Positions 1-64,000 of a stretch of 64,000 nucleotides of DNA are shown here, in pieces. This DNA comes from Dimorphilus gyrociliatus (Eukaryota; Animalia; Annelida). The position numbers and the translations under genes are program-made. The notes under the pieces are model-generated. The model saw only the letters and a program-made list of their open reading frames with translations, had not been told where the DNA came from and ran no database searches. Numbering within the stretch: position 1 is the first letter of the stretch; each line of letters begins with the position of its first letter. The stretch covers positions 372,001 through 436,000 of the forward strand of contig CAJFCJ010000028.1 in NCBI GenBank assembly GCA_904063045.1, written 5' to 3'.

Positions 1-868
1 AAAGTAAAGGAAACATTCCCGTTAAAGAGAGTTGCTAAAGCAAAAGGAAAAGATACCGCCGATAATGTCTTTAATATTGAGTAAATATTATATGGATTGA
101 TATAATATGAAACATATTCATGTATTAAAATATTCTAAAATTTCCTCCAGAGAGAAAGATGCTGAGGGTGAATCATCTGAAAAGAAACCAAGAATGGACG
201 ATGTTGAACTATCAGATCTACAGAAAGAAAAAGTTGATAAGGTAATTATCTTAAATAGAAATTTAAGGATATTTATAAAGCTTTGATTATATGTTTTAAA
301 AAATAGATTGGAACTGTAACACCAGTTGAAGATTTCTTAGCTATTCTATCTCAAAAAGATCGAGATCGTTATGACGAAGCATGCGAAATGATCAGAGAAA
401 GAATAATACAATTAGTCTTCGATTCATTTGGATCTCAACTGTTTTCTAAAGCTATAGATTGTTTAAGGGCGTATAGAGCTCAAACTTTAAAACATTCCGA
501 GCCAAGAGATTTCAACAAGTTCCTCTTTAGCCTAAAAGAGAGTTTATTTCAGAAAAATAAAAAGGCATTTTGGAAATTAATGATCGAAGGTAGATAATTT
601 AATTTTTACCTATTGAAAAAATATTTTATTCGATTTATTCATTAATAATAGAAAAACTCGGACTGGTAACCAAATTAGAGTCGGAAGAAAGTTCCGTCAC
701 CAAAGCTGAAGGTGATGATTTCCTAACCGAAGTTGTTGAAGAAAAAATTAAGGAGGAAGCACCGCCGAAAGAGGATGCCGATGAATTAGTAAGTTGATTA
801 ATAACAATAACAATTATACTTAATAAATTATACGTTCTTTCTTCCTTTTATAGTTGGATATGATGTAA
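1..868 (+). CDS. XRCC5: Ku80 (XRCC5), 3' part; exons <1-80, 151-241, 307-589, 652-788, 854-868
   Basis: Manual splicing at GT-AG sites gives ...IGTVTPVEDFLAIL...FSKAIDCLRAYRAQ...FNKFLFSLKE...FWKLMIE...EDADELLDMM*. This matches the Ku80 C-terminal domain and the terminal DNA-PKcs-binding motif (human ...DVDDLLDMI). Confidence 0.9.
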
Positions 869-1254
869 TAGAAAGAAAATTAGAAAATAGAAACGAGTGT
901 GAGCACCTTAGAAAATTTATTTACAAGAGATATCTCACATTTTCCTATCATTTCTCGAATGTTTAACTAGTTTTGAATAGTTTTTGTTTCTTTAAACGCT
1001 AGACAATTTTCAACAATTACTTTTCATAGTTACAGCTTTCATAGTTTTGTACTTTATCTCTATTTCATTGATTTTTAATGTTCTATTGTTTTACAACTTG
1101 TATTTAAGAATTTTAAAAAATTAAAAATGTCTCTGGTATGTTTATGTATAAATACTTAGCAATTGGACGTAATAATAGGTAATTTTTCATCGATTTGACA
1201 ACTTTATTTCAAGACTGCATTGAAATGGTTAAAAATTGCGCTTCCTACCGTACA

Positions 1255-1348
1255 GGCTTCGTAGCTCAGTGGTTAGAGCACTGGTCTCGTAACAAGTCAG
1301 CGAGACAAGGTAAACCAGGGGTCGCGAGTTCGAATCTCGCCGAGGCCT
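1255..1348 (+). tRNA. tRNA-Thr(CGT) with 21-nt intron (1292-1312) at canonical position 37/38
   Basis: Acceptor stem GGCTTCG/CGAGGCC, A-box TAGCTCAGTGG, anticodon stem CTGGT/ACCAG, anticodon CGT at 1288-1290, B-box GAGTTCGAATC. 94 nt = 73 + 21. An oligo-T Pol III terminator follows immediately. Confidence 0.93.
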
Positions 1349-3307
1349 ACCTTTTTTCTTCGCTCTTCACCGCAATTTTTTATATATAATTAATTAAATT
1401 TTATATCGTATATAGAGAGAACTTTATGTTAGATACTTTGATAATAATAAGTAATGATTATATTTTTAATTTATCGACCTATAGATGGCGCTGTTAAGGT
1501 CTTATTGGAAAGGCTATTAATTAGGTTATTAAATTTTGATATGCTCTTTCCTACTGGAAATTATTTATTTCAATAGTTTTTTGTTTAATTTTTTATTCGA
1601 TATTCGAAAGAAAATCAGTTTAAATGATTAATCCAATTAAATTAACAGATGGCGTCGCTAACGAAGGCGGGAAAAATTAATATTTGAAAGAGTATGAACA
1701 TAAACTCTCCTGATGATTGTTAACATATATCTAGTTGACAGTCACATGGCAAACATTTAAACAAACGAAAAGGTATGAATAAATTAGTAGTCCAACAATC
1801 ACGGACCGATTTCCTCTTGTCGATTTTTTCAATTCGTCCCAGTTTAATTAAACACGTTATAATTATTGAGGCGCCAACAGCAAAAAACAAAAAAAAAAGA
1901 AGAAAAAAAAAAAAAATCAATATTTTAGGAAATATTCGTCACGCATCAATCGTTGAAATACTCATGAAAAATGGAAAGGAACAAATTGAAAAAAAATTTT
2001 CGCTCTTCAATCAAACTATTCAATATCGATTAGTTTTTTTTTTGGCTAATAAAAATCGGCAACGAGATTCTTTCTTTCATTTTTTTTTATTTGATAGAGA
2101 AAAAAAAAACATACGACTGTTTGTGTTTACGATGTGAAAATTTGCACAATTTTCATTCTATTTTTATTGACGAAATCGATGTTCGATCACCTGCTCTGCA
2201 TGGTGACATGGAAGTTTCGAATTAGTTTAAAATTGCTTTATTAGTTTTGTTTTTCGATTATGTTTTTTTTTTCTAATACGAAAGAGAAAGAAAGAGAATG
2301 AGAGAGAATGTTTATTTTTCATTCTAATTCTTTGCTCCTCTTCTCCTTTTCTTGCATTATTATCTTATTCATTTAATTTATATATTTATATACAGTGTAT
2401 CATTGACAAAACAAAAAAAAGAAAACATTATAATTAAGAAGAGTATGTAATAGAAAAAAGGAGCCTATTTTAGGAATAATAAAGAAAGGATATCGATAGC
2501 AATAATAAAAATTTGTCATTTTCTTATTGATTACCGGATGCGACGTCAGAAAGTTCAACTAAATTTCATTGCTAATAAGCGTATGAAAACTCCTCGAATT
2601 GAAAAAGTAGACTTATAACCCCATTACTTTACAGTTTCCTCACTTCAGCTCTACTAACAGTTTCTTTTCGAGATAATAAAAGTTTTAAAAGGAAAAATAA
2701 TGAGTATTTTTGTTTATTATAATAAAAATTGCCTATGATTCAAGTGAATTTTAAATTGATTCATTGAATAAATTAAAGTTAATAGGGAAAGAATGATGAG
2801 ATTAATTCAAACATCATAAAAGAAAATCTGTTTCGATCATTATATTTGAGTTTAAACAAACTAAATCGGCCTGGAATTCCAACGCCAATATCACCAAACG
2901 CCAAGAGACAATTACTAAGCTCTTTTATCGAACTATAACTCCATACAGTTTACTGTAATGCAATGAGAAATCCATAATTATAAATAGGCCTAAAGGGTTT
3001 GTCAACTCTTCAAATGTTACAGGCCTATTGAAAACGTCGTATCTCTCGCCTATACAAATAACGAAACCGTAAAGAATCCAATAGGCCTATTACGACGTTT
3101 CTTAAGCCAAGGTAACGCCCGGTGACGTCGCGCCTATCGATAGCTCTACAACGGCCCGAGAACGCAGTTCAATATTATCGCGCGCCGTCACTACTAGACG
3201 CTTGTACTTTTTTCTTGAACTAGAAAAAAGAACGCTTAGGTCGCTGATTGGCCGGGTAAGGCGTCCTCTTATTAAGAAGAAATAGACGGCCAGTGTTCAC
3301 AAGGAGG

Positions 3308-4655
3308 ATGTCGGCTCAAGATGAAGTTTCGGTGGCTGATGAGGACTTTTCTAACCCGAAAGTGGATGGAGAGGAGGAAGAGAAATTGGACGAGAGAGTA
3401 AAAATGGTTCTTTTAGGAAGGCTGGAAAATCTACCATCCCTAGCAAATAGGATTGTTCGAATTTTCACCTCGTCTACTTTTACTGGTATATTGATACAGT
3501 CGGGTGTTTTAATTATATATCTAGACAATAGCTAAACAATTGTACTATTTAGTTGTAGGTTGCTTTATTCATCACTCTGAGCAAAGGTTGGAAGAATTTC
3601 TATGTTATAAACGTATTCTAGTAAAACACTTAACGTGATTCTTTAATTTATCACCTAAATATTTTTCTTAAAAACTTTTTTTTTATTGTTTTTATAAAAA
3701 AAAAAACAAAACAATATTTTCTATGCAAAGAGAAAAAAAAATGAAACAATCCTATTTTTTCTTTTGTTTATTTTTTTTTAAAAAAAAAAGAAAAAAAAGA
3801 TTAAAGAAAAAAAATTAAATCAACTCTTTTTCTCTTTCCCTTTTTTTTTTATAAAAAAAAATTAATAATTTTAATTAACATTTCTTCATATTTGAATAAT
3901 AGAAACTAAAAGGAGAAAGAACAAAAAAAGTTTATATACATGTATATAATTTAATTTATTTTTTAAATATTGTATTTATTTATAGAATTCATCTATTCAG
4001 TCTATAAATCTATCTATCTATCTATACAAATAACTAATTATTCATACATTTTACAGTATCAATCTATGTTAAAATATCTATGTGTTTTTCTTCTCCACCC
4101 CCAGCCAATCCACTGACCTCTGAAAGTTTTTTCATTTTTCATCCATCTAAAACCATATTTTATTAAACTAGTATCTTTATTACCAGCAATCGATAAATTT
4201 TTACTAGAACTTTTAAAAGACTATTTATTCATTATCATTTTAAATAATTCAAAGTAAATGTATATAAACACTATTTATCTCTATCTTTTCTTATCCATCT
4301 TTTAACAATTGTTTTGCTTCTCTTTTTCCATAAGGCCTACATAATTTAGTTTTTCCTTTTAAGAGAGATTGGTTACTTTTTAATTTAATTTGAGCAAATT
4401 ACAGAAGAAATCTCATCTTTTTTCTGATTTGTTTGTTTGTTTGTTTGTAATAATTGTTAATGTATTACACCTTTAATTATTGTGAAAATGATAATGATAC
4501 AAATGATAAATGACTATGATGATGATAATTACTATAATCATATTGATAATAATGACAAAGAAGAGTGTGAAATTGTATATCATTTATATAATAATAAATA
4601 TATATATATATATAATAAATGTATAATAATATATAAATATAGATAATACATTCGC

Positions 4656-4690
<35 letters not shown>

Positions 4691-7600
4691 GTAAATGTTT
4701 ACAGATACGACGACGGAAAGGAATGCTCTTATGGCAAACGTCTATCCAAAGTTAAAGGATCTTTGTAGAGAGAAATATGGTTTAGAATTTCAAGTTGTTG
4801 ATATGAGGTGGGGAGTTAGAGATGAGGCAACAGACGATCATATGACAACCGAATTGTGTATGAAAGAGATAGAAAATTGTCAAAGATTATCGATGGGACC
4901 AAATTTCGTCGTAAGTAGAATATATTGTGAACAAAAAAAATCGATAACCATTAAAACAAAAATTTTTTTGCCAATATCGATTCGGACTATAAATTTCGTA
5001 TCGATTGATTCGATTCTTTTTTATTCCGTTTCCATAAAAGGTTTTCCTCGGGCAAAAGTACGGCTATAGGCCTATACCAACGTTGATAAAGTCAAAGGAT
5101 TTCGAGAAGATACGCAGCGTAATTTCATCTAGCGGAGAACCGGAGGAATTGGAATTAATGGATAAATGGTACAAAGTTGATAATAATTGCGTTCCACCGG
5201 AGTACATTTTGCAGGTGACGACATATATATTATTGCTGAATAGATAAAAAAAAGTACAAAAAAGCTAAGAGAAATTAATATAATAATTAATAATTGTTAG
5301 TCTATTTAATTATATTTTTATATTATTCTATTCTTTTAGCCAATTAGTTCTATATTGACGAATTTCAACAATAAAAGACTACAAAAATTAATGGAAGCAG
5401 ACCAAAATGCTTGGTGGGAAATTTTAGCTAAATTGCAAAAAATCTTGAGAAAAGCCGTTCAAGTTTTATTTGCCGCCAAACAAATATCTAAAGAAGAACT
5501 TCATAATTATTACATGTCCGTTACCGACAGAGAAGTTATTAATGGAATTCTTACCGCTAAAGATACTCATGCCCATTGTTTAGCCTACCTTAGAAGAATT
5601 AATAATTTGAACTTGAATATGATCAAATATGCTAGGAATTTTATTGATATGATTGGAAAAGATAAGGATGGCGAAGCTCAAAAATTGTTATCAACTTTGA
5701 GAGATGTTAGGTTACCTCAAAAATTAGTTAAAGAGAATATTGCCGATTTTAGCGTTGAATGGAGCGGTAAAGAAGGCATTGAAAGGGAAACTCATCAGGA
5801 TTATTTGAATGAATTTTGTGATCACTTTTACAAGTAGGCTTATTTTTTGAAATTTATTAATGATTTACTATTCTAACAAAAAAGAAACTGTAACTAAGAA
5901 ACCATCAAAACAAAGTTGATATTTATAAAAAATACAAAAATACTCATTTAACAAACAGGAACGTAACAAGGCTTATAGAGAGTGCTGTTGAAAATTCTCA
6001 ATCTTTATCATCTGAAGCCGTCTATGGTGAACAGTTGCAACACTTACACACTTGCGCCAACTCTTGTCAGTTCTTCTTGGGCCGAGACGAAATTCTAAAT
6101 AGAATTAAGGACTACGTTCAGTCCGAATCCCATGAACCTTTTGTTCTGTTTGGAGACAGTGGATGCGGAAAGACATCGATTCTAGCCAAGGCCTACAGCC
6201 AACTTCCTCTATGGTTAAATGCTCAATATCCACAGTTGATCCTTAGATTTTTAGGAACTTCTCCGGATTCTTCTAGTATTCTTCCATTACTTAAGAGTTT
6301 ATCTAATCAAATCTGTTTAATTAGGAACCTACCGAGAAATGATATGCCTGATGAAATGTCTCCACTTTCTCACTATTTTAAAAAATTATTAAGTAACGCA
6401 ACTGCTGATAGCCCTTTGATAATATTTTTAGACTCTTTGGACCTCTTATCGGCGCAAGATGGCGCCCACGAATTGCCCTGGTTACCTACAGTTTTACCAC
6501 CAAATTGTAAGATTGTCATATCAACTTTAATTGGAAGTATATTAAAAAATATGGAAAAGATGATGCAAACTGAAAAAAACTATTGTAAAATTGAACCGTG
6601 TGGTGAAGAATTGGCAATGGGTATTTTAGAATTATGGTTGAACCAAAGAAAAAGGACTGTTAGTGAACAGCAGTGGAAAATTGTTATGGAAGCAATATCA
6701 AAATGTAATCTACCTCTCTTTGTTAGGCTTGTTTACGATGAAGTTTGCAGATGGAAAAGCTACACTCAGGTAAGAAGCTATTTTTCCTTTTCTTAATCTG
6801 ATCATTTGGTTCCGATCTTTGATTATTTTTTCAGCCTCGTTTCACTCAATTAAAATTCACAATACACGATTCGGTAATGATGCTTCTCGATCGGATTGAA
6901 AATCAGCATGGAAAGTTACTAGTATCTCACGCTTTAGGCTATTTAACGGCTGCTAAGAGTGGAGTTTCAGAGGCTGAACTAGAAGACTTACTATCTCTCG
7001 ATGAAAAAGTAAAATCTTTTTTTCAATTTATTTGTGTGTGCGTTTAAGTCTGAAATCGATGATTCTCATGTGTTTTATCCTGAAGGTTTTGAATGATGTC
7101 TATCAGTATCATCTTCCACCCGTTAGGAGGATACCTCCTCTTTTATGGACTAGACTTAGGAGTGATCTACCGAATTATTTTTCGGAGAGAGAAGCTGATG
7201 GAGTTAATGTAATCGATTGGTATCATCGCCAATTTATAGAAGCATCTCGTGAACGCTACTTTCGTAATGTTAACTTTTTACGTGAAGTTCATTCCAACAT
7301 TGCCGATTATTTTCGAGGAATTTGGGGTGGTGTTGAAAAACCTTACGAATATTCAGAACTTCAAAGGCAAAGGTTCTTTCTTACGGAAAAAAGTGGTAAA
7401 AGTGATAGGAAAGTACCTGAACAACCCCTTTTCTTCACGGATGAACAAGGCAATATTGTTAGATATAATTTAAGAAAGTTGAGTGAATTGCCTTATCATT
7501 TGATAAGGTCGAACCGTATCGATCTTTTGTATAAGGAGGTCCTTTTCAACTATAATTGGCTTCATGCTAAGCTAAGTTCTATGCCGTTAACTGTTATTCT

Positions 7601-10458
7601 AAATGATTTCGAGGACGCCCTCCAAACCAAATATGACCGAGAGGTAAAGCTGGTATCGGACACTTTGAGGCTAAGTGCCTCTGTCCTATCGCGTTATCCC
7701 GGTATGGTGGGCCCACAAATTGTCGGCCGTCTCCTTCCATATGTTAGCCAATACGAAAAAGTTAGAAGTCTAATTGAACAATGCGATACGGATGGTATTG
7801 AAAGAAATGCTCTTGTACCGATATATCATTGTATGCATACACCCGGAGGTCCTTTGCAGTACTCCCTTGAAGGACATCCTTTTGCTCCCTTTGGAGTTTG
7901 TATAACCTCAGACGCCAGGTAGGTTATTAAAATATATAAGTTAATAATGAATACTATATATATAATGTAAAATCAATAGATATTTAGTATCCGTTTCGAA
8001 TGTGTTCATAATATGGGATTTAAGTACCGGAGATGTGTTCAGACAAATAAATCCAGGATTACAAGGAATAATGCAAAATTTAAATATTTCCCCAAATAAT
8101 AAATTTGCTACAAGCTATACAAACAACAACCAAATCATTGTTTGTAACATAATCACTGGAGAGTATAAAACAGTAGAGAAAATCGCAGAAAATTCAGATT
8201 CGTTAATCGGTTCTACTATGAATGACAATCATATTGTTATTTGGACTTCCAAAACCCTATACATGTTTTCAATTGATAAAACCGACGAGATTCTCTTCAA
8301 GAGTAGCACCGACAGAATAAAAATTGGTATAATAAATGTTAAATTGGATTCTTTTAGGTAAAACACACACAAACTGATATAAAAAACCTTTTCTATTGAA
8401 TTATTTATTGAAATTTTTATAATGATTTTTTAATTATCAGTAATCGTTACGTAATTTGGAAATCTGGAGATGAAAATAACGAAGATATGATATTTGAATT
8501 GCAACAAAATCAAGATGGCGAAGTCGACAATGGCTTCGACTTTCATAATGCTATCGCCTTATCGAATGATTTTACCACCTTATACGCTTGTATAGAGATA
8601 AGCGATCACGCTGTAGCCGTCTATAAACGCTCGAATGGAAAATGGGACTACGATAAAACGTTAGCGGAGAATAAAGTTCCGTTATTTACTTTATCACTTA
8701 GCGATGATGAAAAATATCTTATCGCCTCTCATGCCTTCGGATTCAAGTTATGGAATATGCCTCGAGACAAATTATTGGATTTAAAAGTAAATAAAACAAA
8801 TAAGTAAACGGTTATCTAAATTCAATTCAAAATGTATTGAACAGTTGCCCAGCGGCATTAGAAATATTCCAACAAAGAATCAAACTTCTTTGGTTCTCTT
8901 TACAAAAAATAATAAATTTGCAGTTGGAGCAGTTCGAAAGAATATCTATGTTTGGTCAACTAGAACTGGAGAGTTAACAAAGGTATCATTCGTTCAATTT
9001 GATATTGTATACTTTAATCTATTTATAATTTATTGTTGTTTTTAAAAAGACTTTAGACGCCCATTTCGGACGAATAATCGCTTTAGATTGCGTACAAAAA
9101 GAAAATAAAGTTGTTTCAGCGTCTATAGATAAAACTATTAAAGTGTGGAACTTTGACAACATTTTGGAAGACGTTCATTCATTAGACAGGTGAATATGAT
9201 TCCATAAAAAAATCTTTAAGAAATATCAATTATTAAAATGTTACAAAAAAAAAATAGACACGAAAAGCCGATCGATAACGTCTCTTTGGCTCATGACGCT
9301 TATATTGCTGCCTGCGTAACTAGAAATTGCGTTGGAATATGGAGCTTAGAATCTGGAAAACTTTTAAAAACTTTATCTAATAGTGCCCATTCGTCAATTG
9401 TTACTCATGCTAGTATAACGTCCTGCGGTAAATATCTGGTGAGCGCCGAGTCTGGCCAAGTTTTAATGTGGGATGTGGAAACCGGTACGGTAACGCAATC
9501 CACACCCCAAAGGGATGTTCAACAGTTGTTTTTAACTGATGAAGACACCAAGTCAATTATAGTGTCTAAAGCTGGAGTTTCTAAGGCAAAATGCATATGT
9601 CGTGCTATTCCTTCGCATGATGTTATTTTTGAATTTGAGTATAATGTAAAAAAATTTAAGGATGCCGTTGTTACGTGCGACGGCTTATTTCTTGTTGTTG
9701 TTTCCATGGCCGCTAAAGGAGGACACGAAGTTCTAAGTGTATTTCACGCGAAAACTGGAACAAAAATGTATGATATGCAGCCAAAATATCAGAATTTTAA
9801 AGATTTTACGCACATCGTAGCTATGCCTCATGACCCTCACCAGGTGGCGTTGATTGATAGTGACAAGGGTAATTTATGGGATATTAAGAAAAAGAGCTTT
9901 GTTCGTTCTATCATGAGATGGAATGGAGTATGTTCTAGCAATGGAAAACTTGGTTTATACGCTCCTAACCGAGGAGGTCTTGAGCTACTCGAATTAAAGA
10001 AAGGAACAACTTCTAAAGTTTTAATTCCAAGAATTGCCGAGGGGGTTCATTCGATATCAACACTTTTCACTTCCAATGATTTACACGTTGCATATTATCA
10101 CGCCGGCAGGAGGTCAATCCGAGTCTTTAGGGTTAAAGATGGCAAACAGATCGCTGATTATAAAGCTCATGCTGAAATCAAAACTATGGTAAGCTCGAAA
10201 GGCGGATTGAGTCTAGTTCTAGGGGCTGTTGATGGAGCATTAGTATCCTTGACGATAGCCGATCCTTTGACGGAGTCTAGTCGAGAACTTTTGGGTAGTC
10301 TACCATCGAGACAAATAAGTCATTCGGAAACTAGAAGGAGCTCTATTGCAGTGGCAAAACAGGCTAATGGAACAAAATTAGGACCAGCTGTACAAGTAAC
10401 TCGAATGGTCGCAAAAGCAAGATTAGCCCAAAAGAGTCGTGCTTGTTTACTATCTTGA
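3308..10458 (+). CDS. NACHT and WD40 repeat protein (NWD1/NWD2-like; N-terminal DUF4062-like domain, NACHT ATPase, WD40 repeats), multi-exon
   Basis: RIFTSSTFTD...ERNALM...VVDMRWGV N-terminal motif; Walker A GDSGCGKT; Walker B IIFLDSLD; WD repeats (SASIDKTIKVWN). The introns I checked are GT-AG and keep the frame. Ends ...KSRACLLS*. Confidence 0.88.
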
Positions 10459-10751
10459 AAAGAAAGGAGAAGATATTGAAAAGTACTAATGAATGAAAGT
10501 CTTGATGCATGATAGAGAATTAGGTAGAATCAGTGACGCATACATGCATGAATGAGTGAGAGAAACAAGAAAAAAAAAAGAAACAACAAAAAGTTGCGCT
10601 TCCCCTTAATTCTATTGTCATTTTTCTTGCATGAAATATGCACATTTTTTTATCCACCAAACAAACCAACAACAAACAACAAACAACAGCAAAAAATGAC
10701 CTTTTCTTTTTAAATCTTCCAAAATTTTTAACTTATATATACAGGATATGT

Positions 10752-10786
<35 letters not shown>

Positions 10787-10900
10787 CTGTATCTTAAGTT
10801 CACATAAACATAAATATATGCAATACAATAAACAATAAAATTATTAATGAATAGAGATATTCATATTATATATATATATAGTTTATATAAATTATGATGT

Positions 10901-10931
<31 letters not shown>

Positions 10932-11790
10932 CGATATATACACGCTTTTTGGAATAATTTATATATGTATATATATTTTTATCGTTTTTTCTAGACAATT
11001 TGAAATAAATGCACTGAAACAGTAAAACTTTTCCTAGAATATTTTAATCTATTGAGTATTTACGTAATCGATCTGATATATTGACAACCAATAATAAATA
11101 TTAACTGATGGAAATGATGAAAATAGCCCTATCAAACATTAAAATAAATACCTTTCGTATTTACATTTTACTTTTATAAGAATTATATATAGTCTGTTTG
11201 TATTGCATTTAATAGATTGCTTATTATATTATTCACTATATTGTAAAGGAGAAAAGACAATATATATATGTATATATATATATATATATATACTGTATAA
11301 CAACTATAAATTTTTTACATTGCTATATGGTATCTAATACTTCGAGCACATTACAAACTGTAAATAATAGGGAATTATGGGTAATGGGAGAAAAGTGATG
11401 AAAATCTAATTTCCTGCCTATTTATTCGTTCTAAATGATTAGGCTAAATTTTTTGTAGCCGACAAGAAGAGAAAATGAGAGAGAGCGAGCTGTAGAGAAC
11501 GCGGAGAAAGAGCAAAAGTTTAATAATTTTTATTACAGATGCAAATTCTATCATTTAGAAAAAAATCGTTTAAAACAAGAATCGAAAGAAAGGTGATAGG
11601 CTTAAAAGAAATTAAAAAAGTGCAACAGCCTGTGTTTTACGGTTGTATATATTATAACTGCTGACGGGGTTTACCCAACACTTATAAGACTATTTCCAAA
11701 GTCTGAATAAGAGTTTAAACAAAACTTTTCATATCTTCCCTCATTATTTAATTTTCCTTCTTTTGTTCGTCTAATTGAAAAGTATCAATT

Positions 11791-13342
<1,552 letters not shown>

Positions 13343-14826
13343 ATCCAACAATAAAAACAATAATTCTCTCTCTTTCCTAGATTCATGAAGTTTATTAATA
13401 TCTCTGTACTTTTTTTTAACGGGAAAGGTAGTTTTAGCATTATAGAGGTTGCGTAATCTTACCAGGTGTTTGTTTAGTCAACGCTTTATAAAAAAGAAAG
13501 ATAAAAAAAATGAAATATACACCTAAAGTATAGCGTTCATTTAGCTCTTTTTCTTTTCTTTCACTCCCTTTTTATTCCTCTCTCTCTCTCTCTCTCTCTC
13601 TTTTCTACAATTCTTTTAATACACGTACAATAATATTTAAACTATACACACAAAAAATTGAAAGAATAAACATAAAAGAAAGGAAGTTAATTATTACCTT
13701 TATTCTCTTTCTTCTCTTTTCTTAAAAGGTAATTGAGTCGCATAGTGTTTAGAAATGAATTTTTTAGGCCTAACTATTAAATTTTAAAGAGTTATTATTA
13801 GAAAAAAATTAAGTAGCACAGATAGAAAAATCATATTTAATATTGTTGAATTTGATCTATTAAAATATTCATTATTATTGAATCTCTTTAATATTTCTTT
13901 TGTTCAAAGCACCGCGACGTCGAATCGTTTCAATTGCGTAGACGCTTTTTTTTTCCAAGCGTACTGTAAACCTTGTAAATATAAATTCTAAAGTTCTCAT
14001 ACAATATCGAATAATAAACGGCAGCGAAACGATTACTTCACGAGGCTTCTTTGAGCGTCCAATCCCCTCTTTGATTTCTTAGTTAGCTACGATTGCCAAA
14101 TAAAGAATATAAAATAAAAGATGTTTAAACTCTTTGTTGTTTTAATGGTAAACATCTTTTAACGCTTTTATTATTTAAGATAAAAAAAGAAACGTCAGAA
14201 TATCAAATTGATCAAAATTTTTATTCTTTATATAACATATCGAATTATAGGCTTAAAAAAAGGTATTTAGACGTCCTTGCAGTAACTAATCTCTTCTAAC
14301 TATAACGTTTAATTTATGAGGTCGTTATTTATTTTTGTTTCCATATAATCAACCAATCCCTATCACGATTGTATTGGTATTGCTTTAGCGCGTTATTCTA
14401 TTTTCCCTTTTTTTTTGTTTAATAGCGTTTCTTTTACGCGTCTATTAACAAATTTGAAAAAAAAATCCGATTTATTAATTGAAAAAAAAAAATGTTACCT
14501 ATTTTTACCTTTCAAAGCAATAATATCAATAAAAAGAAAGGAGAGGGGTGGGAGGGGCAAAATGAAAAAAAAATTCAAGCTGATTTTACTAAAGAACCAC
14601 TATGTTTATGGATTTTGGTTTCTGTTGAACCTAATTAGTATATAATTCCTGTAAAGTAGATTTTTTTAAAATGGTACTTGAGTAGTAATTAAAAGAGTTA
14701 ATGGATAAAACTATTGTAATTTAAGATATTTTATTTGTAAATTTATTGAATATTTCAAATTCGTTTTACCAATAATACACAATATTGAAAAGAAAAGAAT
14801 GAATGACGGAGAGAAAGAAAGAAAAG

Positions 14827-14858
<32 letters not shown>

Positions 14859-15623
14859 TGGTTAAACTTCTTTCTATTATTCTAGTCACAAGACCTACCT
14901 ATAAGAAGGATTATATGAATCGGAAATGGATTTCGTTCTAATGATTCGATCCTATTTAAAATTTCTTATTTATTATATTAGTAATATTTTTTTTTGAATC
15001 AATTGTGACCTTTTTTTTTAATATTCGATTTTGTATTTCCTTTTTTTATCTTTTTAACTTCTCTATTGATTAATTCCGTATTTAGAAGGTAGATTAAATT
15101 AAAAATTTAGTTTCTATAGCTATGAGTAATACATGTTACAATGACTAATAAACGAATAAATGGTATTAAAAAAATATACTCAAGTTTTAGTATAATTTAT
15201 TAGGAAGAGAGAGAGAGAGAGAGGGAGAGGGAGAGGGAGAAAGAGAATGGGGAGAGAATGAGAAATAAATAAAAGATGATAAAAAATATGATAATACGAA
15301 GAATGTTTAATGCTGCTTAGTAATGTTTTAGTAATTTTTTGTTCAAAAAAATGCGTTCATGTATTGAGCATTCAATAATTATTGTTAGTAGATATTTCTT
15401 TAAATAGAAAAGAAAATGAAAAATTCTTGATATCTTTAAAAATAATACTCATTCCCATTAAAAGGCTTTTCTATTAAAAGAAAAAACAATCTTCCATTTG
15501 GCATACGTATAATAATACTCTGTAAAATATAAATTTTTCATTCATCACATTTATATTGTTCTTCTATATTTCTTTCTCATTTTTCTTTATTTTTCTTTCT
15601 TATTTGTTAATTCTGTTGAATTT

Positions 15624-17433
15624 TTATGCTACGGTATCAACTGATGGAGTTGCTGTTAGTAGCTTAGTTTTCATATGATCTCCGTAACAAGTTTGATCGT
15701 GTTGACAAACTTCTAACGAACGTGTAGTGTCACCGTAAGTATTACCAAAATGATATCTTCTCTCTATAGAGGAAAATAGTAGTTTATGTTCAATGTTTGC
15801 TCAAGTTGTTTTGATTTAAGTAAACATACGGTGACAGTGGCCTGTATACTTAGGTATCATTCCAGGCTGTACAAAGATCCTCTTAGAGTACATGGCTCCT
15901 GGACCTGCTGCTGGTACGGGAGCAGCTTTGTACAAACTAACAGGCGTTGATCGGCTTAATGCTGCTCTTTCTGTCTCTCCGTAAAAATTTTCCAGTCCTA
16001 GTTTCGTAGTACGATTATATCTGTAAATATTATATTATGAAGCGCCATCTTACGACCTTTTCATCATTAATGAAGTTCCCTATAAGAGAAACCAAAGTAA
16101 ATTTACCTTGCACCAAGTCCCAATTCTGTAACATCGATTCTAGGCACAAATCCCAAATATCCAGGTACTGGAGGTTCTGTCGGTAACCTCTTATCCTCAG
16201 CCATTACTGGACGCCTTGGGTGAGTATCACGATAAGTGTTCAAATGGTCCCTGACCTCGGGGTCAAAAGCTTTTGCCTGTAGAACAGGCCTGCAGCTGGA
16301 ACTCATTCTCAAAGAATGAGCGTCATTACTAGTTTTCTCATAATTTCTTAAGTGCTCATCGATACAATAGTCGCAGTCGACTTTATAAGTATCGCCAAAT
16401 TTAAAAGGCTTCCTCGGAATATATCCCGTATAGCCGGGAATCATTTCTTCGGTTAATTTGTTGTCTCCCGAAGGTTTAGGCAGACGTAGGTGTCTTGGCG
16501 GAATTGGTTCCAATTCCGGTCTAGCATCTTTATTCTGTTATCAAGCATATAAGATAGGCAAATATAGGACGATAATTAACCGTTATATTTCACTATATAA
16601 CTTTATAGACTTGTAGGTCAAGTATAAAATATTTAAATAGAGTAGAATTTAGCGTAGGCTTTCATAAACGGACTTGGATATTGAAGAAAGCCTAGATTTA
16701 TAATAGAAGAGAAGAAATTACGATAAAATTCAATATTAAGTCGATTACTACGATAATCTTAGAATTAGCAAAAAAATTGATTTTTTATCTTTAACCGTTG
16801 GCGAGAATTTCAAAGAAAGATAGGAAGAAATTAAATTAAGCTTTCTCTCTCTTTTTCTCAGTTCGTTATTTATTTAATGATTAACGTCGTCATTCCTTCA
16901 CCAAGTAAATTACGTGAGAATTTATTTCAACAATTAGAGCTTAATGAATTGTTGCTAGGTGATAAAACCAGTTAAAAGGGTTTGCCATTTGACAATGCTA
17001 GTGACAGTTTTCGTTCAATTTCTGCTCTTAGTGGACATTTTAAACAAGGCTAATTGACGTTGGTAACGGAGGCTTAATTATCCCATTCAATATATAAAAT
17101 AGGGTACATAGGAAAAGAAAGCAATGGAATTGAATAGGGAATTCAACTAACCGTAAGCAATTCGTGAGTGTCTTGTCCATAAGTTTTTCCATTCCTATAT
17201 TTTAACTGTGGAATAAAACCCCGATACCTAAAGGATAAAAAGAAGAATAAACACGCTAATTACTTATGACAAACATTCTTCAACCGTTTTCTAATGTTTG
17301 TACAATTCTAACCACAAACGGCCAATAAGAAAAGACAAACACTTTACCCAGGCAATTGCGTTCCGTCCTTCAATCCAGCGAAGGATCTTCTCTGTTCTAA
17401 AGTCGGTCCGCCACCGTATTGTATAGTAGCCAT
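15624..17433 (-). CDS. C10orf82/SPMIP5-like sperm/ciliary microtubule inner protein (PGY-repeat, FAM166-related); 5 coding exons
   Basis: Spliced protein MATIQYGGGPTLEQRR...PGYRGFIP...IPGYTGYIP...EPPVPGYLGFVPRIDVTELGLGARY...MIPKYTGH. EPPVPGYLGFVPR..VTE.G.GARY resembles human C10orf82 [25 protein letters not shown]. Confidence 0.75.
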
Positions 17434-17518
17434 CTTATTTTATTCGGTTTCTTCTCTAATTCGAATAATTGTTAGAAACAGGCGGAAAAAAAAACCAATC
17501 AAACTTTCGTCCAATCGG

Positions 17519-17551
17519 GTTGTCAAGGCACAGGTAGCGTTGCTTAGCAGG
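17519..17551. promoter_or_regulatory. Two imperfect RFX X-box-like motifs upstream of the SPMIP5-like gene
   Basis: GTTGTCAAGGCAC (17519-17531) and GTTGCTTAGCAGG (17539-17551), about 90-120 nt upstream of the ATG of a ciliary gene. They are imperfect matches to GTTNCCATGGNAAC. Confidence 0.3.
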
Positions 17552-18235
17552 TGTTGGACGTATTGATCACCTATAGACCGTTTTCGCCCGCCAATATTCA
17601 ATTGGCTGTCTTCAACTGAACGAAATAAGAATAAGTAAAAGAGTACTTTTTTTGACATTTATTCAGGTGGGTCTAATTTCTTATCTAATATCTTATATAA
17701 AAGTAATGACCCGGATAGTATATCATTTGTTTTAAATGCTTAAAAATAGATTGCTATTAGATAAGAGGTTGATATATTTATTCAACTGGCGTTTATTTGC
17801 AATCTACTTTAGATAAACTGCAATTAAATTAATAGAAAGAATAAATGTTGGATATCCATATCGGAGACTGACTAGAGTAGTAATTAATCCAATAAATTAT
17901 ACGGCAAAGGTAAAAAAAAGTTTGCAAAACAAAAAGAAAAAAAGACATAGAGAGTGAAAGGGAGAGAGAGAGAGATAGATAGACAGAGAGAGACCGAGAT
18001 AGAGAGAAAGAAAAAGAGAGACATATACATAAAGGAAAAAAAGATAAAGATCAATATCTTATTGTTCCTTCATAAAAATTTAGTAATTTGATAAGGTTAC
18101 TTTTTCTTTTCATTTGAATTTTATATCTATACTGTTGTTATAACATTCATCAATATGTTAATTATCGTTCTACAGTATACAAACCCATTATTTCTTTAGT
18201 ATAATTTTTAATATATTCTTTAATTCTTTTAGACA

Positions 18236-21200
18236 ATGGGAAGTACTAATACCAAAGTCACATCAGGAGTAAAAGCCCAAGCAGCCGGTATAACTTTTGA
18301 TTTATATTCTTTGGTCAACGTCAAAGGAGGCGGTGAACTTATCGATTTAATGAAGGATGCAAACAAAAGTCGAAATTATAAAGAATTGGATAGAAGGATT
18401 ATTGAGGGTGTAAAACCATTTTTATATAATGAAGGTCGTGGAAAAATTGTTGATATAAGAGAGATTTTAGCGTATAGAAGTTGTAAAGCCTCTCCAGAAA
18501 TCAATTTTGAAATGTCGGACACCGAATTTATAAAGGCTAATGGCTATCAGACAAAAGAAATCTGTTGGAAATTGGATAAACTTGGAGCAGTTGGGGAAAC
18601 AATATTACATACTTGTTTATTAAGTTCTACAGCGTCACACGCTGATTTAGCAAAACGTTTATTAAAACATTTTCCAAAGTTGATTAAGGTAAATAATCAT
18701 TGTTTTTCTTTAGTACAAGGTTAGCCGATCGAATATATTTGTATATTTACAGCATATACGTATTTTGTTTATAGAATTCAATTGTGTCCTCTATTTTTTA
18801 TTAACAATGAAATTGTTATCAATAGGATATGTACCTGAGTGACGAATATTACGGAGAGAATGTCCTTCATATGGCTATTGTAAATGAGGATCCTGCCATG
18901 GTTAAATTCCTTCTAGACCACGAGGCTGATATACATCAGAGATGTTGTGGTAACTTTTTCCTTCCGGAAGACCAAAAAGTTTATAAAACCCATTCCTGGC
19001 TACACGAATGGTACGATCTACCAACCGATACCAATTATTATGGTTATACGTATTGGGGTGAATATCCTATTGGATTTGCCGCTTGCCTAGGTCAAGAGGA
19101 ATGTGTAAGGTTACTAGTAGCAAATGGAGCTGACCCTAATCTTGTTGATTCAAATGGGAATACAGTTCTTCACCTTTTAGTTATACACGATCAAAAGGTA
19201 AGTAGTATATTTTTTGACCTTTAAACTTTTACCTTTATTAGTTTAAATACTTTTATAATATAAAAAAAGTTTATTTTTATATTTTCTGTACTGTAAAGAC
19301 TTGTAATATATAATATTATTTAATAATATTGTCCTAAAACTGATTAAAAAATTGAACTAAATGTATAAAAAAAGATGAGGGAACGAGCAATGACTGGAAA
19401 GGTATGTAACATAAAGTCTGTTTTGTAATACTGTTTTTAAAAGCGGTTAGTGAAGAAAGAGAGGAAAAAAAGTGATATAAAAATCAATATAGCGTCTAGC
19501 ATGATTGTAATGTTTGGCTGTCACATCCTGAAAACATTGATTTATCGACGTGTTTGTTCAATGCAATTGCGGAATTATAACGCCGTCAGTTCGGTTAATG
19601 ACAGCTATGATTTTAATAATGAACGACATTTACTGATTTTTTGCGTTCCATTTATATATTTACATTTCCAAGTCGATAATTCGCACTCAGAATTACTAAA
19701 ATCTAAGAGAAGTTCATTTATATTCATACGTTCAATTTTCTAATAGTCTTTCTTATACAAACTATGTATTTTATCTAAAACTGTATATAAGAAACCTTTT
19801 TTCATAATAATCAATTAAAATTCAAACAAACATCATTACGTAATACTTAATTTATGCTTTACCAGTTAAGTGTAAGGTAAAGGTATCAACGGCATCTCTT
19901 TTTTTTTTACCTTCTTTGTATATTTCATCATAGGCTTAGTTTTTAAATTTATAAATAGAAAAAGTTGAAAAGGAAAGGAAAGAAAAAAGAGTTGAATTTT
20001 TTTGAAAGCGTTTGTTTTTTTGGTTCTCGTTCATTGAATAGTTTAAAATAAGATACAATAAAAGCACTCTGTTTTATTTCAATATCGTTTAATAGAGCCA
20101 TTAAAGGGTTGATTGACGTCGATAATATCGGAAGGAAATGATCATAAACATAATTGCCTTTTAAAAAATAAAGAATTCTAATCTTTTTTCCTCGTTCCTT
20201 TTTAACTAAACCTAACAGATTATCCTAGTCTTATCATTCTGATTTAGGGGAGATATTAATACAAACTCTTTCACTTCTCTTAACATTTATATAGGCTTAA
20301 CAACACGAAAAGACCTAGAATTCTTTAGATGTGATAGATAATTTTACTAACATTATCGGTAAATATAGATAAATTATGAAAAGAACTTGAAAAAAAAAAT
20401 ATTGATATACAGTATATATATAGCTATATATAAATATATATATTGTCTAAATATAGGAAATGTATGAAAGAAAGTGAGAATGTTTAATTTTGTTGTTTCT
20501 TTTTAAAATAGGATAACTAAAAAAATAATTATAATAATATTTGTTTTTTTTTTAAAAAAACAAACCACCATAAAATTTTCCCTGGTAAAAATTTGCAGTA
20601 CTGCCAACCAGAGGTTTGAATTTCTTTTTACAAAACAAAAAAAAAGATGATTAAGTTTATTCTGGTTTAAGTTATTTGTTATATTTATTGAATTTTACCT
20701 ATTCCCATACATTTATATAATTATATATATATATATGTGTATATAAAAAGATATATAAATTTATATATACAATGTATATATTTAGATATAAATGTATAAA
20801 GTTAAATGTAAAAGATTCTCCCTTTAAATTTTGTAATTAGCAATTGTTTGATTCATTTTGATTTAACATAGCATTATCGTATAATAAGAACAAAGGAAAA
20901 GCAATAATCAATGAATATTAATAATTTGAAAAGTAAAAAGTATTCATACATTTTTTGCAGTATTTAGGCTTTATTGTCGACAGTTATTTACTAAACCAGT
21001 AGAATGTTCTGTGACTAACTTAATGTCTTATTATTTTTTATAATGTAGTTTTTGTATTGAATGAATTTTGGTGATTAATTTTTTTTTGTTAATATTAACA
21101 AATTTATCTATATAAACAGTATATATATATATATTTATATTTAATTGAGAAAAAGATAAAAAACAAAAATTCCTCTTTTCATCATATTAAACCTATTTAG

Positions 21201-21763
21201 ATCCTAGTGAAATTAGTGGCAAATTTTTTTTTTATAAAAAAAATTCTACACTACCTTATTCCTTAATCAAACCCTTAGTCAATATATTTATTTAACCCCT
21301 GATTTTTTTTTTTGTACACCTCTAAAAAAAAATATACAGGAATATACAAATGCCCAGGTTTGTAACAAAAAACAAAAAGAAAAGGGAAAAAAATTACCAA
21401 AACACTCTTTAAAGAGAAAGTTTAATATTATTGTTTTTTTAAAAAAACAATTATTTTATTTTTTTTTAAAAAATCAGAAAAAAAAGTTTCTTTTTCTTGT
21501 AGAAAAAAATTTTATATATTTTTTTATACTTTGCTTTTTTTTTTTTTAAAAAAAAAATACACAAATTTTTCTTCTTACTTAAAGAAAAATACTGGAAAAA
21601 TGGAAAAGAAAGAATATAAAACGAATATAATATTTTATTATCTTTTAGTTTATATAAAGAAATAATGAAAATAAAATAAAATAGCCTAAATTATTTTTCA
21701 ATTGTTAGTTATTCATTTATATAATATGTAAAGGGCTCATTTATGTATTATATACAGTATACG

Positions 21764-21813
<50 letters not shown>

Positions 21814-24800
21814 AATAGTATATAATACAAATACACTTGAACCATTTCTTTATTCTATATCTGTTTTTCTATCTAATGTATTATGCATAGCATATTTACA
21901 TGTTTATATGTTTCTTTATAGTATATGCATGAATATGTTGTGAATACAAATATTCAGTATGTAGATTATATGTTATGTATTTGTAAATATATATACAATA
22001 TATGCAAATATAAACTAATAATTATACAGACATTTCATATATCGTATATTCTATATACATAAATATTGTAACTAATTAGGTGTTTATAAAGTTTTTTTTT
22101 ATTTATTTTTATTAAAAGTATCTTTTGTTTTTTTAAAGAAAAAAAAAGACTATTCTTTTCTTTTTTTTCTTTTACTATTAGAAATTTAAAGAAACTTGTA
22201 TATTTAACGAAAGTTAATATGCATCTATATATTAATTATATATATATATATATAGATGCATATCTATTCTTTTCAACTTTAGTTTTTATTCTAATTAATC
22301 CTTTTCAGGAAATGTTTGATTTATTAGTTGAACTCGGAGGAAAATTGAATATAAGAAATCATCAAGAGTTAACTCCTCTAACTTTAGCTGCGAAATTAGC
22401 AAAAAAAGAGGTATGAATAATAAATTATAGGGATTTATTTATGAAAAAGAATAAAGGATATTATCTGTTATTTAGTTAAGTAATAAATGATTTCGAAGGA
22501 TTAAAAGCGTCATCTAGAATAAAGAAAGCATAAATTTATTAAGAGTTTTTTTTCGTTTATAGTGTAATAAATTCTCGTTTATTGTTTTTATTTAAGAATG
22601 GTCTGTTGTAGTACTTTTCGTATTAAAATCATAACAGATGTACGAACATATTCTTAAAATTGAAAGAGAAGTTTATTGGACATTTGGTGATGTTACTTGC
22701 GCTGCATACCCCCTTGACCATATTGATACTATTTCATCTACTGGAGAAATTAATACCAACTCTGCAATGTACCACGTAATATATGGAGATAAACAAGAGC
22801 ATATAGATATGATAGAAGGACTTATAGGTAATTTATTGGATCAGAAATGGAAGACATTTGCAAAATTTAGATTCCTGAGAAGATTCATAGTTTTCACAAT
22901 GTACTTTGCCGTTTTTGTTGTGGCTTTTTCTCTAAGACCCGGAACAGATACTGATCCTAAAATTCGCCCAGAAAATCGAACCAACTCAGCCGGTCAAACA
23001 TTTTTAGTAAACAATACTATAAAGAATCCTTGCTATCTCCAAAGAACAAAAACATGGGAAGATTACACTCGATTAGTATTAGAATCAATAATGGTTTTAG
23101 GAGCGACAATATATATATTATTGAGTTTGAAAGAAGTCTATCATCAAGGCTATAAGATATTCTTTCAAACGTTAAAGTCAGCTCCAGCCAAAGCTATGTT
23201 TCTTATGGCAAACTTTTTCGTTCTCCTTATGCTTCCTGGAAGAGCCGCATGCGCATTTACATACGAAGATGTAATGGGGGTTCTAGCTATATTGTGTACA
23301 GCTCCGTATTTTTTATTTTTTTGTCGGTAAGTCATAAGAGAGTAAATCAATCATCGCCTTTAGTTTCAACGTTTTCTTTTCATTTGATTAGCGGTTTTAA
23401 GCTTGTGGGACCATTCGTCGTAATGATCTACAAAATGATTAGAACTGATTTGTTAAGGTTCTTTACGATATACTTGATATTTGTTATTGGATTCTCTCAA
23501 GGTGGGTAAAGATTTATATCTTTTTAATATCTAGTTTTATCTTTATTGCTATATTATCACTATTAACTATTCTGTATCCATTCTTGATAGGGAAAAACTT
23601 TTTCATACTATATAAGCATTGATATAAAATGTATTATATATATATATATATATATATATATTAGTATATATAAATTTATATATATATATATATATTTAAC
23701 TATATAATTTTTAGGTTAGCATAGCCTTTCGAAGCTGTAAATAAAAAAAAAACAAATTATAATTGATTATTTAAGCCTACTATATACTGTACCGAAATCG
23801 AGAAAATACAGTGTTCAATAACCCGGCCGAGGCAATCATGGGTTTGTTTATTATGTCATTGGCCCAGTTTGCTGATACTTATGAAAGTATGTCGGATTTT
23901 GGAATATTTCTTGGAATTTTTCCAAAGGTAGAAATAAATTTAAAAAAAAATATGGCCAATAAAAACTAGGTTAAATCGTTTCTTTTTTAAATTCTTGTAT
24001 TAAGTTTTTATCCATAAAAAACTTTTAGTTAAAATTGTTTCTCCATAGATTTTTATTAGTTTGTTTCTTTAGTTTAAAAGAATTTACAAACAAAACAAAA
24101 AGGTTGATGCAAAATATAAAAAATATACTATTCATACAACCTCATATACATACATGAATGTTTTTACTATAGCCTACTACATTTTATACCGCGATAAAGC
24201 TTGGACGATGTTCTCTGAACCTTTTGAAGCCGTTATGGCAATGTTTATAATGAATTTAGCACAGTTCCTTGATCTATACGACTCATTCTCAGAATTTGAA
24301 GAATTGCATTATATACCGAAGGTGTGAAAAGAATTGTATAAAGTAGTTATTAAACAAATTATGTATGTAGCATATAAAAATATACATAAACAGTAGGTTT
24401 TAGTATATTTTTATAAGTACATATTTAAACCCTTCGCTTGTTTACCATCACCTAAAAACAGCACCAAGAAAACCACGATATTTATATACTGTATATATAT
24501 ACTGTATATATATACATATATATATATATATATACACGTATATGTGGAAATGTGCATGGTGCTACTCTTTGAATATGTAGTTAGTTAGTCAACTTGTCAC
24601 AATTTTTTCACCAATACCTACATATAGTTTATCCAAATTTGTTATAATTTTACTAACAATCCTTATAAGTTTATTTATGGTTTAAAAATTTATAATTATA
24701 CTACTAAATTTAAAACGTAATAGAGGAAGAGAAAGAGAAGGAGAAAGAGAGAAAATGACAGAATTTATTGATTAACCAATTTAAAATTTAACTAATTAAT

Positions 24801-26832
24801 TCGCAAAGATATAATATATTCCAATTGTTTAATTAAAATTTATTATAAAACAGCCTACTATATCATATTTAGAAATACTCAACAATATTCATATTTTCAC
24901 GATCCTATTGAATCGTTTATGGGAATGTTTGTTATGTCTTTGGGTGAATTTAAGGAGATATATTCATCTTTTCACCAATTCAAATTATATGACGTCGTTC
25001 CTAAGGTGCCTTTTATCTTTTTAAGTATAGTTGTTTAAAAAATAAAGGAAAAAAGAACAAAATTTTCTTGCTAATTCAGCTAATTAATTCTTCATGTCTA
25101 TCTTTCGATTTGTACTTGATTCAACCTTTGTCATTGACAAAGAATTAGTTAGTTGTTTACTCTATTCATAACATGATATAATTTGCATGAGAAAAGAAAG
25201 GTTTTATAGAGAATTTTCAAGAATAAATAAAAATCAAGTAGGGAAAAGAAACATAACAAAGATTATTAAAAATCCTACAAGTTAATTAATTTATTTTGCA
25301 TGTTAAGCATTTATTCGTCATATTATAAATGATTAAAGAAAAACAGTAAATATGTGACATTTTCTAATAGATACAGCTTTTTATAATGTTTAATTTTAAG
25401 TTTAGTACATTGGCACAATTAACCATTAATATAAAATAACCTTCCCCTATAATTTTTCAAACTATTCATAACGATTAATAGTCTTTACAAGTTAATCGTT
25501 AAGACGTGAATAGACATCTGATTAACCATTATAAATAATTGCAAATATTCTAAAGTCTATTTATCGTCTTCATGAATATAAATTAGATGAATGTACATTT
25601 ATTTATTTATTCATATTTTATTCTAACATGTAATATATCGATACTTGATTACCAATTCTTGTCTTATAAATTATTTAAGATTATTGATAGTGACGAATAG
25701 GGTAATCAAATATCATATATCAGTTTTTTAGCTGTGTCGTAGAAAATCCTAAATGACAGTTGCATGCAGGAATGTTCGTTATGTTTAGAAGTACCCCAAG
25801 TAATATCTTCCTACATCCCATAGAAGCAATGATGGGCATGTTTATTATGTCTCTCGGCGAATTTGCCGACATTTATGAAGCTTTTTCTAGTACACCATCC
25901 AATACAATGTCCCAGGTTCCTAGCGTTGTTAAATGTTGAAAAAAACCCTATTCTTACCGTCTTCTACTTTTAATCATTTCCAAAAGAATTCAGTGTCTCT
26001 TACCTCGGTGTCTCTTTATATTTTATTTCTTTTTTTTTAAAAAAAAAAAATAAATCAAATAAAAGAAAATTATATTAATATATACTGTATATGTGCTTTT
26101 TCTGTATATATATAAAGTATATATACTGTATATACTGTATATTAGTATATATTATATATATTTTTATACACAGTATATATATATATTTATATATATTGCC
26201 ATTAAATCAATCATTCACATTTTTTTTTCAATTTCCATGTTAAAATATTTCTTTTCTTGCTTTTATTAAGTTTGGTTAATGTTGTTTCAACTTATTCTAT
26301 ATACTTTTTATATTAGTTAGAAAGTATTGCATTCCTATACCTCTTATAATTTTAATATGAAATTTCTACAGTTAATATTTGTTGTCTATATGGTACTCGT
26401 TACTTTACTTCTGGTAAATATGTTAATCGCTATGATGGCTAATACGTATCAAGTTGTCTCCGAAACCCAAAAAGAATGGCTTAGACAGGTATTATTTTAT
26501 TGTTAGAGTATATACCCCTGCCAATACTTGCTATTATTGTTTTCTATAGTGGGCCAAAATTATTCTTGTAATTGAACAAACTGTAACAACATCCGAAAGG
26601 AAAAAACAGTTGATCAATTATTCAAGACCAATGAAAGATGGACGAAGAGCATTGGTTATAAAATGGCATCAATCCGTAAAGATACTATATATTGTTTCGT
26701 CACATTTCCTAACATCTCTCTTTGCAGGAAAAGGAAAAAGAAGAAATTCAAGAACAAAAAGAGGAAATAAAAAACAGACATATATCCATTGTCCAGAAGA
26801 ATTTATCGGATAGGCAAGCGAAAGCATTATAA
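18236..26832 (+). CDS. nan: TRPV channel, Nanchung/OCR subfamily. Constitutive exons 18236-18688, 18826-19197, 22309-22410, 22638-23326, 23392-23501, [one of four pore cassettes], 26372-26488, 26550-26675, 26728-26832
   Basis: N-terminus [16 protein letters not shown]...[13 protein letters not shown] resembles insect Nanchung (MGNTESNVTSGVKKQA..LYKFVNLKGGG). Ankyrin repeats ([30 protein letters not shown]); S4-S5 [16 protein letters not shown]; S6/TRP region [14 protein letters not shown]...EWLRQWA. Confidence 0.93.
21766..21809. repeat. (AT)n microsatellite in TRPV intron
   Basis: About 22 uninterrupted AT units. Similar (AT)n or (AG)n tracts occur elsewhere, e.g. ~37233-37262, ~39756-39788, ~38279-38302. 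Confidence 0.9.
23776..23927 (+). CDS. nan: TRPV pore cassette exon A
   Basis: TTAAG|CC TAC...CCA AAG|GTAG, 152 nt, phase 1 in / phase 0 out. Encodes [51 protein letters not shown] with no stop. Confidence 0.85.
24173..24321 (+). CDS. nan: TRPV pore cassette exon B
   Basis: CTATAG|CC TAC...CCG AAG|GTGT, 149 nt, phase 1/0. Encodes [50 protein letters not shown]. Confidence 0.87.
24854..25005 (+). CDS. nan: TRPV pore cassette exon C
   Basis: AACAG|CC TAC...CCT AAG|GTGC, 152 nt, phase 1/0. Encodes [51 protein letters not shown]. Confidence 0.87.
25770..25915 (+). CDS. nan: TRPV pore cassette exon D
   Basis: ATGCAG|GA ATG...TCC CAG|GTTC, 146 nt, phase 1/0. Encodes [49 protein letters not shown]. 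Confidence 0.87.
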
Positions 26833-27534
26833 ACTTTTTACAGATTATAAAAATAAGACTATTCAATACACCTATATATACTTTTTGCATAAATGAATAT
26901 CAATTATGATTCAATCAGAGGAAAAGTACAAAAAGAAGAAAGGAAAACGAATAAATCTAAGAGAAAAAAAAACCTAACTGACTAACTTCCTTCCTTTTCT
27001 ATCAATAAATTATCTTTTATGTATTTTCTTATACCTCCTCCTCTTACAAGTTCAATAGATCGATAAGAAATAGTTAGAAAGAAAGAAAAAAATTGACAAA
27101 AAAAATAATATTTATTGCGTGTTCTTTCCATTCAAGATGTTTATACGCTACCAATAATTGAATATGTCTATAATTTTTTATACAAATGACAAAGAAACAG
27201 TGCACTTTTTTATTTTAAAAAATTATAAATATGAACCAACAACAAACTATTTTGAAAAGAATCTTTTTTTATCTTATATTTCGTTGGTTAATCAAGCTTA
27301 AAATCACCATAAATCGCTTTTTTAGCATTTATATTAGAGAAATTGTCATTCAATCGTTCAAAATATTGAAAACAAAGTTGCACTGTAATCAAAATATTCT
27401 ATTATTCTAGAACTAAGTTAACCTGAATGTTGTAAGGTGAAGAAAAGTTGAATTATAAATAAAAATAAAGGAAATTTTATGAGATAGACATACTACTTAA
27501 AAAAGTGGACTAAACGCCTTAATCAAATGATAAT

Positions 27535-28929
27535 TTAGCTAGGTTGTTGGCGTCTTCTTTGAGTTCTTTGCTTATCAAAACGAGCCTCCATTTCATCCAA
27601 AACTCTTGGTGTAAATCTGACAACTAACTTAACCGTTCCTAGAGAAAAAAGAAATGATTATTAATTAATTACCTCTTTCTTTGTCATATATATGTATAAA
27701 TAGATAAATTATGGGAAAACAATTCATAATAAAAAACTTACCAGAGGCAGCTTTCAATAGTTCGACTGCTTTTTCGTGTGGTTCGCCTTCAACACTCTAT
27801 CAAATTACAAATTTGATTTACCTCTTGTCGTGGACAAATAATAAATTACTTACAACTCCATTTACGGATAATAGTTGATCGCCTCTTTTTAATCCACCTA
27901 TTTTATCGGCAATACCATTTGGAATGATTCTCGATATATAAATTGGTGAATTTTGTTCCTTTCCTCCCATTACATTAAATCCTAAACCTTCGTCAGTTTT
28001 CGGCAATTCGACAACTCTTGGATGAGCGTGTCCTTCAGAGGCAGCAAACGCTGCAACTGTTGCTTTAGCTGTAGCATTTGCTCGAACCTATTTCGAAGTT
28101 TAAAAATATACTTAATTATTTGATTAAGGAAAACAAAATAAAATCAACCTCCGGGCTAGCGTGAACGTCTACCGTTTCGTAAACATTCTCGTAAACCTCT
28201 CGAACAGCGTGGAGAAAATCACTTTGTAGTACTTTTTGAAGGGCAGCTAACTTGGGACTCGCAACTTCGGCTATATTTTTAAAAAGAAGAAAGGCGGAAA
28301 ATTAGAAAAATATAACAGTGAATATATAGTAAATATAACGTTTAACGTTAGCTTTCAGTTTCTATGACGGTATGTGAATAGTAACAGCTACTCTACTTTT
28401 AAGTCGATCAATTAGCCTCTGACAAAGTTAATAAACGTGCCTAGAATATATTAAATTATTGTAGACTCTGAAACGGGATTAACTATGGAAAGACCCCCGA
28501 AATGAGAACTGCACGCTTCAATCGTCATATGAAATGATAGTAATTTACAATTTTCGATTTTTTTACCCGGACCATTTCTCAATAAAACTACTACAACAAG
28601 TAATACTTACTCTTTTGCAACTGTTCCAGTAATTCTACTGCTCTTGCAACATCTGGAAAAAAAACACATATATTTTAGATTCTTTTCAGTATACTGTGAT
28701 TTAACATGGCAATTAGTCAACAGATATAGAACGAGTTCGTAGTAAGCCATTGAGACTAGGTGAAAAAATAGATAACCTATTCGAAAATATACGAATTATT
28801 AATTCGTCCAGATTATACAACTAATGATGAATGTAAAAGAAATTTTAAAGATAACAAATTTCAATTGTAAAATGATAAGATCATACCTTTTTCCAAATTT
28901 AGAGACGGTTCACCTACAGTAGACGCCAT
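27535..28929 (-). CDS. LIN7: Protein lin-7 homolog (Veli/MALS; L27 + PDZ)
   Basis: [27 protein letters not shown]...[21 protein letters not shown]...[52 protein letters not shown]...[12 protein letters not shown]. Confidence 0.96.
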
Positions 28930-29093
28930 GTTGTAAACAAGTGATCACGTGGATTTCCAATTATAGAAAAACTGGTAAACTTAGAAAAACACTCGATGCG
29001 GGGCTTATAGTCGAAAAAATTGTTCATTATAAGTTATCGAACTATAAAAACTAATCAGTTTTCAAATATTATTTGTAAAAATAAATATTAAAA
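28930..29093. promoter_or_regulatory. Putative bidirectional promoter LIN7/GPR89
   Basis: Only 164 nt separate the divergent ATGs. Contains an E-box CACGTG at 28945-28950. Confidence 0.55.
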
Positions 29094-31367
29094 ATGTCAT
29101 TAATCCTTGATTCATGTATCATTCTTTTCTCTTTGGTTGGTACAAAATCAATCTAATGATATCTCTCTTCAATATCGTGTATCAAATAATTTAAAAATCT
29201 ATTTTCAGTCGTTATTCTTTGGCGGTGGTTGGGTTTTTTTCCTAAAGCAACTTTTCCGCGATTATGAGGTTAATATATAGTTTATTAAAAAAGAAAACAA
29301 TTGTTCAACTAACAGTATGAACTTTCATTATTCTCAATTCTAGGTTCATCATTGGGTAGTATTACTAGTCTTCTCAATAACTTTCGCCCTATCATGTACT
29401 ATGTTTGAGCTCATTATATTTGAAATTTTGGGCTTTCTAAATTCGAAGTAAGTATTATTAAAAATTTGTGAAAAAATAATAAACTTTTTAGCTATTTCAT
29501 TAATATGTTTGTGTTTGATATTATTTGAACAGTTCAAGATTCTTCTTTTGGAAATTAATACTTTTCTGCATGTTAGTAATAGTAATAGCAGTTCTACCGT
29601 TCTATATAGCCTATTTTATAGTTGGAAACATTCCATTAGGTTATTTTCTTAAATAGATAAAGTAAAACCTATTAAATTAAATTTTTGTTATTTTTACAAA
29701 CAGTACCAAGAAAACGAAGAACCAAAGTAGCTTTAGCTGTTTTTTGTTGGCTAGCTTTTATCTATTTCTTTTGGAAATTAGGTGATCCTTTTCCAATACA
29801 TAGTCCAAAACATGGTAAAATACAATATACAGTATATATACAATAAATATGTATATATATATTTATATATATATATTTTACATTTAATAATGAATATCAA
29901 ATTATATCTTCAGGGATAATATCAATAGAGCAATGTATTGGTCGTGTAGGTGTTGTTGGTGTAACATTAATGGCTATACTATCTGGTTTCGGTGCTGTAA
30001 ATTGTCCGTATACTTATATGTCATATTTTGTCAGGTATAGTTGTACAACTTAGTAATTCTATGCCTTATTTCCTAAGGTCTTTTGAACTTGATTTTTATT
30101 TTATTTCTATCTTTTAGACAAGTAAGTAATACTGATATTCAGAGTGTTGAGAAAAGAATTATGCAAACTATGGATATGATATTAATGAAGAAAAAGAGGT
30201 ATATACTAATATTATATACTTTATATATGTAATTGCATTGACTAACTATCTAACCCTTAATTTAATATTTAAGGATTGCGTTAGAAAAGAGAGAAAATAT
30301 GAGACGATCGGCTGTTTCACAAGAAAGAAGAGGATTTTGGAGTATGATAAAGCAAGTAACTTCATCGCAAAATAACGAAAGTATGTGACAAGATTCAGTT
30401 AAAAGGAATGCAATAATAATCAAAATGATCTATATACAGTATATACATATTTCCTTTTATTATTATCTAGATATAAAAATTCTTAAGCAAGAAGCAGAAG
30501 CATTAGAAGAATTAAGTAGGCAACTTTTTCTGGAGTCAGTCGATTTACATAACGAACAAGAACGAATTCAGTATTCGACAACATTTAAAGGGAGATATTT
30601 TAATATATTAGGCCATTTCTTCTCTATATATTGTTGTTGGAAAATATTCATGGCCACAATAAATATTGTATTTGACCGTGTTGGAAAAGTTGACCCTGTA
30701 ACGAGGGGTATTGAAATTGCTGTTAATTATTTTGCCATTCAATTCGACGTAAAATTTTGGTCGCAACAAATTTCTTTCGTTCTCGTTGGAATAATTGTAG
30801 TAACGTCTATTCGAGGTTTATTAATAACTTTAACAAAGGTTGGTCTTTATATCTCATTCATTTATCAGATTAAAATATAATATACTATATAGACAATAAA
30901 TATTTGCTAATGTAATTCTCTTTTTAAAGTTTTTTTATGCAATTGCAAGTAGTAAATCATCGAACGTGATTGTTTTAGCTCTGGCTCAAATAATGGTAAT
31001 TAATTTTTTATTCATATTAAATAATATCAACTTTTTTAGAATAATTAGCATATTGAATAAATTTCATTAATTAAACATAAAATAAATAAACAACAGGGCA
31101 TGTATTTTGTATCGTGCGTTCTTCTTATGAGAATGAATATGCCTTTGGAATATAGGTAAATATATATATACGCCTAACTTAATGATTAATCCTTGATATT
31201 CTAAATATTTTTTCCATAGAATAATTATAACTCAAGTATTGGGGGATTTACAATTTAACTTCTATCACCGGTGGTTTGATGTGATATTCTTAGTTAGTGC
31301 TCTAAGCAGTATAGCATTCTTATATATAGCTCATAAACAAGCACCAAGTTCTAATATTTCAAACTGA
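29094..31367 (+). CDS. GPR89: Golgi pH regulator GPR89 (GPHR), multi-exon
   Basis: [10 protein letters not shown]...[18 protein letters not shown]...[13 protein letters not shown]...[14 protein letters not shown]...[17 protein letters not shown]...[12 protein letters not shown]...[21 protein letters not shown]. Confidence 0.96.
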
Positions 31368-31829
31368 TAACATTTTAATATATATATATATATTTATTTA
31401 ATAAAATAAATATTGTTGAACAAAGAAAAGAAAAAAACTTCAGTTATTTTAATCTTAGTATTACTATTTTAAATAAATAAAAAAGAATATTCATATACAA
31501 TATCAACTTTGTATAAGTGTTTTACTTTTTTTTCGAAATATCAATGTAAAAGTATTGTAAATTTGAAATTTTTTTTATCAGCTACATAATCCTTTTTTAA
31601 AATATTTCATACTACTTTTCATTTATTCTCTATTCTACTAAAATTTTGATTTCACTAACAAACTTTAAAAAGGAAACAGCTGACAAAGCGGATATTGTGT
31701 ATAGTCGATTTCGTAAGCGGAAGTGGAAATAAACATTCACTGTACTGAATTTAGTTCCAGTGACGAATTCATTATATTTTGTCATTGGAACATTTTTTAT
31801 TCGTAGTTTCGATTAGATTATTAATAATA

Positions 31830-34144
31830 ATGGACTTTGACGAAATAATGAGGGCGGCTCAGGAAAAAAGTCGCCTTCTAGATAAGGTAATACATCCAGG
31901 GTTTTAAATTTGCCTATTATCGCCCATGAAAATTTTTTACATAGATCTCATACGGTCTATCGATTTACTATAAAAATTACTTGAGTTTAAAAGTAGATAA
32001 TTATTGATATTTCTAAAGAGATCTTCATATTTAAATTTAAAATATTTGTTTTTTTGTTTTGTTGTTTTTGTTTTATTCAATATTGCTATTGTTTTCTTTT
32101 ACAGACAAAGGTTGATAAAAACACGCAGCGGGACAGAGTTTTGAAAAACTTGCAAAGAGATGAACGTTTACGAAAGCAGAAGGACACAAACTGTAAGTAG
32201 ATAGCAAAATTGTTGCATTATTAAATATAAATCGAATCTTTATATAAAGCTGAGGAGAAAGCTGAACGTAAAAGAAAAATTATGGAAAAAGTGAATAAAG
32301 ATCTTTCTAATCACCAAAGTAATGATGGAAAGAGCAAAAAGTCTTTGGAAAGGAGGGCTCATAATAACAAGTCCAAACCTATGACTGATGCTGAAATAAG
32401 AGAGCATCGACTTGCTCTGCAAGAAAAAGCTCGAAAAGTGCTACACAAACCGTTAAACAAGCTTTCAGCCACTGAACCAAGGCAGACAACAACTCTTAAA
32501 GATTCCACCTCTAGACCTGCCAGAAGTGATTTGATTCCTGCATCCCAGCTGGGCTTGAAACCTTTGTCGCAAAAGATGGAAGACATTTTAGCTGCAAAGA
32601 ATAATATTAATTATACAACAAGAGTTATATCAAGTGACAATAAAAGTGAAAAAAAGAAGCATAAGAAGAAGAAAAAAGAGAGAGATGAATCACGTTCTAA
32701 AAGAAAAGAAAAAGTCGCAGAACCTGTGTCAAAAAAACCCAAATTAGTTAAACATTCCGTTAGACAGGCTAATATGAAACCACTGAGTTTTGATGAAATA
32801 ATAAAGCAGGCTAATGATAATAAAGGTTTGATACTATTTTATCGATCAACTAGATCTAGTTTTATTTGCTGTACTATATAAAAACAAAGACAATTTTTCC
32901 CCACAGATAAGGTTGTTGATTGGAAAAAAATAGAGTTGGAACAAAAACAGCGGAAACAGGCTATAGAAAAGCAAAAAGAAATTGATAGAAGAGAAAAGTT
33001 AAGAATTTTAGTGCCTGAAAAGAGTCCTAGAAAAAATTCGAGAGCAGTACCACCACAACCCCCATCAAGTGAGTTCTTTTTGTTTTTTTTGATAGAAAAG
33101 CTTGGATTTATTATTTCTTTCTTTACGCACGTCTTATAAATAAATATCAATGAAAAAGGCGGAAAATAAACTTCTTGATAAAAGCGAAATAACTTATTTT
33201 TAATCTCCCTCAGGATCAGCCGTAAAGCCAGCAGTCCCTCACCAATCCAGAGCTTCAACTGTTCAAACGCAATCTGTTTCTAGATCGTCTATTAATCAAA
33301 AACTGGTCGAGAAGAAAAAAGAGAGAAAACCTTCACCGGTACCTGTACCAAAAATACCTAAGGAACTTTATAATTCCGACTATGGCTATGAAGAAGAGTA
33401 CGATGATGAAATGAATGATTTTATTGACGACGACTATGGTGATGGAGTAAATTCAAATGAAATATGGAAAATTTTTGGTTTAAATAAAAAAAAATATGAC
33501 AGAGTAAATGATTTCGATGACATTGACAATATGGAGTCAAATTTTGGAGAAATTGACGCAGAAGAGAGACGATCGTGAGTTAAAATTCTTTTTTAATTGC
33601 AAAACTATCGACTAGATGGCTCCCATGTAGCCAGAAGGATTGGTTTAAAATTACTCTAACATCTGATAAGAGATGAATTTGCGATTATATGCTCTTTTTA
33701 GCACGTCACTTGGTTTTATGTAGGAAAAACTCGTATCTACTCTGAAATGCATACAAACAGTATCTTGTTTTTAATGCAACTTTGCTTATGTTTTCCTCTA
33801 TAATCGGTATTCGAAAAGTGCATAAACGCACGAATCGACCTTTCAACAGTAGTGCTAGCCTTCAAAGGACCGCTAAACCACTTGTAATATAGTATATCTT
33901 TTTAAAAGGTTAAGTTAGCCTTTGTTGTGTAATAGTAAATTTATAACCATCTTAAGTATGAAACTAGAGTAGGAAAATCAGAAATGGCATTTTAAAGACT
34001 AGAGAATAAAATTAGATTTACATTGAATATGTTTTATTTTCCTTTAGAGCAAAGATTGGAAAGCGTGAAGATTTAGAAGATATTCGACGTGAAGAAGAGG
34101 AAAAAAAGAGAAAGAGAGAGCGATTGAAAAAGAAAAAATTCTAA
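31830..34144 (+). CDS. SPT2: SPT2 homolog (SPTY2D1-like histone chaperone), multi-exon
   Basis: Starts MDFDEIMRAAQ; long Lys/Ser-rich middle; C-terminal SPT2-type motif YDDEMNDFIDDD...EIWKIFG...MESNFGEIDAEERRSAKIGKREDLED. Confidence 0.85.
33613..33758 (+). ncRNA. Candidate intronic H/ACA snoRNA (unverified)
   Basis: Stem AGATG(33614-18)/CATCT(33660-64), then ANANNA box ATAAGA (33666-71), second stem ATGAATTT/AAATGCAT, then ACA (33753-55). Lies in the 473-nt last SPT2 intron. Folded by eye only; no target identified. Confidence 0.25.
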
Positions 34145-35942
34145 TTTTTATACTTTTTAATTTTTTACCTGAAAGTGTAAAAAATTCACTGGCACAAGCA
34201 AAAAAAGATAATAAAAGACAAGAAGAGAAATTGGGTAAAAAAAAGGGTTATAGGAAAAATATAGAATTCGTAGTTTAATACGAGGGTTGAATAAAGAAAA
34301 AAAAAAATTTTATCGTTTACTATTTGTTGAGGAAGTTGTATTACCAAAAGTAAAAAGAGCACTAAAAGAAAAAAAATAAAATACCATTTCCCAGCCGTTA
34401 AAAGTAATATAGATAAAATTTGTTGAAAGAATATGCTTGTATTATTTTTATAGGTCTTTTCAAGGTATTGAAAAAAACAGTAAATTTCTGTTTTGCATAT
34501 TAACACGTAACTTGACTGATTCACCTCAATCTATCAATAGTCCACTCAGAGTCCATTAACTTAGACTCTTTCCATTTCCTACTTTTTTAAGTCGATAATA
34601 TCAATGAAATATGCTGGAAATGATACTTCATATAAGAATTATAAAGTTTGCTTTTAAAAGTAGGTTAAATAAACAAACCGCCAATTGAGTTAAATATTCT
34701 CAATGCAAACTTTGTACCGAGTCGCTTTATTCGCTAAGACGATTTTTACGGGGTAAGAAAAAGCCTCAAGTGAATTAACGACGTATAACAGAACGCATTC
34801 TGTATAAATAAAACGCCTCTTGAGATTTTAACAAACAGATTTATTACAGGCAGCTGTGCGATATTCCGACCCATAAAGACGAATAGGTTCATTTCTACCT
34901 TTATAGCCCGATTATACAAATTGCAAACTATTAAATATCATGATTAGAATTGTGTTTTTCTTTTTATTCTTTCAACTTCAAAGTATTTTTCTTTGTCTCT
35001 TCAAACAAAAACGAAATTAAGAATAAAAACATTTCTAGTAATTTATATATATATATATAGAACATATTTGTTTTGTTTTTCCCTTATATTTATGCAGAGA
35101 GAATAGTTCAATAAATCAAAATTCTTTTCCTTTCAATGAGTACATGTTCACACAATTTAAAACAGGTATAATTAACAATTATGAATATTCATAATTAAAG
35201 ATTGTATAATTTATATTTCTTTGATACTTGTGTCCTTTTATTTTTTTGTTCTGTAACTGTTATTTTATTTTACAGTATCTTAATCAAGAAGCTCAGTTCT
35301 ACTTTAAATAATGTTGTTACTTAGAAATTTCCGTCTCTAATCTAGCGTATAATAATTTAATAAATTATCTCTTAATTGATTATTTATTATTTCCTGAAGG
35401 TACGAATAAAGAATTCAAAATAGTAGCAATATTTAACCATAATTTCTCATCTCCCATGTCACTTTTTAAACTCGTCCTCCCTCCCCCCCGACATCACTTC
35501 CCTCCCCCTTTTAACCTAAAAATTTCCACCCATATTCTATATCATCTGTCTGGTTGGCTGGCTAGCTGACTGGACTGGCTGTCTATCAGTCTGTCCATCG
35601 TTTCTTCGCTTAATTCCCTTTTCTCTCTTTTTTCCCCCTGAATTAATAATAGTTTTCTTTCTATTTTATTAAAAGGCTTTTTATGGTTATTCTATTTTTC
35701 TATACCTCAGCGATTACATTGATATTATTATTAATAATTCGTAGTAGTAGTAAAGGATACAGTTTATAGCGATAAAGTTATATAATAGAGATTGAATTAT
35801 AATCTTTTTTTAACCTAATCAAATAGAATGAGAAAAAAAGGAAAAAACGAAATTCGTCTAGGTCCATTGCAGTTTAACTAGTTACAGCAGCAGTAAGAGT
35901 TAAAATTTCTTAGGTAGGCCTAAGGCATTTGGGTTTTTTTCC

Positions 35943-37228
35943 CTAAGTGTCAGAAATCTCATCGGTAACGTCTTCTGAAGTAATAGAGCATCTATAGGTT
36001 TTTTCCTGATCTAGAAGTATAATTTCTATGTATAGATTTCCTGTGGGTCCTAGTGATGCTTTAACGCTCTTGGCCTTCATATATGATGGGAGACGTATAT
36101 CTCTTTTTATATTTCGTAATATTCGATTTTTGTCACCGTATTGGCCGGCTCTTTCTTCGTAAGCCGCTCTTACAGCAATTATTCCTGGATCATTCTCGTC
36201 TATAAAAACGTTAACGTCGTCTGGCGTGAATTCCCTTCCCAAGGTTGTACTAACTCTTATTTTCCTTGTTCCATCTGGATCAGTAATAATAGGATGAACA
36301 CCTGGCTTATTCTGTTGTAATGATCTGCTGAAGTAGAAATAACAAAAATAAATGTTACTTCTTAGAAAAATTCTTTTCTCATAACCTCAAAAACTATGAA
36401 AAGGAATTTAAATGGGAAATTTACAACAAGAATAATGGGAAACGATATGAATTATCTTTGTAATAAAAACAAACCCGTACAGCGAATTGGTAATTATATA
36501 GGCCTACTTTATTTACAGCAACCAAACCAACGTGTGAAAAGTCAGTATGATATCCTTATCAAATAGAATTATTCTCTTTATGTACATTTTGCTTTTACTT
36601 TAATACTAAACGAAAAGAAAAGAGAAGAAAGTGTTTGTTTTATTGATAGTACAAACCTTGGTGGAAGGTGAAAGGGCATTTCTATGATAAGGAAACCCTT
36701 ATCATTAATTGTTGTTCTCATGAGTTTATCGTCAACGTGAGAGGGTAAATCAAGAGTTCTAAGCATTGTTTTTACGAATGCTCTATCATCTTTCTCTTCC
36801 CTATGTTTTGCTTCTAAATGCAATTTATCACCCTCGATTCTTAAGGTAATATCTTTTTTATCGAAAGAATTTACATCAAAAATCGCCTTGAAAACTGGTA
36901 GTCCGTTATCATCGTCGATAAATGCTTTATCACTGTCCGCTTCTTGAGACGGTTTTATAACAAGAAAATCCGACATATCCTCTAATTCTTTTTGCCATTC
37001 GAGGCGCGTCTCCTCCAATTCCTTTTCTTCAAATTCTTTGTTGTTAGGCCTAGTCTCACTGAGTTTGATGCCCTTCGTTTTGTTGGCAGATGAGAGAATC
37101 TTTCTGAATACTGACTGTAAAACGATTGATTGTCTTAAAAGTAGTCTCTCTTAAAAGTATACATTATGTATTGTTAAACTATATCTATAAATAAACAAAT
37201 ACAGTACGTGTATATTCTAATATATATA

Positions 37229-37266
<38 letters not shown>

Positions 37267-38213
37267 CAATATATAGGTTTAACCATGAAGACTAATGCGA
37301 ATGAATAATGAATATAAAAGAAATGACGCAGATAAGAATTATTAAGCAATATTTATAAATAAAGTCTTACAAATGAAAGTCTTAAGAGATAATCTGATCT
37401 TTCGTAATTAAATTATACGGTTAGAATATCGATGGAGTAAACACAATAGTGTCAGCAGTTTTTTTCTTTTTCTTTTTTTTTTGACTTTGGCAGCAAAAAT
37501 TTTTCAGTTTTTCCTTTTTTGACATTTTGACATATTTTTTTTTTGGTTATTTTTCCTTTCCTCTCTCTTCCTCTCTTAATATTTTCATTTAATTCATTTT
37601 TAATAATTCTTTCTCTATCCTTTTTCTTCTCTCTTTCATTAATTCTTACTTTATATATGTATTTACATTATCTAAATTCTGTATAAAATTCTATACTAAT
37701 TGATAAGGAAAATGTTACTTAAAGGGATTTAAATTGACGTAGAACGATGGAAACAATTTGCCTTTAGGACTGGAAGAAAAGAAAATAAACATAATAGACA
37801 ACTAAATAGTGTACTAAATATGATACTTTAATAAGAATATTAAGAAGGATTTAAGCGGTAAGAAAAAAAAAATTAATTAAAAACCGACAGTGCATGCCTA
37901 ATTGTACCCACATGGGTAATTTTTTCAATTCTTTACTGCTCCACACCGCCAATGACCATCCATTAATCAAAATCAAGGCCTTGTAGATCTTATCACTAAC
38001 GACAAATTACTAATTTTTTGTAAGAAATATAACGGTAAAGCTTACAAAGGAAGCAATCACCATTCGTATTTTCAAATAGGGATATCGTGGATAATACATA
38101 TATATATATATATATAGATTAGGGAATTTAGAGATCCCACCCTACGTTACGTACACATATACTACATGAAATGTTGTACAAAGAAAGAATAACAAAAACT
38201 CTAGACTCACCAT
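35943..38213 (-). CDS. Small heat-shock protein with two alpha-crystallin domains (p40/Tsp36-like); exons 38211-38213 (ATG only), 36657-37114, 35943-36327
   Basis: Domain 1 FKAIFDVNSFDKKDITLRIEGDKLHLEAKH...RTLDLPSHVD...GFLIIEMP; domain 2 GREFTPDDVNV...IAVRAAY...RDIRLP...ASLGPTGNLYIEI. ATG|GTGAGT donor splices in phase 0 to exon 2. The ATG-only exon is the least certain part. Confidence 0.78.
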
Positions 38214-39752
38214 GTTTGTAGAAACAGCATTGATCGTTTAAATTTTTTCTCTTCTCTCGTTTATTCACTGACTTTTTTTCTCTCTCTCTCTCTCTCTCTC
38301 TCTTGCTTTCTCTTTCTCGCTCTATCTTTCTCTCCGCTTTTTACTCGCTCTCTGGCTCTCTCTCACTCCTCACTCTCCCCCTCTCTCTTTCTCTTGTTTT
38401 CAATACACTGATCCGTTGTCTATATTATCTGCCTGCAGATAAAAATCATTTAATATGTAAATATCGTCGATAAAATCAAAACATACCTTGGAGGCAGCTG
38501 TCTTTTAGCAAAGTGACATATTATATAGGAAATTTTTGGCCAAATCGATAGAAATTTTTACAGAGAGAAACCAATGCCCCTACAGTATAAAGTGCGGTTG
38601 GTGCCTGCGCCACCACGTGTCGGCCTATAACAAGTGCATAATTTATCATGATTTTAAGCCAGATAATACTGATACAGATGACATTTATTTCGTGCATATG
38701 ATTTTTTTAATTTGATTAATTAGACAGTCATTTTGTCGTCTTTAACGTTCTTAAATAACTTTTACCATATCCGGAGAGCAATTAATACTCTAGTCCCACG
38801 TTATACAAAAATTTATGTCCTTTATCTTATTTGTAAAACAATTATTCTTTATTTAAGGATGGAATTGTTAAATAAATGGAGTCTTTTTTTTATAGCTTTC
38901 TAGTTTTTTAAATTGAAATAAACTGAACTATAAATAGAAGAAGAAAAAACCATTGTAAAAAAAAGGAGAAAGAAATATACTGTATGTCCTAATTAGCTTT
39001 GGTTAGTCAATCAAAATTAATTGACTTATATTCTCTTAAATAAAAGATAAGAAAGTAGATTTTATTGTCTTTAATAAGAGGATAGTTAATAAGGAGAGAA
39101 AAACTATATGGTCATAAGAAAAGGAAAGATCTATCTTCGGCCGGTAAACATAACCCAATAGCTGGTTAGTTAGACTAATTTTAAATGAGAAATAAGTCTC
39201 TTAAATATCATATAAATAACGATTTATAGGAATTTTTATAGGAAATCCAGAAATTTAAATAACCTAGCATACTATTCGTAACGATAGAAAGAAAGAAAGG
39301 AAGAAAAAATCCAATATCTGATTTCTTTAATCTTCCAATAATAATTGCCTTAAGCCACCAGAGTTGTTTTCCCGTGATAAATAAAGAATTTAAAATATTT
39401 TGGTACATAGAATAATTAAAAGAAAATATATAGTATAGATATAAACAATATAGTATATGTATATATTTCGTGTATAAAACTGGTGTAAATATTATTGTGC
39501 TAATTGTTTTCTTTTACTGAAATTTTATATCAATAATATCATTCTTTCTCTCTTTTCCTTATTAAATTAAAATACGAAAATACATAAATTAGCTTCTTTT
39601 CTTCTTCTTTATAGATTCTTTACTAGAAATGTGTAAATCATGTTAAAAAAAAGACACTTAATCTTTTAAAATCTATAAATACTTGTCATTCTTTTAAAAA
39701 ATAATCCATTGTAAAGGTTTACCAATATATAGTATATTTATAAATATATACA

Positions 39753-39792
<40 letters not shown>

Positions 39793-40401
39793 TAATAGTA
39801 ACACGTTACAGACACTGGTTGATACGAATATTTCAACTTTTTCTCTTTCTTTTTTAAGTTATTTTGCTGATTGATTTGAACAAGAATTTTATACAATTTA
39901 CCACAAAATACACACGATATACTGCGATTTTCTATGTATATAGTCGTATGGTATAAATAGCTCAATTTAATTAGTACTGAACTTAGCCGTATTAATTATT
40001 TATGGCTAATTTGAAAGTAATATTTGAATATTGTATAGATATTCTTCTTATAGCTACGTATACTGCGGTAGGTTGAAAATTCTTTGCAAATATAACTTTT
40101 CTGTACTGGTAGTTGCGACATCTACTGGCTATTCATATCCATTGTAAATGTGTACAAGATATATTCTACTATTCTAAATAGGATATATATATATATGTAT
40201 TAGGGAACGCTATAGATGCTGACTAGCCTCGATGGATTTTTTTTATCGACTTTACGTCTCAGCAAATAAATCGTTTTGCGAGCAAATGTAAAAAAATTGG
40301 ACGGTGTATTGTAAAAGTGATAAATAACGCAAAAGCTATTTAAATCTACATCATCTTCTCTCTATTCTTATGTCATTTATCTCCATGAATTCGACAAAAG
40401 T

Positions 40402-42257
40402 TTAGTTCCAAGCTTGTTTCACTCGAGCATGATACTGTAGAAAAAAGAATTTGTTCGAATGAGCAAATATTAAATAAAAACGTGCTTTTTACTTACCCTG
40501 GGAGTAAATGGCGTATTCTTCAATTGTTGAGCTTCCTGATCAAGTAGTTCACTGTAGGCTTTCTCGGCTAATCGACTCTGCTGTAATTCTCTTTCCATTT
40601 CATCGTCTGCCATCCTACTGAGCGCTCTCTTCTGTGCAACTTGATTTTCAATTTCTCTTCTAGTTGTCTCTATCTTTTCTTTCTTTTCGTTGTCTTCAGA
40701 AATTTTCAAATTATTTAATTCGTCAAGATCTTCTAAAAGAATTTCTCTTTCACGTAAACTATTCATTTGCTTCTCCTTAATAATCTCTAAACGTTCCTCA
40801 ATCTGTTTCCCTCTTTCTTCCAAAACCTCTTTCATCAATTTCTCTCTAGCTAATCTTTCCAACTCCCACTGCCTTTCCCTTTGAGCCCATTGCTTCTCTG
40901 CTTCCTCTCTAATTGAATTAATAAATAGAATAATTAACTCATAACCGCAGAAAATATAATAAATAAAATTTTTTACTGATAAAGCAAGTTTAATGCAGCT
41001 TCTCTTTCTCGTTCCTCTTGCAATTGCTTCTCTAAAACTTCTTGCATCCACTTAGCGTCCGCCCGAGCTTTTTCCTGTTTATCTTGCTGTTGCTGAAATC
41101 TTTCTTGCTCTTGACGAGCTAAAATTTCCATAAAATTTCGATCTTCTTCCAACTGTTTTTGCACTTCTCTGGATTTTCTCTTGAGAGCGGCTGCGTGTTG
41201 CCTTTTCAATATACGTCTGCCAATGTAACAAATTATATAATTGAAAATTGCCCTGCTAATGTGCTCCAGATATTGAATGTAATGAAAATTGATTTACCCT
41301 ATTTCAGCTTTCTTACGCTGTCTTTCCGTCTCTAATCGTTCTTCCTTCAAGGCTTCCACATCCAATCGTTCTTTCATCAGTTCTTCTTCTTCGAATTTAA
41401 TCTTCTGAGCTTCTTGTTCTCTCTCTCTTAATTCTTCCATTTGGTACTTTAAAGCCGCTGCTAATTCTTCATTTCTCAATTTTTTCCTTGATTCTTCTTC
41501 TCTAGCTAATTTTTTGGCTTCTTTCAACTGAATCTTGCGCTCTAATTCTTCTTCAGCGTCTATCCTCGCTTCTTCCTCTTTAAGAATTTCGTGCTCTTCA
41601 ATTTGTTCACGCCAAGTATCAATAACATGTTCGCTTAAGCGGGCAGATTCAATCTTGTGAGGTAGAGAATTAATAATAATTTAAGAATTTTACTAAGTAT
41701 AAATTTAAAGCTAATTACTTCTCGTAATTCAGGATTGTTCTCTCTCCAGTGGTCGTATAATTTCTGCTCTACAACCTCTCTCCTTTTTTCTTCTCTTGCA
41801 GATTTAAGAGCTTCAGTCTTTTCTTTCATTAAATGTAATGGTAATCGCTTTCCCGAATAATCCCTTAGCTCTCTCTAAAAATAATTTCCATAATATTTAC
41901 AAATGCATAAAAAAATATATTAAAACTTACTTGATACATTTCGCTTTCGTTTGAAAGCAATTTTGCAAGCTGTGTACGACGAAATTGCAGTTTTGTTTCT
42001 TTTGTTTCATTTTCTTGTTTTCTTGCCCACGCTTCCATACTGTAATCGATTCAATTTATTACAGAATAACACTATAGAGGTGTTGTCAATAATTGTTCAA
42101 TCTACCTGGCGTTAAAAGAACTAGGTGATTCCCAAGAGCAGTGTTTATTTACAGAGACATGTGCGCTTTGTAATCTCTCCGCATGTCGAACCCAATTTTG
42201 ATGCCGATCATCTTGAATTTGACGTCGTCTAGCAGTGTACAAGTGGGGTAGGGCCAT
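40402..42257 (-). CDS. TCHP: Trichoplein keratin filament-binding protein, multi-exon
   Basis: MALP start; LYDHWRENNPELRE (human LYEHWKKNNPKLRE); ADAKWMQEVLEKQL; QWELERLAREKLMKEVL; terminal AWN*. Confidence 0.9.
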
Positions 42258-43187
42258 AATTTTCCTAAAGCGATTAATTTTTATAAACTTAACTTTCAAA
42301 CTCACAAAGAAATGAGTAATTAAACTGTGGACTCAATAAATTCAATTTTTGTTCTTAGTTTTTTTTTTAGGCTCATATTAATAGAAAGATTTTTTGTAGA
42401 AATTTTTGGGAATCGGAATGCGAATGAGCGATATTAGATTTCCTGTAATTGTTGTAAAAAAAATTGCTTTTAAAGACTTCTTTCAGAAGCATTACCTTAA
42501 TTAGACTATAGTCTGTTTTTAAAGTAGATAAATTCAGTAGAGCGATTACTTCATGTATTGAATTTAATAAAAACAAACAGATTTGGTGGACTAAACTTGC
42601 GGATTCTTGTAACGCGCGTCGGAAGTAAACAAATCAAGTTCCCTCCTTTAACCCTAAAGATTTTCTTACACAGCGACATCTGTAAATTATATAAAAAGTT
42701 ATTGGTAACTAATAATTCACACGTTGACATAGTATTAAGTTTTTAGGCTTTATTCTATTTGAACATGCTGTTCTATAACAAAACAGTTGCTGTAAATATT
42801 AAAATTTAGAACCTATTTTATTTATAAATCAATTAAGTAATAATTGGAGCGTAAAGACATCATGAAAATGGAAACATTTTCGTTTATTTATCCTTGACTT
42901 TTTTCTCTTTAAGATAATATACTCATACAAACATATAATATAAGGACAAGAACAAAAATATCTTGCATGGTAAAAATATTACTTTCCTATCTATACAAAT
43001 GATAAATTTAATACCTGTCTTTAAATATTCAGAAGAGAACTCTTAATGTGGGATATTCCTTTATTCTCATTTAAACTTCTCTACTATATAGAATAGCATA
43101 AATATAAAGGATTTAAAAATCTTTCCAGAACAGCCTTTTGAAAGCTGGTATACATTCCAGTGTAGAAAAAGAAAATAGAAAATTGTC

Positions 43188-44539
43188 ATGTGCTTTCTTG
43201 AATTTTACTTTATTTTAGCTATCATTTGCGGTTTTAATTGCGAATACGCAGGTCATAATAAACCTTTCGGAAGTCATCAAGATCCAGTTGGGAAGCTAAT
43301 AGAACTTGACGATTTTCCTGATCCAGGAACTTTTTTTGATGACTACGTAATTGATTCTCAGCCATTTATCGTTAAGAAAGGAGCAACAAAAATACCAGCA
43401 TTTAAGCTATGGACAGACGAGTATCTAAAATCTAAGTATGGATTTTTGAATGTAACGGCTGAAATTGGAAAGAAAGAAGATAGAGCAGAAAATTTAATCA
43501 ATCCAACTATGTCCGTCTATCTAGATATGTATAAAAACAGTGATATTTACATGGTTTATGACGTTCCTCGAATAATGATGGGTATAATTATACCAATTTA
43601 GTTACTATATCTAAAAATATTTGTCCCAGCAGATGATCTCATTATTCCTAAGTCTCTAAGATGTGGTGGTTTTCTAAGAAATTTGCAATTACTCGTTATG
43701 TGGTTTAGTAGCGGAGGAACCAAATCAGTTCTACATAGCGATTCTATTGATAATATCAATTGTCTGTTTGATGGTGTTAAAGAGCTAAGGATGATTGACA
43801 AGGCGAATATCTATTATTAATATTATTTATAATTATGATAGAATTATGAAAATATATCTTTTTTTTATTAGGAGTTGAAATCTCAAGTTGAGGATGAGAG
43901 TAACAATTGGGTTAAAAATGGTGCTTACAGCAAAGTTGATGTTGAAAGGGTTGATATGAATATATATGAAAACTTTAGAAATATTCCTTGGTGGCACGCC
44001 ATTATGGAAAAAGGTGATTGTCTTTTCATACCAAAAGGATGGTATCATACTGTTTGGTCGACTGGAAATAGAAATTTAGCTGTTAACTTCTGGTTTGCTC
44101 ATCTTTTACGGTTTGACGATGAAGATTGCAATAATAACTTCATCAAAGACGATACTCCACTATCTAAAGTTTATTCTGATGATCCTAAGTCCCAAAGACA
44201 AAGAAAATTAGAAGAATATCGTTCATCTCTATTTGAACCATTCATACATGCCGAAGTAATAAATGAAACTCACTTTGATGAATTTATGGAAGAAGCAAAA
44301 CAGTATATAAAAGAACCTAGAGAATATCTTAATGAGGTTCTTATACTTTTTCATAAATAATTTCATAAATATTTTAACAAAGTATTATCAAATTTTCTTC
44401 TTCATAGCTTCTTAAGATTTGCGATACAAATCACGATTCGGCAATAGATTGGGAAGAGGTATTTCAGTGTCCTATTGAGAACATTAAAAACTTCGAACTA
44501 TTGTTCGAAGACACAGAAATTAAAAGAGATGAACTTTAG
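43188..44539 (+). CDS. Signal-peptide JmjC (cupin-8 type) 2-oxoglutarate oxygenase with C-terminal EF-hand and RDEL; 4 exons
   Basis: Hydrophobic N-terminus; WFSSGGTKSVLHSD (HxD); GDCLFIPKGWYHTV (distal His); last exon 44408-44539 encodes DTNHDSAIDWEE and ends KRDEL*. Confidence 0.85.
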
Positions 44540-45507
44540 TATTATTGTACACAAATGAACAACTTAAAAATTTAAGCGTTGGTTTCAAATACAAGGTATT
44601 GTTCGATCTGCTTTCATCACTAATAGAACTAGTTTTGCATTCAGTAATGCCGAAATAGCTTTGATTTATACTTTACAACCTACTCAGAAAGTGCTATTAT
44701 AAGTTTTGTTATTAATTCTACTATGAAATGTTTTCCGAAGTTCAAATCATCAAAAATCAACTTTCATTTTAGAAGTTTATTATTTTTCTTTGAAATAAAC
44801 GAATTTTACATTGAAACCTATGTAGAACGAAAGTATTAGTGAATGATTTTTTATTCTACAATACAATGAAGATGTCGCTGCAAATTGACATTTTCTGTTC
44901 TGGCTGAAAGCAACCATTCGTATGGTTACAGAAACGAAAGTTGCTATAAGTACAACATTATACCGTCTACTGTTATTATAATAAGTAATTGTTGCAGTGG
45001 AATGTGAGTTTTCGATTTGCGGTTTGCATGTTGTGATCTCTTCACGATCCTCATTTTATGTTGTAGCGCATCAACACCACTCAAATTCACTATATTCGTA
45101 TTTGTGACGTTAAGGTGTGGAGATACAGACCGTTTCATACACATATAATAGTAATTAATAGAGAGAGAGAGAGAGGAATTAGGTTACAAAAAAATATCAA
45201 TGAATTATAAAAGTGAATGAGCGAATTAATAACCTTAAAAAAACTCATTTAACCCAAAAAAATATGAAATGAACGCTATTGTTAAAAATAACAATAACAT
45301 TCAGTAAAATTACGATATGTTCCAGCACATTTTTAAACAGATGTGTTATTTTTTTGTATTTATAATCAACTAGTTCACAAACGTATATATAAGTAATGTA
45401 GATTACATTTAATTTTCTAATATGCTTAGATGGTGTACTATATACGATATATAAATAACTATTAGTATATACTGTATAAAATAGAAATAATGATATTATA
45501 AGAAAAT

Positions 45508-46114
45508 ATGGTAGAGATTATTGAAAATTTTAAAAATCAGAGATTACCAGCATTTGTTCTCGTTGGAGTTTTACCTGTAACTTTATTGTTCCATATTATT
45601 GGGATATCAATACCTCAATGGGTTAAAATTAGCGGTTATAAAGAAGGTTTGTGGGAATACTGCGATCCTAGTTGTACGAAGCATAATTGCAAACCTGATT
45701 GGTTGTCTTCATCTGGTGCTTTTGCTATTATTTCAACATTATGTCTTGTTGGTGCACTAGTTTGTTTAGCTGTAATTACAACGACAAAAATATTTGAGAA
45801 AAACCCATCAACTATACTTATGTGTTCACTATGCACTTCAGCCGGTAAGCTAAATACCTTTTTTTTATCCTACAATTTACTATTTACTCTCTTAGTTCCG
45901 ATGATATTATAGTAATTTTTAATGAATTTTTTTCACAGCTTTCTTTACAATGCTTACCTGGGGAATCTATGTTGGGAATACTGATAAAAAGGATCATTTA
46001 GATGCTGGCTTTGGCTTAGTTGTATTTGGTTGGATTTTGCAGATAGCGTGCTGCTTGATCAGCCTAATTTCTTTTCGGGAATTTAGTAGTATAACTATTG
46101 GCCAGTCGGCATAA
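45508..46114 (+). CDS. Claudin/PMP22/EMP-like tetraspan protein 1; exons 45508-45844, 45939-46114
   Basis: PQW...EGLWEYCDPSC signature and four hydrophobic segments; clean phase-1 intron. Confidence 0.8.
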
Positions 46115-46351
46115 CTTTTCTTACTTTATTTCTAATTCTAAATATTTACGCAACTTGTCAATCTATTTAATTGAATAAACTCATCTGACTAGTTGTATTT
46201 AAGTGGACAGTATTCAATCTGAGTGTAAGAACATTTTTTTACTTTAATCTGAACCAAGAAGGAATATATTACTAATAATTTTAAAAGTAGATTTTCTTTC
46301 GAACACGAAAATTACAACACCAAATATTTTCTGGGTTTTGAAAATTTCTTC

Positions 46352-47395
46352 CTAGACTTAACATTAAAAAGAAAGTATGAATCCAGCCTAGTTTATTCGG
46401 TAAATAAATAACTATACAATTAGGACTAAAATGACTAAGATATGAATAATGATAGCTAAGTGGTATTTTCGATGATGGCCTAAGAAACTTTTATTTTTTA
46501 GTCATTTGGTGAAAATAAAAATTAAAACAACTCTATTTAAATTTATACTCTTTGAAGTTTGAAACTAGTGTAGGTTTATGTATTGTACAATTCAATTAAT
46601 ATAGGTAAATAAGTACGTCTATTCGTCTATTCCATAATAGAAATTCAAATAATGTATTTATTATTATTTTAATAATGATGTATTCTATTCTGTGTTTGAA
46701 TACAATGTATCAAAATTCCTTTCTGCAAGATTGGCTTTCATCTAAGACCCATAAAACCCAATGTAACGCAGAATATTTGTAAGACAGCAGAAGCAATGTG
46801 CAAATAAAAAGCAGTTGATAATTTTTGATTTTTTGCGAGTTCAAGAAACTTTCCAAGACAAACTCCAGCAGTTATCAGGATGGAAGCAACTAATTAAAAA
46901 CAATTTAAAGTTTTGAGTTATGACTATTAATACATTATGAAGTTCATCGATACTTACTTCCGAGAAAGCTAAGAACAATCATAGTCAAAAATGATTTCCT
47001 TACAGTGAAAGAAGAAATAAACAATGATGCCAGAAATACAATTAATTCAAAACAGATAAGCAATGTTCCAATTACTGCAAAAGCTTGCATAGCAGTCCAA
47101 TAATCAACATCAGGAATTTCAGAGGTACAAATAGACGTGGGCTTATGACATACTTTCCATAAGCCATATTTGATTGGGTAATTCGTGAATTCAAGCCAAT
47201 CAGGGAGAGCTATTGAAGTTATCTGCACTATAATATTAATTAGCAATATTAAAATCAGTATCTTTCCTGCTGCCCCAATTTCTTTCAACTTTGTTTCAAG
47301 AAGACTCATTGTTTAATCTCCGAAGTTTACAGACGACTGTCCTCACGTAAAAGTTCTTGCTAGACTTAACAATAAAAAGAAAGTATGAATTCAGC
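46352..47395. repeat. Pair of 36-bp direct repeats (46352-46387 and 47360-47395) flanking tetraspan gene 2
   Basis: CTAGACTTAACATTAAAAAGAAAGTATGAATCCAGC vs CTAGACTTAACAATAAAAAGAAAGTATGAATTCAGC, 34/36 identical, 1008 bp apart. Confidence 0.8.
46738..47309 (-). CDS. Claudin/PMP22/EMP-like tetraspan protein 2; exons 46958-47309, 46738-46889
   Basis: PDW...YGLWKVCHKPTSIC signature and four hydrophobic segments; phase-1 intron at the equivalent position to paralog 1. Confidence 0.8.
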
Positions 47396-47638
47396 AAATT
47401 TTACTGGTAGATATTTATGATTAGGCCTAATATGTAGATTCTTTTGAGATCCTTTTGTAAAAGTTGTACCTGAGTTATTATTCTCCTAAACAAATGGAAA
47501 ACGAAAGTAAAATCTTCACATTCCCATACTTTTCAAAATTATTAACAAAGATTTTTATTTAAAACTAATACTTTTGGACGAACCGGAAGTAAAAGAGAAT
47601 AAAATAAAGAAAATAATGATAAATGTAAAAAGACTTTT

Positions 47639-50600
47639 TTAACTAAATTGTTCATCATTCAAAATATTTTGAATACGATCCCAATCGATAATCGAGCCTG
47701 TACTATCGCTTGCTAGAGATGCTGCTTCTACTAGTTCCTTTAACCTAGCGCTTTCTTGGTAACTGTCAGTTGTCTATTATGAATTTGGAAAGAATAGTTT
47801 AATTATCTTATCAATTTTAAATATATTATTGTTTACCTTTGAAATTGCGCTTGTATCTCCATCGTATAAGATTCGTTTCATATCTGAATTTACACTCCAT
47901 TGACTAAGATCGCTATCTGGGTCATCAATGTATGGTGAATCGTATGGTCTTTGCCTTACAGTTTTTGTATTCTTTTGTAAAGCTTGTAGTTGATCTTGAT
48001 ATGTTATTGGTTGACGAAGAGGTTTCTTACATTTAATTGAAGATTTAAGTTTTCTTGGTTTTGACGATATTCGAGCACCTGAATAAGTTTATGTAATTTA
48101 TGATTTGTTAATAATCAATTTATAGAATTACAATAAATTTACCTTTTTGTGGCTGTAACTGCTTTAGCTGTTCAACATAGCTTACTGGCTTTCTTCGCGG
48201 TTCTTTCGGTTTAAGAGAGCTATATGTTCTGTTTGGAACTTTAACTTTTGCAGATTTATTTCGTCCTGAATTTTTATCGCTTCTGACTCTCAATTCGGCC
48301 AGCCTTTGAGTGTATGTTTTTACTATTCTAGGTCCTTCTCTCCTAGTAATTCTTGACTGTTTTTGAACTTGATGATGGGATCCCACAGGAGCCGAATATC
48401 TTCGAGGCTCATCAGCAAAAGTTATCGTGTTTCTTGTCGTGTCTCGTTCAGAATTGGGAATACTTCTTTCAGATTCTTGCATTTTCAAAAAATCTTCGAA
48501 ACTTTGTATTACTTCACCCTCTTCTTGTCTTTCTTGTAAATGATCAAGTCTTTGTCTTTCTTCTTCGGCTTCTCGCGCTATTCGCAGACGCTCTTGCCTC
48601 CTTCGTTCGATTTCAAGCTTTCTTCGTTGAATATCTTCTTGTTTTTCTCTGACAATCAATTCTTGACGCTTTTCACGAAGCTTTTCATGAAATTTTTCGT
48701 CGGAAATTAAAGTTCCAATAGATGTCACTCTTTTAACTGCCCTTTGCTTCACAGGATCATACTCATAGATTGATTTCATATAATGATCCATTGATAATCT
48801 ATCTGGATCTTCGTCTTGCTGTTTCTCACGCTCTCGTTCTCTTCCCTCTTGCTTGGAAGGTTTGTCTGAAGGAATGTCCTTCCTCTTATTTGTCACCTGT
48901 AGGATTTGTGTAACGGATGTTTCAGCCTTTTTTCTCGGTATTTTTTCCCTTAGTAAACTCTCCATGAGTTCATCGGCCTCCATTATTCTTCTATATTTCG
49001 CTTCATTCAGTCTTTGCTTCTTAATTTCCTCGTCTTCTTTATGAATAGGCTGAGTTGCAGTTTGCTTTCGGTTAAATGGATGTTTTTCATTCTGAATAAG
49101 TTCTTGTCTTTTTTCGCGAAACATTTTATCTTTTTCCTTCTTTTTTACTTTCATCCATTCAAGTAGCTCTCCCCTTTTCTTCTCCGATTTATCAGATCTT
49201 GAAGAAAGTATTACTTTTGGTTCCGCAGACCTAGCTGAAGCCGGCTCTTCATCGTGAAAGACCTCTTTCAAAATCTCTTGAACCTCAACAGATTCAGCTA
49301 AATCTTTTATGGAATGAACCTCTCCTTCTTCTAATGTTTGAAGCTTTGAACTTCTTTCGTCGTATTCATCAGCAAGTTCTTGAAATTTTCTATCTATTTC
49401 TTCGTCATCATCTTCCATAACAGCTTGCTTCTTATCAAGATGCTCCCACTCATCCGTATATCTATCTAAAGTCTTTAGAACCTCACGGTTTCTTTCAAAT
49501 TCATGATCCATATTTTTCGACATAACATTGATAGCTTGAATTCTCTCATCCATCTGGCTTAGTCGTCTTTTAATCTGATCTTTAGTCTTTAGCCTTGATA
49601 ATTTCTCAACATTTTCACTGCTCCAAATTCTACAGACATGAATCTGGCAATTAAATAAATGAATTGTTAAAGAGATTTCTACTAACCCATTTTCAGAAGA
49701 ATCTCCTAAAACTCTTTCAGTAACTTTATCATGTTGTTTTGGTGAATCTTCAATATATTCCACAGACTTTTTAGTTTTATTTAAATTATCAACTTGAACT
49801 TCTTGCTCCCTGACAACTGGTAAGTCTTTATTGATTTCTTCTATAACATCAACTCCTATGTCAACAACATTTATAAATTTCTTTTTATCTTCGCGAAATT
49901 CTAAATCGATAAAAACTTCGGGAGCAACAATTCCTTTCCCGGAAATCTAAAAGAATAGGAAAAAAGTATTAGCTAATAAAGAACGTCCCTTTTACACGTA
50001 CTTACCTCTTTTGACTTTTTCAATTCCATTGCAGCTCTATATTGAGCTTCGGCATAAGTTAAATCAGCTTTCTCAAGCTCTTCATCAGTTACTAGACGAT
50101 CGAATAGGCCTAAAATAGATAAAAACCTTAATTATAAAAGGCACAAACGTGGTGAAAATTTTACCAGGAGTTATTGCGTAACCATGATCTAAGTTGTATT
50201 CAGTTTGAACCTGTTTTTCAGTCGCATTTTCGAGCTAAAAGAACAGTATGGTATTGTTAGAACTATTTATCATGAAATAATAGTAACTCTAAAGTGTAAA
50301 CTCAAGTTCATGCAAGAAAAAAAGATAAAGAAACCTCTTCTTCTCCATAATCATCAATCTTTTTGGGTAAAGCTAAAGCTAATGAAGGTTCAGCAGAATC
50401 TGTTGCTTCCCCCTCTTCATCAAACTCTGAATCACTATAGCCGGTATGTTGCATTTCTAAATCCTGTTCAGTTTCTCTTTCTTCTTCGTCTAGTTCATCT
50501 TCTTCTTCTTCTATATCTTCGTCTTCGTCTTCATATTCATACTGTCTTCCAATTTCTTCGGATTGTTTATCTTCGTGTTGAATTTGAATTATGGGAATCA

Positions 50601-53600
50601 TTTTTTGTCGCTAATTAAAGTACAATACAAATTTTCAAGTCTTAATCAACTTATCTAAAATCATTCTTTTCTCTAACAGATCAAATCAATAAAAATGTTA
50701 CTTACAGGAGAGGTTTGTCTCTTTTTATGGACAAGCTTTTCTTGTCTATTTACTTTGCTAATCTTAGTTTCATCTTCGAGCATTCTCTCTTCTTGTAACA
50801 CATCTTCTATTCTAAATGCGGTGTTTTCTGTTTGCTTTTCAGCTTGTAAATTCTTCCATAATTCTTTTTTTCCTTTTTCGTGAAGATTATTATATCTCAT
50901 ATCTTCAGCCATTCTCTTATGATTTTCAAAAGCAGCTACCTCGTTCATTGGAATCAGGCGAAGAAATCCTCTAGAATCTTCAATATTTGTAAAGGTTTTT
51001 GTAGGTGTTTTTTCGATGCGAAGCAAAGGAAGCGGTCCGCTCATGGAGAACTTTTTATAAGGATGAATTTCTGTCGCATTTGCGTCAGTTCTAGGCATGC
51101 TTGAACTCCAAACTTTCGGTAAAGCATCAGATTCTTTTTCTGCTGGCATTCTCAAAAAAGATATTGGATCTCTTGGTCCAAATGATCTATTAAATTCTGA
51201 TAATCTACTCATTAGATTTTGAAATGGTTTTTCTTCTTTTTTTGCTTCGCTCTGTTTAGATATTGATAGGAGTGGAAGTGCTAAATTTTGGTTTATTTCC
51301 TTTAATTCGTTAAGTTCGCTTAATGCGCTCCGAATAGATATCTTTGGCTGACTCTTGCTATTCGAAGACCTATTTAATTCTTCAATTCTTAAAGGTTTAT
51401 CGTCCAGTGGTCTATCTATCTCGGTCTGAGTTTGTTGTTCAACAGGCTTTTGTATAGGACTTTTATTTGCGCCTGGTTGCATTACATTTAACATAAGCAT
51501 AAAACTCTGTTGCTGAGCGTGGATGAAAGAAGCTAACTCATTCCTTACGATATATTGCATCTGTTCCGTTATATTAGCTGTTTGCTGTGGCATATTAGAA
51601 GTAAATTGACCTTGATGCTGTGACATATTAGAAGTAAATTGACCTTGATGCTGTGACATATTGGAAGCAAAATGACCTTGATGTTGTGATTTATGCAAAT
51701 TGCCAAATTGCGGTTGTGCATTTGAATTTTCATAAACTTGTTGGTTTTGAGGTTCAGGGCGTATTTGGAAACTATTTGGTTGATCAGGAAATTTTAATTC
51801 ACCAATTGAAGGCTGATTTGGGATAAATTGAAATTGACTATTGGCATTAGATGCTTTGCTTGTTTCTTGTTTGTGCTCCCTAAAAGATTCTACATCTTCT
51901 AATTGCTCACCACTAGTAGTTTCAGATTCTCGAGTATAACTTTCCGGAACTGACACGGAATCATTAGTTAACTCATTGATAACCTTCATTTTCTGTGTTC
52001 GTCTCCCAAAAGGTATATCGTCATCCAAGCTTTGCATCGATGTAGTACTCTGTGAGTTTGATTCCAAGACTTCCACTTTATCGGGATCTTCTTCAATCAT
52101 CAAGAATTTGCTTAATTCTCGAGTCACCTTATCGTTGTTTACACTTTTCTTTCGAACTGGTAAGCGGCCTGTAGAATAGCCTTGAGCTACCTTTATTGCT
52201 GATGCTTGTGGTGCTTTCATTCCACTGTCCGTACTGTTCACGTCTGATTCAGATGTCTCTTTGGTCATAAAGTTTTGTACATCATCATTTGTTAGATTCC
52301 TTGATGTGTCACGCTCAGAGTCTAGGAAATCTGTTATATTAGAACGGCCAGTATCTAGAGCAGAAACGCTTGTCAAATCGTCATCAGTTGAAGCAGAACT
52401 AGTTCTTCTGGTTTTAGACTTTTTACCGGGTTTATTATTTCTCGGTGATTTAGGAATGCGTTCTCCGTGAACTGGATATGCCATAACAGTTCGATAGTCT
52501 GATGACGGAATAAATCCCTGAGTTTTCATGAGAGGGTCTTCTTTTACTTTATGTTCAATTTCATTCTCTTGCGAGCCTCCCCGTTCAAGCAACCACAGAG
52601 CATATAATATCATTCGTGGATGAACTTTTAAACGAACAGAGAACCTATTCTCTTCACATGTAACATGACTTCTTCCAGTCCAACGCATAAGCCAATCGAG
52701 TTTTGTTTCAAGATCGGAAAATTTATCCCCAAATTCAAAGCGTTCCAGCTGAGCATAGCTTAGAATATTTTGAGTTAAAACATCGCTAGAACTTTCGCTT
52801 TCCATTTCTCTTTTATCAGACCTTGGAGTGTCCAATGGTGATACCTAAAAAATGTAACAATATTTTGGTTAAAGTAGATTGTTTATTAGTTTCGCAGTAT
52901 ATATAGATAGACAACTAACTCTATTTCCGTAGGTGGAATATAAATTTCCATGTGTAAGTATCGAGGAAAATTCCATTTCAGCGCATTCCTTCGCAACAAG
53001 ATCGTTTAGACTACGACATTTAAACAGACCAGCCTGTGTAATTTTTAGACTAGATCTTCTTTTACTGCTCTTTGAACTATCGGATGCTTCTCTAGCACTA
53101 GACGGAGCGGAATCACAAAAGTTTTGCCTCTTATATAAACTTGTTGCTACTTTATGACTAGTAGATTGTAATTCACTTTCTTCCAGCTGTTTTCCATAGA
53201 ATAAAAGAAGTGGTATTTCATTTTGTTCATCTTCTTTTACATATTTTTCAAAACCAACTTCATATAATGTTTCTAAAAATGTTAGATATTCAGGTTCGAA
53301 TTCAAATTGATTCTTTGGACGTTTAGTAGATCTGGATAGCTGTTCATAATAATAGACGGATAGTGTCAAGCTACTATTTAGACTAAATGTTTGCCAATTT
53401 TTCAAAAGTATTTCTTTCATTCTATCATCTATTTCTGCATCGGCGTTTACAAATAGATTATTAAAATGAATAAGAAGGTCAGCAGAATTTTTTGACGTAG
53501 GTAATTCTTGAATAAGAGAAAGAATTACATTTAAAACTTCCGTTTGACTCCCATTATTTAGTAATGAAGAAAAATGAGCTAAGTGAACAGACCAACAAAG

Positions 53601-53951
53601 GCAATCTAGAATTAGCGAATTCCAAGCAAACTTTTGACTGCTATATTCTTTATTATCAGTTGAAACATTAGTCTATTAATGATTAAATATATTAATAAAT
53701 CTCGTAGTTATTTAATAAAAAATGATAATTTACCATTTCGTTAAATAATTTGAGTTTTTTCCTAAGTAAAAGATTCATCATGTCCCTACAATGTAGAAGC
53801 CAACAATACTGGCACATTTTCTCAAAAGATTGCACGACTGCCTTTATTTCCTCATCTTTAAGTTTTTTATTTAAGAGATGATCGAATTGTAGATATCTTT
53901 GTTCTCCAGCTGGCAATATATTCGTTTCCGCTTTGATCGGATACTGTTAAA

Positions 53952-53987
<36 letters not shown>

Positions 53988-56900
53988 TTAAATCGTCTCA
54001 GGTATAAATAAAGCTAACCTTGACATTTGGAAATTTTTTAATATTGTTAAATATTTTTTGATAATACCAAACAGAACAATGTTTAAATGTTTTAGACGAT
54101 GAAAACATAAGTTTCAATAAGTGTATCATATTCGATAGTTTCCCTCTAAGATCAGCTTCGGTTTTATAAGTTGACGACGATGTCTGGAAAGACAAAACAG
54201 AAGAGCTTTCTTAGTGGAATAGGTTGATTAAGATAGATTTAAGAACAATTTGCTAAAAATAAAATATAATAAAAATAACTGTGAGTGAAAAAATTTAATT
54301 CTAAACTGAAGAAAATCTTTGATTCTCCAAATAACTCTGTTTGTGATGAAGCTCTCAACTTAGGACGTGTATATATTAGTAATAATATTTACTTACATTA
54401 TAACACGTATACTCAGGTTCATCATTCTACAATTGGTACAATAATTATTTGACTTATAACTCTTTAGGTTCTGTTTTTTTCCCCTTAAAATATGACTTAT
54501 TACTTAATCATTTATTTTGTATATATTCATAAATAAAACCTATGTTCTGTGTGTTCTTTATTGTGCTTTATTTCTTTAGGTAATAAAAATACAAACCTCT
54601 TCAAATCTTTGTAGACTAAAGAGAGGCGGAGCTGGAAGATAAAAATCTTCAACTACCATTAAGTCTAATTCCGCTAAGGTGTTTTCTATTTCTTGACATA
54701 AACTCTTCAGAACCCATGCAACAGATTCTACTTGACAGAGAGTTGCGGCTAATAGATGATCGGATAGTGTTAATGCCAAACTTTGAGAAGCGGATTCTAC
54801 ATTTTTATCATAAATATTTTCAGTTTTCGACCTATTCAGAAGAGGTGTAACATGAGTTCTTAAAATGCTCTCCGGTGTTAGATACTCTGGGAGGATCAAT
54901 ATAGGCCTATTTGGACAAAATATTAATAATTAAGGGTGTAAATGATAACAAAATAATAACTTTTAAAACATACTTATCGTAACATATCTCTAATATCTTT
55001 TTTCTTTCTTCTAAAGCGAATCCAAGGCTAAATGACGTTTTCCAATCACCCATTTTAGAAGCAAACCAAACAGCCTCTGGTATCATACCACATAAAAGCA
55101 TGTAATCGATAACTTTGTGAGGTGTCCATAAATTACTTAATTCTTCTGATCTTATTATAGAAGAGATAACGCTATGAAACATAGGCAGAGTTCTATCAGA
55201 ACCTAAATAGAAATTAAAAAAAATAACGAATATTTATCTAAAAGAAGAATTAATAAAGACTAAAGAAATTTACTTTTCCCTTTCGCCAATAATGATGAAA
55301 TAGGCTTAGGATTTTGAGCGGGATACAAATACAATTCAGAATTTGTAAAATAAGCAGCCATAAAACGAGCCAATGACGAACAAACTTTTAGAACAGCTTC
55401 ATTTTCAATATAAACAATTGGAGTTGTTTGTTCATTTTGCTGCAATAGTAATAATATAATTAAAAAAAAATGTTTTTATATTTTAATATAATATAATTAG
55501 ATAAAAAAAACAAAAATGACCATAATAATCAAAATACAATAGCCAAAATCAAATCATTGATTAAATACTAATCGAATAAAATTAAAAATATTTTACATTT
55601 CCCTCTCTTTTCGCAAATAAATAATTATAAGTTAGAATTGTATAACTAAATAAATTGATAAATGCGTTTATAATATTGGGGATGCTTCATAGCCGATTTA
55701 AGAGATACCTTTAAAGTTTTTCTGGAAGTATTTTTTATGTTTTTCTACAAAAATAGTAAACACTCTTCTATAAAACAATGACTTTACATAGTCCTATCGT
55801 ATCTTTTTTTATTTCATTAATATTAATTGTTATTTAAATATCTTGTATTGTATGTATTAAAACTTACCTTTAAGACTATACTTAATGCTTCTAGATTTAA
55901 TTCGTCCGACTGACAAAGGGTTGCTGCCAATTTTAAATCCTTTTGCCTAATTAGTAATTCTACTAATTCTACAGCAGCTCTTAATTCGTCCTATTAAACA
56001 GTAAAGAAACAATTTTGTATTGAATCAAATTTTATTGTAATTAGATTACCTGAATGAGTAATGTATAAAGAATTGAATGTAAGACTTTAGTACGTTTTTC
56101 ATCTGAACTATCTATTTTAAACAAACTTATTTAGACAAGTTAGTAAATATCGTATGTTGTAATATGTTACCCTCTGAATGTAAACTTTGAACCCAAATAT
56201 CCATAGCCAAAGCGCTACAACCAATTAAACAATTTTCATCCGATTTTGGTATCTGAAAGCTACTTGAATCTATTTGTTTACTTAAAATTCTTTTAATCTG
56301 ATGAACATCTTCATTGCTTAATGACTCTTTATTCATTTGTAAAAAATATTCATTCAAGCTTTCCCACCAAGATTTTTTGTAGCTGTAACAATAAAATTTG
56401 ATTAAATGCAGTATGACCTTGATTTACTGAAAGATTCGAACCTAGAAGATTTTTCTTCCAATGAGTAATTTGGCATTCTTTCATATATCCTATTTGTTTG
56501 TGCATCCGTAAAAAACAAAAGAGATATATAATTTTTTATTCCACTGCCAATATCGTTAAAATTATTAAGATTTTTAAGCAAAATCTCAGAAAGGAAGATA
56601 TTTACAAAATTTCTGATATTTAAAGCAAAATTTTGATATAGGAAATCCAATTGAGCAAATGTAAACAATTGTTTATAAACTTTAAAGATTGTTAGCATCT
56701 TTCTCTTGCCAGATTTTTTTCTACTTAGCAAACATTTTAAGCAAACCATTAAAGCGTCGGATAAACATGAAAAACAATTATCAAAACCATCACACATGCC
56801 AGGTAAACTGAATAAAAAATTCCAAATATTTCTAATATTTTCAACTATTTCCCTTAATGACAATCCTTCTTCATTAAAGAATTTTGTGGAGTTTAACTCT

Positions 56901-58967
56901 TCTAAATGTGGAAATCTAATTGCTCCTAAAATTTTAACGATATCAAGTTAATTTAATCTTTATTATGTTCATAACATTCATAAATAAGAGTAAAATAGAC
57001 ATCACCTGCTGTTCCCGATTGTTCTAATAAGAAGCTATATCCACCGCCAGCCTGTTCATCAGTCATATTTTTTGGTTCAATTTCAAATTTGTAGGCGCAC
57101 TTTTCATCCATTTTCGGCATTTTTATAGTCGCGCTTTGCCATGAATTTGAGTGGTTCATGTTTTTTTGAAGTTGGGTCAGATGAGGAGACAGATAGTCCA
57201 ACATTAAAATTGGCGCATTTTTGTTCGTTAAACTCGAAGAGAATTGTAAGACAGTAGCCATATAACCGTCTGAAAACAATATGATTGGTAGTCTAGGATG
57301 GCAAGCAACAGAATACTTTTGTCGAAGAGGATCACTAGAAACAATACTTATGTCGGCATCTTCTTCATTTCTATATAAAAGAAACAATTTTAAAATTAAC
57401 AGATAAAAATGTTTATTACATACTTTAGTGCAATTCTAGGATGAAGTGCTAAAAATGGCTTTGGTCCCATAATTATAGAGCAACCAGATGTTTCAATGTT
57501 AATTAATCGTCCAAATCGACTAGAAACAAACAGTGATCCATTCTTTAGAGCACCAACGACATATATATTATCATGATTCCATTCTAATTCACAAATCCAA
57601 AAGTTTCTATAAGAATAAACCTGTCTATAATTGAGTTAATTATTAAAAATAATATTCATACGATGATTCCTGGCCAACTAGATTATTTTCGATACCGCAA
57701 TTCAATAAATCCGTCTCGTGAACAATTTGATTTTCCCAACAATAAAATAATAATTTAGTAGCTTTCGTTGACTTTTGATTAGCTCCAATTGCTAGGAAAC
57801 GAGCATCTTTCGAACAAGATGTAATATAGGCACCTCTATGCCTATTTAACTTAAGATTAAAATAATCTAAATTTCTTTCAAAATGATGAATTTTATAATC
57901 ATATTGTTCCCTTTTATCCGAAAATTGATGCCAAGTTATAAAAAATGTATGAATATTCACAATATCATGAGAATTATATGTCCAATTAATAGAACAACAC
58001 TCTCCCCTAATCTATATCGGAGGAAGAAAAAGAATAAAAAATTTCTTCTTTTTATCTTATAAAAAAACTTATTATAAATTTTAATTTAGAAAATTCTTAC
58101 TTTACAAAAAAAGAAGGAACATGATATATTATAAATGGTGTTTTTATCGATTAGGTTGGTTAAACCAGTTTTTAACTTTGTCCAACTGCAACATAATACA
58201 GTTTTCTCTTCATTTAGTACATTTTCTTGAGGTGAAGCTTGTATTAGGAATAAGATATCGTAATCTATCAGCACCAATTTTCTTGCGTCATTAGAAATGT
58301 ATAATTTTGGCTTAATGAATGTAATAGATTCTTTAGGGGGAGTAATCCATCTTAATAAGTCAGTATCTTTGTGCCAAATAAGAATATCACCTCCCACGAG
58401 AAGATAAGTTAAAAATTTACCTGAAGGTGATTTATGAGCAAAATATATAATAGTTCTTTCTGTTTATTTTTCATAAAAAAAACTCTAAATTCTATTGTTT
58501 CTATGGTTATGATTACTATAAAAATTATTATGCATTAGTTAATAATCTCTTATTAGAGTCTTTGTGTTTCAAGAAAAAAAGGCATGAATTTTTTACTTTG
58601 ACAAGATTTAATCAAACTTTTTAATGATTCATTGGATAAAATTATTGTTTTACTATTCTCTAATGTAGTATTTAAAGCTTTACTCACCGTTTGAGGAAAT
58701 TCCATAGCATAATGCTTTTTCCAGATGGGAATGCAGTTTTGGTAACTTTCTTTTTGTTTTTCCCGAAGGTAGAAAAAGAATACTTGCTCTCTGCTTATCC
58801 AATAGAACAATACTCTCTTTCTTCTGTCAAATATATATATACATCTACTTTTTAACTTTATTAAAAAAATATATATAGAATGCTACCTCTCCAACAAAAG
58901 CTAGTTTAGACCATGGTTTTTTCCGTTTTATAGCAGAAGAAGCTAGAATTTCTGCTGTTAGCTTCAT
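47639..58967 (-). CDS. CPLANE1: CPLANE1 (C5orf42/JBTS17) ciliogenesis and planar polarity effector, many exons
   Basis: MKLTAEILASSAIKRKKPWSK (human MEIRLEILTSTGIKQKKPWPR); SDPLRQKYSVACHPRLPIILFSDGY; LDWLMRWTG...ILYALWLLE; ELLEWMKVKKKE...EKHPF; terminal STGSIIDWDRIQ. Internal exon boundaries were only partly traced. Confidence 0.88.
51584..51689 (-). repeat. In-frame 33-bp tandem repeat (about 3.2 copies) in a CPLANE1 exon
   Basis: Unit gctgtgacatattagaagtaaattgaccttgat; encodes SQHQGQFTSNM-type 11-aa repeats. Confidence 0.85.
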
Positions 58968-59216
58968 TTTTGTAGTTTCGGAGGTGATATCCCTTAAGTC
59001 TCACAATTTCAACGTGTCTGAACAGATCGTAGTATTGCGAGGAAAGAAGAAAGCAAGTTTTATTCTCAGATCATACAAGAATTCGATTTATCAAATGTTC
59101 ATTTTTAAATTCTAAAGCTTTCTTTTTAAATTTAAGTAAAATATTTACAAATTTTCTAAATATTCATTCAACAAACTAAATCGGCACACGCCGGATGTTG
59201 ATAATTGCCATCAGCT

Positions 59217-59226
59217 GTCACGTGAC
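59217..59226. promoter_or_regulatory. Perfect palindromic E-box GTCACGTGAC (USF/MiT-TFE type) in the divergent CPLANE1-PHM intergenic region
   Basis: 10-bp palindrome in a CpG-rich patch about 250 nt upstream of the CPLANE1 ATG. Function not shown. Confidence 0.35.
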
Positions 59227-59887
59227 GCATTCCAGAAAAGCTATTGGCTATCTGTATGTTTTACCATTTCTTGTAGCATTCCATAAACTTGTTAAAGAGA
59301 GTATTAAAAAAAAGAAAACGAAATAAAGAATATAAATTTTTTAAGAAATAAATAGATCGTTAATATTAAATGTTAAGGAAAATTCCATTTTAAAGTGATT
59401 ATTAATAGTATTATACTGTTATTCCATTTACTTTAAATCCATATAAATTATTCACGTAAATTTTTAAAGAATTCGATAAAAACTTCACTTATTCAACTTA
59501 CAATCAATTATTTTGGTAAATAATGATGAGAAATAAACATACCACTGATAAATGGCTATACAAACTGAAAAATTTACAAGTTTAAATTAAATATAAAACT
59601 ATGTTCGTCCACTAAAATAATTAAATATGGACAATCTACTATATATTTTTATTAAAGATAAAATAATGATTAAAATGAATAAGTATATATATATTATAGA
59701 ACAAAAGAACAAATACATTTCGGAAAACGTGTTTCATTATAATAAATAAAAAGAATAAAAAATAAACGAAAAAACGACGATGAAATTTATCTGGCCGCTT
59801 ATTTGTTAATCAATATCTAGACGTCACGAACGTCTCATTTTCATAAAATATACTGTTGGTGGTATAGCCACAACAGCTAAAAGCAAA

Positions 59888-61827
59888 ATGTGGATTCTCA
59901 TCTCTCTTGCTGTTGTTTGCCTAACATCGGGGTTTGAATTTGATGTTCGAATGCCCAATGTCAAACCTCAGGAGGTATTTAATATTATAAAAATAAAACC
60001 TTAATAAAAACTTTAATGAATGATTGTTAAATTTTTCAATTTTCTTTTTTTCCAATTCTAGAGAGATACATATCTGTGTAAACAGATAAAAATGGGTGAA
60101 TTAACCGAGTACATTAGTAAGTTTCAATCTAATTTTTATTCTTCATGATTCACTTATAAATGAAATATTAATTTAGAACAATATGGAAGTATATAAAAAA
60201 AAAATAGAACTTTCTTTCCATATTTTCCTCGTTTTTATATTTTTCTTACAAAAAGAAAAGTTTCCAAAGCGAAAACAAAAAATATGCTGACAGCAAAAAT
60301 CTTGTTCGCTTCTTTTTTGTGTTTTTCTAATAAATATATAAAATTATTAGGCGAAAAATTATGGTTTTTTTGCGGTTAACGTAATTTAATGTAAACGTTA
60401 TATGATTCACATTGGACCGACCTTTCCCCGTTTATCAGTAACTTGTTGCAGGATAGGGTGCTTCCAAATCTATTTGCGGTTTAATAATTGAATTATATAT
60501 TCGTTATTTAAATTTTCTCTTTTCCTTATTCGATTAGAATTAGAAAAGAATTAAATATTTAAATGTTCTTACTCGGTGCTATCATTCTTTATCAGCCAAG
60601 TTTAGACCGCATGCTAAGGCAGCTACCGCTCACCATATGTTACTCTATTCTTGCATTGAACCAGGAAGCGATGAAGAAGTTTGGTTAGTAAAATAAAAGT
60701 TTACTAATTAAATAGCAATTTTCATTTGAAAAATTATATCAACTTACCTATGTTGTCCAAATTAGGGATTGTGGCGAAATGATGCAGAGAAAGAGTACGC
60801 ATTACAACAAGGCTCCCGTTTGTCAATCGGGATCAAAGATCATATATGCTTGGGCAATGAATGCAGGAGACTTGAAATTACCGAACGGTAAATATTTGCT
60901 TAACTTTTTTGATTGTTTCTTAAATTAATAATGACATATTTTTCAATATTTTGCAGATGTTTCTTTTGCGGTAGGTGGAAATACAGAATCTAAATATTTA
61001 GTACTACAAGTTCATTATAAGAGCGTTGAAAAATTCTTAAGTAAGCGTTCACTAAACTTACAATAATTTAATAATGAATTTATTAATAACTCATTTAATT
61101 ATGTTCATTTAGGTGGTAAATATGGAGATAATTCCGGTATAATAATAGAAGCTTCTCCAGTCCCGTAATTATTTTATTCTATATATAAATATATATTGTT
61201 TTTTTACTTTCAATTAAAATATAATTGCTTCTTTAGAACAAATCATCTGGCTGGAGTCTATCTTATGGGTACAGGTGGAGAAATTAAACCTCATTCTATC
61301 ACTTATATGGAGACCGCTTGCTTATACAAGGAACCTGAAAATGTTGTCATGTATCCTTTTGCTTATAGAGTCCATGCCCACACACATGGTAGAGTTGTTT
61401 CCGGTTATCGAATTCGGAATGGCATTTGGACTGAAATAGGACGTATGGATCCGCGCCAAGAGGAGATGTTCTACAATATTTCAAGTCCTAGAATGACAAT
61501 TAAGAGAGGAGATGTATTGGCTGCAAGATGTACAATGGAAAACTTGGATAATGATAAAACTGTTAGAATCGGGTAAGATTTACTATTAACCCTTTATTAA
61601 TTTTGAAAGATATATAACGAAATATTTCTTTTTGTAGCATGACACAGGATGATGAAATGTGCAACTTTTATATCATGTATTACTTAAATGCAAATCAAAA
61701 ATTATCCAGTGACAACTGCTGGACTCCCGGCCCACCAAATTACTATTGGAATTTCCCCGCAGCTGATGCCGTTCCCGAGTCTGCCAGCACTCATCCAAAG
61801 ACCAAGCAACATTATTCATCGAATTAA
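59888..61827 (+). CDS. Phm: Peptidylglycine alpha-hydroxylating monooxygenase (monofunctional PHM), multi-exon
   Basis: Signal peptide MWILISLAVVCLTSG; copper ligands AHHMLL, QVHY, VHAHTHG, DEMCNFY; YAWA motif. Stop at 61827 with no PAL domain following. Confidence 0.93.
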
Positions 61828-62548
61828 AGAGCCTTGTTCGAGTTTCCATCGTTTTTGAATGTTGTAATTTGCCCTTGTGTTACACAAACTAAGCCAAGCT
61901 GAGGAAGCTTCATAGGCTTAACTTACTTAAAATATATATTATGAACAGCCACAAAAATTTCCATTTTCATTGTTGATTTGTGCTCTTCCATTTGAATGTC
62001 CAGGTTTTGCTACCCTGATTAAAACAATATATATCAAACCGTTTTTGATTCGGCCTGTTGATTATTTGAAGAGCTATAATATACGACTTATTTCACTTGA
62101 ATATCCATATCTTGATAATGTTTGATTATAGTTTCTCCATGAAAAAGACATAGAACCTTATATTGATTGCCCTTTTGCATGTCCTAAAAAAAATAAAATT
62201 CTAATCACACCAATTTTCTTATCATTATTTTTTATCTATCTCTATTTGTTTATCTTTATATATCACTTCCAACTAATTAATACAAGTTCTTTAGTGCTGA
62301 GTGCTTTCGAGATGATCCTTTAACGGTTATCTTTGGATTAACTGGTTTTTATTAAAAATCAAGAGAATATTAACTGCAATGGCTCCTCCCTCAATCGGTT
62401 CTTACAACTGAACTACTAAGGAGTCCTCACGCAAGTCTAAGTGTATTTGATTTAATTGATTTGCATTGTCGCTTGAGTAAATGTACAACGAAACTACATT
62501 GTTCAAGAACATCGAAAAGAGAAAGAACGAGAAAAAATATTAAACAAA

Positions 62549-63659
62549 TTAGAGCGCTGCTCCTTCATTTGGTGCAATTTCAGTATCTTCTAAGACTTTT
62601 CGATTTGTGCAGTCATGCATGTCTTTTTCATATTTTCGTAAGTCTTCCATAGTCATTCCGACCCATTCATCGATCCAAGCATAAGCTTGTCTATGTCCTA
62701 CAAGTAGTATTTCTTGAATACATGAATGAACGTACTGCTCCACTCGAGTCTGAAAACCCCAAACTTCGAAAAAGACCTTAACAACCTTATAGGAGCACAT
62801 TATGGGCTGATGAGTTTCCCTCCAGTTTTTCTCACTAATCGGTCCACGGTTAGTCTTCTTCGACTGGAAATTCTTAGGATCTTCTTCTTTTTTGTAATGT
62901 TTATCTGGGTATTGATCATGGACAATATCTATGTGAACTATTTCGCGTTTAGCGAGATCGTCGTCTTCTAAGTTTATACAATTTTCAGTTGTTCCTGGGT
63001 TATCTTCATAAGCTGTTTCGATGGCAATAGAAAATCTTGGGAAAAAAGAGCACTGTAAAGGTAAAAATAATATAGTTACTAAAGGCAACCCAACTTTAGA
63101 TCATGAAGTAGAATATCATTTAGTACTTATTTTTAAATTTAGAACTTAAGGTCACAGATAAAGCGGAATAAAAGTTTAAGAGACCACTTGTGACCGACAT
63201 TAAAGCAACGAAAAAAAAATGAAAAAGAAACGAAAAAAATTATAATTATTACAGAATATTCTGTCACAGTAAAAGGATAATAATTCCAAGCCTTTTCAGT
63301 TACATAGAATATCTTCGGTATCATACTCTGCATCCAAGTTGGCAATTTGCTGTTTATGTTTTAGATTTAATTCAAAGAAGAGTGTGAATCATAGGAACTT
63401 ACTTTGATAAATGTATTCTTTTCTCCGTATACTGGCCATCTCCGTGTTTTGGATCATGACAAGGCTTATTTGCTATTACTTCTACACCTTGACCTTTTTC
63501 ACTCTGTTCCAGACTATGTTTTGCAATCATATATAATTGACCTATCCTGTACTGTAATGAAATGCATTTTAAATAATACAATTAAATTCTAATAATCATA
63601 ATGTTACTTACTTCTTTCACAGAAAGAGGCATGCAAATTCTGTATTCTTTCAGGAGCAT
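62549..63659 (-). CDS. PITPNC1: Cytoplasmic phosphatidylinositol transfer protein 1 (RdgB-beta)
   Basis: MLLKEYRICMPLSVKEYRIGQLYMIAKHS...GQYTEKR...FYVTEKAWNYYPFT...IMCSYKVV...GHRQAYAWIDEW. The ATG is preceded by a splice acceptor, so an upstream exon probably exists. Confidence 0.94.
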
Positions 63660-64000
63660 ACTTAAATATAGTAATCAGTTGTGTCCCGCTTAATTAACGA
63701 AATTCATATACCGTCTTGTTTACACATGACTTATTACGGTAGATCTAAAGTGATAGTGGAAATAAAAATTCTCCAGTTCTCTCACCAGCCTAAATATCGC
63801 AAAATTAAATTTAAATTAAGTAATATTATAAAATAATTGATTGAATTAAATGTTATAGCATAAAATTAACCCATTTTAAAGCTAATAAAATATGATTATA
63901 TTATAAAAAAAATACTTTTCTCCCGTTGTTTAGAGATACCCAAAAAGGAAATTACTGCTCGTTGGGAAAGACAAGAATTGCACAATATTACCCTTTCTTA

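Follow-up and report, generated by a model that had tools for sequence, protein, structure and literature searches.

A probable array of four mutually exclusive pore exons in the Nanchung-type TRPV gene of the annelid Dimorphilus gyrociliatus

Insect chordotonal organs have Nan-Iav as their transducer-associated channel, which is also an insecticide target; its nematode counterpart, OCR-2/OSM-9, underlies nociception, and the nematode ocr genes have diversified by gene duplication. To our knowledge, the share of the Nan pore loop in permeation is still poorly known. Splicing in TRPM3, where an alternative splice site adds or removes a short stretch, reportedly switches selectivity, a finding associated with Oberwinkler et al. 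in 2005. The pore loop of TRPM3 varies in length among splice variants (PMC9290681). In NALCN, alternatives of exon 15 or of exon 31 swap selectivity-filter residues, an arrangement conserved in many invertebrates, annelids and molluscs included (Senatore et al. 2013, PMC3557258), and in an invertebrate Cav3 channel (LCav3) exons 12a and 12b supply alternative extracellular turrets above the filter and alter Na/Ca selectivity (PMC4436565). Nan and OCR-2 carry, after the pore helix, a selectivity filter motif of the form (T/S)(L/I)GEF..(D/L)Y, including TLGEF..Y (PMC4164786), and the insect Nan-Iav assembly is 2:2 (PMC12808645).

The Dimorphilus gene described here probably encodes, by its sequence, four channels with different ion filters. 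The animal is miniature, and its genome is compact at 70-80 Mb. Within the window (the whole stretch of DNA analysed, 64 kb) the gene comprises the following features, all on the forward (+) strand, with the four alternative copies of the pore exon called cassettes A to D.

18236..18688, + strand: exon 1, start codon and N-terminus (tblastn with the Tubulanus orthologue; donor AAG/GTAAAT; part of the complete ORF)
18826..19197, + strand: exon 2, ankyrin repeats (Pfam Ank, Ank_2 and Ank_4; exon mapping)
22309..22410, + strand: exon 3, last ankyrin repeat and linker (exon mapping; complete ORF)
22638..23326, + strand: exon 4, pre-S1 to S4, ending ...FLFFC(R), phase 2 (PDB matches; exon mapping)
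23392..23501, + strand: exon 5, constitutive, S4-S5 linker and most of S5, ending ...GFSQ plus G/gt, phase 1 (85% identity to the sister-species contig L001)
23776..23927, + strand: cassette A, 152 nt, filter SLAQFADTY (AG/GT, open frame; 91% nucleotide identity in L001)
24173..24321, + strand: cassette B, 149 nt, filter NLAQFLDLY (AG/GT, open frame; 90% nucleotide identity in L001)
24431..24447, + strand: conserved intronic 17-mer 3' of cassette B, possibly an element that regulates splicing (identical in L001 within an otherwise diverged intron)
24854..25005, + strand: cassette C, 152 nt, filter SLGEFKEIY (AG/GT, open frame; all 10 invariant pore positions present)
25770..25915, + strand: cassette D, 146 nt, filter SLGEFADIY, the canonical or ancestral type (AG/GT, open frame; resembles the cassettes of other species)
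26372..26488, + strand: exon 7, constitutive, S6 and the start of the TRP box (EWLRQ), phase 0, beginning LIFVVYMV (Pfam Ion_trans)
26550..26675, + strand: exon 8, TRP helix and post-TRP region (exon mapping; complete ORF)
26728..26832, + strand: exon 9, C-terminal tail and TAA stop (closes an ORF of 739-741 aa with any single cassette)

The Nanchung-type identity claimed in a preliminary description of this DNA is borne out by the ranking of PDB chains against exon 4: Nanchung 9nvo comes best (E = 5e-52, 180 bits), ahead of Inactive (1.7e-29), TRPV6 (3.5e-13) and TRPV1 (about 3e-5). On these match scores of exon 4 the gene is a Nanchung orthologue (a Nan/OCR-type TRPV), nearer to Nan than to Inactive/OSM-9 or to the vertebrate TRPV1-6. 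It has the N-terminal ankyrin repeat domain and the six-transmembrane ion transport domain with its TRP box (EWLRQWAK after S6 in the full model), and it can be aligned to its orthologues over the entire length. Its divergent neighbour is the CMI2B/SPMIP5 gene, as in C. virginica, Owenia and Mytilus, so that the microsynteny is conserved; no X-box/RFX motif could be matched between the two genes, where a promoter shared with this ciliary gene would lie, and across the window such motifs are as frequent as chance predicts. The public annotation of the Dimorphilus gene is wrong: it breaks the gene into three fragments (one of them, a 92-aa model, ends where exon 9 ends), joins A and B by way of a cryptic donor, omits cassettes C and D, and gives no alternative isoforms.

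The S5 and S6 exons enclose exactly four homologous exons, each 146-152 nt long and all within 2.1 kb; the coordinates, AG/GT borders, phases and stop-free frames first proposed for them are confirmed to the base. Each has AG before it and GT after it, a length of 2 mod 3, and no stop in the frame that the S5 exon sets. The four translations share 33-54% identity in pairs and align without large gaps, with ten invariant columns (R, F, P.E, M, F.M.L, F and Y). In the solved Nanchung chain 9nvo, each of them matches residues about 733-765, where the pore helix and filter lie. This alignment, by which the cassettes were placed on the fold, supports the earlier proposal that the encoded segment runs from the end of S5 through turret, pore helix and filter into the S6 linker. 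The Nan-type filter motif fits cassettes D and C, C having a Lys and exchanging the Asp of D for Glu; A and B are derived forms in which the Gly-Glu of D is replaced by Ala-Gln. Charge differs among the cassettes in the turrets and post-filter loops as well. The array goes beyond chance, because only 4% of 150-nt frames in the introns of the Nan gene are stop-free, because the GC of the cassettes (0.30-0.39) is that of exons rather than of the introns (0.17-0.24), and because synonymous differences between copies are saturated (pS 0.74-0.93) with non-synonymous differences held to 0.33-0.44 (pN). Neither the cluster nor the rest of the 64-kb window yielded a fifth copy or a remnant of one.

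The reading frame itself points to mutual exclusivity. When all 16 exon combinations are tried, the four mRNAs with a single cassette are all open, giving complete ORFs of 739-741 aa, and the other 12, with 0, 2, 3 or 4 cassettes, run into a premature stop and hence make unproductive mRNAs; the idea of one cassette per productive transcript thus holds at the level of the frame. It would appear that each cassette is one complete outer-pore module (last S5 turn, turret, pore helix, selectivity-filter motif and S6 linker), that splicing would place a single cassette between the S5 exon and the S6 exon, and that mRNAs with none, two, three or four cassettes would presumably be cleared by nonsense-mediated decay. 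The outcome would be four subunits that differ in the pore only. If the 2:2 assembly with Inactive holds in Dimorphilus, two of the four pore loops would be exchanged in each channel, and the exchange may, in different ciliated sensory cells, alter conductance, block or the permeability to divalent ions; the filter and turret residues suggest that isoforms may differ in selectivity, and the choice of cassette may be regulated by cell type. Searches of protein collections for spliced products, with a four-cassette profile and with the S5 exon as query, returned only genomic ORFs that read into introns. Five RNA runs contain 5-9% of the words of the cluster, and the 693-nt exon is absent from them.

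Selection could be gauged against a sister species represented by the genomic contig L001 (Logan SRR23372229), which covers A and B and ends in a TA repeat just after B. The contig has A then B, in the order seen in Dimorphilus; the identities of 91% and 90% compare with 82-87% for constitutive exons and 36-69% for introns. Values of dN/dS are 0.14 for A and 0.085 for B, and the excess of synonymous change is significant (P = 5e-4 and 6e-5, respectively). The dN/dS below 1 expected in relatives is thus seen for A and B in this one relative, whose contig reaches those two cassettes, and by this pattern of substitution A and B are under purifying selection in the two species. Synonymous divergence is itself lowered: it is halved relative to exon 4 (P = 9e-7), with dS of 0.33 for cassette A against 1.28 for exon 4. 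Lowered synonymous divergence is a usual mark of regulated alternative exons. Cassettes of the D type are highly conserved in many species, D being the copy closest to their single or canonical cassettes, and D is by this resemblance the canonical pore type across phyla.

The preliminary description knew of no account of a pore-exon array in a TRPV gene. As regards the literature this stands, our search having turned up no paper that describes alternative pore exons for a TRPV, Nan or OCR gene; sequence databases, on the other hand, already contain such arrays, in the RefSeq models of bivalves (Mytilus, Crassostrea, Ostrea, Saccostrea and Dreissena) and in several environmental contigs. (A survey of cephalopod TRP channels discards isoforms by design.) The isoforms of the orthologous bivalve gene, labelled "TRPV5-like" and known from automatic RefSeq models, differ in exactly the pore exon, with one cassette per isoform. 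Mytilus has three cassettes, and the oysters (Crassostrea, Ostrea, Saccostrea) and Dreissena have two; in Mytilus and C. virginica the intron positions and phases are those of Dimorphilus. A Logan contig of 2766 nt carries the alternative bivalve pore and is very likely a transcript, since it encodes the full 781-aa protein. Environmental contigs contain further pore-exon arrays of 2-3 cassettes, and the other annelids sampled (Owenia, Helobdella and contigs L008, L010 and L011) have a single cassette. In a cassette tree, which has only 53 columns and whose deep nodes are unresolved, the annelid and bivalve alternative cassettes form separate, well supported clades (100/99 for the bivalve clade), and C is sister to A plus B (92/81). 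That the alternative cassettes of annelids and bivalves share an origin was considered and rejected on these separate clades; the tree indicates that the two arrays are independent duplications. We suggest tentatively, with slightly more doubt than confidence, that the pore exon of Nan orthologues is a hot-spot at which tandem duplication has recurred independently within Spiralia (four cassettes in dinophilids, 2-3 in bivalves, and 2-3 in at least two more marine lineages), giving single-gene repertoires of alternative Nan pores.

For Dimorphilus, we consider it likely that the cluster consists of four mutually exclusive alternative exons in a single Nan gene, arisen by tandem exon duplication. 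At least three copies are maintained, because A and B are under purifying selection and D is canonical across phyla, and all four, C in particular, may well be used. An unlikely variant is that only D together with A and/or B is spliced alternatively, C having been silenced recently, or being used very rarely, and not yet decayed. Cassette C would suit this in that it has no counterpart in L001 (which stops before it), has the lowest GC of the four (0.30, against 0.23-0.24 in its flanking introns) and ends in a poor donor, GTGCCT. However, its frame is open, at a 4% chance in random intron sequence, its AG and GT stand in the right phase, and its ten invariant positions are intact; moreover, its split from A and B is old (pS saturated), so that an exon dead early on would by now be unrecognisable, and yet pN is only 0.34-0.36. 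Regulated unproductive splicing as the main role, in which multiple inclusion and skipping would create NMD targets that tune the amount of channel and protein diversity would be secondary, could draw on the 12 of 16 combinations that reach a premature stop and on the weak donor sites of all four cassettes. It leaves unexplained the dN/dS of about 0.1 in A and B and the pore-defining residues in all four copies, and bivalve isoforms have one cassette each; we regard it as improbable.

Were the array instead one constitutive cassette with three dead duplicates, a public annotation that lists no alternative isoforms would be as expected, but A and B are conserved above the constitutive exons between species, with purifying selection that is significant, and D is the pore shared across phyla; such a reading is highly improbable and close to refuted. 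Uncollapsed haplotypes or a mis-join in the assembly are no more than a general possibility; TA-rich repeats lie in three of the introns. That the divergence among copies argues against collapsed haplotypes had been pointed out before and is borne out by their protein identity of merely 33-54%. The order A then B also recurs in an independent assembly of another species, 81% of the sampled words of the region are present in a 2017 run, and chromosome-level bivalve assemblies contain orthologous arrays, so an artefact has next to no probability. The cluster of pore exons is real, and it is probably a functional, mutually exclusive one.

How one cassette would be chosen was approached through RNA pairing. 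Docking-site and selector pairing of the Dscam exon 6 type was not detected in the cluster, in what is a weak test with one other species only. No complementary partner for the conserved 17-mer was found, the best duplex (-13.5 kcal/mol) being weaker than the mean best of shuffled controls (-16.3). The only long inverted repeats in the cluster are TA microsatellites, which are taken as chance because the window has 23 such tracts per 64 kb, about the genome-wide rate.

Four natural pore modules on an otherwise identical subunit make up a ready-made structure-function series, to which mussels and oysters add independent sets of 2-3. A miniature animal with a compact genome would here have diversified a sensory channel by duplicating an exon rather than a gene, and repeated duplication of the same exon in different phyla would be a case of parallel evolution of alternative splicing.

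The interest first placed in the array is tempered by the alternative pore exons already known in NALCN and Cav3 channels. As in the Dimorphilus gene, a single NALCN gene exchanges filter residues by alternative exons. However, NALCN belongs to a different branch of the superfamily and has four domains with four different pore loops, one of which is swapped between two alternatives (EEEE versus EKEE or EEKE), whereas the array would affect every Nan subunit of the tetramer and offers four alternatives. The Cav3 variants, with their cysteine-rich turrets, resemble the bivalve Nan variant; unlike the Nan cassettes they change the domain II turret only, without pore helix and filter, and number two, and their function is established by electrophysiology. 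In TRPM3, likewise a TRP channel, alternative splicing of the pore loop alters the properties of the pore, but this channel is of the TRPM subfamily, and its variants differ in length with no exchange of a whole pore module. Insect Nanchung (9nvo; PMC12808645) and C. elegans OCR-2 have the same ankyrin repeats, six transmembrane segments, TRP box and (T/S)(L/I)GEF..Y-type pore as the Dimorphilus protein, and differ in having one pore sequence each in the sequences compared. The closest parallel is in the Nan genes of bivalves, which belong to the same gene family, have the same divergent neighbour, and have duplicated the same exon (GFSQ / ... K / S6) in the same phases. They differ from the Dimorphilus gene in having 2-3 cassettes instead of four, in placing the canonical copy first (it is last in Dimorphilus), and in an alternative cassette with a two-cysteine turret and an NVG(D/E)FED filter that forms a distinct clade.

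Between the S5 and S6 exons of its Nanchung (Nan) TRPV gene, Dimorphilus gyrociliatus carries four homologous pore exons in tandem, here called cassettes A to D. The coordinates proposed for the cluster in the preliminary description are all correct, as judged by reading the sequence from 23300 to 26600 and translating it in the frame of the upstream exon:

23392-23501, plus strand: constitutive exon 5 (S5), encoding GFKLVGPF...GFSQ, with an extra G at the end (phase 1), then GTGGGT
23776-23927, plus strand: cassette A, AG before, GT after, open in the frame G+exon
24173-24321, plus strand: cassette B, AG before, GT after, open in the frame G+exon
24854-25005, plus strand: cassette C, AG before, GT after, open in the frame G+exon
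25770-25915, plus strand: cassette D, AG before, GT after, open in the frame G+exon
26372-26488, plus strand: constitutive exon 7, phase 0 start, encoding S6 and the beginning of the TRP box

All four cassettes have lengths of 2 mod 3, and their aligned translations share ten invariant columns; a tblastn search of the cluster and of the whole window gives no fifth copy and no remnant of one. When all 16 cassette combinations are translated, only the single-cassette forms (4/16) give open mRNAs, while the zero-cassette form and every pair, triple and quadruple run into a stop codon, either inside the cluster or in the S6 exon. Translation of these predicted mRNAs shows mutual exclusivity to be built into the reading frame; aberrant combinations would be cleared by nonsense-mediated decay.

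Comparison of the copies within the genome is saturated at synonymous sites (pS 0.74-0.93), with non-synonymous differences of 0.33-0.44. Of random 150-nt frames drawn from introns of the Nan gene, just 4% lack a stop, and the GC content of the cassettes is 0.30-0.39 versus 0.17-0.24 for the introns. An exhaustive protein search finds an ORF 90% identical to the large exon (exon 4, 22638-23326) on Logan contigs of two runs. L001, a genomic contig of 2963 nt from a sister species (SRR23372229), carries four of these exons in the Dimorphilus order (large exon, S5 exon, A, B) and stops in a TA repeat ahead of C; among the cassettes, the two-species comparison covers A and B. Against L001, A is 91% identical and B 90%, compared with 82-87% in constitutive exons and 36-69% in the gap-rich introns. 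Within A, the two species do not differ at all over a run of 51 nt (23828-23878), even at synonymous sites.

Nei-Gojobori estimates, Dimorphilus versus L001
Cassette A: dS 0.33, dN 0.047, dN/dS 0.14
Cassette B: dS 0.49, dN 0.042, dN/dS 0.085
Large exon (exon 4): dS 1.28, dN 0.066, dN/dS 0.05

The non-synonymous deficit is significant for both cassettes (P 5e-4 for A, 6e-5 for B). The preliminary description had proposed looking for dN/dS<1 in relatives, and this holds for A (0.14) and B (0.085) on the one sister-species contig. Both copies are therefore maintained, and the split between A and B is older than the split of the two species. Taken together, A and B have also accumulated significantly fewer synonymous changes than the large exon (P 9e-7), a pattern typical of alternative exons under regulation. 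At half the value of the constitutive exon, their synonymous divergence suggests RNA-level constraint. Cassette C, compared within the Dimorphilus cassettes (L001 ends before it), is intact and keeps every invariant position. The D type is the single or canonical cassette of many other animals, and its filter agrees with the Nan/OCR-2 motif given in PMC4164786.

The donors of all four cassettes are weak (A GTAGAA, B GTGTGA, C GTGCCT, D GTTCCT); 6/7 constitutive donors begin with GTA. An intronic element of 17 nt, CCTTCGCTTGTTTACCA, at 24431-24447 (about 110 nt 3' of B) is identical in L001 within an intron that has otherwise diverged; no complementary partner for it was found, nor any docking site/selector pairing in the cluster. 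TA-rich microsatellites and TATACTGTATA repeats occur in three of the five cluster introns (23618-23712, 24480-24543, 26078-26200) and could pair with one another. These pairing-capable repeats are probably there by chance, because TA tracts are about as dense in the cluster as across the whole window (23 tracts per 64 kb).

The large exon is closest to the solved Nanchung chain 9nvo (E 5e-52), ahead of Inactive (1.7e-29) and TRPV6 (3.5e-13). Ankyrin repeats lie in exon 2, the S6 exon has an Ion_trans match, and each cassette aligns to the pore helix and filter stretch of Nanchung (residues about 733-765). DgyrCDS13867, a 387-aa Dimorphilus gyrociliatus protein, is identical to the window translation. 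Public annotation (18236-26832) cuts the Nanchung gene into three CDS models of 292, 387 and 92 aa and lacks cassettes C and D; its 387-aa middle model splices from a cryptic donor within A to B's acceptor and continues into intron sequence. We rebuilt the gene with nine coding exons, counting one cassette as one exon:

Coding exons of the rebuilt model: 18236-18688, 18826-19197, 22309-22410, 22638-23326, 23392-23501, one cassette, 26372-26488, 26550-26675, 26728-26832

With any single cassette this model yields a complete ORF of 739-741 aa. The single nine-exon model fits the locus; the three-fragment annotation does not.

Using the pore region from the Mytilus orthologue as query retrieves RefSeq isoforms of one gene that, in Mytilus, Crassostrea, Ostrea, Saccostrea and Dreissena alike, differ in exactly the pore segment. 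The variable bivalve segment runs from GFSQ through the K ahead of S6, with one version per isoform.

Cassettes between the S5 and S6 exons at other loci
Mytilus galloprovincialis (L012): 3, at 28122-28277, 29253-29399 and 31552-31716
Crassostrea virginica: 2
ENA contig L007: 3
Metagenome contig L014: at least 3
ENA contig L009: 2
Metagenome contigs L015 and L016: 2 each
Owenia and Helobdella: 1 each
Contigs L008, L010, L011 and L013: 1 each

No other array compared here is as large as that of Dimorphilus, whose set of four is missing from the annotation of its genome. Splice sites and phases are unchanged across the cassettes of L004-L009 and Mytilus. A Logan contig of 2766 nt is very likely a transcript, because it encodes a full 781-aa protein, with the alternative bivalve pore. 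This bivalve alternative cassette (L012 31552-31716; locus L004 15433-15597; protein P0179) combines the filter NVG(D/E)FED with a longer turret in which two cysteines are conserved (C-D-P ... P-C). Another alternative pore type, from environmental contigs of marine animals, has LLDFG(G/S)TYE(T/S)F in place of LGEFADIY (L009 6689-6835; L014 879-1025 and 1145-1291; L015 5118-5264); in L014 it occurs twice, adjoining a canonical cassette.

In a maximum-likelihood tree of 28 cassettes, whose deep nodes are open, Dimorphilus A and B (98/93) are joined by C (92/81) in one clade, D is placed among the canonical forms, and the bivalve alternative cassettes form a separate clade (100/99). The separate annelid and bivalve clades in this 53-column tree indicate that the same exon was duplicated independently in different lineages. 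Orthology of the Nan genes is backed by conserved microsynteny, their divergent upstream neighbour being a CMI2B-like/SPMIP5 gene in Dimorphilus, Owenia, C. virginica and Mytilus. The genes around Nan in the window are:

12209-13342: beta-tubulin
~15600-16520, minus strand: CMI2B-like/SPMIP5, a ciliary microtubule inner protein (also at loci L004, L006 and L012)
27500-29000, minus strand: L27/PDZ protein
29570-34150: model joining a Golgi pH regulator (GPHR/ABA_GPCR) to an SPT2 domain, possibly two genes merged into one

CMI2B-like/SPMIP5 and Nan make up a head-to-head pair of cilium-related genes conserved in both annelids and molluscs; a search of the sequence between the two gave no X-box motif.

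With one cassette per mRNA, the gene would produce four Nan subunits identical outside the outer pore. The filter motifs (D SLGEFADIY, C SLGEFKEIY, A SLAQFADTY, B NLAQFLDLY) come with net charges, from filter to cassette end, of -3 for D, 0 for C, -2 for A and -4 for B. Acidic and aromatic residues at these filter positions govern Ca2+ permeation in TRPV channels and OSM-9 (PMC4164786). Nan and Iav subunits alternate 2:2 in the insect tetramer (PMC12808645), so that two diagonal pore loops of the channel would be exchanged. We infer that selectivity may change among the cassette isoforms and that the choice of cassette may be specific to cell type.

Our literature searches turned up no TRPV, Nan or OCR gene described as having alternative pore exons, as the preliminary description had supposed; a recent survey of cephalopod TRP channels deliberately left isoforms out. 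That supposition does not extend to databases, where automatic RefSeq models display such arrays. Nan pore-exon arrays thus appear to be visible in those models yet undescribed in papers. Alternative pore exons are established in invertebrate NALCN (PMC3557258), alternative exons in the Cav3 turret (PMC4436565), and pore-loop splice variants are known for TRPM3 (PMC9290681). Invertebrate Cav3 channels have cysteine-rich alternative turrets, which the two-cysteine turret of bivalve Nan brings to mind.

Follow-up and report, generated by a model that had tools for sequence, protein, structure and literature searches.

How might a single ion-channel gene furnish pores with different ion preferences? 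A locus in the annelid Dimorphilus gyrociliatus raises this question in a pointed form: between the exons that encode S5 and S6 of a TRPV channel subunit lie four related exons, here called cassettes A to D, whose selectivity filters are not alike. An earlier note on this DNA had proposed that the four pores differ in filter charge and so tune different sensory cells. Here we follow up that proposal in a window of 64,000 nucleotides, i.e. the whole stretch of DNA analyzed, in which all of the features described below are on the forward strand. The reading that we favor, and hold with some though by no means full confidence, is that this Nan-type gene has four pore cassettes, one of which is used in each mRNA, giving subunits that would differ in their outer pores and in permeation.

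A Nanchung-type TRPV gene

By sequence comparison, the gene is that of a Nanchung/OCR-2-type TRPV subunit. When the exon encoding S1–S4 is compared with the PDB, the closest solved relative is Nanchung (Nan) of a stink bug (E 5e-52), followed by Iav (1.7e-29) and TRPV6 (3.5e-13). Single cassettes yield only weak matches to Nan (E 0.02–0.2), and a pore profile built from 37 orthologues was thus needed; with it, Nan is again the top match (1.5e-63), Iav comes next (9e-42), and TRPV6 (3.5e-23), TRPV3 and TRPV1 rank after Iav. The expected flanking domains are encoded by constitutive parts of the gene. An N-terminal ankyrin repeat domain (Pfam Ank and Ank_2, E 8e-15) is found in exon 18829–19224. 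The exon for the S4–S5 linker and S5 (23392–23501), which ends in phase 1 with g as its last base, encodes protein identical to the public model P0270 and differs from its counterpart in a sister species by 15 synonymous and 0 non-synonymous codon changes. The S6 exon (26372–26488), entered in phase 0, matches Ion_trans (E 7e-6), and together with the start of the following exon it supplies S6 and the TRP box (..NMLIAMM..EW.RQWA..).

Four tandem pore cassettes

Between the S5 and S6 exons sit the four cassettes. Cassette A (23776–23927, 152 nt; filter SLAQFAD at 23856–23876) covers the end of S5, turret, and pore helix, and then the filter and a post-filter linker that is hydrophobic. Cassette B (24173–24321, 149 nt; filter NLAQFLD at 24253–24273) has a strongly acidic linker, and cassette C (24854–25005, 152 nt; filter SLGEFKE at 24937–24957) has a net-basic linker and a Lys directly after the filter Phe. 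Cassette D (25770–25915, 146 nt; filter SLGEFAD at 25850–25870) is of the canonical type, nearest to the single-cassette orthologues of other phyla. Our translations, in which the split codon at the start of each cassette contributed a single residue (Ala or Gly), reproduce all four filters as they had been read earlier, and the span 23776–25915 runs exactly from the first acceptor to the last donor. Every cassette has AG upstream, GT downstream, and an open frame, with phase 1 at its start and phase 0 at its end.

Could these exons be chance open frames or an artefact of duplication in the assembly? We give this explanation virtually no credence, and regard it as already refuted. In these AT-rich introns, a 50-codon frame is open by chance at ∼1–3% of positions. 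The cassettes share 38–53% of their residues over ∼50 positions, with 10 invariant columns, and they belong to a 57-nt direct-repeat family whose members are 63–77% alike. An assembly artefact should leave near-identical copies, which these are not; moreover, their similarity is confined to the exon bodies and ends at the splice sites, and an independent assembly of the sister species contains A and then B, in the same order as in D. gyrociliatus. On the evidence of these alignments, the four cassettes are homologous rather than products of chance. In the phylogenetic tree, A and B group together (98/94) with C as their sister (93/94), these three copies being 41–53% identical to one another, and D falls without further resolution among the canonical cassettes. 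D represents the ancestral form of the cassette, and the other three are lineage-specific derivatives.

Proposed use of one cassette per mRNA

The lengths of the cassettes are all 2 mod 3, such that inclusion of two of them, or omission of all four, shifts the reading frame. The consequences can be read directly: B following A runs into a stop at codon 26, B and D both contain stops when entered in phase 0, and skipping of all four cassettes leads to a stop in S6. Three or four cassettes together would restore the frame, but with the pore repeated. In the public gene model, A is erroneously joined to B. As is characteristic of mutually exclusive clusters, the exons are homologous, arranged in tandem, of the same phase, and bounded by canonical splice sites. 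Word-index searches of the protein collections with full-length Mytilus and Owenia proteins, limited to the pore region, and with the public Dimorphilus fragment P0270 gave no Dimorphilus transcript ORFs, and no ATG-started ORF over cassettes A–D and S6 has an exact match in the collection.

What might govern the choice among cassettes? In the intron between B and C, a 17-nt island (24431–24447) is identical in the sister species amid flanking intron that has diverged, and it is a candidate splicing-control element. RNA pairing between docking and selector sequences, as in Dscam, was also considered and is unsupported, as the 17-mer has no complementary partner within the window and the long inverted repeats of the window are (TA)n tracts only.

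Filter charge and position

Charge does differ between the filters. Counted over the seven-residue filter segment, net charge is −1 in A, B, and C (in C, the sum of two acids and one Lys) and −2 in D. The post-filter linkers carry −1 in A, −3 in B, +1 in C, and −1 in D, values that agree with the earlier description of an acidic linker in B and a basic one in C.

Whether these segments truly sit at the filter is a structural question, for which we turned to an AlphaFold model (pLDDT 80) of a monomer of the Saccoglossus orthologue P0231, a stand-in for the worm isoforms with a filter identical to that of cassette D. The predicted fold has a pore helix at residues 56–67 that ends in ..MS, then a loop, L68-G69-E70, which is the sole non-helical stretch there, and then a helix from F71 (F-A-D); the top structural match of the model is Nan 9nvr_A. 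The model thus places the named segments at the filter, with the L-G-E loop following the pore helix.

Residue-by-residue equivalence with vertebrate-type channels is less secure. Acidic residues of the outer filter of TRPV channels, i.e. the Asp ring of the TRPV5/6 TIID motif and D646 of TRPV1, control Ca2+ permeation and polycation block, as the earlier note pointed out. Equivalence of the worm residues with them is ambiguous: the profile alignment, which in the filter is gapped and of low identity to TRPV6, sets the TRPV6 filter Asp opposite position 6, the residue after Phe (A, L, K, and A in cassettes A–D), and not opposite the E/Q position. The T-I-I-D motif of TRPV5/6 is absent from all four cassettes, and in a TRPV6-like register the side chain at the E/Q position could face away from the pore. 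The interpretation of these exons as pore cassettes of a Nanchung-type TRPV, with the named segments at the filter, is supported; its extension to particular residues of TRPV1, TRPV5, and TRPV6 is ambiguous. For C. elegans OSM-9, D605 has likewise been aligned opposite the residue after Phe, and this position is critical: substitutions there range from dead channels (D605K) through a partial defect (D605N) to wild-type behavior (D605E) (PMC4164786).

Selection on the cassettes

The contig of the sister species (L001) ends before C and D, and the comparison between species covers A and B. Both are present with identical filters (A at 1915–2064, dN/dS 0.16; B at 2615–2761, dN/dS 0.10). Synonymous change in these two cassettes is four times below that of the constitutive exons (dS 0.29 in A and 0.45 in B vs 1.26 and 1.90; Fisher p = 7e-6). 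Depressed dS is typical of regulated alternative exons. Judged by these rates, A and B are shown to be under purifying selection at both the protein and the synonymous level.

Do all of the cassettes make protein? One could argue that only some do, and that C, or A and B, are rarely spliced relics or ‘poison’ choices that lower output; we consider this improbable. Cassette C invites such a reading with a Lys at the position at which Lys killed OSM-9, with the weakest polypyrimidine tract of the four, and with a place, like that of D, beyond the end of the sister-species contig. However, all four frames are open in spite of the low odds of this by chance, splice-site dinucleotides and family-invariant positions are kept throughout (C retains every one of the latter), and the purifying selection on A and B speaks against their being relics. 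Additionally, the duplications that gave rise to A, B, and C are old by their divergence, and none of the copies has decayed. Nor is a Lys after the filter Phe peculiar to C, as it is also present in a conserved mollusc TRPV paralogue (TLGEFKY). The set of cassettes is real, probably functional, and previously undescribed.

Parallel cassettes in molluscs

Alternative versions of this exon also occur in molluscs, for which RefSeq lists isoforms of one gene in Mytilus, Crassostrea, Ostrea, Dreissena, and Pomacea, labeled only ‘TRPV5-like isoform X..’. In the genomes, the cassettes lie in tandem, with the order S5, II, I, S6 in Crassostrea virginica and S5, II, III, I, S6 in Mytilus galloprovincialis. 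As in the worm, the exon limits fall after GFSQ and before S6, and filter charge varies between cassettes (SLGEFGD vs NVG[DE]FED; SLGQFGD vs SVGQFED). Molluscs have two cassettes (Crassostrea) or three (Mytilus) and the worm has four, with the canonical cassette at the front in molluscs and at the end in the worm. In the derived mollusc class, position 6 gains an acid (G to E/D) and the turret is of a disulfide type; in Dimorphilus, by contrast, the Glu is lost (AQ) or a Lys is gained. The tree suggests that the mollusc cassettes arose independently of the annelid set. We also considered a hemichordate case, Ptychodera P0300 (1128 aa), as a chain of cassettes; it is really two tandem copies of a gene fused together, both with the same pore, and is thus no evidence for hemichordate cassettes.

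We entertain, tentatively and with more doubt than belief, the broader idea that switching of pore cassettes in the Nan subunit is a recurrent spiralian trick, one that would have arisen independently in an annelid lineage and in molluscs, each time switching charge at the same pair of positions in the filter.

Permeation or another property?

To consider what a change of cassette might do, it is necessary to recall how these subunits assemble. Nan-type subunits form no pore alone and make 2:2 heteromers with Iav (PMC12808645), and the need of a Nan-type subunit for an Iav/OSM-9-type partner is found in insects and in C. elegans (PMC12808645, PMC4164786). At this 2:2 stoichiometry, a cassette alters two of the four residues of a ring. 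The Nan filter of the stink bug, SMTSFGD, has no acid at the E position, and Nan–Iav nonetheless conducts and is blocked by ruthenium red (PMC12808645); the absence of that Glu by itself is thus no basis for predicting that block is lost.

In the mechanism that we propose, the exon that runs from the outer end of S5 to the post-filter linker, by way of turret, pore helix, and selectivity-filter loop, exists in four intact tandem copies, one of which would be spliced into each mRNA. The outer pore would then present Glu and Asp with cassette D, Gln and Asp with A or B, and Glu-Phe-Lys-Glu with C. If the Nan subunit assembles 2:2 with the worm's Iav-type subunit, each charged ring at the mouth of the pore would owe two of its four residues to the cassette. 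The probable effect would be a shift in divalent vs monovalent permeation and in block by polycations or protons, and perhaps in conductance or filter gating as well, with C likely the most deviant because of its Lys. Such a shift might, conjecturally, be cell-type-specific.

Is ion selectivity the property being tuned? Turret, pore helix, and linker vary between cassettes too, and the property under selection may be something other than selectivity. The cassettes could be real alternative exons that serve another end, charge differences being incidental or secondary; we find this unlikely, yet worth weighing. Candidate properties include subunit assembly and choice of partner (through the pore helix and S5/S6 contacts), gating or desensitization at the filter, responsiveness to extracellular modulators (by way of turret and post-filter linker), and ciliary trafficking. 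Sequence divergence along the full length of the cassettes, with linker charge ranging from −3 to +1, fits this account, as does the gain in mollusc class I cassettes of a two-cysteine turret, C-D-P-x-x-x-P-C. Assembly is a live variable given that Nan alone lacks a defined pore (PMC12808645), and functional Nan orthologues freely tolerate different residues at filter position 4 (of 152 cassettes, 57 have E, 44 N, 20 D, and 12 Q). On the other hand, the seemingly independent annelid and mollusc sets both change the charge of filter residues 4 and 6, the two worm species have strictly the same filter segments in A and B, and charge at the equivalent position of OSM-9 is functionally critical. 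We thus retain the reading in which the four cassettes change permeation; as far as sequence can tell, a single gene can probably give rise to channels that differ in the ions they prefer.

Significance

In the stretch and hearing organs of insects, Nan–Iav is the channel associated with transduction, and it is a target of commercial insecticides; its nematode counterpart, OCR-2/OSM-9, underlies nociception. To our knowledge, the role of the Nan-type subunit in shaping permeation is poorly known. If the broader and more doubtful idea of recurrent cassette switching is correct, one gene and one Iav partner would supply sensory transduction channels in a graded series, strongly divalent-permeable at one end (rich in Glu/Asp) and monovalent-preferring or poorly conducting at the other, and the Lys of cassette C would create a mixed acid/base ring like that of the EKEE filter of NALCN. 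The cassettes would also constitute a natural series of chimeras, with four pores in the worm and two to three in molluscs on a constant channel body, that could be used to map the filter and turret residues that set Ca2+ permeability, block, and gating in this branch of TRPV channels. In a miniaturized genome with a single Nan gene, diversity of sensory channels would come from splicing rather than from extra copies of the gene. The analysis also corrects the public gene model, which is broken.

Comparison with known channels

The worm gene shares its ankyrin domain, six-helix core, and TRP box with insect Nan, whose heteromer with Iav is deposited as PDB 9NVN–9NVS, and with C. elegans OCR-2, and it differs from these relatives in its short S1–S2 loop. 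The insect Nan filter, S-[LM]-T-[NS]-F-G-D, is unlike those of the worm cassettes; C and D carry the L-G-E-F motif that has been described for OCR-2 (TIGEF) and sea-squirt Nan (TLGEF) (PMC4164786). In the literature searched, we found no description of alternative pore exons in insect or nematode Nan-type genes. TRPV5/6 and TRPV1 have acidic outer-filter residues, as does the worm, but their motif is not shared and the register is uncertain.

Outside of the TRPV family, there are two informative precedents. Splice variants of the TRPM3 pore loop have altered divalent permeation and pharmacology (PMC9290681). As in the worm gene, a TRP pore loop is altered by alternative splicing; in TRPM3, however, an alternative splice site lengthens the loop by a few residues, and no duplicated exons replace a pore module. 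Invertebrate NALCN has alternative selectivity-filter exons, giving EEEE or EKEE, which were first found in the lophotrochozoan Lymnaea (PMC3557258). As in the worm, mutually exclusive exons of a cation channel exchange a filter Glu for Lys or a neutral residue. NALCN is a four-domain protein in which one exon changes one of the four filter residues at a fixed position, whereas in the worm it is a subunit of a heterotetramer that is altered, with two of the four positions changed at once and a four-way choice of cassette.

Cassette anatomy and the public gene model

The Nanchung (Nan)-type TRPV gene runs on the forward strand from ~18236 to ~26830, and its S1-S4 exon (22638-23326), which lies downstream of an exon encoding ankyrin repeats, matches stink-bug Nanchung (E 5e-52), Inactive (Iav; 1.7e-29) and TRPV6 (3.5e-13). 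The S5 exon (23392-23501), whose end reads ..GFSQ and is in phase 1, is separated from the S6 exon (26372-26488) by four pore cassettes, all with AG acceptors and GT donors: A (23776-23927, 152 nt, filter SLAQFAD), B (24173-24321, 149 nt, NLAQFLD), C (24854-25005, 152 nt, SLGEFKE) and D (25770-25915, 146 nt, SLGEFAD). Each reads without a stop through the outer end of S5, turret, pore helix, filter and S6 linker; an open 50-codon frame is expected at just 1-3 % of positions in the introns of the cluster. The cassettes share 38-53 % protein identity and 10 invariant columns, with likeness limited to the exon bodies. Their translations match exactly the four filter segments of the earlier note, which was also right that charge differs at the filter: from A to D, the residues are Q, Q, E and E at position 4, A, L, K and A at position 6, and D, D, E and D at position 7.

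The public model of this gene (DgyrCDS13867, CAD5125666.1; 22219-24327) is broken. Its protein, from the miniature annelid Dimorphilus gyrociliatus, shares a cluster with a 230-residue open reading frame that has 90 % identity to the S1-S4 exon, and is itself identical to the exons of the window; it is a 387-residue fragment that begins mid-gene, cuts cassette A at a cryptic site after ..AQFADTYE, joins the shortened cassette to B and runs on past the B donor to its end. It lacks the ankyrin exons of the N-terminus, S6, the TRP box and two of the cassettes, C and D. Because the model chains A to B, the cassette structure has gone unrecognised in the annotation.

The channel gene stands head-to-head with a gene for a CMI2B-like/SPMIP5 ciliary microtubule inner protein (16103-16513, reverse strand; Pfam E 7e-12), a neighbour also found in Crassostrea virginica (contig L003, 1-662) and Mytilus galloprovincialis (contig L004, 1-672); this is a microsynteny of two cilium-related genes kept across annelid and molluscs. 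A beta-tubulin exon (12209-13342, forward strand; Pfam Tubulin and Tubulin_C) lies upstream of the channel gene, and a PDZ-domain gene (27818-28006, reverse strand) just downstream.

Position of the variable residues in the pore

Where in the pore do the cassettes differ? We modelled the fold of Saccoglossus P0231 from S4-S5 to TRP (residues 500-640), a natural orthologue that has exactly the filter of D, with an input alignment of 37 Nan-type proteins. The model (pLDDT 80; top structural match Nan 9nvr_A) has a pore helix at P56-S67, then three non-helical residues (L68-G69-E70) and, starting at F71, a short helix. This places the G-E/A-Q difference in the modelled filter loop proper, and the turn that follows the loop carries the A/L/K position as well as the conserved Asp/Glu. 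The earlier note had compared the filters with those of TRPV1 and TRPV5/6; in our profile alignment the TRPV6 filter Asp faces position 6, next to a gap, and not the E/Q position, and residue-level equivalence to the vertebrate channels is uncertain. A published alignment pairs the OCR-2/Nan Phe with Y604 of OSM-9, so that position 6 corresponds to OSM-9 D605, a residue for which D605K gives dead channels, D605N is partly defective and D605E behaves as wild type (PMC4164786). Whichever register is taken, the charge of the four cassettes differs at or beside the critical site.

Frame logic and splicing control

All four cassette lengths are 2 mod 3, and any pair in one mRNA therefore shifts the frame; placed second, B runs into a stop at its codon 26 and D into one at its codon 18, and omission of all four cassettes leads to a stop within S6. 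This frame logic predicts one cassette per mRNA. Similarity searches and an exact look-up in the protein collections yielded no open reading frames from Dimorphilus transcripts.

Steric exclusion is ruled out as the mechanism by inter-cassette introns of 245-764 nt, and inverted repeats and the complement of a 17-nt island, sought in the window, revealed no docking/selector RNA pairing in the cluster. That island, CCTTCGCTTGTTTACCA (24431-24447, B-C intron), is identical in a sister species, the remaining intron having diverged; it has no complementary partner within the window and may be a splicing-control element. Self-complementary (TA)n and TATATACTGTATATA-type repeats occupy three cluster introns (23618-23711, before A; 24479-24543, B-C; 26071-26207, after D). 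They could pair, but repeats of this type may just be frequent throughout the Dimorphilus genome.

Selection in the sister species

A genomic contig of the sister species (Logan SRR23372229; ~79-91 % nucleotide identity), which ends just past cassette B, has the same order of S1-S4 exon, S5 exon, A and B, with conserved splice sites. The filters SLAQFADTY and NLAQFLDLY are identical in the two species, with dN/dS of 0.16 for A (dS 0.29) and 0.10 for B (dS 0.45), as against 0.05 (dS 1.26) and 0 (dS 1.90) for the constitutive S1-S4 and S5 exons. Synonymous divergence in A and B (23776-24321) is thus ~4x lower than in the gene's constitutive exons (Fisher p = 7e-6), a significant drop which suggests that the alternative exons are densely packed with splicing-regulatory information. 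Might some of the four cassettes be unused? We consider this improbable. The selection comparison covers A and B, C and D lying beyond the contig end, and C retains all invariant positions while D is of the canonical type.

Pore cassettes of relatives

We compared 152 distinct pore cassettes from fetched relatives. The residues at position 4 include E (57 cassettes), N (44), D (20) and Q (12), those at position 6 include G (78), E (25) and K (just 4), and 117 cassettes have D at position 7. Dimorphilus alone in this set has A-Q at positions 3-4, canonical cassettes of gastropods as a rule have G-Q, and the one other place where Lys takes position 6 is a distinct TRPV paralogue conserved in molluscs (TLGEFKY).

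The pore exon is alternative in molluscs too, as RefSeq isoforms of one gene have identical flanks and different cassettes: NVGDFED and two SLGEFGD in Mytilus, NVGEFED and SLGEFGD in Crassostrea and Ostrea, SVGDFEE and SLGEFGD in Dreissena, and SVGQFED and SLGQFGD in Pomacea. The tandem order in C. virginica (L003) is S5 (14025-14135), II (14481-14627), I (15433-15597), S6 (16732-16848), and in M. galloprovincialis (L004) S5, II, III, I, S6. In a maximum-likelihood cassette tree (53 columns), of which strong nodes alone count, the class I cassettes of molluscs group together (95/95), Dimorphilus A+B (98/94) and C (93/94) make up a second clade, and D stays among canonical cassettes; on this tree, the annelid and mollusc duplications look independent. 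Filter charge is altered in derived cassettes of both.

Two further arrangements were seen. At 16817-17150, the C. virginica contig has 6.1 copies of a 55-nt unit (96 % identity), which duplicates the final 33 nt of the S6 exon plus its GT donor and gives a row of identical candidate donors. In Ptychodera flava, a record annotated as one protein (P0300, 1128 aa) is a fusion of two Nan-type genes that lie in tandem and have the same pore segment; it is probably a tandem duplication that was wrongly merged.

Possible functions and known systems

We moderately favour the view that the cassettes are alternative pores tuning permeation or block, and an effect of the filter charge differences on permeation is plausible. 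The turret and linker also vary among cassettes, and our charge count agrees with the earlier note's acidic post-filter linker in B (net -3) and basic one in C (net +1); a one-in-four chance or so would go to pores that tune another property instead, such as gating, modulators or assembly. The partner subunit also tempers the case for an effect on permeation: Nan builds no defined pore by itself, the working channel being a 2:2 heteromer with Iav (PMC12808645), and one cassette therefore alters two of four residues per ring. Stink-bug Iav brings its own Asp (TLGDYNY, by profile alignment), and although stink-bug Nan (SMTSFGD) lacks an acid at position 4, the channel that the two form carries current and is sensitive to ruthenium-red block (PMC12808645).

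Searches of the literature turned up no account of pore exons that alternate in TRPVs of the Nan/OCR type, and the mollusc isoforms are recorded solely as unnamed 'TRPV5-like isoform X' entries. What is new here is a choice among four cassettes, a pore that naturally bears a Lys, and an apparent recurrence in two phyla. The kind is known: NALCN has exon-swapped selectivity filters (PMC3557258) and TRPM3 has pore-loop splicing (PMC9290681), and it is to these channels with splice-altered filters or pore loops that the Nan-type cassettes, themselves a new case, belong.
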